Positions 1 to 64,000 of a stretch of DNA of 64,000 bases are shown here, in pieces; within the stretch, counting starts at the first letter, position 1, and each line of letters begins with the position of its first letter. The DNA is from Parcubacteria bacterium C7867-005. GTDB taxonomy: Bacteria > Patescibacteriota > Minisyncoccia > Phycocordibacterales > Zambryskibacteraceae. A program made the translations under genes and the position numbers. The notes under the pieces are model-generated. The model did no database searches, was not told where the DNA came from, and saw only the letters and a list, made by a program, of their open reading frames with translations. The stretch spans positions 156,848 through 220,847 of the forward strand of contig LFCO01000001.1 in the NCBI GenBank assembly GCA_001189165.1. Direction: 5' to 3'.

Positions 1-624
1 GGAGATATTGTGCCGTCAGTTTCTATGAAGAGCTTGAGCTTGTTGAAGTCTGTCCTGTCACCGACACGCATGTTTTCAACTTCGTAACTAGCTCTTCGAA
101 TAGGAGTAAAAATACCATCGAGTGATATGGTGCCTATGTCTACTCTATTCTTCTCAAGCATTTCCTTTGCGACGAAACCTAGACCTTTTTCTGCTTTGAT
201 TTCCATCACCAACTCAGTGTTTTTCCCGGTAACTGTGGCGATAATCTGCTCAGGGTTAAGGATTTCTACTTGGCCAGGAACATCCAAATCAGCTGCAGTG
301 ACAACCTTTTCGCCCTTGATTTTGAGATTGATAGTTTGAGGTTCATCAGTTGAGAATCTCATTCTTATCTTTTTTAGGTTCAGAAGTACAGTTATGACGT
401 CCTCCTTGACTCCTTCCATGACTGAGAACTCGTGGCTAACACCAGAAATTTTGACAGAAGTTATAGCTACTCCAGGTAGAGAAGAGAGAATGATTCTGCG
501 CAGACTGTTTCCAAGTGTGTGACCGTATCCAGGGTAAAGACCCTCGATCTCATAAACCCCGCTTACCCCCTCTTCAGAGATAACTTTAGGTTTGGAAGGT
601 AATAGTATTGTGTAGTCAGCCATA
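1..624 (-). CDS. rpoA: DNA-directed RNA polymerase alpha subunit (N-terminal part; C-terminus beyond window start)
   Basis: Hand translation from ATG at 624 gives MADYTILLPSKPKVISEEGVSGVYEIEGLYPGYGHTLGNSLRRIILSSLPGVAITS..., the RpoA N-terminal domain motif; canonical position after rpsD. Confidence 0.85.
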
Positions 625-695
625 TGAATATTAAAAGATTAGTCTTAAATTATACGTTATTATTGCGCATTCTGCAACTCTATGTCGAAACTCTT

Positions 696-1301
696 TTATC
701 GACTATAGAATTCAAGCACCGCTCCTAAATCGAACACATGCTCACCGGGAACATACGTGGGGAGTGAAGAAACTTTGGATTCCTTCTTTTTTGGATCGAG
801 TATCAACCAATTTGCGACAGTCAGTGCCCCCATGCGTTCTACAACCTCACCGAAGAGTGGGCTCTCTTTGCTTCCGTCTCTGATGCCCACCACATCCCCT
901 TCTGATAGCTTCATCGAAGGGATAGTGACTCTTCGACCATTTACTGTGGCGTGACCGTGGGCAGCCATCTGCCTACCAGAAGCACGGGTTTTGGCAAAAC
1001 CAGATCTGTAGAGGATGTTGTCGAGTCTTAGTTCAAGAGATCTAAATAATTTTTGCATAGGTTCAGCTGCGTTCAGAGCTTCTTTGGTGTATTTAGAGAA
1101 TTGTTTTTCTGAAATACCGTAACTAAATCTTGCTTTTTGCTTTTCAATAAGTTGTTTGCCGAACTCTGATTTTGGCTTCATTCTGCCTTTCATGTTCTTT
1201 TCCTTACGAGCCAAAGAGAGAGCATATTTTTGGCCTTGAGTTTTTTCAAATATTGGGGCTCCGAGTCTTCGAGCTATTTTGTATTTTGGTCCGATTTTCA
1301 T
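696..1301 (-). CDS. rpsD: 30S ribosomal protein S4
   Basis: ORF translation MKIGPKYKIARRLGAPIFEKTQ... typical uS4; synteny rpsK-rpsD-rpoA. Confidence 0.95.
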   Translation of the reverse strand: MKIGPKYKIARRLGAPIFEKTQGQKYALSLARKEKNMKGRMKPKSEFGKQLIEKQKARFSYGISEKQFSKYTKEALNAAEPMQKLFRSLELRLDNILYRSGFAKTRASGRQMAAHGHATVNGRRVTIPSMKLSEGDVVGIRDGSKESPLFGEVVERMGALTVANWLILDPKKKESKVSSLPTYVPGEHVFDLGAVLEFYSR

Positions 1302-1331
1302 ATATTTTATTTTTATAGTGAGATGATCGAA

Positions 1332-1766
1332 CTATGCGCGTCTAGGTCTAGGTGATTTAGGCCCATTGTGAGGAACAGGGGTCATGTCCTGTATGGTTGT
1401 AAGGTTTATACCTTTGGAAATAAAGCCTCTGATGGCTGATTCACGACCTGAGCCAACTCCTTTGACCACGACCTTGACCTCTTTGATACCGAAAATCTGA
1501 GCTTTTTCAGCAACTTTTTCGCCTATTTTAGCCGCAGCAAATGGTGTACCCTTTTTGGCCCCCTTAAAACCTATAGATCCGGATGAAGACCAGGCTAGGG
1601 TGTTTCCCTTCGGATCAGTTAGTACGAGCTTGGTGTTGTTGTAAGTAGATTCAACACAAAGAATACCAGAATCAAATCTCTTTTTTGATCCACCTGTTTG
1701 AGCTGGTGCAGTCTTTACTGCTCCTTCTGCCTCACCTTCAGTTTTTATTATGCGCTTTTTTCCCAT
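1332..1766 (-). CDS. rpsK: 30S ribosomal protein S11
   Basis: Translation ...GILCVESTYNNTKLVLTDPKGNTLAWSSSGSIGFKGAKKGTPFAA... uS11 signature; synteny. Confidence 0.95.
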   Translation of the reverse strand: MGKKRIIKTEGEAEGAVKTAPAQTGGSKKRFDSGILCVESTYNNTKLVLTDPKGNTLAWSSSGSIGFKGAKKGTPFAAAKIGEKVAEKAQIFGIKEVKVVVKGVGSGRESAIRGFISKGINLTTIQDMTPVPHNGPKSPRPRRA

Positions 1767-1772
1767 ATAAAA

Positions 1773-2153
1773 TTATTTCTTTTCAGCTATCTTACGGCCA
1801 GTACCCATGGTCTTTCGGACATTTCCACGACGAGTACGAGAATTCGTCTTGGTTCTCTGTCCGCGAACAGGCAGTCCTCTCATATGCCTAACCCCCCTGT
1901 ATGCCTTTATATCCTTGAGGCGCTTTACATTACCAGCTATCTCTCGCTTAAGGTCTCCTTCGAGGGTTATACCCTCTATAAGTGATTTAAGCTTGTTTTC
2001 ATCATCTAGGGAGATGTCCTTGGGTCTCTTTTCCCTAGGAATACCAGCTTTTTCCAAGAGGCTAGCGGCCCTTGATCTACCAATACCAAAAAGAACGGTT
2101 AATCCGATGTCAATTCTCTTTTCTTCTGGGATGGTGATACCGAGTATTCTCAT
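1773..2153 (-). CDS. rpsM: 30S ribosomal protein S13
   Basis: Translation MRILGITIPEEKRIDIGLTVLFGIGRS... uS13; synteny. Confidence 0.95.
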   Translation of the reverse strand: MRILGITIPEEKRIDIGLTVLFGIGRSRAASLLEKAGIPREKRPKDISLDDENKLKSLIEGITLEGDLKREIAGNVKRLKDIKAYRGVRHMRGLPVRGQRTKTNSRTRRGNVRKTMGTGRKIAEKK

Positions 2154-2155
2154 TT

Positions 2156-2272
2156 TTAACCTTGACGTTGTTTATGGCGAGCGTTTGCTTTGCAGATCAC
2201 ATAGACGTAGCCCTTCCGCCTGACGATTTGGCATTTTGCACACATCTTTTTGACCGATGCTTTGACTTTCAT
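2156..2272 (-). CDS. rpmJ: 50S ribosomal protein L36
   Basis: Hand translation [38 protein letters not shown] (38 aa, Zn-ribbon CxxC...C...H); below the 60-aa cutoff of the ORF track; lies between infA and rpsM as expected. Confidence 0.85.
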
Positions 2273-2334
2273 AGGTGAATAAGCTATTTTAGCGGACTTT
2301 GATTTTTTGTCAATCGGACCATGTATAAAAAGGC

Positions 2335-2550
2335 CTATAGACGCTTAATAATTCTGGCCTTACCTCCATATGGCTCAAGAACCAGGACAACTCTATCCCC
2401 GACTAAAACTCTTATTCTGTGCAACCTCATTTTCCCAGACAAATACGAAAGAGTGTCATTTTCGTCACCGTCAATCTTCACGCGGAACATGATGTTTGGT
2501 AGGGCTTCCACCACAACTCCAGTTTTTTCTAACTCTGTATTTTCTGCCAT
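2335..2550 (-). CDS. infA: translation initiation factor IF-1
   Basis: 71 aa, S1-like OB fold sequence [29 protein letters not shown]...; synteny with rpmJ. Confidence 0.95.
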
Positions 2551-2591
2551 TAGTCTATTGATGATTTTAGCTATGATAACCTGTTTTACTC

Positions 2592-3998
2592 TTATTTCAA
2601 AGTAGAGTTGATTATTTTGATTTTGGACTGATCATCAGGGAAAGTGTTTTTCCAAAATGGTCGGATGACCGCACCAGCTGTTAATATGCCAGGATAATTT
2701 TTCAATATAGCCGTTAGCTCATTTTTATTAATTCCCGCGAGACTACTTCTCAGGTCATTCTCTGCGATGATAGAGGTGGCTATTACCTTGCCGGAAACAA
2801 TAAAATCAAAAACAGTTGCAGTTAGGAGGTCTGGAGCAGATGATTTTGCAAAAGATACATCTAGGGACTCGAGTGTAGATATCATCACAGGCAAAGTGCT
2901 CGTGCTGTTCATCTTTTTTGATGCGAGGAAGTTACTTAGATCGGCTCTTTTAAACATTACTCCATAGAATTCACCGCGTCGGTTCACAACAGCCACATCT
3001 TTGCTTGAAGACGTCTGGGGTAGATCGCTAAAGCTTGTATGAGAAAGCTTGGGGTATAGGATGAAATCTTCAGGAACCTGTTTAACCGCCTCATTTGATA
3101 GTTGATCAGTGAGATCTGCCTCAACTTTGGCCTTAGCAGAAGCAAGATCGGTTGGATTGATCTTTTTTGAAAGACCCACAAAACCACCAGTCATTGGAGT
3201 TTTGGATCTGGCATAGATCGTCTCAAAGCGTGGGTCGCCTTTCAATCCCGGCACTGTGAAATCAGCTAATCCGATATTATATTCAGCCCCAGGTTTGTCT
3301 GCGTATAGAGTCACCTCAAGGGATCCTGGCTCAGTCCCTTTTTTGCCAGGGACAACAATATCTGACTGTACACGATAGATCTTTCCATCAGATGTCTCAA
3401 ATCGAGTGTTTTTAATAAGTTTTTGAGACGCTGAGCTTGTATTGTTATAAACCACTGCTTTACCACTGGATTTTATAGACACTTGTTCTTCACCAGAAGC
3501 CTTTGCTTCAGTGCCCAAATCTTTGGATAATTTGATGACACTAAAGAATAGTTTGCCCGCCTCACCTGACTTGTGTGCCATATACAGATCTTTGTTAAAG
3601 CTTATCTCGTCTGATTTTGGAGTATAAGAAAGAGAGGCGCTTTCATAAAATGCGAAAACAGTTAGACATATAACCAAGACACCCAGAATCGTGCCCATCA
3701 ACAATTTCTTCTTAGGAAACTTAGATCCGCTTTGGACTTCTCCGTTGTATGGGATGTGTTGTTCGATTTTGTATTCTGGAACTCTCACACGTGGTGCGGG
3801 TGATTTTACTTCAGTAAATTGACTATACGAAAAAGAATTAGATTCTTCTTTTGGAGAATCCGAGTTTTTGTTTATTTTGATATCTGAAACTGCATCAATG
3901 AGGTTAATCTTCCTCCGATTTTCTGGAAGTGGAATATTTCTTATGGATTTCCTGTCTGGTCTATCAGGAACCCGGATATCTTCTACATTTCTTGGCAT
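2592..3998 (-). CDS. hypothetical bitopic membrane protein (about 95-aa basic cytoplasmic N-terminus, one TM helix, about 350-aa extracytoplasmic domain)
   Basis: 468-aa ORF; single hydrophobic segment [20 protein letters not shown]; no recognisable catalytic motif; directly downstream of an actin-fold ATPase gene. Confidence 0.55.
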
Positions 3999-4052
3999 AT
4001 TGTTGTAAGTTTAATTGTAACCCAACCACCAAACTACGCAATCTGTGGATGA

Positions 4053-5204
4053 CTAAATCCTCAGATTAGAAAAGTTTGACAGGATTGCGAGCTTCTCATC
4101 CACTAAATTTTCCTGTGGCCACGAGACAATCTCCTTAGTAAAGCTATTATCTTTGCCCAGAACTACGATCTCGTGGCCACTGAAAGCATTCTCGAGGAAT
4201 ATGCCTATCGCATTTTCAAATAATCCCCTCCCAACGAAAAATATTCTGTATTGGTAATTAAGATCAGAAGCAAACTCCTTCAAAAATGATTCACAGGCTT
4301 TTTTGAAAATATTACTAGTCTTGGACAACTCATCTTCAATTTTTGGTGAAATAACCCCATCCAAGACCCCATCAGATAGGAGGGCAAGATATGAACGAGC
4401 AATTTCTGTGGGTATGCCCAAGCTTTTACTAACCTCGTTCACAATGGTTGTACTGCCGACGGGCACAGAAGTGACAACCACGGGGTGATTATTTTTTATG
4501 AATAAGAAATCTGTACTGAAGTCATTCATATTTATCAAAAGCGGAGAATGAGCTGTGGGAAAGGCGTGTGACAAAACCTTCATAAAAGCAAAACTGAAGT
4601 TTTCTAGCACAATATTGTTCTTAATACCCAAAGTACTCGTTATTTCCTTTTTAATTTTTTGAACAAATTTTGATTTAGTCGCACTCATCATAAAATGCAT
4701 ATCCGCTGATACAGCTTTTTTACTTTGAGGAAGCGTGGCCTCGTAGCCATTTATAGTCAGATTGGTTATCTTGGACTCAAAAACGTCGTAGTCATCTGCT
4801 GACTGGTCGATTAATTCTTTTTTGAACACTTTCTCTTCATCGTTCAACACATTTGCCACTGTTTTTTGGTCCAGTATAAAACCCTCGGTATGATTAAGAG
4901 TATTATTTTTTATTTTTGAATATACCCAAGGAGAAGAGAGTGAGACCAGGGCTCTGTTCACATGCTTTTTGCTCCCTATCCTTGAAAGTGCGTCCTTGAG
5001 GCACTTGAGGATTGCTTCTCCCTGTTTTTCCGAGTTATGATCGACTTCTAGAAAATATGAGCTTCTGGAATAAGTGACAATCGTTGGCAGCTTGTCCTCT
5101 TGCAGGTCAACTATAGCTGCACCAACTGAACCAGAAGAAATATCTAAAATTAAAACACTGTCACCAACAAAGGATGTTTTCCAAAACATCCTTATATTGT
5201 ACAT
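4053..5204 (-). CDS. actin-fold (ASKHA) ATPase, PilM/FtsA-like
   Basis: N-terminal phosphate-1-like motif VLILDISSGSVGAAIV and internal LINMNDFSTDFLFI resemble PilM/FtsA; family assignment is inference. Confidence 0.5.
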   Translation of the reverse strand: MYNIRMFWKTSFVGDSVLILDISSGSVGAAIVDLQEDKLPTIVTYSRSSYFLEVDHNSEKQGEAILKCLKDALSRIGSKKHVNRALVSLSSPWVYSKIKNNTLNHTEGFILDQKTVANVLNDEEKVFKKELIDQSADDYDVFESKITNLTINGYEATLPQSKKAVSADMHFMMSATKSKFVQKIKKEITSTLGIKNNIVLENFSFAFMKVLSHAFPTAHSPLLINMNDFSTDFLFIKNNHPVVVTSVPVGSTTIVNEVSKSLGIPTEIARSYLALLSDGVLDGVISPKIEDELSKTSNIFKKACESFLKEFASDLNYQYRIFFVGRGLFENAIGIFLENAFSGHEIVVLGKDNSFTKEIVSWPQENLVDEKLAILSNFSNLRI

Positions 5205-5207
5205 CGT

Positions 5208-6986
5208 TTAAGAATTCCTCAATACTGCTTTTATCCTCCTCACGCCGGACGACACAGCTTCTTCTTTCGCAATACTAAATACGCCAAGCTCACTAGTATT
5301 AGATACGTGAGGCCCACCACAAAATTCCTTAGAATAAGCCCCTTCTATTGAATCACCAACAAAATAAACCGATACGGAATCGCCGTACTTGTCACCGAAG
5401 AAATGAAGGGCACCGGTTTTCTCTGCCTCTTCCTTAGGTAACACAACCTTGTTCACTGGTAATTTATTTTCAATTTTATCATTCACTATTTTTTCTACTT
5501 TTGTGATTTCTTCTGGAGTCATCTTTCTGGGGAAGGTGAAGTCAAGGCGAAGCCTCTCTGTGGTGATGTTCGATCCTTTTTGACCAACTTCACTGCCTAA
5601 TACATCTCTCAAGGCTTGGTGCAACAGGTGCGTGGCAGTATGGTATCTAACTTCTACACCACTATGTCCAGCCAGTCCCCCTTTAAATTTCTGATCCGCC
5701 CCTGCACGTGAAAGTTTTTGATGTTCGGTAAATTTATCAAGGAAGTCTTTTTCATTTAGCTCCAGGCCCTTCTCTTTGGCAAGCTCTTTAGTAAGTTCGA
5801 ATGGGAATCCATATGTGGTAAAAAGCGTAAACGCATCCATGCCTTTTTCAAACTGTTTTAAGCCATCACTGAGTGTCTCTCTAAACTTATCCTCTTCTTT
5901 TATAACGGTATTATGAATAAGTGTCCTTTTCTCTTCAAGCTCTGGATATGCTCGAAGATATAAATTAACTACTCCTTGTGTGCAAATATAACCAAGTTCT
6001 TGATTCATTACTCCAATTTTATCTGCATTAAGTACAGCACGACGTATCAACCTGCGAAGCACATATCCACGTTCTGTATTTGATGGCAATACTCCATCTG
6101 CAATCATAAATGTTGCCGTCCGCAAGTGGTCAGCAATTATTCTAAGGGATCTTTGGTCAACATCGATTTTATCTTTGTTATATATCTGTGATTTTATTTC
6201 ATTTATGATCGGCATAAACAAATCCGTATCATATGCAGTTTTTTTTCCTTGCATGACCGCTGTTATACGTTCAAGTCCTGCTCCGGTGTCTACATTTTTA
6301 TTTGCGAGTTTACCTACAACCTTGCCATCTTTCTTTACATACTCCATAAACACATCGTTCCAAATCTCTACCAGGTCCTCTCTTTTGACGGCCTCCTGAA
6401 AATCCTCTTTGGAGAGATCACTCAAACCACCATATGTCATGTCATAAAACATCTCTGTGTCCGGCCCACAGGGTCCATTATCTCCTGCACTCCACCAGTT
6501 ATCTTCTGCGCCCAAGGCGTATATACGGTGTTCTGGTAAACCTAAGCTCATCCAAATCTTTTTAGACTCCTCATCAAATGGCGCGTTCTCATCTCCTTCA
6601 AACACTGTCACATAAAGCCTCTGTGGATCTAGACCCAGACCTTCATCTTTGGAAGTTAGGAACTCGTAACTCCATTTGATAGCATCTTCTTTAAAATAAT
6701 CCCCAAGCGACCAATTACCGAGCATCTCAAAAAATGTAAAGTGTCTGTTGTCTCCAACATCATCCAAATCACCAGTACGGACACACTTCTGTACATCTAC
6801 CAACCTCTTACCCTTAGGATGTTCTTCACCAAGAAGATACGGCACAAGTGGGTGCATCCCTGCGGTAGTAAAGAGGACTGAAGGGTCATTCTCCGGCACC
6901 AGGGGTGCAGAAGGGATAACAGCATGCCCTCTTTTGGCAAAAAAGTTTAAGAACCTTTGTCTTATTTCCTCTGATTTCATAGGCAA
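5208..6986 (-). CDS. alaS: alanyl-tRNA synthetase, short form (catalytic plus editing domains, no C-Ala domain)
   Basis: RFLNFFAKRGHAVIPSAPLVPENDPSVLFTTAGM class-II AlaRS N-terminus; editing-site HTATHLLHQALRDVLG; 592 aa. Confidence 0.9.
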   Translation of the reverse strand: MPMKSEEIRQRFLNFFAKRGHAVIPSAPLVPENDPSVLFTTAGMHPLVPYLLGEEHPKGKRLVDVQKCVRTGDLDDVGDNRHFTFFEMLGNWSLGDYFKEDAIKWSYEFLTSKDEGLGLDPQRLYVTVFEGDENAPFDEESKKIWMSLGLPEHRIYALGAEDNWWSAGDNGPCGPDTEMFYDMTYGGLSDLSKEDFQEAVKREDLVEIWNDVFMEYVKKDGKVVGKLANKNVDTGAGLERITAVMQGKKTAYDTDLFMPIINEIKSQIYNKDKIDVDQRSLRIIADHLRTATFMIADGVLPSNTERGYVLRRLIRRAVLNADKIGVMNQELGYICTQGVVNLYLRAYPELEEKRTLIHNTVIKEEDKFRETLSDGLKQFEKGMDAFTLFTTYGFPFELTKELAKEKGLELNEKDFLDKFTEHQKLSRAGADQKFKGGLAGHSGVEVRYHTATHLLHQALRDVLGSEVGQKGSNITTERLRLDFTFPRKMTPEEITKVEKIVNDKIENKLPVNKVVLPKEEAEKTGALHFFGDKYGDSVSVYFVGDSIEGAYSKEFCGGPHVSNTSELGVFSIAKEEAVSSGVRRIKAVLRNS

Positions 6987-7005
6987 AATATATCACAGAC
7001 AGGCC

Positions 7006-7599
7006 TTAAATGAGAGTTTTGAGTATCTGGAAATCTCTTAGGAGTTCCTGTTTATTGTTTGGGTTATACAGAGCTACAGCTGGATGATACAAAGGGACCA
7101 CTTTGACATTTTGACCACTGATCGTTGTCAGAAAGACCTGGCCGTGCAGTCTGCCTATCGGGCCAATCTGCGCCGAGAGTCCATATCTGTTCATGATGTA
7201 GTCCATGGAAAACCGACCAAGAGTAGCAATAATCTTTGGTTTAATTATCTCTATCTGACGATCGAGGAATGGTGCATATAGCTCTATTTCTTCTGGCTTT
7301 GGATCTCTATTTTTCGGAGGGCGGTCTTTGACTATATTAGTAACATACACTGATTCTCTTTTGATTTGGACAGATAGGAAGAGCTCATCCAACAACTTCC
7401 CTGATCTACCACAAAATGGCCTGCCTGCTTTGGCCTCGTTCTCACCGGGTGCTTCGCCTATGAACATCATCTCTGCCTCATGACTCCCTTCGCCAATCAC
7501 CGGGAAGGCCCTGTTGGCCACTCGATCTTCATAAAGAGGAGAGGATTTGAGGTCAAGTACTTCTTGTTTTATTTTCTCTAATGATTCATCTCTATCCAT
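7006..7599 (-). CDS. uracil-DNA glycosylase, family 4
   Basis: GEGSHEAEMMFIGEAPGENEAKAGRPFCGRSGKLLDELF and HPAVALYNP motifs of the family-4 UDG. Confidence 0.85.
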   Translation of the reverse strand: MDRDESLEKIKQEVLDLKSSPLYEDRVANRAFPVIGEGSHEAEMMFIGEAPGENEAKAGRPFCGRSGKLLDELFLSVQIKRESVYVTNIVKDRPPKNRDPKPEEIELYAPFLDRQIEIIKPKIIATLGRFSMDYIMNRYGLSAQIGPIGRLHGQVFLTTISGQNVKVVPLYHPAVALYNPNNKQELLRDFQILKTLI

Positions 7600-7609
7600 C
7601 TGATTCTTA

Positions 7610-8449
7610 TTAGGATAATTTTTTGGCTTTGCTTCTCAACATTTCACCCAAAGCTGTCGTGTATGCACAATAGTCGCATTCATTGGCGGCTTTCGGTATC
7701 CTGTCATCATCTAGACATTTCTTTATACTTTGTATAACTGATTCTATCCAATCTGTATTCCCTGTATAAGGGATGAGCTTCACATCAAATTCTAATTTAC
7801 CATCAAATGAATTCCTGTCTGTTTGGCCGTTCACATATACAAAGTACCCCGTATCTGAGACTTTGAAATTATTTTGTCTAAAGAGCCACTGATAGATCTC
7901 CATCTGACGTTTATATCCTATTTGCCACTCTGCATCGAGGCTCACCTCCTCATCTTTGGATGTAGCCTTGTAATCCACGATTAAAAGCTCTCCCTCCGGA
8001 TTTATCCATACATCATCAATACCACCAGAGATGAGCATTCCAGTACTTGAATGCATGTACTGGATACCTCCCTTAAGAGCGTCACGCCATTCATCTATCT
8101 TTGGATGTGAGAATGGTACCGCGTCGAGTCCGTAGGCTTTCAAAAGAGGGTGGTGACTCGCCGCCTCCCTGTGGATATCAAATTCTTTTTTCAAAAGTTT
8201 ATCTACAGCACTGTTCAAAGTAAAAGGATACCCTTTGGGCCTCGCGATGCCCAACTTATTGTCTATATAAAAACAACGTTTACAATCCAAAAACAAATCT
8301 ATTTTAGATCTGGAAAGTCTCCAGCTTTTTCCGCCGTAATTCCAGTTTGGATTACGATTTGGCTTGTAGTATTGAGACATCTTAACTTTAGATACTAATT
8401 CTTGTTCTCCCTTTTTTCCAGATGGAGAACTGTATGTTCGATAAACCAA
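7610..8449 (-). CDS. PD-(D/E)XK nuclease, Cas4/RecB-like with Cys cluster
   Basis: IVDYKATSKDE (D..EXK-like core), N-terminal CKRCFY and C-terminal CDYCAY cysteines as in Cas4/AddB Fe-S nucleases; an alternative start MSQYYK at 8380 would remove the overlap with the upstream gene. Confidence 0.7.
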   Translation of the reverse strand: MVYRTYSSPSGKKGEQELVSKVKMSQYYKPNRNPNWNYGGKSWRLSRSKIDLFLDCKRCFYIDNKLGIARPKGYPFTLNSAVDKLLKKEFDIHREAASHHPLLKAYGLDAVPFSHPKIDEWRDALKGGIQYMHSSTGMLISGGIDDVWINPEGELLIVDYKATSKDEEVSLDAEWQIGYKRQMEIYQWLFRQNNFKVSDTGYFVYVNGQTDRNSFDGKLEFDVKLIPYTGNTDWIESVIQSIKKCLDDDRIPKAANECDYCAYTTALGEMLRSKAKKLS

Positions 8450-8838
8450 AAGAAAGTGAAAACTATTAGTGTTGCCAGGGTTGCAAATATGGCCAATGAT
8501 TCGAGGCCGTAACCTACAGCCATACCCACACCAGAGGCTACCCAGAGGCCTGCAGCAGTAGTTAAGCCTGATATCCTAGAATCTTTAAAGATGATCACCC
8601 CTCCACACAGAAAACCAATACCCATGACTATGCCGGCGGCCATTCTCATGGGATCAAAATCATACCCACCATTTGCAGGGATAACGATCCTGGATATAAG
8701 GATAAACAAACAAGAGCCCATCGACACTAAACTATAAGTTCTCATCCCCGCAGTCTTACCAGCGAAAGACCTCTCTATGCCGAGACTGGCTCCAAGCAAT
8801 AGTGCGATGACTAGATCAAGAAAAATTATATTGGACAT
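8395..8838 (-). CDS. mgtC: MgtC/SapB family membrane protein
   Basis: LGIERSFAGKTAGMRTYSLVSMGSCLF ... AGLWVASGVGMAVG typical MgtC core, 147 aa, four TM segments. Confidence 0.85.
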   Translation of the reverse strand: MSNIIFLDLVIALLLGASLGIERSFAGKTAGMRTYSLVSMGSCLFILISRIVIPANGGYDFDPMRMAAGIVMGIGFLCGGVIIFKDSRISGLTTAAGLWVASGVGMAVGYGLESLAIFATLATLIVFTFFWFIEHTVLHLEKRENKN

Positions 8839-8854
8839 TGTTTTTTATAAAATT

Positions 8855-9763
8855 TTAAAGTTCGTTTATCTCACTTATGATTTCATCGATATTGACCTTT
8901 GCACCAAGCGCCTGTTCAAGCAAGTTTGGGTTTTGCTTTATTTGCGTGCAGAGCACAATTCCCTCCTTCAGCAGAGTATCTTTATCTACTGTGGATAGAG
9001 ACACCAGACAGGTTATCGGGTGAAGTTTTTCTTCTTCGATCATGTCCTGCAAACTTCCATCTTCTGGATAGTTCCATCCTATCATGACCAAATCTTTGCA
9101 CTCCCCATAATGAATAGCTGTCGAAGAAAACTTAGTATTAGTTATGAGCCATCCTTCGTTTATTTTTCTTTCTTTACCACCATATTTAAAGATATTTTCT
9201 CTGAGGTCATCGAATCGGGCTTTGACATATAAAGCCACCTTCACATCTGATTTTGTACCTAATTGGTTATGGAATTTAGCTTCACACATAATCAATTTTT
9301 TATCATTCCAGGCTACAACGTCTACTTCGTGTGGAACACAACCTCCGAGGACGGACTGACGCGTTTCTGTCTCAAAGCCTTTGGCTTTGAGTATTTCTGC
9401 GACGAAATCTTCAAAAGGAAAACCGGATGGTCCAAGGTCCATCACTGCCCTCCTCAATGAATATCTCCTTGCTACGGGCTTCTCTTTGGCATGAAGGAGA
9501 GAAAATGCATGGCTATAAATCTCTGAAGTCGTCATCCCATTATAGAGATCGGGGAGGATTTTGGAGATGACGTCTTCCACCGATTCAGACATGGCACCAG
9601 AACGCAAAAGTGAAGCTCTTAACTTTTCTGTATCAAAAGCCTCATGTTTGCCGTTCGCCTTCTCTATAATTATTTGATTTGTGGTGAGATCTGGATTCAC
9701 TTTTCTAGTATAACTTAAAACTACTATTCTAGGATACTGTCTATAACAGCTCCTCCAAGGCAT
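8855..9763 (-). CDS. ATP-cone domain protein fused to a restriction-endonuclease-like (Mrr_cat) domain
   Basis: IIIEKANGKHEAFDTEKLRASL is an ATP-cone start; C-terminal FEDFVAEILKAKGFE...HEVDVVA...IMCEAKFH is a PD-(D/E)XK Mrr-type core. True start probably the GTG at 9700 (VNPDL...), which avoids overlap with mnmA. Confidence 0.65.
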   Translation of the reverse strand: MPWRSCYRQYPRIVVLSYTRKVNPDLTTNQIIIEKANGKHEAFDTEKLRASLLRSGAMSESVEDVISKILPDLYNGMTTSEIYSHAFSLLHAKEKPVARRYSLRRAVMDLGPSGFPFEDFVAEILKAKGFETETRQSVLGGCVPHEVDVVAWNDKKLIMCEAKFHNQLGTKSDVKVALYVKARFDDLRENIFKYGGKERKINEGWLITNTKFSSTAIHYGECKDLVMIGWNYPEDGSLQDMIEEEKLHPITCLVSLSTVDKDTLLKEGIVLCTQIKQNPNLLEQALGAKVNIDEIISEINEL

Positions 9764-10860
9764 TCTTCACCATGGTAAAAAACAATAGACTGCCCGGATG
9801 CGATGGTCTGGTGAGTATAGAAAGAAACTGTATCTCCCTCTATGTTTACATTGAATTTGGTTTGCCTGTATCTAATACGAGCTTCTATTTTGAAGTCAGA
9901 GATATCCACCCTGTCATGTATCCAGTTTGCCTTAACTATCCTGATTTTTTTGGCCTTGGACGATTCTACGACGACAGGGTCGTCTGACACTGTTATTGTG
10001 TTTTGATCTATGTCCCTAGAGATTATGTAGTTTGGGTTACTATCTGCTTTATTTTTGATGATTGTAAAACCATGTCTTTCTCCTGAAGTATAGAAAATCG
10101 CGCCTCTATGTTGGCCTATTACCTCGCCTGCACTATTCAGCACCTCCCCCTTTTGTTGTGGGATAAAGTGATGAAGGAAATCTTCCATGCTGATATCACC
10201 AAGAAAACATATACCCTGGCTGTCCTTTTTGTCTGCGACTGGCAATTTTAATTTTTTGGCCAGCACTCTAACCTCATCTTTTTTTAAATTCCCAATAGGA
10301 AAAAGTATTTGCCCCAATAAATTCTTCTGAATGGTCCAAAGGAAATAACTCTGGTCTTTGTTTGTGTCTCTACCTTCATAGAGTAAATACGAATTGTCCT
10401 TCTTTATAACTCTCGCGTAGTGACCCGTAGCAATACAATCTGCACCCATCTCCATCGCTTTTTTAAAAAAGATACCGAATTTTATTTCTTGATTGCACAT
10501 CACGTCTGGATTCGGGGTCCTCCCTGCTTTATATTCGTTAATCATGTACTCGGCAACTCCTTCTTTATATTCCTTTTCAAAATCAAAAAATAAAAAAGGT
10601 ATGTCCAGGTGAGCAGCAACTCTCATGGCATCCCTTCTTTCTTCTTGCCACGGGCAAGGTAGGAAATCCGGTGACCAAACCTTGATAAAGACGCCGGTCA
10701 CATCAAACCCTTGGTCCTTTAAGAGTGCGGCAGAAACAGCACTGTCTACTCCACCAGAAAGACCCACAAACACTCTAGGCCTGTGACTCTTAGTTCCTGA
10801 GATATTTTGCTTTGTTTTGCTTATGTTCATCGAATGTCTTGGCATAATGCATGACACCAT
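9724..10860 (-). CDS. mnmA: tRNA-specific 2-thiouridylase MnmA
   Basis: VFVGLSGGVDSAVSAALLKDQGFDVTGVFIKVW PP-loop, C-terminal MnmA body; N-terminal extension or a later start possible. Confidence 0.9.
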   Translation of the reverse strand: MVSCIMPRHSMNISKTKQNISGTKSHRPRVFVGLSGGVDSAVSAALLKDQGFDVTGVFIKVWSPDFLPCPWQEERRDAMRVAAHLDIPFLFFDFEKEYKEGVAEYMINEYKAGRTPNPDVMCNQEIKFGIFFKKAMEMGADCIATGHYARVIKKDNSYLLYEGRDTNKDQSYFLWTIQKNLLGQILFPIGNLKKDEVRVLAKKLKLPVADKKDSQGICFLGDISMEDFLHHFIPQQKGEVLNSAGEVIGQHRGAIFYTSGERHGFTIIKNKADSNPNYIISRDIDQNTITVSDDPVVVESSKAKKIRIVKANWIHDRVDISDFKIEARIRYRQTKFNVNIEGDTVSFYTHQTIASGQSIVFYHGEECLGGAVIDSILE

Positions 10861-11800
10861 CGTCGTCCGTCAAGAAATAAAAATAATCACTGGTCTTAGG
10901 ATTAAGCGCCGCGATGATTGATTCAAGGCCCGGGTTCGAGATGGGTTCTGGGGGTAGTCCTCTGTATTTATAAGTATTGTATGGCGAATCTATGCTTAGA
11001 TCATCTATGGTGAGCTCTTTACTTGTTTTGCCTGTTATATAACCAATACTAGCATCAACCTGCAAGGCCATTTTTATACCTATCCTCTTCCATAAAATCC
11101 CAGAGACTATTTCTCGATCTACCTTATTTTGTGCTTCTGACTCAAGAATCGAAGCCATGATAATAATCTCTTTTTCTGATTTTTTTGATTGCTTTATGTC
11201 TTCTACAAGCGGTTCTAGCTTATTCTCAAAATTATTTACTAGTAGGTTGATAGTTGATGAAGCGGTCGCACCCGTCTCTATAAAATATGTATCAGGAAAC
11301 AGATACCCTTCTCTCGCATTATTCAAAAAGTACTGATGATCAAATTTGGAAAATCTGTCATCAAAGAGTTTGGAGATTTTAGTTTTAGTAAAACCTTCTG
11401 GGATGGTTATCCGAACTGTGTCTAACCCCCTCATTCCATGTAAAATTCTCCACGCCAGAGTAAGAGAGCCCTGTGGTTTGGACAAATAATACTCCCCAGC
11501 CTTCATCTCTCTCTCGCCGCCTAGAATGATGGCAAATGTTTTGAATCCAAAAGCAGACCTGATAACCTTATCCTCCTTCAATTCAAGAGCCAGTCCGTAC
11601 AGACCGGAACCCTCTTCTACTGTGATAATACTGTTTTGTGGGAAGCCAGAAGGTGCTCGAACAATAAGTATAAATATCAAAACAAGCAAGAAAATTATCG
11701 ATCCTAGACCGACATGCAGATTAGTTAGATTCTTGTTTTTTATCCATTCGTCTATTCGTAGAAGAATGCTTTTCGATATTCTGAAAATCGGGTTATCCAT
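10790..11800 (-). CDS. mltG: endolytic murein transglycosylase MltG (YceG-like)
   Basis: N-terminal TM, YceG-like domain with DSPYNTYKYRGLPPEPISNPG motif. Confidence 0.85.
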   Translation of the reverse strand: MDNPIFRISKSILLRIDEWIKNKNLTNLHVGLGSIIFLLVLIFILIVRAPSGFPQNSIITVEEGSGLYGLALELKEDKVIRSAFGFKTFAIILGGEREMKAGEYYLSKPQGSLTLAWRILHGMRGLDTVRITIPEGFTKTKISKLFDDRFSKFDHQYFLNNAREGYLFPDTYFIETGATASSTINLLVNNFENKLEPLVEDIKQSKKSEKEIIIMASILESEAQNKVDREIVSGILWKRIGIKMALQVDASIGYITGKTSKELTIDDLSIDSPYNTYKYRGLPPEPISNPGLESIIAALNPKTSDYFYFLTDDDGVMHYAKTFDEHKQNKAKYLRN

Positions 11801-11806
11801 TGGGCG

Positions 11807-13048
11807 CTAAATAGGTAAGTTCGAAGGAGCTTCCGCCTTCTTCGAAGGTATGCGAGTAAGTGTTGGTGTGGCAGCGACGATAGAGCTTGGGAAATGCCAT
11901 AGTGTAGCCAACTCCTCTGTAGTTAGAATAAATGGATTAGCCTTAAAGTTTTTGAACGGAGGATTGAAGAAGGACCTCCTCTTATAAGCCTCGAGGATTT
12001 TCTTTTCGTTCTCAAGTTTCTTTTTACCCCTAAAGTCTTGCCAAGGATAGTCATACCCCGTACTCCACCCTGGTCTAAAACCATTCAAAGCATTTGAACT
12101 GAATTGCTTGAAACTTCCTAAAAGTCCTCCAATATTGTTTGGATTAAAAATTTCTTTGTCTGCCATATAGGCGCCCCTTATCATCGTATCGAAAGCAGGC
12201 TTCGCTGCAGCACGCTCTATGGCCCCTATGACGTCTTGCTGTGCCTTGGTTAAGCTCAAAGTACTTGAGGCCTTTGTGTCATCTGCTTTCATCACTCCTT
12301 TTTTGACAATATCTTTTATCTCTTTCTCTATTTTTGGCTTCCAATCAGATTTTGGAAAGAAACGACCATACTTGATGCCCTCTTTTGTATGTCCTTGGAT
12401 CAATATCTGAATCCAGGCCTGCTCACCTCTTCGCAAAGAACCCAGGAACTCTAGAACAGGAACGATTGGATCATTTTTGAATTCTTCTTTTGGATCTTCA
12501 TGTAAGCCGTAGTCAACATAAGTTTTGATCGGATACGCATCTGCTTTGGTTAGAGCAAACTGACCGAACCAACCAAAACTAGTTTTCTCTGGATTATGAA
12601 CCACATCGAGTGCATAATCTTTCGCTTCATGTATCTCTATATTCGGATACTGAGCATAAAGTTGGGATTCGACGACATTCTTAAATTTTGGATGAAGCCA
12701 TATGTAGAAGTGCACCGCCCCGCCCAGAGAGATAAGTTCAAGTGAAAACCAAGGCCTCACTCGTCCTTTAAGGTAAACGTCTATAAGCGAACCAACACCA
12801 GTCTGGTATAGGTTGCCCAAGAATATCTCCATGGCCACAGGGGAACGACTTATCTCTCTGGGGATCTTTATCTCCAGGAGCAATGCTCCTTGGGACTTTA
12901 TGTATTCTCTTTGTTTGTAACTCAACCAAACATCAAACCAAACCAAAATAAACAAAAGCGGAACCCACACCGGAGCAAAGAGGAGTGCGCTGTCCCATAT
13001 CTCTAGAGCGAGCCTCGTGTCAAAGAAAGAAAGTAGTTTGTCGAACAT
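11807..13048 (-). CDS. conserved hypothetical membrane-anchored protein
   Basis: 413 aa, N-terminal TM (ALLFAPVWVPLLFILVWFDVWL), large soluble domain ending in ...TTEELATLWHFPSSIV; no family recognised. Confidence 0.55.
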   Translation of the reverse strand: MFDKLLSFFDTRLALEIWDSALLFAPVWVPLLFILVWFDVWLSYKQREYIKSQGALLLEIKIPREISRSPVAMEIFLGNLYQTGVGSLIDVYLKGRVRPWFSLELISLGGAVHFYIWLHPKFKNVVESQLYAQYPNIEIHEAKDYALDVVHNPEKTSFGWFGQFALTKADAYPIKTYVDYGLHEDPKEEFKNDPIVPVLEFLGSLRRGEQAWIQILIQGHTKEGIKYGRFFPKSDWKPKIEKEIKDIVKKGVMKADDTKASSTLSLTKAQQDVIGAIERAAAKPAFDTMIRGAYMADKEIFNPNNIGGLLGSFKQFSSNALNGFRPGWSTGYDYPWQDFRGKKKLENEKKILEAYKRRSFFNPPFKNFKANPFILTTEELATLWHFPSSIVAATPTLTRIPSKKAEAPSNLPI

Positions 13049-13106
13049 AGATTCATTTTACACAACAAAGTTCAAAAAAACATCCTTCGCTGTTGCTCGG
13101 GATGTT

Positions 13107-14168
13107 TTATGCGTTCTGATATTTGCCTTCTTTGTCTTTTTTGAAATACTTGCTGTTTTGAAGGTTGACCATGATAGTGTTTTCTTTTACATATCTTTCC
13201 TTCAGCACCTTTTCAATGATCTTGTCTTTGGTTAAAGGGCCCTCCTTGTCGAGTATCTTCTTGATCACATCTTTGACCACTCCAGACATGTAGCCCCATT
13301 CTGCAAGCGCGTATAGACCACGACCAACCAGAACAAAGCGTGGGTCCTTGATAAGTTCGTTGTGGGTTGTGGCTACGTGAGCTTTCTTGTCGAAATACTG
13401 AGAAATAGCCTTGGCCACTTCTTTAAAGTGTATTGGGGACCCATGTTTGCGGATCACCAAGAAAGCATAGTCCCTCATACCTTTGGCGTTTACGTTTGGG
13501 GAGTTAGTTTTGCCCCATTCTCCTAGTGGGTTTTTATCTATTTTATGGGATATAGCGAGCCATCGTTTGATCACTTCTTCATTCTTGTATTTCTCATTAA
13601 TATCTTTGACTTCTTCCAAGAAAGAATTGATCAGGTCTCCTTCGAGCACGAGTTCATCATCTGAAAGTTTGGAATACAGCTTTTTGATCGCACCTTGGAT
13701 TTTCTTGGAGAGCTCTGCGTCCACATGCCATCTATGTTTGAATTCTTCGTCTTCCTTTTCTCTTTTGAATTCCTCACCAACGACTAAAAGAAAATTGACG
13801 TGGTTCTGAGCGCTAATATCCTTTGAAAGGTGCTTGAGCAAATCCTTTTCTGAGACTATGCCTCCGAGTGCGAGAATGACTTCTTTGATTTCTGTAAATA
13901 TGGGTTGGGTTTCCTTGTACTCTTTTGATTTGCGAATAGCGATGAGTGAATGGTTCTCTATCTGACGAACTCTCTCTCTGGTGATACCGTATTTTTTGCC
14001 TATAGCATCAAGAGTCATCCTGGTGGATTTTGGACCTAAGCCGTATCTAGATTCGATGACGTCTTTACCTCTTTTTGTGAGAACAGAAAGCAGCTTTTTG
14101 GTGACTTGCTTTGGTTTGAAGCTCAAATTGATTTTTTCGCTCATGTTTATAGTGTCTATTTGTATCAC
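13107..14168 (-). CDS. sigma-70 region-4-like HTH protein with C-terminal HARE-HTH-like domain
   Basis: VIESRYGLGPKSTRMTLDAIGKKYGITRERVRQIENHSLIAIRK is a sigma region 4.2 HTH; C-terminal KDVIKKILDKEGPLTKDKIIEKV resembles RpoE/HARE-HTH; no sigma regions 2/3. Confidence 0.6.
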   Translation of the reverse strand: MIQIDTINMSEKINLSFKPKQVTKKLLSVLTKRGKDVIESRYGLGPKSTRMTLDAIGKKYGITRERVRQIENHSLIAIRKSKEYKETQPIFTEIKEVILALGGIVSEKDLLKHLSKDISAQNHVNFLLVVGEEFKREKEDEEFKHRWHVDAELSKKIQGAIKKLYSKLSDDELVLEGDLINSFLEEVKDINEKYKNEEVIKRWLAISHKIDKNPLGEWGKTNSPNVNAKGMRDYAFLVIRKHGSPIHFKEVAKAISQYFDKKAHVATTHNELIKDPRFVLVGRGLYALAEWGYMSGVVKDVIKKILDKEGPLTKDKIIEKVLKERYVKENTIMVNLQNSKYFKKDKEGKYQNA

Positions 14169-14213
14169 TTGACTACTTTGGTGTCAAGTGTCAAAAGGAA
14201 ACATTAAAATCAA

Positions 14214-16370
14214 TTATACCACAATGTTGACAATTTTACCAGGAACCACGATAACTCGCTTAGGTTCCCCTCCACTTAGCCATTTTTGGACCTCTATGAG
14301 GCTTAGGGCTGTGGTTCTGAGCTCCTCCTCATTCGCCTCTGAGCCAATCTTGAAACTTGCTCTGACCTTGCCATTTATGGTCACTGCGATAGTCACTTCT
14401 TTTGGTGAGAGTTTGGATTCGTCAGCTTCTGGCCAAGGCGAGAGTAGTATGGATTCTTTGTGTCCAAGTCCATTCCAGAGTTCTTCTGCTGCATGTGGAG
14501 CGAATGGTGAAAGCAATTTTAGTAATGCCTCATATTCTTCTTGTGTCACTTTGTCGTGTTTTTCTAATGCGTTTGCATAAATCATAAGTGCCGAGACAGC
14601 AGTATTGAAACCCATAGACTCTATATCGCCAGATACTTTTTTGATGGCATGGTGCATCTCGTATTTTGGTTCAACACTACTATCTGTGGTGATCTTATCC
14701 TTCAATCTCCAGACTCTTTCTAAAAATTTCCTAGTACCGACCAAAGAATCTTCATTCCACGCTATCGCTTGTTCAAATGGACCCATGAACATCTCATACA
14801 ACCTCAAGGTATCTGCACCAAAACGATCTACGATTAAATCAGGGTTTATCACATTGCCCAAGGACTTGGACATCTTTACTCCATCCGATGCAAGGATAAG
14901 GCCGTGCGAGGTACGTTTCTGATAGGGCTCGCTTGTGGGTACCAAACCTATGTCAAACAAAAACTTGTTCCAGAATCTGGAATACAGGAGGTGGAGAGTT
15001 GTATGCTCCATGCCACCGTTGTACCAGTCCACAGGCATCCAATGTTTAAGTTTTTCTTTGGATGCAAATTCACTGTCATTCTTGTCATCCACGTATCGTA
15101 AAAAATACCACGAAGAGCCTGCCCAGTTTGGCATTGTGTCTGTCTCCCTTTTGGCCTCTCCACCACACTTCGGACATTTGGTATTCACCCAAGCTTCTAT
15201 TAGGGCAAGTGGCGACTCCCCTGTGTCTGTTGGTTGATAGTTTGAAACTTCTGGTAGTAATACTGGTAAGTCGGCCTCTGGTACAGGTACAGCTCCACAA
15301 CTAGCGCAGTGGATTATAGGTATAGGTTCACCCCAGTATCTCTGCCTAGAAAAAATCCAATCACGGAGTTTGTATTTAACAACTTTCTTGCCGAAATTCT
15401 CGAAACCCGCTTCTTGATAATTTTCAACTATTGGTAGTCCGTGTTTCTCTGCAAAAGCTCGATCCCTTTCATCACTTGCAGGTACGGCCATGATCGCTCC
15501 GGTACCATACTCTGGCAAAACATATTCGGCTTCCCAAACTGGGATTTTTTCTTTTGTTGCTGGGTTTATGACAAATCTACCAGTAAATCTGTCTTCTTTA
15601 CCTGCAAGCACGATAAAAGTCGCACCAAAGATCGTGTCTGGCCTGGTGGTGAATACCTCTATGTCATCAAATTTTATAAGAGCACCCTCAGAACGGCCAA
15701 TCCAGTTTCTCTGTTGAGCTTTCACTCTCTCTGGATAATCTACTGTATCTAGGCCATGTAAGAGCTTCTCTGCATAATCAGTGATCTTTAACATCCACTG
15801 TTCCTTATCCTTTTTTTCTACCTCTGTGCCACAACGTTCGCATTTACCATCCACCACCTCTTCATTCGCTAAACCGATTTTATCTTTCGGACACCAATTG
15901 ATCGCCATCTTGGCTTTGTACGCGAGTCCGTGCTCGAGAAACTTGAGGAAAAGCCACTGGGTCCATTTATAGTACTTTGGATCAGTGGTGTTTATCTCTT
16001 TGGACCAATCAAAAGAGATGCCCAGGGATTGAATTTGTCTACGAAAGTTGTCTGAGTTCTCTTTGGTGACCACCTTTGGGTCCTTGCCTGTTTTAATCGC
16101 ATAGTTCTCTGTGGGGAGGCCGAACGCGTCCCAGCCTATCGGATATAGCACGTTGTAGCCCTGCATACGTCTTTTGCGTGCGATGACATCCATACCTATA
16201 TACGGACGAGGATGGCCGACGTGAAGTCCGTCACCTGATGGGTAAGGGAATTCTATAAGCGCGTAGTATTTTGGTTTGTCACTGTTATCCTTGGCTTCAA
16301 AGATTTTGTTCTCTGCCCAAAATTTCTGCCATCTTTCCTCTATGTTTTTTGGATCGTACTCACTTTTCAT
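14214..16370 (-). CDS. leuS: leucyl-tRNA synthetase (compact form)
   Basis: PYPSGDGLHVGHPRPYIGMDVIARKRRMQGYNVLYPIGWDAFGLPTENYA (HIGH region) and VKMSKSLGNVI (KMSKS). Confidence 0.92.
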   Translation of the reverse strand: MKSEYDPKNIEERWQKFWAENKIFEAKDNSDKPKYYALIEFPYPSGDGLHVGHPRPYIGMDVIARKRRMQGYNVLYPIGWDAFGLPTENYAIKTGKDPKVVTKENSDNFRRQIQSLGISFDWSKEINTTDPKYYKWTQWLFLKFLEHGLAYKAKMAINWCPKDKIGLANEEVVDGKCERCGTEVEKKDKEQWMLKITDYAEKLLHGLDTVDYPERVKAQQRNWIGRSEGALIKFDDIEVFTTRPDTIFGATFIVLAGKEDRFTGRFVINPATKEKIPVWEAEYVLPEYGTGAIMAVPASDERDRAFAEKHGLPIVENYQEAGFENFGKKVVKYKLRDWIFSRQRYWGEPIPIIHCASCGAVPVPEADLPVLLPEVSNYQPTDTGESPLALIEAWVNTKCPKCGGEAKRETDTMPNWAGSSWYFLRYVDDKNDSEFASKEKLKHWMPVDWYNGGMEHTTLHLLYSRFWNKFLFDIGLVPTSEPYQKRTSHGLILASDGVKMSKSLGNVINPDLIVDRFGADTLRLYEMFMGPFEQAIAWNEDSLVGTRKFLERVWRLKDKITTDSSVEPKYEMHHAIKKVSGDIESMGFNTAVSALMIYANALEKHDKVTQEEYEALLKLLSPFAPHAAEELWNGLGHKESILLSPWPEADESKLSPKEVTIAVTINGKVRASFKIGSEANEEELRTTALSLIEVQKWLSGGEPKRVIVVPGKIVNIVV

Positions 16371-17303
16371 TTATCTTTTTTGAACTGGGTAGAAGTCTGG
16401 GTCTATAGTTCTGATAAAACACTGATACCCTGCTTCATGTTGCCAGTTAGATCCATTTTTCAATCCATACATAGCAGATGAATCAACCATACTGCCGTTC
16501 TTCATCATCTTCGGAGTCGGCTTTTCGAAAGTGGCGCAGAGTTTGAATGATTGACCATCAACTTTTGTATACTCATATGACTTTTCTGTTTTTGGATCTT
16601 TTGGTACAACCCATCCTCCTATGTTGTTTGCATTTAGATCTTCAGTTTTAGCTGGTAGAATACCCTTCTGTTGCCAGTAGCTTGTCACTTGTGACTGAAT
16701 ATTCTGTAAGTTGTTAATCCTCTCTGAATCTTGCCTCTGCATACGCTGTGTTGATGGAGAGCCAATCACCGAAAATCCTACGAGGATAGAACCAACAACC
16801 AATATGATAGAAAATATTCTCCATGCCATTCTATTTTTAGTAGTCAGGGTGCTCCTCAAATCTGCAAGGAAATATCCGAAAACACTACCAGCGACCACAA
16901 ATACCGACAATACTTTCAGCAAGAAGCCGGCGGTCATCTCTTGCCCATCTATGAATAGATAAAGGAGGGTGATGAGGTCAGCCACGAGCACCGCACCAGC
17001 GACAAAGAGGGTGATATAAAGTAACCACCTACGCACAGACCCCTCTCTCAATGTTGGATCTACTGCATATGACTTTTGAAGGAGAGAAGAAAGGATCAAG
17101 AACAAAGGGAAAATGATGATAAGCGTGGCCACTGGAAAGCTGATAGAGCTACTGTAATAGTATCCGTAGTATTCAGTTACTTGCGGGAAGGCAACGTTTA
17201 TCACTCTAAAAAGAAGATTCAGAAGGGCTATGGCTCCTGCATACAAGGAGATCATCGCACCTAATTGTAAAAAGAAATCTCTGATTGTTGTTTTATTGTT
17301 CAT
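16371..17303 (-). CDS. polytopic membrane protein with C-terminal pseudopilin-like motif
   Basis: 4-5 TM helices followed by RQDSERINNLQNIQSQVTSYWQQKGILPAKTEDL, resembling the GspG/type IV pilin D..R..DL..I..AL..Y...G.YP signature (inference). Confidence 0.55.
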   Translation of the reverse strand: MNNKTTIRDFFLQLGAMISLYAGAIALLNLLFRVINVAFPQVTEYYGYYYSSSISFPVATLIIIFPLFLILSSLLQKSYAVDPTLREGSVRRWLLYITLFVAGAVLVADLITLLYLFIDGQEMTAGFLLKVLSVFVVAGSVFGYFLADLRSTLTTKNRMAWRIFSIILVVGSILVGFSVIGSPSTQRMQRQDSERINNLQNIQSQVTSYWQQKGILPAKTEDLNANNIGGWVVPKDPKTEKSYEYTKVDGQSFKLCATFEKPTPKMMKNGSMVDSSAMYGLKNGSNWQHEAGYQCFIRTIDPDFYPVQKR

Positions 17304-17305
17304 AT

Positions 17306-17333
17306 TTGTATTATAGCAAATCCATCATATAAT
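17306..17333 (+). promoter_or_regulatory. sigma70-like promoter TTGTAT-16-TATAAT for small ORF 17362..17490
   Basis: -35 TTGTAT 17306-17311, -10 TATAAT 17328-17333 read directly in the sequence. Confidence 0.55.
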
Positions 17334-17361
17334 TTCTTTACCCTTACCCTGGAGGATTTGG

Positions 17362-17490
17362 ATGGCCGCGAAGAAGAGAAAGCCCTCGTATCGTTCGAGC
17401 AGGACTCGAAGCAGGAGTCAGCGGGGACGGTCGGGTGGCAAGCAGAGGCCGGCAAGTAGCCGCTGTCGCTGCTGTGGTCACTGCCTCTAG
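17362..17490 (+). CDS. 42-aa Arg/Ser-rich basic peptide with C-terminal CRCCGHC cysteine cluster (GC-rich cassette 1)
   Basis: GGAGG (17351-17355) 6 nt upstream of ATG; codon-by-codon translation MAAKKRKPSYRSSRTRSRSQRGRSGGKQRPASSRCRCCGHCL, TAG at 17488; GC-rich island in AT-rich context; not in ORF track (<60 aa). Confidence 0.5.
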   Translation: MAAKKRKPSYRSSRTRSRSQRGRSGGKQRPASSRCRCCGHCL

Positions 17491-17526
17491 GTAGAGGCCG
17501 GGCGATAAGTTCGCCCGAACATGTTC

Positions 17527-17554
17527 GCGCCGGAACGATGTTCCGGCGCTTTTG
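17527..17554 (+). terminator. rho-independent terminator (10-bp perfect stem GCGCCGGAAC/GTTCCGGCGC, loop GAT, then TTTTG)
   Basis: Stem arms 17527-17536 and 17540-17549 are exact reverse complements; T-run follows. Confidence 0.8.
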
Positions 17555-17585
17555 ATACCAAAAAATATTTTGCTACCATAGTGTT

Positions 17586-18002
17586 ATGGTCAGAATACTT
17601 GAATTCCCATCCTTTCCAGCCCCAGAGGAACCAGAGAAAGACAGACTGGATTCAGAAGAAGTCGAGGGTGCCGATGATCCAAAAGTCGTAGATATCTCAA
17701 GCAAGCAAAAGCACATCGAAGGCGGGTTGGTAAACCCACGTCTACAGGCACTGATCGAAAGACTCAAAATCTTGGGCATTGAAGATTTCCCAATCTCTTC
17801 AATAAAATATAGAAAAATAGTCAAACTATTCGAACAAATGCCAGCGCAACGGCAGGCAAGGCTCTTGGCAGAAAACAGAAAGGTTGTAGCTGAATACAGC
17901 GATGAGGACATCAGAACCTGGTTAGAAAGACCAGAAAGCGAATGGGAAGCCCGCCCTGCTTTCTTTTATGCACTCTACGAAAGGTGTCTACTCGGACGCT
18001 AG
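17586..18002 (+). CDS. hypothetical acidic protein (138 aa)
   Basis: ORF with host-like composition; its stop overlaps the ychF stop (convergent); the antisense ORF 17573..17911 is low-complexity and was rejected. Confidence 0.5.
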   Translation: MVRILEFPSFPAPEEPEKDRLDSEEVEGADDPKVVDISSKQKHIEGGLVNPRLQALIERLKILGIEDFPISSIKYRKIVKLFEQMPAQRQARLLAENRKVVAEYSDEDIRTWLERPESEWEARPAFFYALYERCLLGR

Positions 18003-18817
18003 ACCAAAAACTCGATTACATCGCCGTCTTGGACGATGTACTCTTTGCCTTCTATTCGGACCCAGCCCTTCGCACGGGCGGCAGCATATGAACCCGCTTC
18101 CATCAGCTTGTCATAGTGGATGACTTCTGCACGAATAAATTTTTCTTGAAAGTCTGTATGGATAGATTTGCCAGCCTCCGGTGCGGTCGCATTCCTCTTT
18201 GTTGTCCAAGCTCGGCTCTCCTTCTCTCCTGTAGTGAAGAAAGTGATTAGGTCGAGTAGTTCGTACCCAGATTTGATGAGGTTGTCCATACCTGTACCGA
18301 AGATTGGATCTATCTCTATATAAGGTCCAGGGATTTTAGAAAGGACTTCCCTCTTATTCTCTGCAGCTTCTGAAGTATTGATCACATACAAGATGGGCTT
18401 ATTGATCCCCCCCGCTTCGAGCTCCATGTTGATGATCTCTATGTCGAACAGTGGATCAACCTTGTCGTGCACATGGATAATATCTTTATCCTCGAAGATT
18501 CTTACAACTTGGATGATGGCGTCTACTTCACGGATGTTTTGGAGAAACTTATTGCCGAGCCCCGCACCCTCGCTCGCACCCTTCACCAAACCGGCGATGT
18601 CTACGAACTCCACAACAGCAGGGACTACTTTCTTGGACTTACTCATCTCTGCGAGCTTATCCAGGCGCACATCAGGAACAGGGACGATACCTACAGACGG
18701 ATCTATGGTGCAAAAAGGATAGTTCTCTGCAGGCACACTCTTTTTGGTTAGTGCGTTAAAAAGCGTGGACTTCCCCACGTTTGGCAGACCCACAATTCCT
18801 ACGGATAACTTAGACAT
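17999..18817 (-). CDS. ychF: ribosome-binding ATPase YchF (short form)
   Basis: GIVGLPNVGKSTLFNALT P-loop, Obg/YchF G-domain, C-terminal TGS-like GWVRIEGKEYIVQDGDVIEF. Confidence 0.9.
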   Translation of the reverse strand: MSKLSVGIVGLPNVGKSTLFNALTKKSVPAENYPFCTIDPSVGIVPVPDVRLDKLAEMSKSKKVVPAVVEFVDIAGLVKGASEGAGLGNKFLQNIREVDAIIQVVRIFEDKDIIHVHDKVDPLFDIEIINMELEAGGINKPILYVINTSEAAENKREVLSKIPGPYIEIDPIFGTGMDNLIKSGYELLDLITFFTTGEKESRAWTTKRNATAPEAGKSIHTDFQEKFIRAEVIHYDKLMEAGSYAAARAKGWVRIEGKEYIVQDGDVIEFLV

Positions 18818-18920
18818 ATAGCAAGAATAGCTTTTTTTATGTGTTTTTACGAGGCTATTGACATTCGTATATCAGTGTGACATTCTTATGGAAGAACGCC
18901 CACCTCAATCTGGAAGGTCC

Positions 18921-19340
18921 ATGAAGAAGCGTACGCTGGTCTCGTTCGGCATCACCACGGTCGTCATCTTGCTCGCCCTCACTGTCACTCAGACGCTCTG
19001 GAGGGACGTCGACTACAAGATTGAGATCGGCTCGATCATCTCTTTCGAGGATTCGTGGGGAGCAAGCGCGGGAACTATGGGTGAGAATTGTCTCGCCCCA
19101 AGCTTCGGCCGGGCGCGTGTCGTGGCAGTAGACGGCGCTTGGGTCACCCTCGAGGATGCCGGCGCGTACTACTGGTCCTGGACCAACACGCCTGGGTGTG
19201 ACAGGTTCCAAAGAACTCGCCACTGGGTGAGAAAGAACATCATGAACAAGGCCGCGATCGAAGCAAGGGCAGCCAAGCACGACAGCCACTTACAAGAAAC
19301 GAACCTGGCTGACTATCTTGCAGATCAAGAACGCCAGTAA
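18921..19340 (+). CDS. GC-rich small signal-anchored protein (cassette 2, 139 aa)
   Basis: GGAAGG 5 nt upstream of ATG 18921; MKKRTLVSFGITTVVILLALTVTQ signal/TM; strong GC3 bias in this frame; own terminator at 19370. Confidence 0.6.
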   Translation: MKKRTLVSFGITTVVILLALTVTQTLWRDVDYKIEIGSIISFEDSWGASAGTMGENCLAPSFGRARVVAVDGAWVTLEDAGAYYWSWTNTPGCDRFQRTRHWVRKNIMNKAAIEARAAKHDSHLQETNLADYLADQERQ

Positions 19341-19369
19341 GTACTTTCCCTCTCAAGAGAAGAGGGTGC

Positions 19370-19403
19370 GCTCACCGGGACCAGTCTCGGTGAGCATTTT
19401 TCA
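19370..19403 (+). terminator. rho-independent terminator (GCTCACCG/CGGTGAGC stem, then ATTTTTCATTTTATTT)
   Basis: 8-bp stem 19370-19377/19388-19395 followed by a T-rich tract. Confidence 0.7.
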
Positions 19404-19445
19404 TTTTATTTAACATTCCCCATATTTGGTAACCTACGATACCGA

Positions 19446-19474
19446 TTGACAGTGGCATATTGAATCAGTATTGT
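19446..19474 (+). promoter_or_regulatory. sigma70-like promoter TTGACA-17-TATTGT for cassette 3
   Basis: -35 19446-19451, -10 19469-19474. Confidence 0.55.
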
Positions 19475-19516
19475 GGCGAAAGGAACACACAATCACAAGC
19501 ACACAAGCGAGGTTCC

Positions 19517-19855
19517 ATGATAGTGAAAGAGGAAGTTCGTACGGACATGGTGATCGAGTGCACCACGGATGACACTGGGAGATGGCACTTCAGGAAGGCT
19601 GGTGAGGAGGTCGAGGTGACCTTCTGCTCTGGCGCAATCGTCTTCGTCGAAGGTATTCCCGAAGAATCCAAGAAGAGGTTCGCGGTTCGTTCGGACAGGC
19701 CCAGGGCCACCGTCGAAGTTCGTGGTGACAAGATCAGCTTCGCCTTCGGCAGGCAGACAAGGGCACCGTACATCCCCACCCGTGAGAAACACCGCGTGAT
19801 GATCACCGTGAGGTCCGTCCCCCACAAGGGACACAAGGAACGCCAAACCGCCTGA
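19517..19855 (+). CDS. GC-rich hypothetical protein (cassette 3, 112 aa)
   Basis: GAGG upstream of ATG 19517; MIVKEEVRTDMVIECTTDD...; promoter and terminator flank it; the two antisense ORFs were rejected (no signals). Confidence 0.55.
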   Translation: MIVKEEVRTDMVIECTTDDTGRWHFRKAGEEVEVTFCSGAIVFVEGIPEESKKRFAVRSDRPRATVEVRGDKISFAFGRQTRAPYIPTREKHRVMITVRSVPHKGHKERQTA

Positions 19856-19880
19856 GAGGGCGGTTATATTATTTTGCTTT
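19846..19880 (+). terminator. rho-independent terminator (AACCGCC/GGCGGTT stem, stop codon in loop, then ATATTATTTTGCTTTTTT)
   Basis: 7-bp stem 19846-19852/19859-19865 and a T-run. Confidence 0.65.
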
Positions 19881-20468
19881 TTTGCCGAGGTTGAAAACTT
19901 TGCGTTTGAGGTTTTCTCTACGGCTCATGCCAAAGTGTTTGAGGTAACCGAATTTGTGAACGTAGATAGGTGACAAACCAGAGAACCACAGGATCCCCTT
20001 CTTTAGCTCATTTGTTGTATCTCCAAATATAATTCTCTGGATAATAGGTGCCGTGTCAGAGGTGATGACCATCGCAGCTGATTTACCTTTCAGCAACCTC
20101 TTCCACATGTACCCACCGGAGACGAAGTTGTAAGCGAACCCAGGCAACCATACACGGTCGAACAACCCCTTTAGTAAAGCGGGCATCGTAGACCACCAGG
20201 ATGGATAGAATATAACAAAGTGGTCAGACCAACGAACGTTTTCTTGGAAAGAAAGTAGGTCAGGCTCGAGCTCTTGGCGGAGTCTGTATCCGTGGTGGAG
20301 GATGGGGTCAAACTGCATATCTCCGATGTTCATACGGCGAACCTCGTGACCTGCTTCTGTGGCTCCGCGTTCATATTCATTGGCCAATGTGGAATTCAAA
20401 CTATCCTCATCTGGATGCCCTAAGAGGATAAAAATCTTTTTTTTCTTTGTATTGAATAGTCCAAACAT
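19869..20468 (-). CDS. flavodoxin-like fold NAD(P)H dehydrogenase (quinone) family protein
   Basis: KIFILLGHPDEDSLNSTLANEYERG...HFVIFYPSWWSTMPALLKGLFDRV matches the NQO1/MdaB-type flavodoxin_2 family. Confidence 0.8.
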   Translation of the reverse strand: MFGLFNTKKKKIFILLGHPDEDSLNSTLANEYERGATEAGHEVRRMNIGDMQFDPILHHGYRLRQELEPDLLSFQENVRWSDHFVIFYPSWWSTMPALLKGLFDRVWLPGFAYNFVSGGYMWKRLLKGKSAAMVITSDTAPIIQRIIFGDTTNELKKGILWFSGLSPIYVHKFGYLKHFGMSRRENLKRKVFNLGKKAK

Positions 20469-20472
20469 ATTG

Positions 20473-20700
20473 TTATAAAAGTTTTTGTAATTCGGCCTGG
20501 TTTTTGCGCATCACCTCCATGGTAGCCTCGAGCTCGGATTTACCTGACTTCTTTTTGGCTTCGATCTCTTCTCCAATTCTCTTAAAGAAGTCAGGGTTCT
20601 TTTCTACCATGGCCATGATCTTCTCCTGCTCGGCCTCAGGTACGCCCTTCATCTTGGACTTCATCACCTGTTTGAGCAGAAAGTTTTTGAACATACCCAT
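20473..20700 (-). CDS. small helical hypothetical protein (75 aa)
   Basis: ORF only; Lys/Glu/Met-rich helical sequence; no family recognised. Confidence 0.45.
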   Translation of the reverse strand: MGMFKNFLLKQVMKSKMKGVPEAEQEKIMAMVEKNPDFFKRIGEEIEAKKKSGKSELEATMEVMRKNQAELQKLL

Positions 20701-20788
20701 AGGTCATTTATTATACTGTCATTTATGACCAAATCAAAACCCGACCTTTCAGCCGGGTTTTGATTCTTATTGATAATTTATTATTAAA

Positions 20789-21019
20789 TTATTTTTTGTC
20801 TGAAGGGAGGATCTTGTACATACCGGTTCCGCAAGTTGTACAGGTACCCTTGGCTGCTGGTCGTCCAGGCTTGATCTCTACTTTCTGGACATCCTTCATT
20901 TCCCTCTTTTCCTTGCACTTTACGCAATATCCTATTATTTGATCGTTCATAGATTGATTATACCATTCTATCCACAGGACGCAAGGTATCAAACTTGCTT
21001 TCACACTATATCTGTTCAT
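20789..21019 (-). CDS. small zinc-ribbon protein (likely about 53 aa from internal MNDQ start)
   Basis: CVKCKEK...18 aa...CTTCGTGMYK, a two-CxxC zinc ribbon; hairpin terminator downstream at about 20738-20765. Confidence 0.5.
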   Translation of the reverse strand: MNRYSVKASLIPCVLWIEWYNQSMNDQIIGYCVKCKEKREMKDVQKVEIKPGRPAAKGTCTTCGTGMYKILPSDKK

Positions 21020-21028
21020 AATTAGTGT

Positions 21029-21232
21029 ATGAGTGAATCACTAGAAAACTACTTAGATGCCCCGCTAGCGGACATAGATCCCAGCGTCCCCGCTTTCACT
21101 TACGAGGCCAAGGATATCGAGAAATTCCTGAAAGAAGGCAAGACGTATGCAGAAATCGAGGAGATGCAAAGGGTGGCGAACGAGAACATACTAGCCGGTA
21201 AATATCGTACAGAAAAAAAGCGAGCTGCTTAG
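21029..21232 (+). CDS. small hypothetical protein (67 aa)
   Basis: ORF followed by hairpin GCGAGCT-GCTT-AGCTCGC plus T-run (about 21220-21255). Confidence 0.45.
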   Translation: MSESLENYLDAPLADIDPSVPAFTYEAKDIEKFLKEGKTYAEIEEMQRVANENILAGKYRTEKKRAA

Positions 21233-21266
21233 CTCGCCTTCTTTCTTTTACTCTCCAAGCTTTGGT

Positions 21267-21500
21267 TTATTGATCGAGTAAATTTGTCCAGACTGATGTA
21301 TCCATCATTGGCTCAAGTTCTACGGGTCTATCTACGTTCAACTTGGAATAATCTCCACCGGCTTGGTTTAACTCTTGTTCGAGAGCTGGCATAGTCTGGT
21401 TGTAAACTTCGAGTTTCTGATCCACAGACATGTCTGGGTTCATGAATGCGGCCAATATAAGGCCGAAAAGTTGTATTGTTTGCAATGTAAGCTCTGCCAT
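21267..21500 (-). CDS. small hypothetical protein (77 aa)
   Basis: ORF only; convergent with 21029..21232. Confidence 0.4.
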   Translation of the reverse strand: MAELTLQTIQLFGLILAAFMNPDMSVDQKLEVYNQTMPALEQELNQAGGDYSKLNVDRPVELEPMMDTSVWTNLLDQ

Positions 21501-21594
21501 GAATTTGTGTGTATATTATGCTTAACTGTACAAGTATACCATACATCAGGTATATAAGTCAAGTCAAGATTGTTCCTCATTTTCTGGTGGATAA

Positions 21595-22266
21595 CTACCC
21601 CACCTCGCTTGCCATCTCTGGTTGGAGGATGTCGTTCCAAACTAGGAGCTTCCATTCTGGTTTACAAAACGGCCATTTTTTATAGGTACAGATAGTGAGA
21701 CCTGCATTTTCTATCGGATTTAGAAAACTCAATTTGTTGTATTCAGAAGCAGTGAGACTCTCCCCCATGAGCATGTAGGAGATGATCATCTTCAGAAAGA
21801 TATTGTGAGTAACCATGAGGATCCTTTTTTCCTTTCTCTGGCTGATATATTCGAGCAATGCCTTGGCCCTTTCCTTTAGATCAGCAAAATTTTCTTCATC
21901 TGAGTAGCGGAAATTATCTTTGTGGAACCCTTTGTCTATGAGGTCGATGATTTGTCGCACCTCTGATTCGTCTCCGTGGTGACCAATGATCTCTCTAGGA
22001 TTCCGCCTTTCTTTTAACAAATCACTATATTCGATGTCAGTGATCCCCAGTTCATGAGCGATGATGTCAGATGTTTCTTTGGTTCGCTCAAAGGGGCTGG
22101 ATATGAGGACTTGCGGTCGGCCTTTGTGTTTGGGGAACTTGCGAGCAGTAGCCAAGGCTTGCTCACGGCCCTTGTCTGTGAGTGCTCCTTCTGCCCCTTG
22201 CCTGATCCCTTGTGAATTCAAAACACTCTCACCATGTCTGACAAAATAGATAACCTTCGTAGCCAT
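21595..22266 (-). CDS. histidine phosphatase family protein (phosphoglycerate-mutase-like)
   Basis: N-terminal VIYFVRHGESVLNSQG (RHG catalytic motif) and downstream His. Confidence 0.85.
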   Translation of the reverse strand: MATKVIYFVRHGESVLNSQGIRQGAEGALTDKGREQALATARKFPKHKGRPQVLISSPFERTKETSDIIAHELGITDIEYSDLLKERRNPREIIGHHGDESEVRQIIDLIDKGFHKDNFRYSDEENFADLKERAKALLEYISQRKEKRILMVTHNIFLKMIISYMLMGESLTASEYNKLSFLNPIENAGLTICTYKKWPFCKPEWKLLVWNDILQPEMASEVG

Positions 22267-22315
22267 GAATTTAGTTTACTATACTGAAACCGTATTTATC
22301 TCAGAAATTAAATAC

Positions 22316-22344
22316 TTGACAAACACGCATAGTCGATGTAATCT
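22316..22344 (+). promoter_or_regulatory. sigma70-like promoter TTGACA-17-TAATCT for cassette 4
   Basis: -35 22316-22321, -10 22339-22344. Confidence 0.6.
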
Positions 22345-22397
22345 CGCACGAGAGTTTGCTCTGCCCGCACTTCCACCAACCACTCGTAGAGGGTCCA

Positions 22398-22709
22398 ATG
22401 GCGGCCAAGAAGAAGCCCATGAACGACGCGCGGAAGTCCGAAGTACTGATCAAGATCCTGAAGTCCATCCTTCTCGCGCAGTTGGAAGAGGAGGGTGATA
22501 ACCTGGCTGATGAAGCCACCAAGAAGATGGCTGAGCTGATCGTCGATGTGTCAGAACTAGCCGGCATCTCCTATGAGGATCTCATCGAGGTGGGGCGCCC
22601 TGTGTGCCACGACCTACTCGATGAACTCATCAGTAACGCGATGGAGATCCTCGGGGATCAGAAGGCCGAGAAGGCCACAGGGTCGACGGGCACGCAAGAA
22701 GGCCGGTGA
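22398..22709 (+). CDS. GC-rich acidic hypothetical protein (cassette 4, 103 aa)
   Basis: GAGGG upstream of ATG 22398; MAAKKKPMNDARKSEVLIKILKSILLAQLEEEGDN...; very high GC3; terminator at 22719. Confidence 0.55.
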   Translation: MAAKKKPMNDARKSEVLIKILKSILLAQLEEEGDNLADEATKKMAELIVDVSELAGISYEDLIEVGRPVCHDLLDELISNAMEILGDQKAEKATGSTGTQEGR

Positions 22710-22718
22710 AGTGGGCGC

Positions 22719-22752
22719 AGAGCTGTCAGACAACAGCTCTCTTTTAATTTAT
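22719..22752 (+). terminator. rho-independent terminator (AGAGCTGT/ACAGCTCT stem, loop CAGACA, then CTTTTAATTTAT)
   Basis: 8-bp stem 22719-22726/22733-22740. Confidence 0.7.
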
Positions 22753-22754
22753 AA

Positions 22755-22940
22755 CTAATCTTTGTGTTCGTGCTTTATGAACTTTACTCCGAGGTAGTAT
22801 GGCCAGATGATGATGGCCAAAACACCTTTCCAGAAGCTTAGTTTCAAGTAGCCGATAGTGAACAACCATCCGATCATCCACAAAGTACTCAACCCATCAT
22901 TACTCACGATAATATTATTCATTTCATTCATTCTATTCAT
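22755..22940 (-). CDS. small membrane protein (61 aa)
   Basis: Two hydrophobic segments (LWMIGWLFTIGYL, VLAIIIWPYYLGV); ORF only. Confidence 0.4.
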   Translation of the reverse strand: MNRMNEMNNIIVSNDGLSTLWMIGWLFTIGYLKLSFWKGVLAIIIWPYYLGVKFIKHEHKD

Positions 22941-22966
22941 ATAAGTAGTATATCAAATCATAAACC

Positions 22967-24229
22967 CTATCTCCAAATCCTAAAGTCGTCCATCCATTCT
23001 GATTGAGTCACCGGAGACCCTTGGTTAAATGTCGCTGGTGTTTTAAACAGATAGTATCCACCGCTGTTGTATGTGGCGATGTTCGTATGTGACCACTTTC
23101 GCTCACCGTCTATCCAGCCGTGGATAAATCCATCCAATGCATTCGGGGTTGAACTCTGCCTAGTATGAAAGGTGACTCTGTGCCAATTTCCATCTGCGAG
23201 CGTTTCAACGCTCACTGGACTACCCACATTCTGCTGATAAAGAGGATGGTCATAGTCAGAACCCATACCCAGAGTGTGGTTCTCGCTTATGAAATCAAAT
23301 CTCGAACCAGATTGTGCCCAGAGAAAAAACAGCTTTTTGGCATTACCACTGCACCCGCTCCTACCATTCCAATCGAAAGCAAACCCACTTTGGTAACGGA
23401 CGGAGTACTGTACGTATATCTCATTTGTGGGTGTGAAGGACCATTCGAGTAGCTTCGAATCATCCTGGCAATTACTTGAAGCCGACCAGTCGAACCTCAC
23501 TGCATTCGTCCCTCCTACACCTTGAGAATTATCCGCAAATATAGAATTCTCTCCGAGGGTGGTGTATGAACTCCTGATAGAGGCCGAACTTAGCTTCTGA
23601 TTAAAATTGTCGTACCAAAGAGATGTGTTCACCCCCGCTTGATACTGTGGTTCTGTGCTTGGTTGTGGTACTACAACTGGTGGGGTGATCACTGGAGCCG
23701 GGGCCACGGTGGTCGAAGTAGTGACAGTATTTGTGGTAACTTCCACTGGGAGAGGAGCTATGGTAGGTGCTTCAGGATTATTATTTGAAGAACGAGATGA
23801 TGAACCACCCCCACCAGAAGAGCTCCTTCTCACTGGAATCGTGGTGGCGACAATATTCAAACTATTTAATTTGGTTCTGGTCATTGGTCCGACGAAACCC
23901 GTATTTGATACATTGTTTGAGGATTGAAACTTCTTTACGGCAACTTCGGTGAGGTTCCCATAATATCCGAGGCCGATGTTCGGGGGCATGACCAAATACC
24001 CTTTAGAGATGAGGATTTGTTGCAGAGCAACCACTTGTGTGCCCGTCGATCCAACCCCCATATCATTTATTATATTTGCAGAAGACACGTTCAATACCTG
24101 CATGGCTTGTATTTGTTTTTGCAATAGCAGTAGCTGAGCTTGGAGTTCAGCTATGGTCGGTGTTTGGGCTCTAAGAGAAATTGGGATGAGAACAAGGAGA
24201 AGCAAGGGCAACAAACGCTTCATTGCCAT
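22967..24229 (-). CDS. secreted peptidoglycan-binding protein with Thr/Pro-rich linker and C-terminal beta-rich domain
   Basis: Signal peptide MAMKRLLPLLLLVLIPISLRAQ; PG_binding_1-like VALQQILISKGYLVMPPNIGLGYYGNLTEVAVKKFQ; linker SSSGGGGSSS...TTSTTVAPAPVITPPVVVP; C-terminal domain of about 230 aa of unknown function. Confidence 0.7.
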   Translation of the reverse strand: MAMKRLLPLLLLVLIPISLRAQTPTIAELQAQLLLLQKQIQAMQVLNVSSANIINDMGVGSTGTQVVALQQILISKGYLVMPPNIGLGYYGNLTEVAVKKFQSSNNVSNTGFVGPMTRTKLNSLNIVATTIPVRRSSSGGGGSSSRSSNNNPEAPTIAPLPVEVTTNTVTTSTTVAPAPVITPPVVVPQPSTEPQYQAGVNTSLWYDNFNQKLSSASIRSSYTTLGENSIFADNSQGVGGTNAVRFDWSASSNCQDDSKLLEWSFTPTNEIYVQYSVRYQSGFAFDWNGRSGCSGNAKKLFFLWAQSGSRFDFISENHTLGMGSDYDHPLYQQNVGSPVSVETLADGNWHRVTFHTRQSSTPNALDGFIHGWIDGERKWSHTNIATYNSGGYYLFKTPATFNQGSPVTQSEWMDDFRIWR

Positions 24230-24272
24230 TAATCATAGCAGATATTAAGTAAATCTATTCTCCACACCAAAC

Positions 24273-24716
24273 CTACCAATCTGATTCACTGTAGAGTTTT
24301 TTATCCCTAACATCCTCTAGTGCCCTAAGAATATATGGAATTGTATTTTGAGGTAGATTCTGAAGGTTGAACCAGCTTAGATCGTCACACTTTTCTGGTT
24401 CCATATTCTTCAGCTCTCCATCCCATTTACTGCATGTAAAGAAAAAATCCAGATGCTCGTCATTATGATCCGTCCCGTTCCTGTGCATCACATGGACAAG
24501 TCCGACATCCTTTTTATCTATAAGCACATCTATTTCTTCTTTCGCTTCTCTCACTAGACAATCCAGTACTGACTCACCCTTGTCTACATGCCCAGCTGGG
24601 ACACTGTAGTTACCATCCTCATACCCCGTATTGAAACGACGCAAAAGCAAAACTTTCTCATCTTGAAATAGAAGTAGGTACGATGCCGAAATAATCTTAT
24701 GCCGTTCCTTTTTCAT
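24273..24716 (-). CDS. NUDIX hydrolase
   Basis: Nudix box GHVDKGESVLDCLVREAKEEIDV (GX5EX7REUXEEXGU). Confidence 0.85.
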   Translation of the reverse strand: MKKERHKIISASYLLLFQDEKVLLLRRFNTGYEDGNYSVPAGHVDKGESVLDCLVREAKEEIDVLIDKKDVGLVHVMHRNGTDHNDEHLDFFFTCSKWDGELKNMEPEKCDDLSWFNLQNLPQNTIPYILRALEDVRDKKLYSESDW

Positions 24717-24786
24717 CTTGTGATTCTAACATTCTAGGCTATCAAAAAAAACAAAATACCCCATAAGTGGGATATTTTTGGTTTTG

Positions 24787-24859
24787 TGGACCCTACAGGA
24801 CTCGAACCTGCCACCCCCTCATTGCAAATGAGGTGCTCTACCAGATGAGCTAAGGGCCC
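24787..24859 (-). tRNA. tRNA-Ala (anticodon UGC)
   Basis: Cloverleaf folded by hand: acceptor GGGCCCU/AGGGUCC with G3:U70, D-stem GCUC/GAGC, anticodon stem CCUCA/UGAGG with loop UUUGCAA, T-loop TTCGAGT, discriminator A73; CCA not encoded. Confidence 0.9.
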
Positions 24860-24945
24860 AAGAACATTACTATATTAGACCAAAACCAATAAATCAAGGT
24901 CAGAAACCGAGCATTACCTAATTCTAAAGCACAAGAATCAAATAT

Positions 24946-24973
24946 TTGACTTATTAAAAAACACTGGTATGGT
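24946..24973 (+). promoter_or_regulatory. sigma70-like promoter TTGACT-16-TATGGT for cassette 5
   Basis: -35 24946-24951, -10 24968-24973; the 24969 ATG of the track ORF lies inside the -10, so the start was moved to 25008. Confidence 0.5.
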
Positions 24974-25007
24974 GACCTCAGAGCACACCCACACACGGAG
25001 CAAACCC

Positions 25008-25385
25008 ATGCAGTATTCTGATCTCCCGAAAGCGACATTCATCGGCGTAGCCTCGAATGCCCTCGACCTCTCTTTCCTGCTCGAGGAAGCAATGATTGGG
25101 ACATGGGGACCATTCCTCTACTGCGATCGAGCCCGCGGTGGTCCGAACTCTTGCCGAATCCTCAGTCAGGTGGCGACGGAGTACACAGAGACCGCCCCAC
25201 TTGTGCGGGCGATGGGCTGTACAAGCATGGCCATCGATCTCTTTCGAAAGGATTCCTTCTCGAAAGCGCGATTCGATCCAGCAACACCTCCAGCCCAAGG
25301 CGCAGTCAAGAGTTGGGAGGTGAGCCTCGCTAGCGCTACCGCCCATCACTTAGTGATCGTTAAGGCGGTATGGCGCCTTCCTTGA
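25008..25385 (+). CDS. GC-rich hypothetical protein (cassette 5, 125 aa)
   Basis: GGAG 9 nt upstream of ATG 25008; MQYSDLPKATFIGVASNALDLSFLLEEAMIGTWGPFLYCDRARGG...; strong terminator immediately after stop. Confidence 0.5.
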   Translation: MQYSDLPKATFIGVASNALDLSFLLEEAMIGTWGPFLYCDRARGGPNSCRILSQVATEYTETAPLVRAMGCTSMAIDLFRKDSFSKARFDPATPPAQGAVKSWEVSLASATAHHLVIVKAVWRLP

Positions 25386-25387
25386 CA

Positions 25388-25428
25388 CGGCAACTCTCTG
25401 GAGTTGCCGTTCTTTATTATTTATTTTT
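25388..25428 (+). terminator. rho-independent terminator (9-bp stem CGGCAACTC/GAGTTGCCG, loop TCTG, then TTCTTTATTATTTATTTTTT)
   Basis: Exact 9-bp reverse complement arms 25388-25396/25401-25409 plus a long T-run. Confidence 0.85.
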
Positions 25429-26409
25429 TAATGCCAAATTGAGAACATGCTCAAGAAAACCCTCGGATGACCATCCAGATAGGTCAAGTGACTTGGGCAA
25501 AGAAGAATCAACCCCAAAGGATGGTTGTGAAGAAGTCTCCAATACATAGATCTTGCCTTGAGGAGTGAGGATGAGGTCAGAGCGCGAATAATGTCTTAAA
25601 CCCAGGGCCTGGTGTGCTTTCTTGGCCACGTATTCCAAGCTCCTGTTTTCATTCGCTGTAAATGAATTTTCAGACAAATGCTCTCGCGCAGTAGAGAACT
25701 TTTTATCATAATCCGGTCTCTTGTTCTTCTCTGGAGTGCGGATCTCAACAGGGATAAGTGCGTACAACTCTTCTCCGTGTGCATTTTCTATAACTGAGCA
25801 GGCAGCTTCTTTGCCTCGGACGAACTCTTCAACCAACACTCTATCAGAAAATTCTAGTGCCTCATCTACTGCTTTCACCAACTCATCGAATGTATATGCA
25901 AGTCTGATCCCTCTCATGCTTTCTGCTGTAGCTGGCTTCACTACCAACGGATGCAAATAGTTTCTGAAAACATGAACGAGCTTCTCCACTTCGTCTTCTG
26001 CGGTTATAAGTTCATGTCGTGGTGTGAACAGTCCGTGTATCTCATACACACGCTTACTCATATCTTTGTTCGTGCTGATAGCCGAGCTGATCGTGCTCGA
26101 TCCAGTGAATGGTATATGAAGAGAAGACAAAATCTTCTGAACATTGCCGTCTTCGCCGTATGCACCATGGAGCGCATTCCAAACCACATCTACATGTTCT
26201 AGGGACTTGTGTGGTTCAACCTTCATCCCAGATTTATGCCAGTCCCCTTCTTTGGAAATAAAAATATCTACTGGATGATAGTATTCTGGTTTATCTCTCA
26301 AGATCTTTAAAACATGCTCCCCTGTCTGCAGAGACGCATCATAGTCAGGGGATGGTCCGCCCCGCAGAACAGCCACACGAATTTTATTAGACAGAGATTG
26401 TGGATTCAT
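25417..26409 (-). CDS. ddl: D-alanine--D-alanine ligase
   Basis: NALHGAYGEDGNVQKILSSLHIPFTGS and ATP-grasp body; start placed at MNPQSL (ATG 26409, AGGA upstream) rather than the track start 26517, which would overlap uvrC. Confidence 0.88.
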   Translation of the reverse strand: MNPQSLSNKIRVAVLRGGPSPDYDASLQTGEHVLKILRDKPEYYHPVDIFISKEGDWHKSGMKVEPHKSLEHVDVVWNALHGAYGEDGNVQKILSSLHIPFTGSSTISSAISTNKDMSKRVYEIHGLFTPRHELITAEDEVEKLVHVFRNYLHPLVVKPATAESMRGIRLAYTFDELVKAVDEALEFSDRVLVEEFVRGKEAACSVIENAHGEELYALIPVEIRTPEKNKRPDYDKKFSTAREHLSENSFTANENRSLEYVAKKAHQALGLRHYSRSDLILTPQGKIYVLETSSQPSFGVDSSLPKSLDLSGWSSEGFLEHVLNLALKNK

Positions 26410-26443
26410 AAATAAATTATATCCTACTCCTAACTCACCCGCA

Positions 26444-27706
26444 CTAGATTCGAAAACCGCTTGATCGTAGTTTCCTGTGGTAAGTGATAGCGAACCGGTG
26501 CGCCTCAGAATTTGCAAGGAGGATCGACCTCCCCCATTTCTCTATTTTGCCCTTCTCTCCGATTATTTCTCTTGCTTTATGCTTTTCGTCTTTGACCACA
26601 GAGACGATTTCTATATTGAATCCTCTTTCTTTCAATTCTTCTTTAGCTGCATTTATCTGTGCAGTACTGCCATCAACCACGATGAGTTGTGGCAAATTCC
26701 ACTCCGCATGGCCGAGTCTCCTGCGGATCACTTCCCTTAGATTCTTCGTATCATCAACACCGACCCTGCCACCGACGCCTTTGATTTTGAATTTCCTGTA
26801 CTGACTCTTTTGCAGTTCATCATCCTCTACCACTACCATCACACCGACTGTATCAGACCCAGAGATATGGGCGATGTCATATGCCTCTATTCTAAACACA
26901 TTCTCATCATAAACCCGAGTTGAATCTCTCTTTATCAGAGCGACATCCTGAATATGGTCGAGCGAGTAGAGCGTTCTCTTGATCTTCTCTGCATCTTCAA
27001 ACCTCTCTTCTTTGGCGCAAAGCTTCATCTCTTTCTCTAATTCTTTGATCAAAGTTGTCTTTTCTCCATTGAAAAATAGTTCGAGGTGTTTGATTCTCTT
27101 TCTGTATTCTCTTTTGGATATGGCACCCGAGCAAACCCCGGGGCATAGACCGATTTGAGAGTTAAAGCATGGCTTTATTTTCGCTCCCATTTTCAATTCT
27201 TCTTTAGGAATACACTTGTCCCTGTATGGAAATAATTTACGAATAATTTTTAAAGCTTCTCGGAGCTCCCCACTGCTGGGGAAGGGTCCGAAGACTGATT
27301 TGATCTTATAATTCTTCGCAGTTTGCTCGAAGTGTTCTATGTTCCTAGAACGGATCACTAATACACGAGGGTAATCTTCGAGGGTGACGATAACTGAATT
27401 AAAACTCTTGTTGTCCTTCTCTATGGTGTTGTATGGGGGTAAGTGTTTTTTGATCTGGCCCGCTTCGAGCATCAGTGCTTCGAGGACGGATTGGGTTTCG
27501 GTGAACCTTATACTCGTCGCTCCTTCGACCATCTTCACTAACCTCGGTCCACGGGTTTTGATCAAATCCTTTGAAAAGTAGCTTTTGACCCTATCTTTCA
27601 AACTAGTGGCTTTGCCTATATAAAGTATTTCTTTTTTGGATCCAAGGAAAAAATACACACCTGGTGTGTCTGGGAGTTTGGCTTTCTGTAGTGCTTGACT
27701 ATTCAT
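26444..27706 (-). CDS. uvrC: excinuclease ABC subunit C (short form, no C-terminal HhH)
   Basis: GIY-YIG N-terminus PGVYFFLGSKKEILYIGKATSLKDRVKSYF, UvrBC-interacting and RNase-H-like endonuclease regions. Confidence 0.88.
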   Translation of the reverse strand: MNSQALQKAKLPDTPGVYFFLGSKKEILYIGKATSLKDRVKSYFSKDLIKTRGPRLVKMVEGATSIRFTETQSVLEALMLEAGQIKKHLPPYNTIEKDNKSFNSVIVTLEDYPRVLVIRSRNIEHFEQTAKNYKIKSVFGPFPSSGELREALKIIRKLFPYRDKCIPKEELKMGAKIKPCFNSQIGLCPGVCSGAISKREYRKRIKHLELFFNGEKTTLIKELEKEMKLCAKEERFEDAEKIKRTLYSLDHIQDVALIKRDSTRVYDENVFRIEAYDIAHISGSDTVGVMVVVEDDELQKSQYRKFKIKGVGGRVGVDDTKNLREVIRRRLGHAEWNLPQLIVVDGSTAQINAAKEELKERGFNIEIVSVVKDEKHKAREIIGEKGKIEKWGRSILLANSEAHRFAITYHRKLRSSGFRI

Positions 27707-27752
27707 ACAAATATGATACTATATTTTCAGGACCCGCACAAAGGAGAGGTAC

Positions 27753-27941
27753 ATGAAGCAAAGGACGTTAGCCGAAGACGCAACGAGTGGTAAGCCCAGG
27801 CTCGACACCATGACCCGAAGGAGAGCGGAAGCTGCACTTGATCGTGAGATCAGAACAGCATACTCCAACAAGCTTTCGGGCCACCCGACCTGGACACCCA
27901 TCAACTACCACGATGGTCGCGGTACGCCAGTGAGGCCCTAA
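27753..27941 (+). CDS. GC-rich small basic protein (cassette 6, 62 aa)
   Basis: AGGAGAGG 3 nt upstream of ATG 27753; MKQRTLAEDATSGKPRLDTMTRRRAEAALDREIRTAYSNKL...; terminator overlaps the uvrA stop. Confidence 0.5.
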   Translation: MKQRTLAEDATSGKPRLDTMTRRRAEAALDREIRTAYSNKLSGHPTWTPINYHDGRGTPVRP

Positions 27942-27942
27942 G

Positions 27943-27985
27943 GGAGTAGCAGAAATGCTACTCCTTCTTCCTTTTATTTTTCTTC
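27943..27985 (+). terminator. rho-independent terminator (9-bp stem GGAGTAGCA/TGCTACTCC, GAAA loop, then TTCTTCCTTTTATTTTTCTTC)
   Basis: Arms 27943-27951/27956-27964; the uvrA stop codon (27958-27960) lies in the 3' arm. Confidence 0.8.
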
Positions 27986-30615
27986 AAAATTTTTCTTAAA
28001 TATGTTCCGGTGTGTGTATCAGTATTTGCCACCTCCTCTGGTGTTCCCTTGGCTACCAATTTTCCACCACCGTCTCCACCTTCAGGACCGATGTCCAAAA
28101 CATAATCCGCACTTTTGACAAGATCGAGGTTATGCTCGATCACCACCACAGTGTTTCCTTTGTCTACTAATTTTTGCAAAATTTCTATAAGTTTCTTTAC
28201 ATCCTCATAATGTAGACCTATCGTGGGCTCATCCAAGATATACATAGTTTTTTGTACATGAGGACGATAGAGCTCTGAGGAGATCTTCACTCTCTGTGCT
28301 TCTCCACCTGAAAGAGTCGTAGCTGACTGCCCGAGCTTCAGATAACCCAGACCCACATCACTCATGGATTTTAATCTGTCATAGATTGCGGGGATGTCCT
28401 CAAAGAATCTGAGGGCTTCTTCTACTGTCATCTCCAACACTTGGAAGATATTTTTCTTTTTGTATTCGACTTCAAGGGTTTCTTTCATAAACCTCTTACC
28501 ACGACACACGTCACATGGTACATAGACAGTTGGGAGGAAATGCATCTCTACTTCGATCATCCCATTACCCTGACAAGTTTCGCACCTTCCCCCCTTTACA
28601 TTGAATGAGAATCTGTTTGCTTTCCAACCACGTGCACGTGCTTCGGATGATTCTGCAAAAAGGTCACGAATAAAAGTGAATGCCCCCGTATAGGTGGCTG
28701 GGTTTGAGCGTGGTGTACGACCAATCGGAGACTGGTCGATGAGTATCGCTCGACCGATGTATTCACTACCCGCAAAGGACTGTGCATTGTGTGTTTCTGC
28801 ACTCCTGTATCTACGATCGAGTCTGGCCTGAAGATTTTTATAAAGGATTTCGTAGATGAAAGAAGATTTACCCGATCCAGAGACGCCGGTGACAGCGACT
28901 AATCGTCCGAGAGGGATATCTACATTCAAATGTTTGATATTGAATATCTTCCCCGCGCGAATTTGAATACTGCCTTTTTCTGAGGATCTCCTTTCTTCTG
29001 GCACAGATATTTCACTCTCCTCTCGAAGATATGAGAGTGTCAGAGATTTTGAATCATTCTTCTTCGCGGTCAAAAGTGGCTCGAGGTAATCAGCGACGAC
29101 GACGTGTCCGCCGTGTATACCTGCTCCAGGACCAATATCTACGATATAATCCGAAGAATAAATTGTATCTTCGTCGTGCTCGACGATGAGAATGGTGTTA
29201 CCCAGATCACGCAAGTCGAGGAGGGTTTTGATCAATCTGTCATTATCCCTCGAGTGTAGACCGATAGTGGGTTCGTCGAGCACGTAGAGTGCCCCCACGA
29301 GCCCAGAACCAAGCTGGGAAGCGAGTCTAATACGCTGTGCTTCTCCACCTGAAAGTGTGTGGGCTCGTCTGTCCAGGGTCAAATAATCGATACCCACGTT
29401 TAACATGAATTCGAGTCTGGAAGCGATCTCTTTGATCACCACTCTGGAGATATTTTTCTCCCTGATGGTTAGTTTGATTTTCTTGAAAAACTCATCTGCC
29501 TCTTTGATCGATTGTGCTACAACTTCTACGATATTTTTTCCGCCAACCAAAACATGCAGAGCTTCTTCACGTAGTCGTTTTCCTTTACATTTTGGACATG
29601 GTGTACTGCCAAAAAGATATTTGGTACCTAAACCATTACACTCTGGACACGCGCCGTATGGAGAGTTAAACGAAAATAATCTAGGCTCTATCTCGGGGAA
29701 AGAAAAACCATCTTTCGGGCAAGCCCACTTTGCTGACATGAGAAACTCTTCTGATGTTTCTACGGGTTTTTTACCATCCACAGACATATCTCTAAAACGA
29801 ACCACTAGTAACCCGTCTGATTCATGGATAGATTTCTCTATAGACTCGGATAAGCGTTCGTTCGCAGTCTTTTCATCACTCTTGAATTCATTCAGACTGA
29901 TTGAATCCACTAATACACTGATGTTGTGTGCCTTCGTTTTGGTCAGCACAATCCTCTCTCGGAGTTTCTTGCGCTCACCGTCTACCAAAACTTCTGTGTA
30001 CCCCTTGCCCAAGAGATCATAGAGTAGTTGATAGTATTCACCCTTCCTGCCACGGACGATTGGCGAGAAGATCTCTACATAGATTGGTAAATTTATTTTC
30101 TTCCCATTTGTCTGTGGATTTTTTTCTGCTTTTTCATTGATTTTATCCAGTACAAAATTTTTGATCTCTTCGTTTGAAAGTTTTTTGATCTCTGTCCCAC
30201 AAACCAAACAATGCGGTCTGCCTACTCGGGCAAACAAAATACGAAGATAATCATAGATCTCAGTGATAGTGGCCACTGTAGAGCGAGGGTTATTCGAACG
30301 TGAGGTCTGATCGATAGAGATAGCCGGAGACAAACCGACTATTTCATCTACATCTGGTTTCTGCATCTGCTTTAAAAACTGTCTTGCATATGAAGAAAGA
30401 GATTCTACATATCTACGCTGACCTTCGGCAAAAATCGTGTCGAATGCCAAAGAGGATTTACCTGAGCCAGAAAGTCCGGTGAAAACGATCATTTTGCCAC
30501 GAGGCATCTCCACAGTGATGTTCTTCAGGTTGTGGGTACGCGCACCACGGACAATGATTATATCTTGGTTTGGTTGTTTTTTGTCTTTGGACATACAAAG
30601 ATGGCCCCGGGACAT
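27958..30615 (-). CDS. uvrA: excinuclease ABC subunit A
   Basis: 885 aa, two ABC ATPase modules ([16 protein letters not shown]; [15 protein letters not shown]), zinc-finger cysteines, [15 protein letters not shown] start. Confidence 0.95.
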
Positions 30616-30660
30616 GCCCTAGGGGTTAGATACGAACAAACTATATCATAAAAACCTGAT

Positions 30661-30689
30661 TTGACTATATGGTGGTTTTTATTTATGGT
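30661..30689 (+). promoter_or_regulatory. sigma70-like promoter TTGACT-17-TATGGT for cassette 7
   Basis: -35 30661-30666, -10 30684-30689. Confidence 0.55.
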
Positions 30690-30738
30690 AGTGAGAGGCC
30701 CCCGATGTACATCTGTCCACACATTCCGGAGACAGCGC

Positions 30739-31107
30739 ATGCAGCAACGTACGACCGACGCCGTGGAGCCCACCCAAGTTCGGAGTCAGACCCCCTGCCA
30801 CAGGACCACGATCAGGCTCGATGAGGTGGACACTGACCGCCTCACGAGAATGCTAGGCCACGAATTCCCTGACCCGAGGGTCCAGATCGCAAGCGCGTTC
30901 AACACCGACATCTCCGAGATCAGCGACGAACTCCTCGATCGGATCAACGCGGTGACCAACCACGTCGAGGCTCTCGGTCTCTTCGGAGTTCTGCGCAGGC
31001 ACTACTACGGCGAGAATGACATCAACGCCGTCGTGCGGTGTGTCGCCTGCTTCTGTCGGAAGCCCGCGCCAGAGCCCGCGACTGCTTCGGCCCCCATGGT
31101 GCACTAG
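30739..31107 (+). CDS. GC-rich hypothetical protein (cassette 7, 122 aa)
   Basis: GGAG upstream of ATG 30739; MQQRTTDAVEPTQVRSQTPCHRTTIRLDEVDTDRL...VVRCVACFCRKPAPEPATASAPMVH; terminator at 31129. Confidence 0.5.
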   Translation: MQQRTTDAVEPTQVRSQTPCHRTTIRLDEVDTDRLTRMLGHEFPDPRVQIASAFNTDISEISDELLDRINAVTNHVEALGLFGVLRRHYYGENDINAVVRCVACFCRKPAPEPATASAPMVH

Positions 31108-31128
31108 ACGAACGTCTACCACCTCCAC

Positions 31129-31160
31129 CTCCGCCCTCACAGGCGGAGTCTTATTTTTTA
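31129..31160 (+). terminator. rho-independent terminator (CTCCGCC/GGCGGAG stem, loop CTCACA, then TCTTATTTTTTATC)
   Basis: 7-bp arms 31129-31135/31142-31148; T-run overlaps the uvrB stop. Confidence 0.7.
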
Positions 31161-33214
31161 TCTTCTTTATCCAGTCGCTTTTCTAAGAGTCTGATCTCAT
31201 CTCGGATTATAGCTGCTGTCTCAAAGTCGAGATCTCTCACTGCGATTTCCATTTCTTCTCTTTTGGCTTTGATAAATTTCTTTGGATTTTTGTCGAAAAT
31301 CAACTCATCTGTTTCTAATAAAACATTTACAGCGTTGTGGTGCTCACGCTCAAGAGTGTCAGTGATGTCTTTGATTTTTTTCTTGATAGTGATCGGGGTG
31401 ATGCCGTGCTTTTTGTTATAAGCCATCTGTATCTCCCTTCTTCTTTTTGTCTCCCCCATCGCCCTCTCCATCGAGCCGGTGACTGTGTCTGCGTACAAAA
31501 TAACCTTACCTTCTACATTCCTCGCAGCACGACCAATAATCTGGATAAGGGAAGTCTCTGAGCGTAGGAAGCCCTCTTTGTCCGCATCGAGGATACCAAT
31601 AAAAGTAACCTCGGGTAAATCGAGTCCTTCTCGAAGCAAATTTACACCAACCAAACAATCAAAAACCCCTTTACGGAAATCTGTGAGGATCTCTATACGC
31701 TCGATGGTCTTGATCTCACTATGTAGATACCTCGCTTTGATTTTCTTTTCCTTTAGAAATTCGGATAAATCTTCTGCCATCTTCTTGGTGAGGGTGGTAG
31801 CGATCACCCGACCACCCTTTTTAATCGCTTTCTCAGTCTCATTTATAAAATCACTGATCTGTCCATCATAGTTTCCCTTACTCTGTATTGGTCGCACGGT
31901 CACTTCTGGATCGATGAGTCCTGTGGGCCTGATCACTTGCTCGACTACTTTCTTACTGTTTGCTTTCTCATAGACACTTGGTGTAGCTGAAGTGAAGATC
32001 ACCTGACCAATCCGCTTTTCAAATTCATCGAACATGAGTGGTCTATTGTCTTTGGCTGACGGGAGTCTGAATCCATGCTCAACCAATGTTTCTTTCCTTG
32101 ATCTGTCACCGGCAAACATCCCACCGATCTGAGGAATCGTGACGTGGGATTCATCTATGATCGTGAGGAAGTCTGCACTACCGTCTTTCTTGTGGGGGAA
32201 ATACGAGAGCAGTGTGTCTGGTGCCTCACCAACTTTTTTGCCAGAGAAATGCCTGGAATAATTTTCTATGCCGTTGCAGTAACCGACCTCACGAATGAGT
32301 GCGAGGTCGTATGATGTTCTCCTTTTTAATCTATCTGCTTCCAAAATTTTTCCGTCTTTTTTAAATTGTTCTAGCTGTTTGTCTAGCTCCAGCTTGATAC
32401 TCTGTATAGCCTTTTTCACCTGCTCTTCATCGGTGATGAAATGCTTTGCGGGGAAAAGATAGAAAACTTCTGGTTCACTGATCACCGTCCTCGACACTCC
32501 GTCTATACGCTTTATCGCGGAGATATGGCTGTCTTCTATCTCTATCCTATATATAGTCTTCTCTCCTGTGGGCATGATTTCTACTGCATTGCCGAGTGCT
32601 CTAAATGTTCCTGATTTGATATCCGAATTCGTACGAGAGAAATGGATATCGATCAGTTCTCTGATAAAATCCGCACGAGAGATCTTGTCTCCTTTAGAGA
32701 TTTTCATATTCACCTTCTCATATTCTTCTGGTGAACCTAAACCGTATATACAAGATACAGAGGCGACGATGATTACATCCTTTCTGGTTAAAAGAGCCTG
32801 GGTTGAAGCGTGCCTCAGCCTCTCGATCTCTTCGTTGATCATAGCTTCTTTTTCTATATAAGTATCCGTCACCGGCATATATGCTTCGGGCTGATAATAA
32901 TCGTAGTAAGAAACGAAGTAATGAACCGCATTGTCTGGGAAGAATTCTCTGTACTCTTGGGCGAGTTGTGCGGCCAGGGTTTTATTGTGAGCGATGACCA
33001 GAGTAGGTTTACCTATCTGCTCTATGACATTTGCGGCTGTGAAGGTTTTACCCGATCCGGTGACACCTAGGAGGGTTTGTTTGTCCAATCCATCTTTAAT
33101 ACCGGAGACGAGCTCCTTGATAGCTTTGGGCTGATCCCCCGCTGGTTTAAATTCATTTCTGATCTTAAAAACTGACATTTGTCGAATTATACTTTTTTCA
33201 AACCCCAAAAACAA
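31151..33214 (-). CDS. uvrB: excinuclease ABC subunit B
   Basis: FKPAGDQPKAIKELVSG, helicase motifs, C-terminal UVR domain. Likely real start MSVFKI at 33178, with TATAAT (33186-33191) 7 nt upstream and no SD, so possibly leaderless. Confidence 0.93.
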   Translation of the reverse strand: MFLGFEKSIIRQMSVFKIRNEFKPAGDQPKAIKELVSGIKDGLDKQTLLGVTGSGKTFTAANVIEQIGKPTLVIAHNKTLAAQLAQEYREFFPDNAVHYFVSYYDYYQPEAYMPVTDTYIEKEAMINEEIERLRHASTQALLTRKDVIIVASVSCIYGLGSPEEYEKVNMKISKGDKISRADFIRELIDIHFSRTNSDIKSGTFRALGNAVEIMPTGEKTIYRIEIEDSHISAIKRIDGVSRTVISEPEVFYLFPAKHFITDEEQVKKAIQSIKLELDKQLEQFKKDGKILEADRLKRRTSYDLALIREVGYCNGIENYSRHFSGKKVGEAPDTLLSYFPHKKDGSADFLTIIDESHVTIPQIGGMFAGDRSRKETLVEHGFRLPSAKDNRPLMFDEFEKRIGQVIFTSATPSVYEKANSKKVVEQVIRPTGLIDPEVTVRPIQSKGNYDGQISDFINETEKAIKKGGRVIATTLTKKMAEDLSEFLKEKKIKARYLHSEIKTIERIEILTDFRKGVFDCLVGVNLLREGLDLPEVTFIGILDADKEGFLRSETSLIQIIGRAARNVEGKVILYADTVTGSMERAMGETKRRREIQMAYNKKHGITPITIKKKIKDITDTLEREHHNAVNVLLETDELIFDKNPKKFIKAKREEMEIAVRDLDFETAAIIRDEIRLLEKRLDKEDKK

Positions 33215-33224
33215 AGATCCCAGG

Positions 33225-33494
33225 CTACAAAGTAGCCTGGGGTGATTCGGGCGAACCCTTGAAGTTGAGTTCGAGAACCATCGTCTTGTGGCCGATGGGC
33301 TTCTGCTCGCCCCCCTCTCGCTTCACGGCCTCGCGCTCTTCGTAGCACTCATTGCATACGTGAGCGTTCCGAGTGCTTGGGGTGAGGAGACCCCAGATCT
33401 GGTGAGTCGCGCGTTCCTTCTTGCAGTCCTCGCAAGGAATGGGGAAATATCCCCTGAGATGATTGAGGACGTTCGGGATCACAGGAGCAGGCAC
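33225..33494 (-). CDS. GC-rich zinc-ribbon protein (cassette 8, 89 aa, GTG start)
   Basis: GGAGG 4 nt upstream of GTG 33494; CEDCKKERATHQ...17 aa...CNECYEE (two CxxC); GC3 higher on this strand than on the overlapping plus ORF; 10-bp hairpin CCCAGGCTAC/GTAGCCTGGG (33219-33241) plus T-tract downstream on the minus strand. Confidence 0.5.
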   Translation of the reverse strand: MPAPVIPNVLNHLRGYFPIPCEDCKKERATHQIWGLLTPSTRNAHVCNECYEEREAVKREGGEQKPIGHKTMVLELNFKGSPESPQATL

Positions 33495-33533
33495 GGGACC
33501 TCCGTTGGGCGTGGATGGGAGCGGTCTTTGTAG

Positions 33534-33562
33534 AAAATATAACTATTTCAAATACTTTGCAA
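33534..33562 (-). promoter_or_regulatory. sigma70-like promoter TTGCAA-17-TATTTT (minus strand) for cassette 8
   Basis: -35 at 33557-33562 and -10 at 33534-33539 on the minus strand; overlaps the tgt stop codon. Confidence 0.45.
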
Positions 33563-34748
33563 GGAAATCTGTCTTGAGTTTTTCAAAATTATCATCCAGA
33601 ATCGCTTGGCGCATTCGCTTCACGAGGTTAGTGATGAAATACAAATTATGTATAGAACCCAATGTTGACGCGAGCATTTCCTTGGATCTATACAGGTGTG
33701 AGAGGTAGCCGAGCGAATAATCTTTACATGTTGAACATCCACAGCGTGGATCGATCGGCCCCTCTGCCTCTACGAATTGTGCATTGCCGATATTTATTTT
33801 ACCTTCTTCCGTATACAGAGTTCCCCCACGAGCGCGTCGTGTTGGTGCTACACAGTCAAAGAGGTCTACACCATTCTCTACACCCATGAAGAGATCTTCT
33901 GGCTCGCCTATACCGAGCAAGTGTCTAGGTTTATCTTTGGGCAAGACACCATTCACCCAGAGTACTGCGGTACTCATATCTTCTTTGGCAAAAGATCCGC
34001 CAATACCAAATCCATCAAAATCCATTCTACCGATAAATTCTGCAGACCTTTTGCGCAAATTCTCCTCTCGTCCACCTTGGACAATTCCAAATAATGCCTG
34101 AGACTCTGAATTGATTTTTGATTTGTGATATTCCAAACTTTTTTTGGCCCACCTATGTGTACGATCTAAAGCTTCTTCTTGATAAGCAACAGTCTCTGAT
34201 GGTGAGGTGCATTCATCAAAAGCAAATATAATATCCGCACCGAGGTTATGTTGAATCTCTACAGATTTCTCTGGGGTGATGTAGTGAAGTGACCCATCAA
34301 GATGAGAGCGAAAAGAAACTCCATCGGACCCTATAGTGGCTAGCCTGGGTGCTTCATGATCCATCGATCGCTCTGATATCAGTCTGGATGGATCAGTGAT
34401 AGAGATAACTTTGTTCAAGTTTTTGCCGTAGGCAGCACCGAGGGAGAAAACCTGGAATCCACCCGAGTCAGTCATGATCGGACCAAACCAGTTCATGAAT
34501 TTGTGTAGACCTCCAAATTTTTTTACCCTCTCATCCCCCGGTTGTAGATATAGATGGTAAGTATTTGCTAATACTACATCTGCGCCAGTATTCTTTACAT
34601 CATCAGTACTCAAAGCTTTGACTGTGGCCTTGGTACCCACGGTCACAAACGCTGGGGTGGGTATCACTCCGTGAGGCGTCTCCAAAGTACCTGCACGACC
34701 AAGCTTGCCTTGGAGCTCTTTTATTATGCTGAATTTGATCGGCTTCAT
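33543..34748 (-). CDS. tgt: queuine tRNA-ribosyltransferase
   Basis: TPHGVIPTPAFVTVGTKATVK, VLANTYHLYLQPG, GPIMTDSGGFQVFSL, C-terminal CxCxxC zinc site. Confidence 0.92.
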   Translation of the reverse strand: MKPIKFSIIKELQGKLGRAGTLETPHGVIPTPAFVTVGTKATVKALSTDDVKNTGADVVLANTYHLYLQPGDERVKKFGGLHKFMNWFGPIMTDSGGFQVFSLGAAYGKNLNKVISITDPSRLISERSMDHEAPRLATIGSDGVSFRSHLDGSLHYITPEKSVEIQHNLGADIIFAFDECTSPSETVAYQEEALDRTHRWAKKSLEYHKSKINSESQALFGIVQGGREENLRKRSAEFIGRMDFDGFGIGGSFAKEDMSTAVLWVNGVLPKDKPRHLLGIGEPEDLFMGVENGVDLFDCVAPTRRARGGTLYTEEGKINIGNAQFVEAEGPIDPRCGCSTCKDYSLGYLSHLYRSKEMLASTLGSIHNLYFITNLVKRMRQAILDDNFEKLKTDFLAKYLK

Positions 34749-34787
34749 CGGTACACAATAGCAAATGAAGTTTAAATATAAAATTTA

Positions 34788-34816
34788 TTGACCTAACTCT
34801 AGGATAAAGATATAAA
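34788..34816 (+). promoter_or_regulatory. sigma70-like promoter TTGACC-17-TATAAA for cassette 9
   Basis: -35 34788-34793, -10 34811-34816. Confidence 0.55.
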
Positions 34817-34851
34817 TATGAAGGAACAGATTTCTCACGCCGAGGTATACC

Positions 34852-35070
34852 ATGGGCAGCACAGCAATAGATCGCATGTTCCAAGGCAAGTCGGTCAGAG
34901 AGTTGATTGCCATTGGCACAGAGGAGTCTCGCAAGGAAGCACAGCGCCTGATGGAGATCGAAGCTGACTGCATGGGTATACGCAACCACTACCTATGGGG
35001 CCTGTTTTCCGGACAGAGCAAGCTCCGTGGCCTACAAGACGATGAAGCAGTCACCAAACCCCCGAAGTAA
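34852..35070 (+). CDS. GC-rich hypothetical protein (cassette 9, 72 aa)
   Basis: GAGG upstream of ATG 34852; MGSTAIDRMFQGKSVRELIAIGTEESRKEAQRLMEIEADCMG...; stop codon sits in the loop of the terminator. Confidence 0.5.
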   Translation: MGSTAIDRMFQGKSVRELIAIGTEESRKEAQRLMEIEADCMGIRNHYLWGLFSGQSKLRGLQDDEAVTKPPK

Positions 35071-35095
35071 GTTCGGGGGTCTCTTATTATCTCTT
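35058..35095 (+). terminator. rho-independent terminator (9-bp stem ACCCCCGAA/TTCGGGGGT, loop GTAAG, then CTCTTATTATCTCTT)
   Basis: Arms 35058-35066/35072-35080; overlaps the mreB stop (35087-35089). Confidence 0.75.
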
Positions 35096-36103
35096 GGCGA
35101 TTATAGATTTTTTATAAACATCCAAATGATCTAGAGCGACGCCAGTCCCTTTGGCCACACAAAAGATAGCTTCTTTGGCAAGCTGGGCCTTAACACCTGT
35201 TCGCCTAAAAACAAGTTCAGGTAAATGTCGGAGTTGGGAAGATCCACCGGTCATAATTATTCCTCGGTCTATAATATCTGAAGAAAGTTCTGGAGGGGTT
35301 TCTTGGAGTACATCTTTGATCGCTTTGACCATCTCTCGGAGTTCTTTGCTTATCGCTTTAGTGATCTCATTAGTTTTAATTTCCACTGTACGAGGAAGGC
35401 CCAGGATAAAATCCCTACCTTTCACCGACATGGTGAGCTCTTCGTCCATAGGTACAGCAGATCCAACTTTAATTTTTATATCTTCTGCGGTCTTATCACC
35501 GATAGCGAGGTTGTATGTTTTCTTTATATAGTCTGCTATAGCAGCGTCTATCTTGTTCCCCGCCACCTTAACCGAAGTAGATGCGACGATGCCGCCAAGG
35601 GATATGACAGCGACATCAGTAGTACCACCGCCTATATCTACAATCATGTGCCCCGCTGCCTCTTGGATGGGTATACCCGCACCAATAGCAGCAAGTATTG
35701 GTTCCTTAACCACATAGGCATTTTTTGCACCAGCCTTTATCGCCGCCTCCACAACTGCACGACGCTCAGTGGAAGTAACCCCCGCAGGCACAGAGATCAA
35801 CACATCAGGTTTAAAAATGTTCCACTTGCCCATCGCTTTGTTTATGTAGTAGCGGAGCATTGCCTCAGTCACTCTATAATCAGCAATCACCCCATCCTTC
35901 ATAGGTCTATAAGCGATGATGTTCTCAGGTGTACGACCTATCATGGTCTTAGCCTCTGCTCCTATGGCCAAAATTTTGTTGTCATCTTCTGATACAGCAA
36001 CCACTGAAGGCTCGTTTAGGACAATGCCTATTCCAGGTACAAAGACCAAAATGTTGGTTGTGCCCAAATCTATACCGAGTTTCCTCACTCCAAAGAATTT
36101 CAT
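35087..36103 (-). CDS. mreB: rod shape-determining protein MreB
   Basis: LGIDLGTTNILVFV..., DIGGGTTDVAVISLGG, IIMTGGSSQLRHL actin-fold motifs. Confidence 0.95.
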   Translation of the reverse strand: MKFFGVRKLGIDLGTTNILVFVPGIGIVLNEPSVVAVSEDDNKILAIGAEAKTMIGRTPENIIAYRPMKDGVIADYRVTEAMLRYYINKAMGKWNIFKPDVLISVPAGVTSTERRAVVEAAIKAGAKNAYVVKEPILAAIGAGIPIQEAAGHMIVDIGGGTTDVAVISLGGIVASTSVKVAGNKIDAAIADYIKKTYNLAIGDKTAEDIKIKVGSAVPMDEELTMSVKGRDFILGLPRTVEIKTNEITKAISKELREMVKAIKDVLQETPPELSSDIIDRGIIMTGGSSQLRHLPELVFRRTGVKAQLAKEAIFCVAKGTGVALDHLDVYKKSIIAKR

Positions 36104-36184
36104 ATTTCTATAATACTGTTTAAGGTCTAATTTACAAACAAAGGAAAAACGGGTATTTCATGACCCCTAAGATATAATGTCCTT

Positions 36185-38101
36185 ATGCCGACTAAAGACC
36201 AGCCAGAAAAGTCATATGTGGTAGAGGTTATACCCATAGTCAGAGGGGTAGCCAAATCTACACTTTCATACTTTACCCGAGAGAATTTACCTACTGGATC
36301 TTTTGTACGAATAGAGGTACGCAAGTCAACTGTACTTGGCCTGGTCATCAAAAGCTTTGATGCGCACAGCATCAAGACTGATTTAAAAAGATCTTCATAT
36401 TCCCTGAAAAAGCTTTCGCTTAGTGAAAAGGGGGCGAGGCTCTCTCCATCTTTTATCCGTGCAGCAGAATCATGTGCCAAATATTATGCGACAACTATTG
36501 GGAGTGTGCTGGGTATTCTACTCCCTAAATTTTTCTTAGATTCACCACAACTACTAGGATCTGAATTTTCTCCAAACACCAGATCTCTTACGATCAAAGA
36601 ACCACTTCTCATACAATTCTCTGATCAAGAAAGATACATGGAATACATGAGCATCGTCCGTGAATCTTTTGCGAAATCCAAATCAGTTCTTTTCATAGCC
36701 CCCACTGCAGAAGATGCATTGAGGGCTCACGACATACTGTCCAAAGGAATCAAAGAATACGCTTATACCACTGGAGATAAAGGTCAGAAGGCAGTAAAAG
36801 ATATTTTATTGAAAATTCAAAAAGAAAAACACCCAATTCTCTTTGTCACAACTCCAGCGTTTATAGCTTTTGATAGGCCAGATATGGAAACTGTCATTTT
36901 CGAAAAAGAAAACTCAAGGACATACAAAGCCATGAGCAGACCTTTCGTTGACCTCAGAATCTTTATAGAATTCTTGGCCAAGGAATCAGGTAAGACTCTA
37001 ATATTCGGAGATTCTGTGCTATCCCTAAATTCAATCTGGAAAGAAAAACAAGGTAAATTTGCAGAGCTATCACCACTAAAATGGAAACTCAGTCATGGGG
37101 TGAATGCTAGGTTGGTGGATATGAAGCCGGCGGTTATTGTCGGAGAAGAAAAAGAAAAAAGGTTCAAGATATTTTCAAATGAATTAGTAGAGATGATCGA
37201 GAAGGCTCAGAAGGAAAAACGTAAAGTATTTTTGTTTGGCGCTCGCAAAGGACTCTCCCCTTCAACTATTTGCAAAGATTGTGGTTCGGTGTTGGTCTGT
37301 CAAAATTGTTCGGCTCCAATCGTACTTCACAAAATGGAAGAAGGTAGGATTTATATGTGTCATGCTTGTGGTGCCAAAAGGCCGTCAGAAACCAGGTGTG
37401 ATAAATGCAATAGCTGGGACCTCACTCCACTCGGTATAGGTATAGACCGTATAAAGGAGGAGTTGGAGAGATTATTTCCAGACATACCTATATCTGTATT
37501 GGACAAGGATCACGCCAAAACAAAATCAAAAGCAGAAGCAATAGCCAAAAAATTCGCCAGTGACAAGGGCGGAATACTTATAGGCACAGAATTCGCACTA
37601 TCTTATATAGAGAAGGTTCCTTATGTAGCTATTGTCTCCCTTGATTCTCTATTCTCTATTCCTGACTTCGGTATCAATGAACGAATCTTTTATTTGACCA
37701 GTCGCTTACTTGAGAAGGCAGAGTTTGAATCGATTGTGCAGACCAGAAATATTGGCAAGATAATCCTGCAAGACGCTACAAAAGGGGATGTTTTGGAATT
37801 CTATAGAAAAGAGGTAAAAGAAAGAGAAGAGCTCAACTATCCACCCTTTTCTCTTTTTATAAAAGTTAGAATCGAATGCAAACAAAGTGAAATAGGGAAA
37901 AAAGCTAACCTACTACAAACAATGTTTAGTGATTTTAAACCAGATTTTATCAAGGAAAGAGGTATGAGGAGCGGCAAAATAGCCCTTTCTATGATCCTTC
38001 GTATAAAAAGAGATGCCTGGCCCGACCCAGAGCTTTGTGACAAACTACTTTTGCTAACACCTGATTTTTTGATTAAAGTAGACCCTGAGAGCATATTATG
38101 A
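36185..38101 (+). CDS. priA: primosomal protein N' (PriA)-like, helicase motifs I/II degenerate
   Basis: PriA-type Cys-rich region CKDCGSVLVCQNCSAPIVLHKMEEGRIYMCHACGAKRPSETRCDKCNS; N-terminal 3'-DNA-binding-like domain; expected Walker A (GxGKT) is AKSKS and DEEH is EKEN. Confidence 0.75.
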   Translation: MPTKDQPEKSYVVEVIPIVRGVAKSTLSYFTRENLPTGSFVRIEVRKSTVLGLVIKSFDAHSIKTDLKRSSYSLKKLSLSEKGARLSPSFIRAAESCAKYYATTIGSVLGILLPKFFLDSPQLLGSEFSPNTRSLTIKEPLLIQFSDQERYMEYMSIVRESFAKSKSVLFIAPTAEDALRAHDILSKGIKEYAYTTGDKGQKAVKDILLKIQKEKHPILFVTTPAFIAFDRPDMETVIFEKENSRTYKAMSRPFVDLRIFIEFLAKESGKTLIFGDSVLSLNSIWKEKQGKFAELSPLKWKLSHGVNARLVDMKPAVIVGEEKEKRFKIFSNELVEMIEKAQKEKRKVFLFGARKGLSPSTICKDCGSVLVCQNCSAPIVLHKMEEGRIYMCHACGAKRPSETRCDKCNSWDLTPLGIGIDRIKEELERLFPDIPISVLDKDHAKTKSKAEAIAKKFASDKGGILIGTEFALSYIEKVPYVAIVSLDSLFSIPDFGINERIFYLTSRLLEKAEFESIVQTRNIGKIILQDATKGDVLEFYRKEVKEREELNYPPFSLFIKVRIECKQSEIGKKANLLQTMFSDFKPDFIKERGMRSGKIALSMILRIKRDAWPDPELCDKLLLLTPDFLIKVDPESIL

Positions 38102-38634
38102 AGAAAATCATTCTAAATAGAGACGCACCAGCGTTGAGAAAGATAGCGTTGGAGGTGCCAATAAAAGCAATCGGCACAAAAAAAATTCAAAACATCTTGA
38201 ATAAGATGAAGGGCGCCCTAGACAAGGAAGATGATGGGGTTGCCATAGCTGCGCCACAAATCGGAGAGAGTTTGAGAATATTTGTAGTGAGTGGCAGGAC
38301 ACTGTCTTTAATAAAGAATGGGGATGCGGTTATCAAAGATAAAAACAAGTCAGATGATATTGTTTTTATTAATCCTGTTTTGACCAAACTATCCAAATCT
38401 AAGAAAAAAATGGAGGAAGGATGTCTCTCTGTCCGATGGCTGTACGGCCAGGTAGAGAGAAGCGAGAAGGCTACTATAGAAGCATATGATGAGAATGGAA
38501 AAAAATTTATAAAGGGAGCATCTGGACTCATGGCTCAGATATTCCAGCATGAAGTAGATCACTTAAACGGAGTACTGTTTATAGACAAAGCAACAAACGT
38601 AGAGAATATTCCACCAAAAAAAGAAAATGAATAG
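38098..38634 (+). CDS. def: peptide deformylase
   Basis: GVAIAAPQIG (motif 1), EGCLSV (motif 2), QHEVDHLNG (motif 3); start overlaps the priA stop (ATGA). Confidence 0.9.
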   Translation: MKKIILNRDAPALRKIALEVPIKAIGTKKIQNILNKMKGALDKEDDGVAIAAPQIGESLRIFVVSGRTLSLIKNGDAVIKDKNKSDDIVFINPVLTKLSKSKKKMEEGCLSVRWLYGQVERSEKATIEAYDENGKKFIKGASGLMAQIFQHEVDHLNGVLFIDKATNVENIPPKKENE

Positions 38635-39361
38635 AATAAAATTCGTATTTTTTGGATCTTCAGAGTTCTCAAATATCGTTTTGAATACCCTCAAAGAAAA
38701 TGGCTTTGAGCCCGTGCTGTCTGTGACAAACGCCAAGAAGCCATTAAACCGAGCGGAGCTGGAGTCTCTTGGTGCAGATGTTTTTATAGTTGCTTCATTT
38801 GGTAAAATCCTACCTGACTGGCTGATCTATATGCCCAAATTTAAAACTCTGAATGTCCACCCATCGCTTCTACCCAAACTCAGAGGTCCTTCTCCTATCC
38901 AAGGAGCAATACTTTCTGGAGAACGGATGGGGGTGACGATACAACAAATAAACGAACGGGTGGACGCTGGTCCTATCCTCACCCAAAAAGAAGTGGTCCT
39001 CGAGCAGAACCTTGGTTACAGAGAAATAGAGAAGATACTCGCGCATGAAGGAGCTCTCTTGCTCAAAGAGATATTGACTAAGCTAGTAAACGGTGATGTG
39101 CAGGGTGTAGAGCAGGATCACAGCGAAGCAACCTACACTAAGATGATCACCAAAAATGACGCAGATGTATCAAATGACACGGATGATGTGGCCCTGCGCA
39201 AGGTACGTGCATATGAAGTGTGGCCCCGTGCTAGGAAAGGTGATTTGATCATCACTAAAGCTCATATTGAAGACGGTAAATTCGTCATCGACCGCATAAT
39301 ACCTCCTGGTAAAAAAGAGATGGATTTCAAAGATTATTTGCGAGGCAATAAAATAGACTAA
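38627..39361 (+). CDS. fmt: methionyl-tRNA formyltransferase (compact)
   Basis: Formyl-transferase N-domain NVHPSLLPKLRGPSPIQGAIL (SLLP motif) plus C-terminal domain; 8-nt overlap with def. Confidence 0.85.
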   Translation: MNRIKFVFFGSSEFSNIVLNTLKENGFEPVLSVTNAKKPLNRAELESLGADVFIVASFGKILPDWLIYMPKFKTLNVHPSLLPKLRGPSPIQGAILSGERMGVTIQQINERVDAGPILTQKEVVLEQNLGYREIEKILAHEGALLLKEILTKLVNGDVQGVEQDHSEATYTKMITKNDADVSNDTDDVALRKVRAYEVWPRARKGDLIITKAHIEDGKFVIDRIIPPGKKEMDFKDYLRGNKID

Positions 39362-39750
39362 GGCTTTCTACGGAAACCACTGAGGCGACTACCCAACCCT
39401 CTCATCATATTTTTTACGGCTCTCTGGCCACGTCTCATTAGGCTTATTTTTCTCCCCTTTTCGCTGATTAATTCCCTAGCCAATTCGCTTTCAACTAAAT
39501 CTATGGCTGAGTACAAATCTTCCGCTTCAGATACAGCATAATTATCAAAACCCGCACCACTTATCTTGACCTCTGCTCTAAAAAAATCCCCATTCTTGTG
39601 GTGTTTGGTCGTTTTACCAACCTCAACATTAAAAATAGCTCCCTCTTTGCCTTTTCCTAAAAACTTTTCCAAAGTTCCTATCTTTTTTTGAGCGTATTCC
39701 CTGATAGCATCCGTCAATTCTATCCCCGTCGCTTTGAGATTTATATTCAT
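39358..39750 (-). CDS. hpf: ribosome hibernation promoting factor / RaiA family
   Basis: MNINLKATGIELTDAIREYAQKKIGTLEKF... typical sigma-54-modulation/HPF fold, basic C-tail. Confidence 0.85.
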   Translation of the reverse strand: MNINLKATGIELTDAIREYAQKKIGTLEKFLGKGKEGAIFNVEVGKTTKHHKNGDFFRAEVKISGAGFDNYAVSEAEDLYSAIDLVESELARELISEKGRKISLMRRGQRAVKNMMRGLGSRLSGFRRKP

Positions 39751-39814
39751 AGGCCTTGGTTAAAATTTATAATATCTCCCTCTATATTCTACTAGAACCC
39801 TTTTTCTTTTTCAT

Positions 39815-40879
39815 TTAAACACTACCGGTGTCTAACCATTCTTTACGGACAATAAAATATATATCAAGGAGAGCAAACAACAAACCAAGAGCGAGAGGGC
39901 CCAGGAGGAAACCGAGTGGACCAAAAAGGCCCAGGCCTCCGAGGATCGAAAGCAGTATGAGGAACGGATGGATATGCATCCCCCTCTCCAACAACTTTGG
40001 ACCAAGGAAATTATCCACTAGACCAACCGCCGTTACCCCCCAAACAAACAAACCAACTGCATGATAAGTAGATCCAGACACAAACAGATAAATAATGGCC
40101 GGGCCTATAACCAGAGAAGTCCCGAAGCCGGGTATCATCGCTGCTATGGCTGCCACGCTTCCCCACAAAAGCGCACTCGGCACGCCAAAAATTAAGAATC
40201 CGAGAGATGTAAGGGCGCCCTGAACTATAGCAACGACTAATATACCCTTGATAACAGAATTAACTGCAAGTGAAAGTCTCTTGAAAATCTCTTCATCGTG
40301 GTTGTCTTTTAGTGGGCTCATGGCTAAAACTGTTTTCTTGATCGCTTGTCCATCTTTGAATGAGAAATAGAGAGCGATGAGGAAAACAAAAACACCGACC
40401 ACTATTTTCAAAAGATTAGAAAGTATAGAGCTAAGGTGTGGAATCAGCCATGCGAGACCCTCGCGTGCATATTGACTCAAATCTATAGAAAATCCGGCTT
40501 GGTTTGGTACAAAGTATTTCAAACCATTGATCGCACCCTCTGAGCCGAGAGTGAGAGTGCTCGAGCCTTCGTTGGTCATCAGGTAAAAATAAAGAGTAGA
40601 AGCTTCTTGGAAAATCTGAGAAGCAAAAAAGGAGATAGGTAAAATCACCAAAATAAAAACCAAAATGACGCTCAAAATAGCAGAGAGTCCCCTTTTGCCA
40701 CCTGTAAAGGAGAGGATATATTTGTGAAGTGGGTCAAAAACCGTGGCGAAAACCACCGCCAGTATGAGCGAGTACAGAAACGGCCAAAAAATTGAGAAGA
40801 TTAAAATAAATACAAGAGAGAGTAATACTATCAAGAAATAAAGTTCTGACTTGCGATGAATCATGTTTTTATTATACAA
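39815..40879 (-). CDS. AI-2E family transporter (PerM/UPF0118)
   Basis: 8 TM helices, conserved AMIPGFGTSLVIGPAIIYLF segment. Confidence 0.85.
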   Translation of the reverse strand: MYNKNMIHRKSELYFLIVLLSLVFILIFSIFWPFLYSLILAVVFATVFDPLHKYILSFTGGKRGLSAILSVILVFILVILPISFFASQIFQEASTLYFYLMTNEGSSTLTLGSEGAINGLKYFVPNQAGFSIDLSQYAREGLAWLIPHLSSILSNLLKIVVGVFVFLIALYFSFKDGQAIKKTVLAMSPLKDNHDEEIFKRLSLAVNSVIKGILVVAIVQGALTSLGFLIFGVPSALLWGSVAAIAAMIPGFGTSLVIGPAIIYLFVSGSTYHAVGLFVWGVTAVGLVDNFLGPKLLERGMHIHPFLILLSILGGLGLFGPLGFLLGPLALGLLFALLDIYFIVRKEWLDTGSV

Positions 40880-40884
40880 CCAAA

Positions 40885-41748
40885 CTAGTCAAAAATATTG
40901 ATCAGGAATGTGTCTATCTCTCTCTGATCCATGTTGTAGAAAGTTGTTTTGTCCTTATGTATTTCCCTGGCCAGTTTTTCTCCAACAAATCTCCAGTGCC
41001 ATGGCTCATACTGATAAAAAGAATTACCTTTCGGATAAGAGAGGATGAATCCGTATTTATAAGCATTGTCTACTAGCCACTCAAATTCCTTTGTCTGGTC
41101 AAACGCGATAACCAATGCTCCGGTGAGTGTTTTAGTGGTGAGGTCTACTGTAGTACCAAGCTGGTGCTCTGAGTATCCCTGATCAGCGGAAAAGGCATTG
41201 GCCCCGGAGCCATAAGTAACCTTGTAGCCGAGTTTTAGGTTAATCTGCTCGTCGAATGAGCGGTAGCCAGAAGAGATCAAAATATCCAAGTCGTCATCTT
41301 TGGCATCTTCGAGCATATCCTCGAGGAATGATCTGGCCTGACTATGAAATTTGATATCTCTTTTTTCATAAACAAAATCATCTTCTATGAGTGATACCCC
41401 GTCTGGTATATAGTTCTCGTTCAAGAAATATACCTTTGAGTATTTCTGTAAGAGCTCCTTGTCGAGTTTTCGAAGTTTTTCTAAGTCACCGACTGTATCA
41501 GATATATCTCCAATCTGTTCTTTGAATTCATCATTGATCCTGCGTTCATTCTCTAGTCCGAGATTTAGATCGTTATTTTTCTGTTCTTGCGCCAAAACTA
41601 CCGCTTTTAGACTCTCAACTTCTTGGTTCAAGTGTTTTTCTGTTGCCTTGAGGTTAAATCTTTCTTTAATAAGAAAAAAGTACCCGCCGAGCACTGCGAG
41701 TATGATCACTACAATCAACGCCCTATCCCTTTCTAGATACGCTTTCAT
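40885..41748 (-). CDS. D-alanyl-D-alanine carboxypeptidase, VanY/M15B family
   Basis: N-terminal TM; SGYRS, SEHQLGTTVDL, EPWHWRF zinc-peptidase motifs. Confidence 0.8.
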   Translation of the reverse strand: MKAYLERDRALIVVIILAVLGGYFFLIKERFNLKATEKHLNQEVESLKAVVLAQEQKNNDLNLGLENERRINDEFKEQIGDISDTVGDLEKLRKLDKELLQKYSKVYFLNENYIPDGVSLIEDDFVYEKRDIKFHSQARSFLEDMLEDAKDDDLDILISSGYRSFDEQINLKLGYKVTYGSGANAFSADQGYSEHQLGTTVDLTTKTLTGALVIAFDQTKEFEWLVDNAYKYGFILSYPKGNSFYQYEPWHWRFVGEKLAREIHKDKTTFYNMDQREIDTFLINIFD

Positions 41749-41836
41749 AATTAAATTTTAGCATGGTTAAGCCAAATGAAGAAAACATAATTAAAAGAGC
41801 GCCACCTCATACGAGGGGCGCCTGGAGCACATCAGA

Positions 41837-42094
41837 TCACTTCGGGACCTTCTCCCCCGCCGAGCCGGTGTCGACCGGAGGCTTCACCGGAGCACCGACC
41901 CCAGCACCTGCGTCGGGGTTCTTCGGAGGCCTGGGCGCGACCCTGTGCGGGATGGAGAACGACCCCGTCACACCCTTGTCCTTCTTGCTCGAGCGCCTCA
42001 CCAGGTAGACACCCAGGATGATGAGCCCGAGGACGACCGAGGTAACGATCTTGTGCTGGGAAAGCAGTGACAGCAGTTCGTCCATCGACGGCAT
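41837..42094 (-). CDS. GC-rich small membrane protein with Pro/Gly/Ala-rich tail (cassette 10, 85 aa)
   Basis: GGAGGG 4 nt upstream of ATG 42094 (minus); MPSMDELLSLLSQHKIVTSVVLGLIILGVYLV TM; very high GC3 on this strand; bulged 9-bp hairpin plus T-run downstream (about 41775-41822); the overlapping plus ORF was rejected. Confidence 0.5.
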   Translation of the reverse strand: MPSMDELLSLLSQHKIVTSVVLGLIILGVYLVRRSSKKDKGVTGSFSIPHRVAPRPPKNPDAGAGVGAPVKPPVDTGSAGEKVPK

Positions 42095-42211
42095 GTGCCC
42101 TCCATGAGGGTGATAGGTTGGTGGGAGATCAAAGCCTATACCCAAAATGCAGTAATGGCCCAAAAAAGTCAAACGGTAGTTAATAACATCAAATTTGTAT
42201 AAAATAAACCA

Positions 42212-43300
42212 ATGACAGATCAAATAAGAAAATTGTTCCTATTTTTAATTATCCCTATTATTTTTCTATTCATTGGGTTTTATGCACGAGATCTAAACCT
42301 TCTATCCGAGAAGGCCGGGTCGACCAAAGAAGCTGGGGTGGTAAAACTCGAGGTGACCACGAAAGAAACCGCTCCAACAGCAAAGACGGGCACAGATTCA
42401 ACTACAGTTCCTCCAACTCCAGCAAAAACTACAAAGAAAGCTACGGCACCAGTAGTATCTACACCTGCTGTACCTACACCCGTTGTATTTACGCCTGTCA
42501 CATCCGGCACAGGAGCATCAAAAGTAGTATTTCTTTCTGATTGGAGTAACTCAACCGGCACTGGTCAATCTGCGGTTGGAGATGGGGGCAAGTGGAGCAT
42601 CTTGGGTAATGTGAACGAGGTTATAGAAAATGAAGGACTTGGCCTCCCTATTAGAGTAGAGAATGTTCTTCGAATCCCCGGTGCTACTGGGGGCACAAAT
42701 AGAAAATCAGGTATGCCACCTATGACCGTTGGTGTAGCTAGGAACTATAGACTCTATTTCAGAAATGATATGCCGTTCCCTACCTCTGACACACAGACCC
42801 ACCCATTCCAAGACGGCAACGCTGGGAGCCAGATCAACTGGGCAGTTATCTTTCATAACACCGTAAGCGCAAATCAAATAAAAATAGGCTTCACTCCATA
42901 CACCCAGAGTAGTGGTTGTACGACTTATTGGTATGGTCCGAACCTTAATAAAGGAACGTGGTATTTACTTGATTGGCAAATCATCTACAGAACAACTACT
43001 ACATTGAATGCTTACATAAGAGTATCCGATGCTTCTGGAAATGTTTTGTATGATTCTGATGATTTTGTTCCAGAAGCTTACTGTGGGTCGTCATCTCTGG
43101 CCACGTTTAACTCAAATAATACTTTTACTGCAAATCCCGGAGGAGGAATAAGCAGATCTGATGGATTAAATATTGGTACAAACGATAACATGCCAGAATT
43201 TGCACCAACATACGGCCACCAAGCGGCAGTTGCCGTAGTCGATGGTTTGCCCCAAGGAACATTTATAGGTCCTTATGGTTCAGTGGCTGGAGAGAATTAA
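42212..43300 (+). CDS. membrane-anchored secreted protein with Thr/Pro-rich linker and C-terminal beta-rich domain
   Basis: N-terminal TM LFLFLIIPIIFLFIGFYA; linker TAPTAKTGTDSTTVPPTPAKTTKKATAPVVSTPAVPTPVVFTPV; C-terminal domain of unknown function with a similar architecture to 22967..24229. Confidence 0.65.
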   Translation: MTDQIRKLFLFLIIPIIFLFIGFYARDLNLLSEKAGSTKEAGVVKLEVTTKETAPTAKTGTDSTTVPPTPAKTTKKATAPVVSTPAVPTPVVFTPVTSGTGASKVVFLSDWSNSTGTGQSAVGDGGKWSILGNVNEVIENEGLGLPIRVENVLRIPGATGGTNRKSGMPPMTVGVARNYRLYFRNDMPFPTSDTQTHPFQDGNAGSQINWAVIFHNTVSANQIKIGFTPYTQSSGCTTYWYGPNLNKGTWYLLDWQIIYRTTTTLNAYIRVSDASGNVLYDSDDFVPEAYCGSSSLATFNSNNTFTANPGGGISRSDGLNIGTNDNMPEFAPTYGHQAAVAVVDGLPQGTFIGPYGSVAGEN

Positions 43301-43303
43301 CCA

Positions 43304-43555
43304 ATGACAAACAAAAGATTGTCAGATGGCACTGTGCATAAGATATCCACAGATTTGGAGAAACTTCTTACTTCTGCATCAAAAGCACGAACGGCGTGGG
43401 AGGATATAACCCCTCTCGCTCGCAACGAATGGATATGCTGGATCGAGTCAGCCAAAAAGCTGGAGACAAGAGAAAGTAGAATCGAAAGAACCGTATCAGG
43501 ACTAAAAAACGGAAAACGCCGCCCCTGCTGTTGGGCTGGATGTATACATCGATAA
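43304..43555 (+). CDS. YdeI/OmpD-associated family protein
   Basis: NEWICWIESAKKLETRESRIERTVSGLKNGKRRPCCWAGCIHR matches the conserved C-terminal signature of that family. Confidence 0.75.
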   Translation: MTNKRLSDGTVHKISTDLEKLLTSASKARTAWEDITPLARNEWICWIESAKKLETRESRIERTVSGLKNGKRRPCCWAGCIHR

Positions 43556-43620
43556 AATACCTATCTACTTAAAAACCACAAAGGAGACCACAACACCCAA
43601 ATCTAGTTGATATCTGTCAT

Positions 43621-43649
43621 TTGACTCTAATACCCCCTGGGGGTATTAT
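43621..43649 (+). promoter_or_regulatory. csoR promoter TTGACT-17-TATTAT overlapped by CsoR-type operator TAATACCCCCTGGGGGTATTA
   Basis: -35 43621-43626, -10 43644-43649; 21-bp near-perfect inverted repeat 43628-43648 (10-bp arms); ATG at 43656, 6 nt after the -10 with no SD, so probably leaderless. Confidence 0.75.
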
Positions 43650-43655
43650 CAGTGT

Positions 43656-43922
43656 ATGAGACAAGATATCAAAACAAAAGCCGTCCGTCGATTAAAAATT
43701 GTGGAGGGACAAATCAGAGGACTTCAAAAGATGGTTGAAGACGAGAAATACTGTATCGACATTATTACCCAGGCATCCGCTATTAAAGAGGCTCTTACCG
43801 GGATCGAGAGTCTGGTCCTTGAAAACCATCTTTCGACCCATGTGGTACATCAAATGAAACATGGAAGTGAAAAGAAAGCCGTCGATGAGATCCTTAAGGT
43901 TTATAAACTAAAGCGTAAATAA
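43656..43922 (+). CDS. csoR: copper-sensing transcriptional repressor CsoR (DUF156)
   Basis: 88 aa, YCIDIITQASAIKEALTGIESLVLENHLSTHVV with the conserved Cys/His metal ligands of CsoR/RcnR. Confidence 0.85.
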   Translation: MRQDIKTKAVRRLKIVEGQIRGLQKMVEDEKYCIDIITQASAIKEALTGIESLVLENHLSTHVVHQMKHGSEKKAVDEILKVYKLKRK

Positions 43923-43925
43923 AAT

Positions 43926-46253
43926 ATGAATCATCCTACCAAAACCTACAGAGTCAAAGGAATGCACTGTGCGTCATGTGCAGGTATCATCGAGAAGACT
44001 TTCAAGAAAACGGAAGGGGTTCATTCCGCAGAGGTGAACTATGGGACCGAAAGGGCAAAAGTAGTTTTGGATGAGTCAAAAGTAAGTGCTCAAGAACTTT
44101 CAAAGAGAATAGAACCATTGGGTTACTCCCTAGCCCTGGACCAGGAGATGTCACATGAGCATGGTAGTCAGTCAGCAGAAGAGATGGGTATGTCTGCGGA
44201 CGAGCATGCGGCTCATCTTGGAATAGGTCAGTCAAAGAAAGAGAGGCTTGCTGAAGTTGCAGATATGAAAACTAAAGTCTGGTCCGCCATTCCTCTTGCA
44301 ATCTTTGCAGCACTAGTTATGGCATGGGATATCCTGGCTCAGTATGGGGTTGTGGGAGAAATGAGTTATACGATCAAAGAATTTATTCATCATCTCCTTC
44401 CAATACTAGCGACATATATCCTCTTTGTTGTAGGAAGACCTTATCTACTCGGCTTTTACCGCTTTCTCCGCTACGGCAAGGCAAACATGGATACCCTTAT
44501 CGGTATTGGAACTACTGCTGCATTTTTATACAGCTTTGTAGTTACCGCTTTTGAGGAAGCGCTTCGACCTTTCATAAATGTTGATTACCAATACTACGAC
44601 GTCACGATCGTGGTTATTACCTTTATCGCACTCGGCAAATATCTTGAAGCTCGATCAAAGATAAAGACTGGTGATGCAATAGAAAAACTTCTTAATCTTC
44701 AGGCAAAGACAGCACTTGTGATCCGAGATGGAAAAGAGATAGAGATTTCAGTCAATGAAGTAAGGCATGGTGATCTAATTATCGTTAAGCCGGGTACAAA
44801 GATTCCAGTAGACGGAGTCATTACCGAGGGATCTTCCTTTATCGATGAATCAATGGTTACCGGAGAGCCAATGCCTGCACAGAAAAAGACTGGAGACAAT
44901 GTCGTATCTGGCACTATAAATACAAGCGGTTCATTCACTTTTAAGGCTACAAAGGTTGGGTCCGAAACACTTCTTGCTCAGATTATAAAGATGGTTGAGG
45001 ATGCTCAGGGTAGTAAAGCGCCAATTCAGGCGCTCGCAGACAAGATTTCATCAATCTTTGTACCTATTGTTCTAGTGATTGCATTCCTTACCCTTGGAGC
45101 ATGGCTCATCATCGGATCGCAATATCTGGGCTTCTCCCAAGCGCTTTCATTCGGCCTCGTATCATTCGTAGGTATCCTGGTTATTGCTTGCCCATGTGCT
45201 CTCGGTCTTGCTACGCCAACAGCAATCATTGTGGGAGTTGGCAAAGGAGCTAAAGAAGGTATTCTCATCAAAGATGCTGCAACACTTGAAAAACTTCATA
45301 AGGTAAATACGGTTGTGGTTGATAAAACAGGGACCATTACTAAAGGCAAACCAACGCTCGTCGATATACAAAACATGTCTGATTTAAAAGATGACAATCT
45401 TGTATCAATACTTGCTTCGCTTGAGAAAAAATCAGAACACCCTATCGCACACGCGATTGTGAGTTACGCTCAGGAAAAGAATATCTCCGTATCCGACATC
45501 TCTGACTTTGAGGGTATACAGGGCAAAGGACTCAAAGGAACTATTGGTGGTACGGAATATTTTGTTGGTAATGCAAAGCTTGTAAGTGACCTCGGACTTT
45601 CTTTTGATGTAGCCAAGCTTAATGAGTTTACTTCTCAAGGTAAAACACCTGTCATTCTAGCCAGCAAAGAAAAGGTTCTCGGTTTTGTGATGGTGGCAGA
45701 TGAAATAAAAGCTGAATCAATAGAAGCAGTCAAAAATCTTCATGCTCTTGGAATCAAAATGGTCATGCTCACCGGAGATGATGAGGAAGCAGCAAAATAT
45801 ATAGCATCACTCGTTGGAATCGATGATGTCGTGGCTCATGTTCTTCCGCAAGATAAGCTAAAGAAAATTCAAGAGCTTCAATCACAAGGTCGGGTGGTGG
45901 CCATGGCTGGTGATGGAGTAAATGACGCTCCTGCACTTGCCCAGGCTGATGTGGGTATCGCCATGGGGACTGGAACCGATGTGGCCATCGAGTCCGCAGG
46001 CATCACACTCCTTGGCGGAGATATCTCAAAGCTTGTTAAAGCAATTAAGCTTTCAAAGATCACTATGCGAGGAATTAAACAGAACCTATTCTGGGCATTT
46101 ATCTACAACATTGTAGGCATTCCGCTTGCGGCAGGAGCTTTGTATCCGGTTTTCGGATGGCTCCTAAACCCTGTCTTCGCAGGATTCGCCATGGCGATGT
46201 CTTCGGTATCAGTCGTATCAAACTCACTGCGCATTAAGGCTAAAAAGTTATAA
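43926..46253 (+). CDS. copA: copper-translocating P1B-type ATPase
   Basis: N-terminal HMA GMHCASCAG, CPC motif ACPCALGLATP, DKTGTIT phosphorylation site, GDGVNDAPAL hinge. Confidence 0.95.
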   Translation: MNHPTKTYRVKGMHCASCAGIIEKTFKKTEGVHSAEVNYGTERAKVVLDESKVSAQELSKRIEPLGYSLALDQEMSHEHGSQSAEEMGMSADEHAAHLGIGQSKKERLAEVADMKTKVWSAIPLAIFAALVMAWDILAQYGVVGEMSYTIKEFIHHLLPILATYILFVVGRPYLLGFYRFLRYGKANMDTLIGIGTTAAFLYSFVVTAFEEALRPFINVDYQYYDVTIVVITFIALGKYLEARSKIKTGDAIEKLLNLQAKTALVIRDGKEIEISVNEVRHGDLIIVKPGTKIPVDGVITEGSSFIDESMVTGEPMPAQKKTGDNVVSGTINTSGSFTFKATKVGSETLLAQIIKMVEDAQGSKAPIQALADKISSIFVPIVLVIAFLTLGAWLIIGSQYLGFSQALSFGLVSFVGILVIACPCALGLATPTAIIVGVGKGAKEGILIKDAATLEKLHKVNTVVVDKTGTITKGKPTLVDIQNMSDLKDDNLVSILASLEKKSEHPIAHAIVSYAQEKNISVSDISDFEGIQGKGLKGTIGGTEYFVGNAKLVSDLGLSFDVAKLNEFTSQGKTPVILASKEKVLGFVMVADEIKAESIEAVKNLHALGIKMVMLTGDDEEAAKYIASLVGIDDVVAHVLPQDKLKKIQELQSQGRVVAMAGDGVNDAPALAQADVGIAMGTGTDVAIESAGITLLGGDISKLVKAIKLSKITMRGIKQNLFWAFIYNIVGIPLAAGALYPVFGWLLNPVFAGFAMAMSSVSVVSNSLRIKAKKL

Positions 46254-46255
46254 TC

Positions 46256-47287
46256 ATGACTACGCAAACACAAAAATATACCTTTCACGTACATGGTATG
46301 CACTGCAATGCTTGTGTACTCATGACGGAAAGCGAACTTGGAAATCTTCCAAATATCACCCACGTTAAATCAAGCCTTAAAAATCATTCAGTAGAAGTTA
46401 CTGGAGACTTCGGTAATAAGACACCGGAGCAGATTGCAGAAGAACTCACTATACCACTCAAACCTCATGGTTATATTGTTTCGGTTGAAAAACAAATCAA
46501 AGAAAAGAAATGGGCGGATTTTAAAATCGCTATGCCGATCGCACTAGGCTTTGCAGTTCTGTTTGTGGTGCTTCAGAAAATGGGAATAGTAAATCTTGTA
46601 AGCGCAGGCAATGTTACTTACGGCACAGCGTTTGTAGTTGGTATCATTGCATCGCTTTCAACATGTATGGCAGTTGTTGGTGGTTTGGTCCTATCGATGT
46701 CGGCTACCTTTGCAAAAGAAGGTGACAGGGTACGACCTCAGCTCATGTTCCATACTGGCCGAATAGTATCGTTTTTTATCCTGGGTGGTGTGATCGGAGC
46801 GATTGGATCTGCATTTACGCTCAACACTTCAGCCACATTCATTCTGAGTCTCATCATCGGTATTGTCATGCTCATTCTCGGTATTAACCTTCTTGATACA
46901 TTCCACTGGGCAAAAAAACTGCAGCCGTCAATGCCAAAGTTTATTGCCAAGCACGCTCATGGCGTCTCGAAATTCAACCACACTCTTACACCACTTCTTG
47001 TCGGTATCGCTACGTTCTTCCTACCATGCGGATTCACACAATCAATGCAGCTCTACACCCTTACCACAGGTTCATTCTTGCGGGGCGGTTTGACCATGCT
47101 CGCTTTTGCACTTGGTACACTTCCGGTCCTGGCGCTTATCAGCTTCAGCTCATTCAGTATTCAGAAAAGCTCAAGGGCAGGAATCTTCTTCAAAACTGCC
47201 GGACTGATCGTCATTATGTTCGCACTCTTCAATCTTATTAATAGCTTGGTCGTGATTGGGGTTATACCGCCAGTCTTTAACTTCTAG
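46256..47287 (+). CDS. HMA-domain membrane protein (TauE/SafE- or DsbD-like permease fused to a metal-binding domain)
   Basis: N-terminal HMA GMHCNACV; 6-7 TM helices with paired Cys (LSTCM ... FLPCGF); copper-operon context. Confidence 0.7.
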   Translation: MTTQTQKYTFHVHGMHCNACVLMTESELGNLPNITHVKSSLKNHSVEVTGDFGNKTPEQIAEELTIPLKPHGYIVSVEKQIKEKKWADFKIAMPIALGFAVLFVVLQKMGIVNLVSAGNVTYGTAFVVGIIASLSTCMAVVGGLVLSMSATFAKEGDRVRPQLMFHTGRIVSFFILGGVIGAIGSAFTLNTSATFILSLIIGIVMLILGINLLDTFHWAKKLQPSMPKFIAKHAHGVSKFNHTLTPLLVGIATFFLPCGFTQSMQLYTLTTGSFLRGGLTMLAFALGTLPVLALISFSSFSIQKSSRAGIFFKTAGLIVIMFALFNLINSLVVIGVIPPVFNF

Positions 47288-47300
47288 TATAATTCCAATT

Positions 47301-47687
47301 ATGAAAGCAGCTATTATCTCAGTTATCGTCGCAATAGTCCTCATCGATGGAGCTTTTATACTCACCAGAAGTGGTGACACCGGACAGACCGTAAACGCAA
47401 ACAACGTCAGCATTGTTGATGGAAAACAAATTATAGAAATAACTGCTAGAGGTGGTTACCAACCTAGAAAGAGCGTTGCTGAGGCGGGTATTCCGACAAT
47501 CATTCGATTCAACACCAAGGGGACCTTTGACTGTTCATCATCTGTCCGTATTCCAAGTCTTGGCATAAGCAAATCACTTCCACAGACAGGATCGACAGAT
47601 ATCGATATTGGGAGCGGCAAACTCGGCACGCTTCAGGGTTCTTGCGGAATGGGGATGTATCCGTTTGAAGTCGAATTTCAGAGCTGA
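47301..47687 (+). CDS. cupredoxin-like small secreted protein
   Basis: N-terminal TM/signal anchor; C-terminal ...FDCSSSVRIPSLG...GSCGMGMYPFEVEF resembles copper-binding cupredoxin-like domains of cop operons; start moved to ATG 47301 to avoid overlapping the upstream gene. Confidence 0.6.
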   Translation: MKAAIISVIVAIVLIDGAFILTRSGDTGQTVNANNVSIVDGKQIIEITARGGYQPRKSVAEAGIPTIIRFNTKGTFDCSSSVRIPSLGISKSLPQTGSTDIDIGSGKLGTLQGSCGMGMYPFEVEFQS

Positions 47688-47699
47688 GGCTCCGCGTCT

Positions 47700-47772
47700 A
47701 GGGCTCGAACCTAGGACCTAGCGATTAACAGTCGCTTGCTCTACCAGCTGAGCTAACGCGGAATACTGTATC
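47700..47772 (-). tRNA. tRNA-Asn (anticodon GUU)
   Basis: Hand fold: acceptor UCCGCGU/ACGCGGA, D-stem GCUC/GAGC, anticodon stem AGCGA/UCGCU with loop CUGUUAA, T-stem CUAGG/CCUAG with loop UUCGAGC, discriminator G73; CCA not encoded. Confidence 0.9.
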
Positions 47773-47884
47773 CTCTTGGATACAGAGCAAATCATACCAA
47801 AATACAAAGTCTGGGCAAGTTTTATACGACAACCCTCGCCTGCTTTGATACAATAAACACAACTACAAGCTGATCATTTAAAAT

Positions 47885-48433
47885 ATGAAAAAAATAATCG
47901 CGATCCTAGTACTCATCCTAATAGCTTTCGGGGTTTGGTTTTTCTACAATGCGGCTCAATCAATCCCTTCAGAAAACCCAGACAATCAAACAAATACAAC
48001 AAAACCAGATGCATCAAATGCTTCATTTGAATTTGAGGATGGTCTGATCAAATTAACCAAAGGCAAAAATGAACAGGAAGTCGCACCAGGAAGCGCGATG
48101 GTCCAAGAAACCGTCCTTACGGACCTTAAAAGCTATGGCGACTTGAACGGGGACAACAAACAAGACAGCGCAGCAGTCCTAGTGCAAAGCGGTGGTGGCT
48201 CAGGGGTGTTTTTCTACATCGGAGCATATGTTTCTGGCCCCGTTTCTTATAAAGGTAGCAACGTAGTCTTCTTTGGTGACCGCATTGAACCAAAATCTAT
48301 ATCAGTCAAAAACGGAGTGATCACTTTGGAATATCTGGACCGAAAACTGACTGATTCATACGACGTGGAACCCACCATCAAAACCACCAAAAAATTCTCT
48401 TTATCTAAAGGAATCCTCGTAGAGGCAAAATAG
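47885..48433 (+). CDS. membrane-anchored hypothetical protein (182 aa)
   Basis: N-terminal TM MKKIIAILVLILIAFGVWFFY then a soluble domain; no motif recognised. Confidence 0.55.
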   Translation: MKKIIAILVLILIAFGVWFFYNAAQSIPSENPDNQTNTTKPDASNASFEFEDGLIKLTKGKNEQEVAPGSAMVQETVLTDLKSYGDLNGDNKQDSAAVLVQSGGGSGVFFYIGAYVSGPVSYKGSNVVFFGDRIEPKSISVKNGVITLEYLDRKLTDSYDVEPTIKTTKKFSLSKGILVEAK

Positions 48434-48485
48434 AGACCTATCCAGTATTGCCCGTTTATCGAATTTATGCTTTAATTGCATCCTT

Positions 48486-50276
48486 ATGGAAATTAGGAAT
48501 ATTGCAATTATCGCCCACGTCGACCACGGCAAGACGACCCTCACTGACGCAATCATGCGCCAAACGGGCATGGTTGAAGAAGGTGTATCTATGGACTCAA
48601 ACGACCTAGAAAAGGAGCGTGGGATCACCATCTACTCTAAAAACACTTCGATCTTCTTCAAAAACACCAAAATCAACATTGTGGACACACCTGGCCACTC
48701 TGACTTCGGATCTGAAGTAGAACGTGTTCTGAGGTCAATAGACACTGTTCTCCTCGTTGTGGATGCCCAAGAGGGCCCCATGCCTCAAACGAGGTTCGTG
48801 CTAAAGAAATCCCTCGAACTCGGCCTCAAACCGATTGTCATCATCAACAAGATAGACAAACCAGCCGCACGTCCAGAAATCGTCCATGAAATGGTTCTTG
48901 AACTTTTCCTCGAACTCGGGGCTAACAATGATCAGATCGACTTCCCCACTGTCTATGCCATTGGCCGTGAAGGTGTAGCCAAGAGAAACCTCTCTGACGA
49001 GTTCAAAGACCTCACACCCCTACTTGACGTCGTTCTAGAACATGTACCCCCAGCCAAAGCAGACCTCACCGTCCCAGTGCGACTCCAGCCATTCAACCTC
49101 GCATACGACAACTTCCTTGGGCGCCTCGCCATCGCTCGTATATACGAAGGCGTGATCAAAAATGGTCAGGAAGTTTGGATCAAGAAACCGGACGGCACTT
49201 CTTATAAAGGAAAGGTGACCAAACTTTATACATTCGAGGGTATCAAACGCGTAGAAAGCGCAGAGGCAGTCGCTGGAGATATTTGTATGATCGCTGGTCT
49301 ATCTGAGATATACATCGGAGACACTATCACTGGTGCAGAGAATATCGAGGCACTTCCTACTATCAACGTGGACGAACCTACTATCTCCTTGAACTTTTTC
49401 GTGAACGATTCTCCATTTGCCGGACGCGAAGGCAAATTCGTCACCGGTAGACAGATACGTGAAAGACTTGAAAAAGAGCTCGAGGTGAACGTGGGACTCA
49501 AGGTTGATTTTTCATCCAGCGAACAACTCACTGTATACGGCCGTGGTGAACTACACATAGCCATCCTGCTCGAAAACATGCGCAGAGAAGGATTCGAAGT
49601 TCAAGTTTCTCAACCACACGTCATCATAAAAGAAGAGAATGGCAAAAAATTCGAGCCATTCGAAGAAGTGGTTATAGATGTGCCAGAAGAAATGTCCGGA
49701 GCAGTTATATCCAAGCTCACAGAGAGACGTGGAATACTGATGGACATGAAAACAGAAAACGGGCAGACTCGTTTGATACTCGAAGCACCTACCCGTGGGC
49801 TTCTCGGATACCGTGGACAGTTCGTCGTAGACACCAAGGGTTTGGGCATCTTCTCTTCTCGCCTTACTGCATTCAAGGATTACGCGGGTGTTATAAACCA
49901 TCAGTCAGTTGGTTCCATGATATCTATGGAGAACGGCAAGGCTCTCGCTTTCGCACTGGATAACTTACAGCAACGTGGAGTGCTCTACATCGCTCCGGGT
50001 ACAGAAGTCTATGAAGGCCAAGTCATCGGCAACACCTCAAAAGGAGAGGATTTGTATGTGAACCCAACCAAGGGTAAACAGCTGACCAACATGCGCGCTT
50101 CTGGTTCAGATGATTCAATCTTCCTCGTACCAGCATGGGAACTTTCGATAGAGAGATCAATGGAAATAATGAACGAAGACGAATACATAGAAATCACGCC
50201 GACATCTACACGCCTCCGCAAGCAATACCTCACTCAGCAAGACCGCGCCAAATCCCTCCGCAAAGATTTGAAATAA
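48486..50276 (+). CDS. typA: translational GTPase TypA/BipA
   Basis: IRNIAIIAHVDHGKTTLTD, DTPGHSDF, NKIDKP G-motifs; EF-G-like domains; 596 aa. Confidence 0.92.
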   Translation: MEIRNIAIIAHVDHGKTTLTDAIMRQTGMVEEGVSMDSNDLEKERGITIYSKNTSIFFKNTKINIVDTPGHSDFGSEVERVLRSIDTVLLVVDAQEGPMPQTRFVLKKSLELGLKPIVIINKIDKPAARPEIVHEMVLELFLELGANNDQIDFPTVYAIGREGVAKRNLSDEFKDLTPLLDVVLEHVPPAKADLTVPVRLQPFNLAYDNFLGRLAIARIYEGVIKNGQEVWIKKPDGTSYKGKVTKLYTFEGIKRVESAEAVAGDICMIAGLSEIYIGDTITGAENIEALPTINVDEPTISLNFFVNDSPFAGREGKFVTGRQIRERLEKELEVNVGLKVDFSSSEQLTVYGRGELHIAILLENMRREGFEVQVSQPHVIIKEENGKKFEPFEEVVIDVPEEMSGAVISKLTERRGILMDMKTENGQTRLILEAPTRGLLGYRGQFVVDTKGLGIFSSRLTAFKDYAGVINHQSVGSMISMENGKALAFALDNLQQRGVLYIAPGTEVYEGQVIGNTSKGEDLYVNPTKGKQLTNMRASGSDDSIFLVPAWELSIERSMEIMNEDEYIEITPTSTRLRKQYLTQQDRAKSLRKDLK

Positions 50277-50295
50277 ATACTACGTTTTCCAAACC

Positions 50296-50703
50296 CTAAG
50301 AACTGTTCTTTTCTAGATACTCGTCGATGGCCTCTTTGGCCTTAGCCACAACTTCTTTTGGATTGTACTCACTCTTTACTAAATATTTTACCGCTCCGAG
50401 TGCCAAGGCCTTTTCAGCGTCTTCTTTGCCAGCTAGATTCGTCAGACAAATAACAACGGGAATTTTTTTGAATTTCTCATTGTTTTTCATTTTTTCCAAT
50501 ACTTCTAGTCCATTCAGCTTTGGCATCATTATATCGAGCATCATCACCACAGGAAGTGGGTCCATTTTTTCAAGTTTTTCCAAAGCTTCTATACCATCTG
50601 AAGCCATCTCCACTTCATAACCAGATAATTCAAATATGTTCTTGTACATATCAGACATCAACGAATCGTCCTCTACTATAAATACTTTTATTTCTTTGGC
50701 CAT
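50296..50703 (-). CDS. response regulator, receiver domain only (CheY-like)
   Basis: KVFIVEDD, MLDIMMP (phospho-acceptor Asp), conserved T and K; no output domain. Confidence 0.85.
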   Translation of the reverse strand: MAKEIKVFIVEDDSLMSDMYKNIFELSGYEVEMASDGIEALEKLEKMDPLPVVMMLDIMMPKLNGLEVLEKMKNNEKFKKIPVVICLTNLAGKEDAEKALALGAVKYLVKSEYNPKEVVAKAKEAIDEYLEKNSS

Positions 50704-50749
50704 TGGTTTTTAGTTATCTTGTTTACTGAATTCGCAGACAGAGCATATA

Positions 50750-52936
50750 TTATGCAACGACGACAGGGAGGGACAACCTGAATGTACTACCCTCGCCCAA
50801 ATCGCTCTTAACTAATTCTATTGTACCACCCATTTCTTCAGCCAAAAGCTTGGAGATATACAGCCCCAAGCCCGTGCCCTTACTGGAATCTCTGGTCAGT
50901 ATCTTTTCACCCGCCTGTTGGAATTTCCTAAACAACAATGACTGATTTTCCTTGGATACTCCCTTACCGGTGTCTTCGATGATCACATCCGCGAACCCTT
51001 CTCTGGCCTGAAGGGAGATGGTGATACCCCCTTTCTCCGTATAATTTATCGCATTGCCCAAAAGATTATTGATAATTTGTCTTGTCCTTTCAACATCAGC
51101 AAAAGCTTCTGGCACAGCCTTATCAGAAAGCTTAAATTCAAGTGATAATTTTTTATTTTTGGTGAGCTGTTCCGTCTCTTGGACAACCTGATTTATCATT
51201 CTAACAAGATCTATGGGTTTACTATCAAAGACTATTTTTCCTTGCTCAAGTCTAGACATGTCCAAGAAATCATTCACAATTCCTATCAAACTTTTGCTTG
51301 CAGTATGTATATTATGAATCATGTTTTTCTTCTTTTCTTCATCAAGTTTGGCCCAGTAGTCGAGCATCATATCCGCATTACCACGAATAGCAGTAAGTGG
51401 TGTTCGGAGTTCGTGGCTAGCCACAGCAAAAAATTCTTCTCTAGAACGCTCAGTAACCTTTCTCTCAGTTATATCCTCAAGGAGGATGACGTAGCCGATT
51501 TTATTCTTTGATTCATCAGCCAATAGAATTGGAGCAATAATGGCGCGGAGTGACTTTTTATTAAAGAATATCTCGTTTATTTCACAAACTCTTTCTCCCT
51601 CAAGGCATTTTTTAACCTGATCTTTCAGGTCGAAGCTCTCTCCCATCATCTTAGATACATCTCCTACAGTAAGTTCCTTATCTTCATTTATTCCTAATAA
51701 ATCAACAAGGGCATGATTTTTCAAGAAGATCGTGTCATCTACATTAGCGATGATAAATCCAAGGGACAAGCTGTTTATTGATGCGAGCAACCTTGCCTTT
51801 TCCTCATTCAATTCTTTTGTTCGCTCGACAACTTGTTGCTCAACATTTTTCATTTGAACAGCTAATTTCTCTTCGAGGATCTTGTCATCCTCGAGCAAAT
51901 TAATCATGGCTTTCTTTGTTTCCTCGAGGTCAACAAGTTTTTTGTCGAGTTCTTGAGTTCTATCTTTTATTTTTGCTTCCAAACCAATCGTATACTGAGA
52001 AATGCTCTTCACCATGCCATTGAAGGCATTGGCTAGTGTCTCAAGCTCGTCATTTGTATTTATATGGGTCACCGTATCGAGCTTTCCCTTACCAAACTCC
52101 TCAACAGCAGAAACTAGCTTATAGAGTGGGTTTAAGATGAATTGCCGAACAGACAAAATAGTACCCAGGCTAAAAAATATAGATCCTATAACTGATATTA
52201 GAACTAGCCTTCTCCTCGCCTCTTGCTCTGTTTCATCAAGGGCACGTGTGCTTTTTTCTATGGAGTCATTTGTCCGGCTTATTAACTCTCTCATTTTTAT
52301 ATTTGCGAGCTCAGTAAACTCACGGGCCTTGTCTATAGAAATTTTTGATTTCTGTTTCTCTTGTTCTGAAGCTATATTTCTATTTTCTTTTTTAAGGTTT
52401 AAGAAGTTCAATCTGTGCTTGATAGCATCTTCTGCGTTGTTAACAAAGCCCGTATAGTAAAGATTTATCTCACCAGTGATCTGCGAATCACCCTTCATCA
52501 CCCCGTCGACCACAAGTTCATCCCTTAACCCCAATTTAATCCATTGATCATAGTTTTTACCACCTGAAGAATTTTTAAAAGCATCCGTCTCACTACCCCA
52601 CATGAGAGCTGCCATAAACATATTAAAACGATCAGTAGATTCACTGAACACCCTTACATAACCACTAACATCAGGTATTTTTTTGGGGTCGTCTATATCC
52701 AAAACACTCTCAAGAGCTGTTTGCCCCTCAACAGCAGCGGACAGCGACTCCTGCAGGCTCCGTACCACAGGAACATTTGTTTTAGTAATATTATCTGCAG
52801 ATGATCTAATCCGATTCAATTCAAAAATCTGAGTCCCAACAATACAAATGACAAAAAATGTAAGGGAAATGTAGAACGGTGCGAGCTTCCACTGTATTCC
52901 AAAAAAAGACTTGTTTTGTGGGCTATTTATAGTCAT
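50750..52936 (-). CDS. sensor histidine kinase (periplasmic sensor, HAMP, coiled coil, PAS, HisKA, HATPase_c)
   Basis: Two TMs flanking a sensor domain of about 230 aa; H-box FAVASHELRTPLTAIRG; N/G-boxes NLLGNAINYT, DTGKGV, GTGLGL. Confidence 0.88.
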   Translation of the reverse strand: MTINSPQNKSFFGIQWKLAPFYISLTFFVICIVGTQIFELNRIRSSADNITKTNVPVVRSLQESLSAAVEGQTALESVLDIDDPKKIPDVSGYVRVFSESTDRFNMFMAALMWGSETDAFKNSSGGKNYDQWIKLGLRDELVVDGVMKGDSQITGEINLYYTGFVNNAEDAIKHRLNFLNLKKENRNIASEQEKQKSKISIDKAREFTELANIKMRELISRTNDSIEKSTRALDETEQEARRRLVLISVIGSIFFSLGTILSVRQFILNPLYKLVSAVEEFGKGKLDTVTHINTNDELETLANAFNGMVKSISQYTIGLEAKIKDRTQELDKKLVDLEETKKAMINLLEDDKILEEKLAVQMKNVEQQVVERTKELNEEKARLLASINSLSLGFIIANVDDTIFLKNHALVDLLGINEDKELTVGDVSKMMGESFDLKDQVKKCLEGERVCEINEIFFNKKSLRAIIAPILLADESKNKIGYVILLEDITERKVTERSREEFFAVASHELRTPLTAIRGNADMMLDYWAKLDEEKKKNMIHNIHTASKSLIGIVNDFLDMSRLEQGKIVFDSKPIDLVRMINQVVQETEQLTKNKKLSLEFKLSDKAVPEAFADVERTRQIINNLLGNAINYTEKGGITISLQAREGFADVIIEDTGKGVSKENQSLLFRKFQQAGEKILTRDSSKGTGLGLYISKLLAEEMGGTIELVKSDLGEGSTFRLSLPVVVA

Positions 52937-52945
52937 CAGTTCGTA

Positions 52946-53581
52946 CTACAATAAATTTTTTATGACAGATAGATCAAATACGCCCTTGAGCACGCCGTGA
53001 ACTTCTCCTGATGCGGGGTCTATGATTGGCAGATATATGGATATAGCTTCAGTCTGTGAGCTATCGTCAAATTCTATGTCTCCGTGAAAAGTTCTCCCCT
53101 TACCCTCATTAAAGCTTTTTATCCACCAATCCTCGTCTGCCTGGTAATAATCGCTAGTCTTCTCTGTCTGACCGACGTTTAATCCAAAAGCATCAGCCAC
53201 GAAAATCTCTTTAAAACCAGGATTTTTCTTTTGAAACTCTAGGAGATGTGTGGCTGTCTTGTTTTCTAAGAACATTTGCGTGAATTGACTTATGCCCATC
53301 GATTCTCTCCATGTTTTATCTATAGCAAGAATGTCTTCTAAACTAGTGTTTTTGTTTATCTCGTTTGATTTTTTAGTTTCTTCAATTATCTCTGTGACCA
53401 GTACTAGAGTTTTTAAAAGTGATATCTGCTGATCAATTATATTTTCGATTTGTGGGGCAAGAGTGGCTGTCTCTTTAATCTCTGTTTTAGTAGATATATC
53501 TTTTTTATTTGCTGTATAAAGATAAATACCACCCGAAGAAATTATTATTACAAGAACAACAAAAGTGACAATTTTTTTCAT
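52946..53581 (-). CDS. membrane-anchored extracytoplasmic sensor-like (Cache/PDC-fold?) protein
   Basis: N-terminal TM then a 190-aa domain; fold assignment is inference; operonic with the kinase. Confidence 0.5.
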   Translation of the reverse strand: MKKIVTFVVLVIIISSGGIYLYTANKKDISTKTEIKETATLAPQIENIIDQQISLLKTLVLVTEIIEETKKSNEINKNTSLEDILAIDKTWRESMGISQFTQMFLENKTATHLLEFQKKNPGFKEIFVADAFGLNVGQTEKTSDYYQADEDWWIKSFNEGKGRTFHGDIEFDDSSQTEAISIYLPIIDPASGEVHGVLKGVFDLSVIKNLL

Positions 53582-53583
53582 AT

Positions 53584-54315
53584 TTAATGTAACTTATTTT
53601 CAAGCTCGGTAATCTGTGCTTTCAGGTCGGCCATCTTTATCTCTCTACCCACCATCAACTTATTCACCCTCTCTAATTCTGTGTTTTTATCAGTCAGTAG
53701 CTTATCCATATTCTTGATTTCAGTGATGTCGTTTTCAATCTCAACAAAACCCACTATTTCTTCTGTCTCTTCATTAAAAATTGGGGAGATTGATATCTGT
53801 GCAGTGTAGATATCGCCACTTTTCTTTTTGTTAACCATCTCGACACGGAAAACATCCTTCTTAGTGACGATACTTTTAAACATTTCCACATATTCGTTCT
53901 CGGTTAAATGCTCCATCCACTGCATCAAGTTTTTACCAATAGACTCTTCTTTACTAAATCCAGTAAGTCTTTCTGCTGCTCCATTCATATAGACAACGAT
54001 GCCGTTTTTATCAACAATGACGATGTGCCCACTCGTGTTTTCAACCGCTACTTTATATTTCTGCAAATCGACTGTCATATCAGAAGCAATTTTTTCAGCC
54101 CGTACGTTTGCTGATGAAAGGCCATACACCATAGAGTAAATCAAAAAACTGATCAGGATGCCGATACCAAAATAACCATTCAACTGTGCAGTTGGGACAC
54201 CATTATTTTGTATAATAAACCACCTCCAGACTACATAGACAGTCCCTAGTGTGACTGCCAATACAATAAGATCAACGTGCTGTCTCAAGGCCCTTGCGGT
54301 CCTTTGCGTGTACAT
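53584..54315 (-). CDS. membrane protein with PAS domain and C-terminal coiled coil, no output domain
   Basis: Two TM helices; PAS-like VENTSGHIVIVDKNGIVVYMNGAAERLTGFSKEESIGKNLMQWM; coiled-coil tail. Confidence 0.6.
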   Translation of the reverse strand: MYTQRTARALRQHVDLIVLAVTLGTVYVVWRWFIIQNNGVPTAQLNGYFGIGILISFLIYSMVYGLSSANVRAEKIASDMTVDLQKYKVAVENTSGHIVIVDKNGIVVYMNGAAERLTGFSKEESIGKNLMQWMEHLTENEYVEMFKSIVTKKDVFRVEMVNKKKSGDIYTAQISISPIFNEETEEIVGFVEIENDITEIKNMDKLLTDKNTELERVNKLMVGREIKMADLKAQITELENKLH

Positions 54316-54354
54316 ACTTATATGATACTCTTTAAATAGATCAACACCATACCT

Positions 54355-55125
54355 ATGAAAAAATTATTGACGCTTCTCCTTGTCATAAATGTTCTGTGGT
54401 CAGTTTGGCTTTACAACATACCTGAACATGAGACTGCCGCAAATTTCTTATACAACCTTGCCTACGGATTAAATTTCCTAATCGCATCGATTGCCTGCTT
54501 GTTTTATATCAAGAAGCATCCACCCTATCGTAATATCTACATCGCCATGTTTGTTGGGAGTGCGGTTTTCTTTGTTGCCCAGCTTATTTGGCTTTATTAC
54601 AACCTCATTGCCCGTACAGAGGTGCCGTATCCGGGCATTGCAGATCTATTTTGGCTCCTCTTCTATCCATTTATTGGCCTGGGTTTCGCCTTGATTATGA
54701 AAAGGATTAAAATCAATTTTTCTCTAAGCAGGGTCTTCGAGATTTTCATCATATTTATTGCTATGTTCAGTATTATTAATTCTTTCATTTCTATAAACTC
54801 TGTCCAGGAATCCCTGCCCCTGCTTACTAAGGTACTCAATCTAACTTATCCATTCTTTGACTCTATTTTGCTTGCCCTGGCCCTAAGTACTATCCACAGC
54901 AAGGTCGGCTCGCTACAGCCACACATACTGTATTTCGTTTTCACTTTCATTATCCTAGCTTTTGCTGATACCTTGTTCGCTTATTCTACCTCTGCAGAAA
55001 GTTACTGGAATGGTAATTATGTAGATCTACTCTATGCTGTAGCTGGTTATTTGTTTGCGATGGGCATCATCTCCCTACCACAGCTCTTGCAAGCGAACGA
55101 ACAGAAAACTACTTTATCATTCTAG
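54355..55125 (+). CDS. polytopic (about 7 TM) membrane protein, possible 7TM sensor module
   Basis: Hydrophobicity pattern only; directly upstream of a receiver-only regulator. Confidence 0.5.
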   Translation: MKKLLTLLLVINVLWSVWLYNIPEHETAANFLYNLAYGLNFLIASIACLFYIKKHPPYRNIYIAMFVGSAVFFVAQLIWLYYNLIARTEVPYPGIADLFWLLFYPFIGLGFALIMKRIKINFSLSRVFEIFIIFIAMFSIINSFISINSVQESLPLLTKVLNLTYPFFDSILLALALSTIHSKVGSLQPHILYFVFTFIILAFADTLFAYSTSAESYWNGNYVDLLYAVAGYLFAMGIISLPQLLQANEQKTTLSF

Positions 55126-55134
55126 AGAACATAC

Positions 55135-55575
55135 ATGTCGGAGCAAAAAGATAAAATTATGATATTGGATGACGATCCACTTCTCGTGGATCTATATTCA
55201 ACAGCATTTACCTTGTTCGGCTACGAAGTAGTCACGGGGTTTCGCGGTGACGAAGGTTTGCAGAAACTAATAGACATGGATATCAAACCTATTATCATAC
55301 TGTCTGACGTGATGATGCCGAACATGCATGGATTAGATTTCTTGAGAAAGATTAAGGAGGACCCAAAATTAAAAACTATTCCTGTCGTACTTTTGACAAA
55401 CCTGGATGGAACAGATGATATCCGAAGAGGGCTGGAGCTCGGTGCGGTAACTTATATAGTAAAAAGTGCCTATTCACCAAAAGAAGTTGTGAATAAAGTT
55501 AAGGAAATCCTAGCTGGTTATGACAGAGAGAAAACTCCTGAGGTCAAGACTATTATAAAGGGCCTTAGCTCGTAA
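55135..55575 (+). CDS. response regulator, receiver domain only (CheY-like), paralog of 50296..50703
   Basis: IMILDDDP, ILSDVMMP, LLTNL, KS/AYSPKEVV, all alignable with the other receiver. Confidence 0.85.
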   Translation: MSEQKDKIMILDDDPLLVDLYSTAFTLFGYEVVTGFRGDEGLQKLIDMDIKPIIILSDVMMPNMHGLDFLRKIKEDPKLKTIPVVLLTNLDGTDDIRRGLELGAVTYIVKSAYSPKEVVNKVKEILAGYDREKTPEVKTIIKGLSS

Positions 55576-57007
55576 GATAGATCGTGAGTCGGTAGAGGGG
55601 TAAAATAAGGCCCAAAACGATCAAAACGACGATCAGGATGGTCATCTGATTCGTAGTTTCCGCACTATGGACCAGAGCACCGGGTGTTGTGCTCAAAACC
55701 ACGGTGGCCACATCATTATCTTCACTGTTTTGAATTTTGAAAGACTTACCGATTATATCTTGATCCAATAATTTCATACTCCCCCAAAATTCATCTTTGG
55801 GAATAGATGTAGTAGACTCCGGCAAAAAGGTGGTGCTTGCATAAACTTTATTGTCTACAAATAAACTGGTTTCAAACCCTGAATTATCTTTGAAGGAATC
55901 GGTGAATTCTTTATCGAGCAGGTAACCAACCATGACAATACCTATAACCTTGCCCTGAAAATAAATTGGAGAAGTTGCTCGGATAGACAAACCCTCTGGG
56001 CCGACAACATCTACAGAAGTGGCACTTCTACCCTCTAGAGATTCTTGACCAACACTCTGACTAAGGAGATTTTCTCCTTGGGTAATAGGGAAATTATTCT
56101 TGAAATAAACAGAACCATCTCTTGATGCCACCGACATAAACTGAATACCTGTATTAGATAGAATACGATTTCCGATAGTGCTTAAATCTTCGATGTCACG
56201 AGCTTTGGCAGCGGATGCAAAATCTAAATTATTGGATATGATCTGGCTAGTAGCCAGAGCACGACTCTCCAAGCTGTCTATCTGCATATTTAGTATTTTT
56301 TCGCTAGCAGCAAGACCTCTCAATGTTTCGTTTTCTAAACTTCGCAAAAAGAAACTGGAGAAAGTAGTGACAATTAGTAACGCAATAAAAAGACCATTTG
56401 ATACGAAAATTATCAACATCTCTTGACGTACTCTAAAACTAAGCAGGTTCCATATCCAGAGTGTAATAGAGACAAACCCGAGGAATTTAAGCGCATATTC
56501 TAATATCCACATTATATTCAAAGACCAGGGATCAACGAAATTTGAGATAATTGAAGCGAGAGAAAGTAAGACGAAACCGAATGCGAGCCACTTAAGTAGT
56601 TTATTAATATCTTTGTAGTACTGCTTAAATAACAAAAAGCTCAGAAGTATCAAAAATATGGTTGGTAGAATATTGAAATTCGTAGCTATATTAAAAACTG
56701 GAAGAGCTAGAAATGCATAACTTGGTTTGTCAGGAAGTTTTTCAAAGGCGTAGCTCAGTAAAATACAAAGAAGGCCCACCGAATATACAGTTAAGGACAA
56801 ACGCAAAACAACGCTAGAACTACCGCCAACTGCACTGAAAATTTGCCACACACAGAGAGCCCAAAAACCAACTGATCTTATAAGGCTATATTTGTCTCTC
56901 TTGATTAAATAGGCCTTGAAAAAGAGCCACCCAGCAATAAAAAAGGTGATAGCACCAAACAATTCAATCCCCAAATGAAAGTTATTTAGAATTAAAAAAC
57001 TTGACAT
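55565..57007 (-). CDS. 7TM receptor-like membrane protein with extracytoplasmic Cache-like domain and C-terminal TM, no output domain
   Basis: About 7 N-terminal TM helices, a 230-aa soluble domain, terminal TM MTILIVVLIVLGLILPLY; domain fold inferred. Confidence 0.55.
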   Translation of the reverse strand: MSSFLILNNFHLGIELFGAITFFIAGWLFFKAYLIKRDKYSLIRSVGFWALCVWQIFSAVGGSSSVVLRLSLTVYSVGLLCILLSYAFEKLPDKPSYAFLALPVFNIATNFNILPTIFLILLSFLLFKQYYKDINKLLKWLAFGFVLLSLASIISNFVDPWSLNIMWILEYALKFLGFVSITLWIWNLLSFRVRQEMLIIFVSNGLFIALLIVTTFSSFFLRSLENETLRGLAASEKILNMQIDSLESRALATSQIISNNLDFASAAKARDIEDLSTIGNRILSNTGIQFMSVASRDGSVYFKNNFPITQGENLLSQSVGQESLEGRSATSVDVVGPEGLSIRATSPIYFQGKVIGIVMVGYLLDKEFTDSFKDNSGFETSLFVDNKVYASTTFLPESTTSIPKDEFWGSMKLLDQDIIGKSFKIQNSEDNDVATVVLSTTPGALVHSAETTNQMTILIVVLIVLGLILPLYRLTIYLTS

Positions 57008-57035
57008 TGTTTATATATAATACACCCAATTTGTT

Positions 57036-57569
57036 TTATCTACCGAGCGCTTTGATTTTATCTTCTAAATCTTTTAGAACCAGTGGACCAACAATGACTT
57101 CCCGTTTTAATCCCGATCCATCTATAAATACAAACATGGGCAACACACTTATACTGTACGCGTCGCCCACAATACCTTCTATATCGAGTAATGTATCCAA
57201 GGTGATATTTTTATCATTCAAAACCTTGTTAACAACGTCCAAATCTTCTTGGCTATTGATAGCCAAAATTTCTAGATTTTTTGGAGAATAGCTAGCATAA
57301 TAGTCAGCCAAAGCCCCTAGCTGATCGACGGCAACTGTATTCCAGGACGTCCAGAAAAATAGAACTACATTCTTGCCACGTAAGTCAGAAAGTTTTATCT
57401 TGGTGTTTTGCTGATTCTCTAATACAAAATCAGTAGCAACAGGAATCTTGTTTAAACCAACTTTAAATCCGATGTTCTGAAAAAAGTGAGGTGCAAGAGT
57501 AAAGACGAAATACACACACAAAACGAGTATGAAAATAGAAGTAGATACGATAATTAGATTCTTTTTCAT
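57036..57569 (-). CDS. thioredoxin-fold (TlpA/redoxin-like) protein lacking the CxxC active site
   Basis: LRGKNVVLFFWTSWNTVAVDQL aligns with FWASWCGPC of TlpA but both Cys are replaced (S-W-N-T). Confidence 0.6.
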   Translation of the reverse strand: MKKNLIIVSTSIFILVLCVYFVFTLAPHFFQNIGFKVGLNKIPVATDFVLENQQNTKIKLSDLRGKNVVLFFWTSWNTVAVDQLGALADYYASYSPKNLEILAINSQEDLDVVNKVLNDKNITLDTLLDIEGIVGDAYSISVLPMFVFIDGSGLKREVIVGPLVLKDLEDKIKALGR

Positions 57570-60181
57570 ATGTCAAATAAATTAAAGAATCTATCTACGA
57601 AGGATGGTTTCTTGAGCCCCGCCTTAGTATGAACCTGATCTTTTTCCAGAACCCTCACATTAGCAATAAATTTTTCAACTTTATTTCCATAAACATCTTC
57701 TGCCAAAATACTTAGACGTGACACACCTAATTCATAGAAAGAAAGAGTGGCAGTCCTCAGACCAGAGTCTCTGTCCAGGGTCAAGTCCACCAGCCTATCA
57801 TTTACCTTAAAGACAATCTTTTTTGGATCACCGGCGATAGCAATCCTAAATAATGCCGTACTACTCGCTTCCATATTAAAGAAGCCTTCTTGATCTGGAT
57901 ATAAAATCTGATCATTTAAATCTAGAATGAAACTTCCAATCATAGGAGGTGTTGCGTCTACTATGAATTTTTTGGTGAGCGTTTTTGAAATATTATTTGC
58001 ACGATCTATCGCACGAGCAGACAACGTGTGCTCACCGTCTACAAGGCTGTTTTTATGATCAATTCTAAATCTGGAGTATTTTTCACCGACCGGACCACTG
58101 ATCAATGCCTCAAACCAAGCTGAATCGTCAATCTTGTACTCAATTATTTTTATCCCTGAAAAATTATCCCTACCCTCCCCCTCCAGACTAACTATTCTGG
58201 TTTTGGATATAACAACAGGAGCAAGCTGGGAGAAGAAATCGGAAGCAAGTATTGGAGACTGGTCGTCAAAAACTATTTTGAGGCCCTGAGCATTGGTCAC
58301 AATTTTACCACTTTCGGAAATTCCTCTGAGCACTATTTCAAGAGCGCCGGTTTTTAAATCAGCAAAAACCAAATCAAATCTTTCAAAAGCAGAGCCCCAC
58401 CGCCCATCTTCTGGTAAGATTGCCTTCCATGTTTTTTCATTATCCAAGCTTAGCTCCATTTTTACTAAAAGATCTTTTTTACTCCTGACCATACCGCTTA
58501 TCGTCTTAGATTTTGAAGAGGTAAATAGGCTATCGCTTTCTTCCAAAATAATAGCCGGGAGATCATTGGTTATGGTTATGGGGTGGCTTACAACATCTGA
58601 ACCCAGTGAACCGTCAGACACTGAAACTTTTATCAAGTAATTCGAACTGTCCCTGGCTCTTGTCGAATCCCAGACAAAATGCGATTCTTTGGTGTTCTGA
58701 TGAAGTGGTGACCAGCTTGATCCACTGTCGTCACTCAGCTCTATTTTATATGTGAGCGGATCATCGTTTATATCGTTTGCCTTCCATGAAATATTTATCA
58801 AGCCATTCAGCTTCAATGCACGGCTTTTTGGCTCAACCAAGGAAATAGTAGGTGGACTATTCACAAAGATGACTATCTGGGACGGCTCTGATAGGGCACC
58901 GAGCTCATCAACACTCACTAAACTTATCACGTTTCTACCCTTATCGAATTTCGGATTGAGGGCTATATCTTTCAAGCTAAATAATCCATCACTTTTTATA
59001 TTTTTTATGCGGTACTCTTTGGTATTGTTTACTTTGATAATTATTTCTTTGGCATTCACCGCCTTACCCGAAATAGATTCAAGAGTTGTGCTGGAAGTTT
59101 TTAGTCCATCCTTTGGTATATCCACTGTTGGTCTCGAAGGGGGGTCGAAACCGACAACGAAACCATCTCTATTCTCTACAATGTTCTTATTACCCGCCAA
59201 ATCTACCCCCTCTACATATACCTCAACCGGACCATCAAACCCCTTGATTGGGCTATACTGGCCGACAAAAATCCTTTTTGGAGCACCGAATCCAAAAGTA
59301 ACATCTATTGGTTCATGACGGAGTTGAGAAACTTTAAAAACAGGTGCGTAAATCAAGGATTCTGAACTCTCGATTTTGATTTGAACCGGCTCTCCCCTTG
59401 AAAAGCTGGGTGAGTATGTAGTTATAAAAGTTGGAGGAGTATTGTCTATGGTAATTGGGCCGTCTATATATTCACTGAAAGCACCGTCAGTATCAACTAC
59501 GTGAGCTTTTATCCTGTAATCCGAGCCATCTGGGAATTTCTTGGTGTCCCAATAAAAAGTACCTGTGGCCCTCAGGTTTTTTGCTAATTCAGAATATAGA
59601 TCATTGGATTTGGCATAAAACAAACTAACTGAATCTGTATCCAGTTGCCCTCCTTCTGATTCGTTATTACTTAAGTCATTCTTGTCTTCAGCTACATATT
59701 CTACTGGGACCAACCCAGAGATAAATACCCTACCAAAACTTTTGAAAAATTTTATAGTTGGTTCAAAATTAGTATAAGTACTATTTGATCCTCCACCACC
59801 GCCGCTACTAGCAGCCTGGCATTCTCCACCCAGTGGGTCAACGAAACAAACACTATCATTTGAGTCAACCCAATAATCAACCCCAGGATCTCCCGTTAGG
59901 TTGTAGCACTCTGTCATGTTTAGTGGTCCACAGAGATTGTCATCCGGATTCAACAAAACTCTAAAGTGAAGACCCTCAAAGCCCTGGCCGCTATAAACGT
60001 ATGGTGAACCACTCTGACCAGCCCAATATGATCCCTCACTACTAACTAAATAACCGAATGCGACACCTGGTTCTGTCAGTATAGGAGTAATGGACCCATC
60101 CTCATTATCAACAAGAGTCACACTTGCGAAAGCTGGGGTAACCCAAAAAATAAATAGGAATATTAAAAATAGTTTTTTCAT
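57566..60181 (-). CDS. large secreted cell-surface protein with Cys-rich N-terminal region and multiple Ig-like/beta-sandwich repeats
   Basis: Signal peptide MKKLFLIFLFIFWVTPAFA; Cys pairs (LCGPLNMTECYNL...SVCFVDPLGGECQ); Gly-rich linker; repeated beta-strand-rich segments of about 90-100 aa; 4-nt overlap with the downstream redoxin-like gene. Confidence 0.65.
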   Translation of the reverse strand: MKKLFLIFLFIFWVTPAFASVTLVDNEDGSITPILTEPGVAFGYLVSSEGSYWAGQSGSPYVYSGQGFEGLHFRVLLNPDDNLCGPLNMTECYNLTGDPGVDYWVDSNDSVCFVDPLGGECQAASSGGGGGSNSTYTNFEPTIKFFKSFGRVFISGLVPVEYVAEDKNDLSNNESEGGQLDTDSVSLFYAKSNDLYSELAKNLRATGTFYWDTKKFPDGSDYRIKAHVVDTDGAFSEYIDGPITIDNTPPTFITTYSPSFSRGEPVQIKIESSESLIYAPVFKVSQLRHEPIDVTFGFGAPKRIFVGQYSPIKGFDGPVEVYVEGVDLAGNKNIVENRDGFVVGFDPPSRPTVDIPKDGLKTSSTTLESISGKAVNAKEIIIKVNNTKEYRIKNIKSDGLFSLKDIALNPKFDKGRNVISLVSVDELGALSEPSQIVIFVNSPPTISLVEPKSRALKLNGLINISWKANDINDDPLTYKIELSDDSGSSWSPLHQNTKESHFVWDSTRARDSSNYLIKVSVSDGSLGSDVVSHPITITNDLPAIILEESDSLFTSSKSKTISGMVRSKKDLLVKMELSLDNEKTWKAILPEDGRWGSAFERFDLVFADLKTGALEIVLRGISESGKIVTNAQGLKIVFDDQSPILASDFFSQLAPVVISKTRIVSLEGEGRDNFSGIKIIEYKIDDSAWFEALISGPVGEKYSRFRIDHKNSLVDGEHTLSARAIDRANNISKTLTKKFIVDATPPMIGSFILDLNDQILYPDQEGFFNMEASSTALFRIAIAGDPKKIVFKVNDRLVDLTLDRDSGLRTATLSFYELGVSRLSILAEDVYGNKVEKFIANVRVLEKDQVHTKAGLKKPSFVDRFFNLFDI

Positions 60182-60239
60182 CGTCTCTGACTATTGTACG
60201 ACACCAACAAATATGGTGCAATTTATCACCTGAAAGATT

Positions 60240-60992
60240 TTAGGCGGGCAGACTGAAATCCCCTACTCTGGTGCGTTTAATCCAAAAAGTAGCTGCTCCT
60301 ATTTCGAAAAATTTACCCATCTCATTCACCAAACCCCGAATATACGTGCCACTAGAAACACTGGCAGTAAATGAAGAGATGAGGAAATGCTCTTCTCTAG
60401 AATTTTCTAGGGCATGTCTCCAAGATCCAGATATTTCTTCTTGTCTGAAATCACCTTTCACTAAATTTAATTTATGTTTTATTTGTTCACTTAAATCTGC
60501 TTTTGAAACAAGGCGTGTATCCTGATGGCTTAAATCAAAGATTTTTATTCCTTTTTGTGGTACATCAATTTCTTCCATCTTGTTTTCCCTGGCCCACTGA
60601 AACAGGGGTTTTCCTCCAACAGTCCTCGATGAGTACGGTGGATATACTTGAACCTTTTTATTCTTTATCTCATCTAATAATCTCTGCATTTTTTCTTCAA
60701 TCTTCTTTGGCATCTCCCCACTACCAGAGACCACTCTGCCCAACACGTCATAAGTATCCGTACTGAAACCCCATAGAACATCGAATTCATAGGTTTTGTC
60801 CTGTAGAAGATACTTATCCTTACCCCTGGTATCACCAGAGAGAACGAGCAAGAGTCCTTCGGCTAGTGGGTCTAGGCGCCCAAGATAGGTCATTTTCTTT
60901 GACTTGTATTCTGGGTTTGCATCCTTAAACCGAAGAATGCATTCAAGGGGTGTTTCCCCCAGGTTTTTATAGAGTTTTAGTAACTCGGGCAT
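60240..60992 (-). CDS. truB: tRNA pseudouridine(55) synthase TruB-like
   Basis: GRLDPLAEGLLLVL (catalytic Asp motif), YPPYSSRTVGGKPLFQWAR; TATTAT -10 6 nt upstream of ATG with no SD, so possibly leaderless. Confidence 0.75.
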   Translation of the reverse strand: MPELLKLYKNLGETPLECILRFKDANPEYKSKKMTYLGRLDPLAEGLLLVLSGDTRGKDKYLLQDKTYEFDVLWGFSTDTYDVLGRVVSGSGEMPKKIEEKMQRLLDEIKNKKVQVYPPYSSRTVGGKPLFQWARENKMEEIDVPQKGIKIFDLSHQDTRLVSKADLSEQIKHKLNLVKGDFRQEEISGSWRHALENSREEHFLISSFTASVSSGTYIRGLVNEMGKFFEIGAATFWIKRTRVGDFSLPA

Positions 60993-61009
60993 TCCTGTAT
61001 AATACAGCC

Positions 61010-62095
61010 ATGTCCAAGCTTGATACTAGCCCTTATAAGGGAGTCCGCGACTTCTATCCAGAAGATCAGTTCATTCAGAGCTATATTTTTGACACCTGGA
61101 GAAAGAGCGTAGAAAATTTTGGCTACGAAGAATATGAAGCCTCAGTGCTAGAACCATCAGAAATCTATAAGGAAAAATCTGGAGAAGAAATAGTAAACGA
61201 GCAAACCTTCACTTTTAAAGATAGGGGTGGCAGAGAAGTTACCCTTCGACCAGAGATGACCCCGACTGTAGCCCGCATGGTTGCTGCACGTCGTAGGCAG
61301 CTTGGTTTTCCACTGCGCTGGTATTCGATTCCTAACCTATTTCGATATGAAGCTACACAGAGAGGTAGACTGCGTGAACACTGGCAATTAAACGTTGATT
61401 TGTTTGGAGTTTCTGGGTACGAAGCGGATGTAGAGCTAATCGTTTTGGCTGATAAAATTTTAAAGAAATTTGGAGCAAAAGAGAACGACTATGAAATAAG
61501 ATTAAACGCGACTGGAGCAATTACATTAGAAATGCTCGGTGACTTTATTGAGAAAGAACTTAAACCAAGAGGTGTTGCCAATGCTCTCATTGATGAGAAA
61601 CTAGCTCGTGGACAGGCATACTACAATGGTATTGTTTTTGAATTTTTTGATACGAACCCCCAAAACCCAAGATCTATCCTCGGTGGAGGAAGATACGACA
61701 ACCTCACCGAACTTTTTGGAGAATCAAATATACCGGTTGTTGGTTTTGGCGCGGGGGATGTAACAATTAAGGACTTTCTTGAAACACACAAACTTCTTCC
61801 CATTTACAATCCAAAAACAGAAATCTATGTGATACCAGCACCTGAAAGTGAAAAATCAATTGAAGAAATAAGCTCCATTGTTGAGTCAATTAGAAATTCA
61901 AATGTTAACGTCGCTATCGATTGGTCATACAAAACTATTGGAGATCAAAAGAAAAATGCACTTAAACTGAAAATTCCATTTCTACTTGTCATTCGCGAAA
62001 ATCATATTAGGTCTGGAATATTTGAAATTGAAAACTTAATCACGGGTGTAAAGAAAGAAGTTTCGTTAGAGGAAATACCTGGATGCGTAAAATAG
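61010..62095 (+). CDS. hisS: histidyl-tRNA synthetase (compact)
   Basis: Class-II motifs EVTLRPEMTPTVARMV, RWYSIPNLFRYEATQRGRLREHWQLNVDLFG, GGGRYDNL; start at ATG 61010 (MSKLDTSPYKGVRDFYP) preceded by TATAAT at 60998-61003. Confidence 0.88.
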   Translation: MSKLDTSPYKGVRDFYPEDQFIQSYIFDTWRKSVENFGYEEYEASVLEPSEIYKEKSGEEIVNEQTFTFKDRGGREVTLRPEMTPTVARMVAARRRQLGFPLRWYSIPNLFRYEATQRGRLREHWQLNVDLFGVSGYEADVELIVLADKILKKFGAKENDYEIRLNATGAITLEMLGDFIEKELKPRGVANALIDEKLARGQAYYNGIVFEFFDTNPQNPRSILGGGRYDNLTELFGESNIPVVGFGAGDVTIKDFLETHKLLPIYNPKTEIYVIPAPESEKSIEEISSIVESIRNSNVNVAIDWSYKTIGDQKKNALKLKIPFLLVIRENHIRSGIFEIENLITGVKKEVSLEEIPGCVK

Positions 62096-62658
62096 TATTC
62101 GACATAGAAACAAGAAACGTCTTTGCAGATGTGGGTAAAAATGACCCATCTCTATTGGATATTGCCCTTGTAGCCATACATGATTCTGAAACGGATGAGT
62201 ATACATCATACCTACAAGAGGATCTGCCCCTGCTTTGGCCTATAATCGAGCGAGCAGACATCCTCATCGGGTTTAACTCTGATCATTTTGATATCCCACT
62301 TTTGAATAAATACTATCCTGGTGACCTAACTAAAATAAAATCACTCGACATATTGAAAGAAATTCAAAAATCATACGGACGCAGAATGAAACTTGACCAA
62401 TTGGCAGAAGGAACACTGGGTAAAAATAAATCTGGGCATGGATTGGATGCGATAACTTGGTGGAAGCAGGGTGATATAGCGAAGATCAAGCAGTACTGTA
62501 TTGATGATGTAAAAATAACCAAAGAAATATACGAATACGCCCGATCGAACAACAAACTAATTTTTAAAGAAGGAGGCAAGCTGAACGAAATCAAGCTAGA
62601 CACGACATCCTGGGAAGAACCAAGTGAAAATAAACTAACCTTCACTCTCCCATTCTAA
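62083..62658 (+). CDS. DEDD-family 3'-5' exonuclease (RNase H-like fold)
   Basis: IVFDIETRNV (Exo I), IGFNSDHFDIPLL (Exo II), YCIDDVKITKEIY (Exo III, Y-type). Confidence 0.7.
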   Translation: MRKIVFDIETRNVFADVGKNDPSLLDIALVAIHDSETDEYTSYLQEDLPLLWPIIERADILIGFNSDHFDIPLLNKYYPGDLTKIKSLDILKEIQKSYGRRMKLDQLAEGTLGKNKSGHGLDAITWWKQGDIAKIKQYCIDDVKITKEIYEYARSNNKLIFKEGGKLNEIKLDTTSWEEPSENKLTFTLPF

Positions 62659-63411
62659 CTAGACGAAAACCAGAATCAGCAGAGCGAGCACGATCCTGTA
62701 CCAAATAAAGATAGTTAGTTTGTTATTCTTTAAGAATCTAATGAGGAAATGTATGGCCACGAGACCGGTCAGAAAAGCAACCAATGAGCCTATCCACAAA
62801 TATGGGTCAACCCCTCCAGAAATACCATCTTTATGAAGGTCAAAAAATTTCTTTAAACCAGAGCCAAGGATAATGGGAATCGACAATATAAAACTAAACC
62901 GAGTGGCCATCTCTCTCGTCAAACCAGAGAACAAACCACCGGAAATAGTAGCACCCGAACGAGAAATTCCTGGTATCAGAGCCAGAGCCTGAAAAAATCC
63001 AATAACAAGCCCCCGCTTCGGAGTAAGTATTTGGTCTTGTTTGGCAAACCTTTCGGCAAAATACATAATCAAAGATCCAAGTAAAAACATCCAAGCGACC
63101 AGGTGGATATTCCTGAATGTCGTTTCCATGCTGTCTTCAAGTAAAAAACCCAAGAACACAGCTGGTAATGTGCCGAAAACAACTGCCCAGAACATCGTTC
63201 TGTTTTTTGGCAAGGCTACAAGATCCTTAAAAAAATAAAATATAAGGGCTAGTATGGTTGCAAGCTGGAACACGGCATCTACAGTTAATGCATTAGGAAT
63301 ATTTATCCCCATTAGATCTCTGACTATTATCAAATGACCAGATGACGACACGGGCAAAAACTCTGTGAGACCCTGAACTAGACCCAAAACTATAGCTTCG
63401 AATGCCGACAT
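62659..63411 (-). CDS. uppP: undecaprenyl-diphosphatase
   Basis: LGLVQGLTEFLPVSSSGHL and PGISRSGATISGGL signature motifs; 8 TM. Confidence 0.92.
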   Translation of the reverse strand: MSAFEAIVLGLVQGLTEFLPVSSSGHLIIVRDLMGINIPNALTVDAVFQLATILALIFYFFKDLVALPKNRTMFWAVVFGTLPAVFLGFLLEDSMETTFRNIHLVAWMFLLGSLIMYFAERFAKQDQILTPKRGLVIGFFQALALIPGISRSGATISGGLFSGLTREMATRFSFILSIPIILGSGLKKFFDLHKDGISGGVDPYLWIGSLVAFLTGLVAIHFLIRFLKNNKLTIFIWYRIVLALLILVFV

Positions 63412-63467
63412 AAAAACATAATAACACGTCGTGTTATACTCATAGAACCTTAGAATAAAATAAAATT

Positions 63468-64000
63468 ATGGATACAAACACCAAAGAAACCAATCAGATG
63501 ATTCCCCTCTCAATCTTGGCTGCGGGAGCGCTTATCGCTCTCTCTATCTTCTTTAGTGGGTCTACTGGATTACCACAAAACAACAAGGATGGGACGCCCC
63601 TGGCTACAGTCAGTGGCAAGATCGAAGAAGTGACAGACAAAGATCATATCCTTGGTTCTGTCGATGCTGATGTTGTGATAGTCGAATATTCTGATTTTGA
63701 ATGTCCTTTCTGCAAAGTTTTCCACAACACCATGCACGACATAGTTAGATCATACGATGAAGGAAGGGTGGCTTGGGTCTATAGGCAGTTCCCCATCGCC
63801 CAGCTCCATTCCAAGGCTGCCAAAGAAGCTGAAGCAACCGAATGTGCTGCAAGTTTAGGCGGCAACGGTGCCTTCTGGAAAATGGCTGACCTTATCTTTA
63901 GTACCACAAATTCAAATGACTCGCTGGATCTATCCAAACTACCAGCTATGGCTGGCTCAATCGGATTGGATTCGAATGCATTCAACGAGTGTCTTACGAG
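63468..64000 (+). CDS. DsbA-like thioredoxin-domain protein (partial, continues beyond window end)
   Basis: Hand translation MDTNTKETNQMIPLSILAAGALIALSIFF (signal anchor) ... DADVVIVEYSDFECPFCKVFH (CPFC active site). Confidence 0.7.
   Translation, partial: MDTNTKETNQMIPLSILAAGALIALSIFFSGSTGLPQNNKDGTPLATVSGKIEEVTDKDHILGSVDADVVIVEYSDFECPFCKVFHNTMHDIVRSYDEGRVAWVYRQFPIAQLHSKAAKEAEATECAASLGGNGAFWKMADLIFSTTNSNDSLDLSKLPAMAGSIGLDSNAFNECLT

Follow-up and report, generated by a model that had tools for sequence, protein, structure and literature searches.

What could three adjacent genes do together if they encode a surface protein, a thioredoxin-fold protein without redox cysteines and a receptor without an output domain? 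We analysed such a locus in a DNA stretch of 64,000 nt (the window), and all coordinates are positions within this whole window (Table 1). The window derives from an ultra-small groundwater Parcubacteria bacterium. On balance, we lean towards reading the locus as an instance of a conserved module that is confined to Patescibacteria (Candidate Phyla Radiation, CPR) and builds an extracytoplasmic sensory assembly of four parts. If so, it would be a sensing device of the Patescibacteria envelope not previously described; no description of this gene module was found in the literature searched.

Table 1 Features of the locus and its surroundings, as positions in the window
Feature	Position	Strand	Description or basis
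Large gene ('Big')	57566..60181	-	871-aa secreted multi-domain beta-sandwich (Ig/FN3-like) surface protein; ORF
Variable Cys-containing head, aa 20-122	59816..60124	-	All 4 Cys; pLDDT below 50
Gly-rich linker, aa 123-138	59768-59815	-	Directly after head
Beta-sandwich domains D1-D7, aa 139-848	57638..59767	-	AF2 model and DSSP
C-terminal tail, short amphipathic helix (…FVDRFFNLFDI)	57569..57637	-	Ends at redoxin-gene overlap
Redoxin gene	57036..57569	-	177-aa membrane-anchored cysteine-less ResA/TlpA-family thioredoxin-fold protein (pseudo-redoxin)
Active-site remnant F72-W-T-S-W-N-T-V-A80	57330..57356	-	Aligns to ResA FWGTWCEPC
Retained cis-proline loop L143-P144	57138..57143	-	Aligns to ResA 'LP'
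7TM-Cache gene	55565..57007	-	480-aa 7TM + double-Cache + TM8 receptor without output domain
N-terminal seven-helix membrane bundle, aa 1-216	56360..57007	-	Best-conserved part of receptor
Stalk helix and Cache ectodomain, aa 217-443	55679..56359	-	dCache_3 match and AF2 model
Receiver-only response regulator, 146 aa	55135..55575	+	Pfam Response_reg; conserved C-terminal tail
Probable partner phosphorelay genes, whole block	50296..54315	-	Pfam
TM-PAS protein	53584-54315	-	Pfam
TM-Cache protein	52946-53581	-	Pfam
HAMP-PAS histidine kinase	50750-52936	-	Pfam
Second REC-only protein	50296-50703	-	Pfam

Gene order and its conservation among relatives

The large gene, the redoxin gene and the 7TM-Cache gene are all read in the same direction, from the minus strand. 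An overlap of 4 nt (ATGA) joins the large gene to the redoxin gene, and 28 nt separate the latter from the 7TM-Cache gene. The ORFs and the overlap reported in an earlier note, made from this DNA sequence alone, agreed exactly with the ORF list, and its treatment of the three genes as one unit is supported by reading frames that overlap or nearly abut and by synteny kept across dozens of loci. A survey covered 39 distinct relatives found in metagenomes and MAGs. The redoxin gene is directly preceded by the large gene in 27 of 30 assessable loci, mostly with gaps of -4 to +8 nt, and has a 7TM-Cache gene downstream in 28 of 35. The complete order of large gene, redoxin gene and Cache gene was found on all six contigs retrieved through large-protein orthologues and also at L008. 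Dozens of related, uncultured bacteria carry this set of genes, which makes a cell-surface sensing device not described before likelier than a chance cluster. The Cache gene is missing in about a fifth of the clade loci (L057, L059, L062, L063, L072). Most of these (L057, L059, L063, L072) retain the large and redoxin gene pair, and the receptor is thus not obligatory for this pair.

That the tightest linkage joins the large and redoxin genes, with many 4-nt overlaps, and that this pair survives the absence of the Cache gene would also suit a simpler arrangement. The large protein would be a structural or adhesive surface fibre, the pseudo-redoxin its private folding or anchoring factor (redox-inactive PDI b'-type), and the 7TM-Cache and two-component genes would only regulate or neighbour the operon without forming a complex. 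We consider this arrangement rather unlikely, though a serious contender; the frequent presence of the Cache gene speaks against it, as do several properties of the signalling genes described below.

A secreted stalk protein and a redoxin without cysteines

The redoxin-like protein scored above cut-off against Pfam AhpC-TSA (68 bits) and Redoxin (41 bits) and also gave NCBIfam hits, and its residues 45-170 (126 residues) match B. subtilis ResA structures in the PDB (E about 1e-15). It has a single N-terminal hydrophobic anchor. The earlier note had described a thioredoxin-fold protein without redox cysteines, and this description is upheld for a ResA/TlpA homologue with clade-wide loss of CxxC. 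The alignment to TlpA/ResA that it proposed confirmed the loss of the active site (CEPC to NTVA) and corrected its detail: in ResA FWGTW-CEPC versus FWTSW-NTVA, the CxxC equivalent is N77-T-V-A80, two residues out of register with the SWNT originally named. It had also looked to a conserved Cys elsewhere in the ORF as a counter-argument; the sole Cys is C18, which lies in the membrane anchor and is unconserved.

The clade-wide motif is FW[TA][ST]W-N-x-x-[SA]; 88% of clade representatives have N for the first Cys, and S or A replaces the second. The equivalent of ResA Glu80 is replaced by Q and the following Pro is gone; canonical relatives carry C-P-P-C, Glu (94%) and Pro (91%) at the same positions. 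P144 is invariant in the pseudo-redoxin clade and in canonical relatives, and the fold core is common to both. N/Q-x-x-S/A replaces CxxC in 39/39 clade members, of which 36 are entirely Cys-free. Among the top 150 hits, W-[N/D/S/H]-x-x-[S/A/G] is present in 48/48 representatives of 50%-identity clusters that are single-domain and cysteine-less. Judged from these alignments, the cysteine-less state is a fixed property of the whole clade and not a one-off loss, as expected of an inactive enzyme under selection. As both active-site Cys are gone, the pseudo-redoxin cannot be a thiol-disulfide oxidoreductase. A precedent comes from other bacteria, in which TlpA-like domains, some of them degenerate, occur in one protein with FN3, Big_13 or FG-GAP ectodomains.

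Could the redoxin gene be a functionless remnant of a res/ccm-type cytochrome-c maturation operon, clustered here for historical reasons? ResA is its closest characterised relative, and resABCDE likewise couples ResA to a two-component system, B. subtilis resA sharing an operon with the resDE two-component genes. Cytochrome c maturation is assumed to be missing from Parcubacteria. A severely reduced metabolic capacity of Parcubacteria is described in PMC4508563. Such decay is nevertheless strongly disfavoured and hardly credible, given intact redoxin ORFs of uniform length in 39/39 loci and 48/48 cluster representatives, a coherent replacement motif with many invariant residues, translation still coupled to that of the large gene, and the absence of ResB, ResC and CcdA genes from every flank of the six contigs.

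Quite improbable, too, is a cysteine-independent enzyme, in which the conserved Asn at the old nucleophile position would give a new catalytic, small-molecule- or metal-binding activity on the large protein or an envelope substrate. The predominance of this Asn fits the idea, and W-N-x-x-S/C occurs independently in TlpA-like domains of Bacteroidota, Rhodothermales, Verrucomicrobiota, Planctomycetota and a peat-metagenome clade. However, D, S, Q and H are also accepted at the first Cys position, and the adjacent Glu and Pro, by which the active site is tuned, have disappeared. No further invariant polar constellation was found; conservation peculiar to the clade falls on hydrophobic residues (L143, F148), and the remaining conserved ones are shared fold residues. 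Of N, D, S, Q and H, most cap helix N-termini well, which would fit a structural rather than a catalytic role. With the Cys pair, the Pro-Pro and the pKa-tuning Glu and Pro lost and the fold and the cis-Pro substrate-binding loop kept, the pseudo-redoxin is probably a non-catalytic binding subunit.

The N-terminus of the large protein resembles a signal peptide (MKKLFLIFLFIFWVTPAFA|SV), the four Cys (84, 92, 112, 121) all lie within the head, and the linker, SSGGGGGS, begins at residue 123, which bears out the secreted protein with Cys-rich head and Gly linker of the earlier description. The AF2 model contains seven beta-sandwich domains (139-848), all-beta by DSSP and in blocks mostly of pLDDT 70-90, and a C-terminal helix (residues 861-868); the head gave no confident model (pLDDT below 50). 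The previous count of about six beta-sandwich repeats was thus close, and the multi-domain beta-sandwich structure removes the concern that the protein might have no repeats at all. Near-identical repeats did not stand: hhalign linked D1 to D4 (98%), D1 to D6 (93%) and D5 to D6 (90%), with other pairs weak, and as only D1 and D4 are clearly homologous, the domains are heterogeneous and not a repeat array. At only 871 aa, 'giant' was an overstatement. Matches to Pfam Big_13 (29.2 bits, cut-off 27) and to the NCBIfam OmpL47-type barrel domain (42 bits, cut-off 40) were above threshold, and the Foldseek matches were confined to generic chains of Ig/FN3/MG domains.

Orthologues of the large protein share 37-41% identity across 81-85% of its length. 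A variable head sits on a conserved stalk, with mean pairwise identity among orthologues of 20% in the head versus 37-52% in the stalk domains; the head region of orthologues has 2 or 4 Cys. Most of the 27 orthologues listed end, as judged by eye, in a terminus like [FWL]xx[KRDE][ILV][ILV]x[FLY][FLI], exceptions being L001/L043, L038 and L071. Of the two proteins, only the pseudo-redoxin has a membrane anchor. This distribution of anchors and the conserved amphipathic helix that closes the large protein also favour the fibre with a private folding or anchoring factor, as does the reading of long beta-rich Parcubacteria proteins as adhesins in an earlier study (PMC4508563).

The receptor and the signalling genes nearby

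The receptor has a dCache_3 match (residues 229-401, E 1.8e-15), and its AF2 model comprises seven TM helices, a stalk helix, a Cache ectodomain similar to CitA, DctB and LuxQ, and an eighth TM helix (444-479) ending one residue short of the stop. No output domain was found in the receptor or in 29/29 full-length orthologues; model and orthologues together sustain the earlier view of a 7TM-Cache receptor without output. Across orthologues, conservation is highest in membrane bundle residues and not in the ligand pocket, and the Cache domain has no conserved polar or ligand-binding pocket residues. Since the membrane part of the model is of moderate confidence and rests on 7 sequences, its GPCR-like match is tentative.

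A receiver-only response regulator gene, overlooked by the earlier note, is inverted here and converges on the receptor gene, the 3' ends overlapping by 11 nt. Its product has 52-65% identity to the REC whose gene immediately precedes the large gene in L001, L002, L006, L008, L040, L045 and L046. It is the orthologue of this REC, and a tail, AGYxR..VPEVK..IK, is common to it and the REC genes abutting the module elsewhere. From these sequence relationships, it is a conserved fourth member of the module. The minus-strand genes at 50296..54315 probably provide the partner phosphorelay, their proximity suggesting module membership; in L004, like genes follow in a similar order (7TM-Cache, PAS protein, kinase, REC), and there the kinase carries the sensor domain as a fusion. 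Response regulators were present in the flanks of 14/17 long module loci versus 4/30 control loci from other phyla (Fisher p=4e-6), and histidine kinases in 13/17 versus 3/30 (p=7e-6). Three long loci have no kinase or regulator genes nearby.

This embedding in two-component signalling genes, likewise overlooked by the earlier note, moves the emphasis from 'adhesin' towards 'sensory apparatus'. The specific REC orthologue abutting the module speaks against signalling genes that only regulate or neighbour the operon of a surface fibre. This REC protein has no DNA-binding domain and cannot alone act as the operon's transcriptional regulator. The output-less receptor, too, is hard to explain unless it acts through partners.

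A putative sensory assembly compared with known systems

In the sensory assembly that we favour, the three ectodomains would be extracytoplasmic and in physical contact. The secreted, elongated large protein, with its seven beta-sandwich domains and fast-evolving, disulfide-containing head, would serve as the antenna, and the membrane-anchored dead redoxin as an adaptor or tether without catalytic function. From the tight coupling of their translation, we suspect that the pseudo-redoxin binds the large protein, which it may grip via the conserved C-terminal amphipathic helix. The receptor, with its GPCR-like seven-helix bundle and double-Cache ectodomain, would be the transducer; lacking cytoplasmic output, it must hand information on to other proteins by contact within or at the membrane, and may signal through the neighbouring kinases, which together with the receiver-only response regulator and its family-specific tail would form the phosphorelay. 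The stimulus is possibly contact with a host or partner surface. Host or partner recognition is a plausible guess from the variable head and from the symbiotic lifestyle proposed for Parcubacteria in PMC4508563.

Like bacterial Ig-like surface proteins (Big_13, OmpL47-type), the large protein has a signal peptide and a beta-sandwich chain, with one match each above cut-off. It differs in having no recognised wall or membrane anchor, a fixed and orthologously conserved order of seven domains, preceded by a variable head and followed by a C-terminal helix that is conserved, and a gene paired with that of the pseudo-redoxin. The receptor has no Pfam match to 7TMR-DISM_7TM or HisKA_7TM; unlike 7TMR-DISM, HisKA_7TM kinases and adhesion GPCRs, its sensor domain follows the bundle and precedes an eighth helix, and there is no intracellular module. 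Its bundle resembles eukaryotic adhesion GPCRs by fold only, on a moderate-confidence model.

The pseudo-redoxin shares fold, family, N-terminal membrane anchor, FWxxW segment and cis-Pro loop with the ResA/TlpA/CcmG (DsbE) oxidoreductases, but has NTVA for CEPC (N-x-x-S/A in the clade), lacks the Glu80 equivalent and following Pro, has no CcdA/DsbD or cytochrome-c maturation neighbours, and its gene is linked to those for an Ig-like surface protein and a Cache receptor. PDI b/b' and ERp29-type domains use a thioredoxin fold without CxxC for peptide or protein binding, the working mode that we propose for the pseudo-redoxin; they are eukaryotic ER proteins, with no sequence relationship detectable beyond the fold. 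In LuxP-LuxQ, a co-receptor protein is bound to a ligand-free double-PAS/Cache periplasmic sensor domain. Similarly, the Cache receptor described here has no conserved small-molecule pocket and is genetically coupled to a separately encoded extracytoplasmic protein; however, LuxP has a periplasmic binding-protein fold and the partner here a thioredoxin fold, and LuxQ has its own kinase and receiver domains, whereas our receptor is output-less with a seven-helix N-terminal bundle. YycH and YycI are single-pass accessory membrane proteins whose extracytoplasmic domains control the WalK kinase via contacts in or at the membrane (PMC7355866). Their folds are unrelated to those described here, where the sensor has no kinase domain and kinase interaction is hypothetical, but the idea is common to both: small, non-enzymatic extracytoplasmic proteins that are anchored in the membrane, and whose genes lie adjacent to two-component genes, tune signalling by protein contacts.

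Gene module and signalling island of C7867-005

The C7867-005 genome is a MAG of 563 kb from the Hanford site (PMC4508563). The three ORFs claimed in an earlier note, encoding a large protein, a redoxin-like protein and a receptor, were recovered as described and lie in a signalling island that spans 50.3–60.2 kb of the window. The 4-nt overlap between the large and redoxin-like genes was likewise recovered, with the stop codon of the former on the start codon of the latter as ATGA, and the receptor gene starts 28 nt past the redoxin stop. Promoter and terminator scans gave counts not above those in shuffled sequence.

Features of the signalling island and of related loci (positions without a locus prefix refer to the window)
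Feature	Position	Strand	Context
Receiver-only regulator, 135 aa	50296-50703	-	signalling island
HAMP-PAS histidine kinase, 728 aa	50750-52936	-	signalling island
TM-Cache protein, 211 aa	52946-54315 region	-	signalling island
TM-PAS protein, 243 aa	52946-54315 region	-	signalling island
Orphan multi-TM protein, 256 aa	54355-55125	+	signalling island
Receiver-only regulator, 146 aa	55135-55575	+	signalling island
Receptor, 480 aa	55565-57007	-	module
Receptor membrane bundle, aa 1-216	56360-57007	-	module
Redoxin-like protein, 177 aa	57036-57569	-	module
Large protein, 871 aa	57566-60181	-	module
ORF	60240-60992	-	upstream of module
Divergent ORF	60950-62095	+	
Tailed receiver gene	L001:4226-4660		related locus
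Tailed receiver gene	L002:136-585		related locus
Tailed receiver gene	L008:1392-1829		related locus
Tailed receiver gene	L040:2883-3341		related locus
Tailed receiver gene	L045:2838-3287		related locus
Tailed receiver gene	L046:2833-3294		related locus
bAvd-like small genes	L001:7794-8186, 9743-10114		between/beside module genes
bAvd-like small gene	L062:3402-3890		between/beside module genes
TusA and YeeE/YedE-type genes	L003:7204-8505		after module
Second-clade TlpA-like gene	L093:5848-6453		second cysteine-less clade
Second-clade TlpA-like gene	L083:5866-6456		second cysteine-less clade

The island kinase bears its own HAMP and PAS domains and is adjoined by separate small genes for sensor parts of a kind usually fused, one encoding TM, PAS and coiled-coil segments (243 aa) and the other TM and half a Cache domain (211 aa). 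These separate sensor genes and the output-less 7TM-Cache protein suggest that "split sensor" designs are general in this genome. The gene for the 256-aa protein, which has about seven hydrophobic helices, separates the TM-PAS gene from that of the 146-aa regulator; the protein was rejected as a paralogue of the receptor bundle (BLASTP E 0.5) and as a module member, since neither Pfam nor NCBIfam has a family for it and the related loci contain no homologue. Read from their first start codons, the ORF upstream of the module and its divergent neighbour share 43 nt at the 5' ends; the GTG at 60950 probably lies too far 5' to be the start, which is more likely a later ATG.

Large, redoxin-like and dCache_3 genes (the last ~460–500 aa) occur in this order on all contigs encoding six orthologues of the large protein; one short contig (L006) ends inside the third gene. 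Clade-motif scans of genomes and metagenomes, followed by HMM annotation of 115 loci, yielded 39 distinct members of the redoxin-like clade. The large gene is immediately upstream of the redoxin gene in 27 of 30 assessable loci (ten with the same 4-nt overlap) and a receptor gene is downstream in 28 of 35, the exceptions without a receptor gene mostly keeping the other two. These relatives derive from CPR-rich groundwater, sediment and lake metagenomes and from MAGs labelled Patescibacteria, Parcubacteria or Saccharibacteria. The genomes of Patescibacteria (CPR) are tiny and these bacteria are believed to rely on other cells, with almost nothing described of how they sense partners or surroundings. 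That the four-gene module is kept in many of their genomes points to a need of theirs; literature searches for it in Patescibacteria returned nothing relevant and no description. In L003, TusA and YeeE/YedE-type sulfur-transport (Sulf_transp) genes follow the module, a single case that may be coincidence.

The redoxin-like protein and its cysteine-less clade

The redoxin-like protein exceeded the Pfam cut-offs for AhpC-TSA (68.2 bits, cut-off 26) and Redoxin (41.1 bits, cut-off 26.6), its residues 45–170 matched ResA structures by phmmer (E 7e-16), and it has one N-terminal anchor, as in ResA. Judged from its sequence, it is a genuine TlpA/ResA-family thioredoxin-fold protein; its score against the NCBIfam ResA subfamily NF002854 is 87.1 bits, below the curated cut-off of 170. 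Alignment to ResA structures places FWGTW-CEPC-KKE of ResA on FWTSW-NTVA-VDQ, which agrees with the proposed loss of CxxC (CEPC to N77-T-V-A80). CEPC is aligned to NTVA, and the SWNT named earlier as the replacement is therefore in the wrong register, shifted by two. The sole cysteine of the ORF, C18, lies in the anchor and is not conserved, and the redoxin-like domain contains no cysteine in the window protein, in 39/39 clade loci and in 48 cluster representatives. Selenocysteine or recoding at the active site was rejected, as the ORF is uninterrupted and the codon specifies Asn in the standard code. At the ResA Glu80-equivalent and following Pro sites the window protein has Q83 and G85, while P144 of the cis-Pro loop is invariant, its cis conformation being assumed by homology. 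The protein is publicly named "thiol:disulfide oxidoreductase related to ResA" though it is without redox cysteines.

Both cysteines are missing from all seven first orthologues. When 1.84 billion representatives were scanned exhaustively with phmmer, the nearest single-domain relatives all carried FW[TA][ST]W-N-x-x-[S/A], now and then with D, S or H; CxxC proteins appeared only lower in the list or as multi-domain proteins with summed scores. Compared with 33 canonical single-domain relatives, the 48 cysteine-less cluster representatives among the best 150 matches share five joint changes: the first Cys is replaced by Asn (88%) and the second by Ser/Ala, a Pro-Pro dipeptide is lost, the conserved Glu at the Glu80-equivalent site (94% of canonical relatives) is replaced by Gln (62% in the clade, besides K/R), and the following Pro after the CxxC region (91% of canonical relatives) is lost. 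The cis-Pro and the fold core are still invariant. Cys loss is a property of the whole clade; Pfam families of CcdA/DsbD or of cytochrome-c maturation were absent from the flanks of seven loci and from the window region, and a relic of a decaying res operon is an unlikely explanation for the redoxin gene. The first-Cys position tolerates N, D, S, Q and H, mostly good helix N-caps, which we read as structural maintenance of helix 1 and not as new chemistry; that the protein has an enzymatic role dispensing with cysteine seems similarly improbable. The clade, defined by N-x-x-S/A in place of CxxC, is a clear-cut example of a redox fold put to non-redox use, and literature searches for a described cysteine-less TlpA clade returned nothing relevant.

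A second cysteine-less TlpA-like clade (L082–L107, including L083, L093 and L106; ~197 aa, FWATWNN[GTV]S) stems largely from metagenome contigs of the Ga018x, Ga030x and Ga033x series and has no large-protein or Cache neighbours. By eye, the ORFs on one side of it resemble a kinase-like ATPase (anti-sigma-type) plus a STAS-like protein, and those on the other an ABC-transporter ATPase plus permease. As this clade occupies other gene contexts, the N-for-Cys substitution has recurred in the TlpA fold. Multi-domain envelope proteins of Bacteroidota, Rhodothermales, Verrucomicrobiota and Planctomycetota (for example in L013, L014, L018 and L027 among loci L009–L035, and proteins P0049, P0070, P0069, P0088 and P0157) have TlpA-like domains with W-N-x-x-S or W-N-x-x-C, and some chains join a degenerate and an intact CxxC redoxin with FN3, Big_13 or FG-GAP domains. 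Such fusions of TlpA-like domains in other bacteria, degenerate ones included, are a faint independent hint that the fold cooperates with beta-sandwich arrays.

Large protein and receptor

The large protein starts with a signal-like hydrophobic segment, followed by the Cys-rich head and Gly linker that had been read from the sequence, with all four Cys within residues 84–121 and the Gly-rich linker after them. Of the six or so beta-sandwich repeats in the earlier note, the beta-sandwich domains stood, seven of them (D1–D7) at residues 139–848 of the AF2 model (mean pLDDT 69; head without a confident model), with a short terminal helix after D7. Their description as repeats did not: profile-profile comparison gave clear homology only for the pair D1/D4 and a weaker relation for D1/D5/D6, and near-identical tandem repeats were rejected. 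"Multi-domain beta-sandwich" is therefore used in place of "Ig-repeat", and 871 aa does not qualify as "giant". Matches to Big_13 (29.2 bits, cut-off 27) and to the OmpL47-type barrel NF047446 (42.2 bits, cut-off 40; residues ~670–742) are just over threshold, and Foldseek retrieved generic Ig/FN3/MG chains. Conservation is lowest in the head (20% identity vs 37–52% for D1–D7), which almost always has an even number of Cys across orthologues. The very C-terminal end is an amphipathic helix that, judged by eye, is conserved in most of the 27 listed orthologues. The large protein has neither a wall-sorting motif nor a membrane segment, and its tether would therefore be a partner or the C-terminal helix. 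In the main rival to a sensory role of the module, the large protein and the pseudo-redoxin would be an adhesin/anchor pair, merely regulated by the signalling genes. Small genes for four-helix-bundle proteins ("23S rRNA intervening sequence protein"/bAvd-like) lie between or beside module genes in L001 and L062. Proteins of the bAvd type go with diversity-generating retroelements, and these genes could matter here because the head is variable.

In the AF2 model of the receptor (mean pLDDT 75), seven membrane helices lead into a long stalk helix and an alpha/beta ectodomain, after which an eighth helix (444–479) stops one residue short of the stop codon; the Cache ectodomain is bracketed by two transmembrane helices. 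Neither the receptor nor its 29 full-length orthologues (458–527 aa) contain a cytoplasmic transmitter or output domain, the C-termini of the orthologues extending at most ~12 aa beyond TM8, and its earlier description as an output-less 7TM-Cache receptor is upheld. MCPsignal and HAMP gave no match at E<0.1 and the model has no cytoplasmic region; the GenBank name "methyl-accepting chemotaxis protein" is a mis-annotation. The public names of the 480-aa and 177-aa proteins are both functionally misleading and are corrected here. Among the 29 orthologues, conservation is highest in the membrane bundle, including polar residues (N9, R44, E89, R192, E195), and limited to structural Gly, Pro and Val in the ectodomain. 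No curated family covers the bundle, residues 1–220 giving only sub-threshold DUF5985 and DUF7521. An HMM of residues 1–222 retrieved orthologues only across the 115 loci and the window, and no kinase with the same bundle. With its seven-helix bundle and Cache domain, no output and conservation in the membrane, this unusual receptor opens signalling through intramembrane partners to testing.

The distribution of charges gives no clear orientation for the bundle; loops 1-2 (KRDK) and 4-5 (KQYYKDINK) are both strongly positive though three helices apart in the model, in which segment 91–110 has low confidence. The Cache domain of the receptor is assumed to face outwards, as it does in every characterised Cache sensor (PMC4822843). 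A CcdA/DsbD-like electron shuttle, suggested by Cys 52 and 81 in membrane helices, was rejected since both are missing from all five orthologues aligned. The distal module is 27–28% identical to CitA, and CitA-like citrate/dicarboxylate binding was also rejected: the binding Arg of CitA (R93A position) aligns to Val, the remaining receptor Arg is not conserved among orthologues, and no ligand was assigned.

Receivers, proposed assembly and known systems

The 146-aa regulator matched Response_reg (68.8 bits, residues 8–122), with the acidic pocket and Lys seen in the alignment and no output domain. It is 52–65% identical to the receiver encoded just 5' of the large gene in seven loci (L001, L002, L006, L008, L040, L045, L046), and shares with these a conserved ~20-aa extension past the receiver domain, AGYxR(D/E)xxVPEVKxxIK. 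This tail, which could be a docking peptide, is missing from the second window regulator (135 aa) and from the shorter receivers encoded directly 3' of the receptor gene in a second sub-group of loci. In the window, the 146-aa regulator gene lies inverted, convergent with the receptor gene. Receivers were found in 14 of 17 loci of at least 9 kb vs 4 of 30 control loci from the same motif retrieval but from other phyla, and kinases in 13 of 17 vs 3 of 30 (p about 1e-5 for each). L004 encodes 7TM-Cache, PAS protein, kinase and receiver in an order similar to that of the window, with the sensor domain fused to the kinase. A HisKA_7TM kinase is encoded in L002 by a gene of its own.

The analysis established the gene linkage, the domain identities, the dead active site and the absent output; beyond these, we propose an extracytoplasmic assembly of large protein, pseudo-redoxin and receptor, with all its contacts and its stimulus inferred. 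Through its ancestral substrate-binding surface around the cis-Pro loop, the membrane-anchored pseudo-redoxin would grip one or both of two partners, the co-translated large protein and the Cache ectodomain. The stimulus would be met by the variable head, and the 7TM-Cache protein would pass it on to the tailed receiver and to kinases encoded nearby, through contacts within or at the membrane. The antenna, the adaptor, the transducer and this tailed receiver form a concrete candidate set. We tentatively suggest, as a possible though rather doubtful reading, a lineage-specific contact sensor of ultra-small episymbiotic bacteria, in which a variable-tipped Ig-like antenna, held at the membrane by a dead ResA co-receptor, would report to a GPCR-like seven-helix/Cache transducer without an output domain, which would itself signal to kinases and to a tailed CheY-like protein through intramembrane contact alone. 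Such a sensor would, if real, represent a new architecture for transmembrane signalling in bacteria and give the TlpA fold a new, non-redox function.

Among known systems, the redoxin-like protein belongs by descent to the superfamily of TlpA/ResA/DsbE oxidoreductases but lacks their defining chemistry: fold and cis-Pro loop are kept, whereas CxxC and Glu/Pro are not, and the flanks and window region scanned show no CcdA/DsbD partnership. In working mode, its nearest likenesses would be redox-inactive thioredoxin-fold binding domains, LuxP and the accessory proteins YycH/YycI (PMC7355866). The likeness to LuxPQ is functional and by analogy only, as LuxP is a periplasmic binding protein, in contrast to the thioredoxin-fold partner here, and LuxQ bears a kinase that the receptor lacks. 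The receptor is a Cache sensor (dCache_3/sCache_3) minus the transmitter; unlike methyl-accepting chemotaxis proteins it is without MCP signalling domain and HAMP, and unlike 7TMR-DISM/HisKA_7TM receptors it neither matches their 7TM profile nor has an intracellular module. The large protein agrees with bacterial Ig-like surface proteins (Big_13/OmpL47-type) in domain scores above threshold and in its secretion signal, and the 146-aa regulator fits stand-alone CheY-like receivers, plus an extra conserved 20-aa tail.
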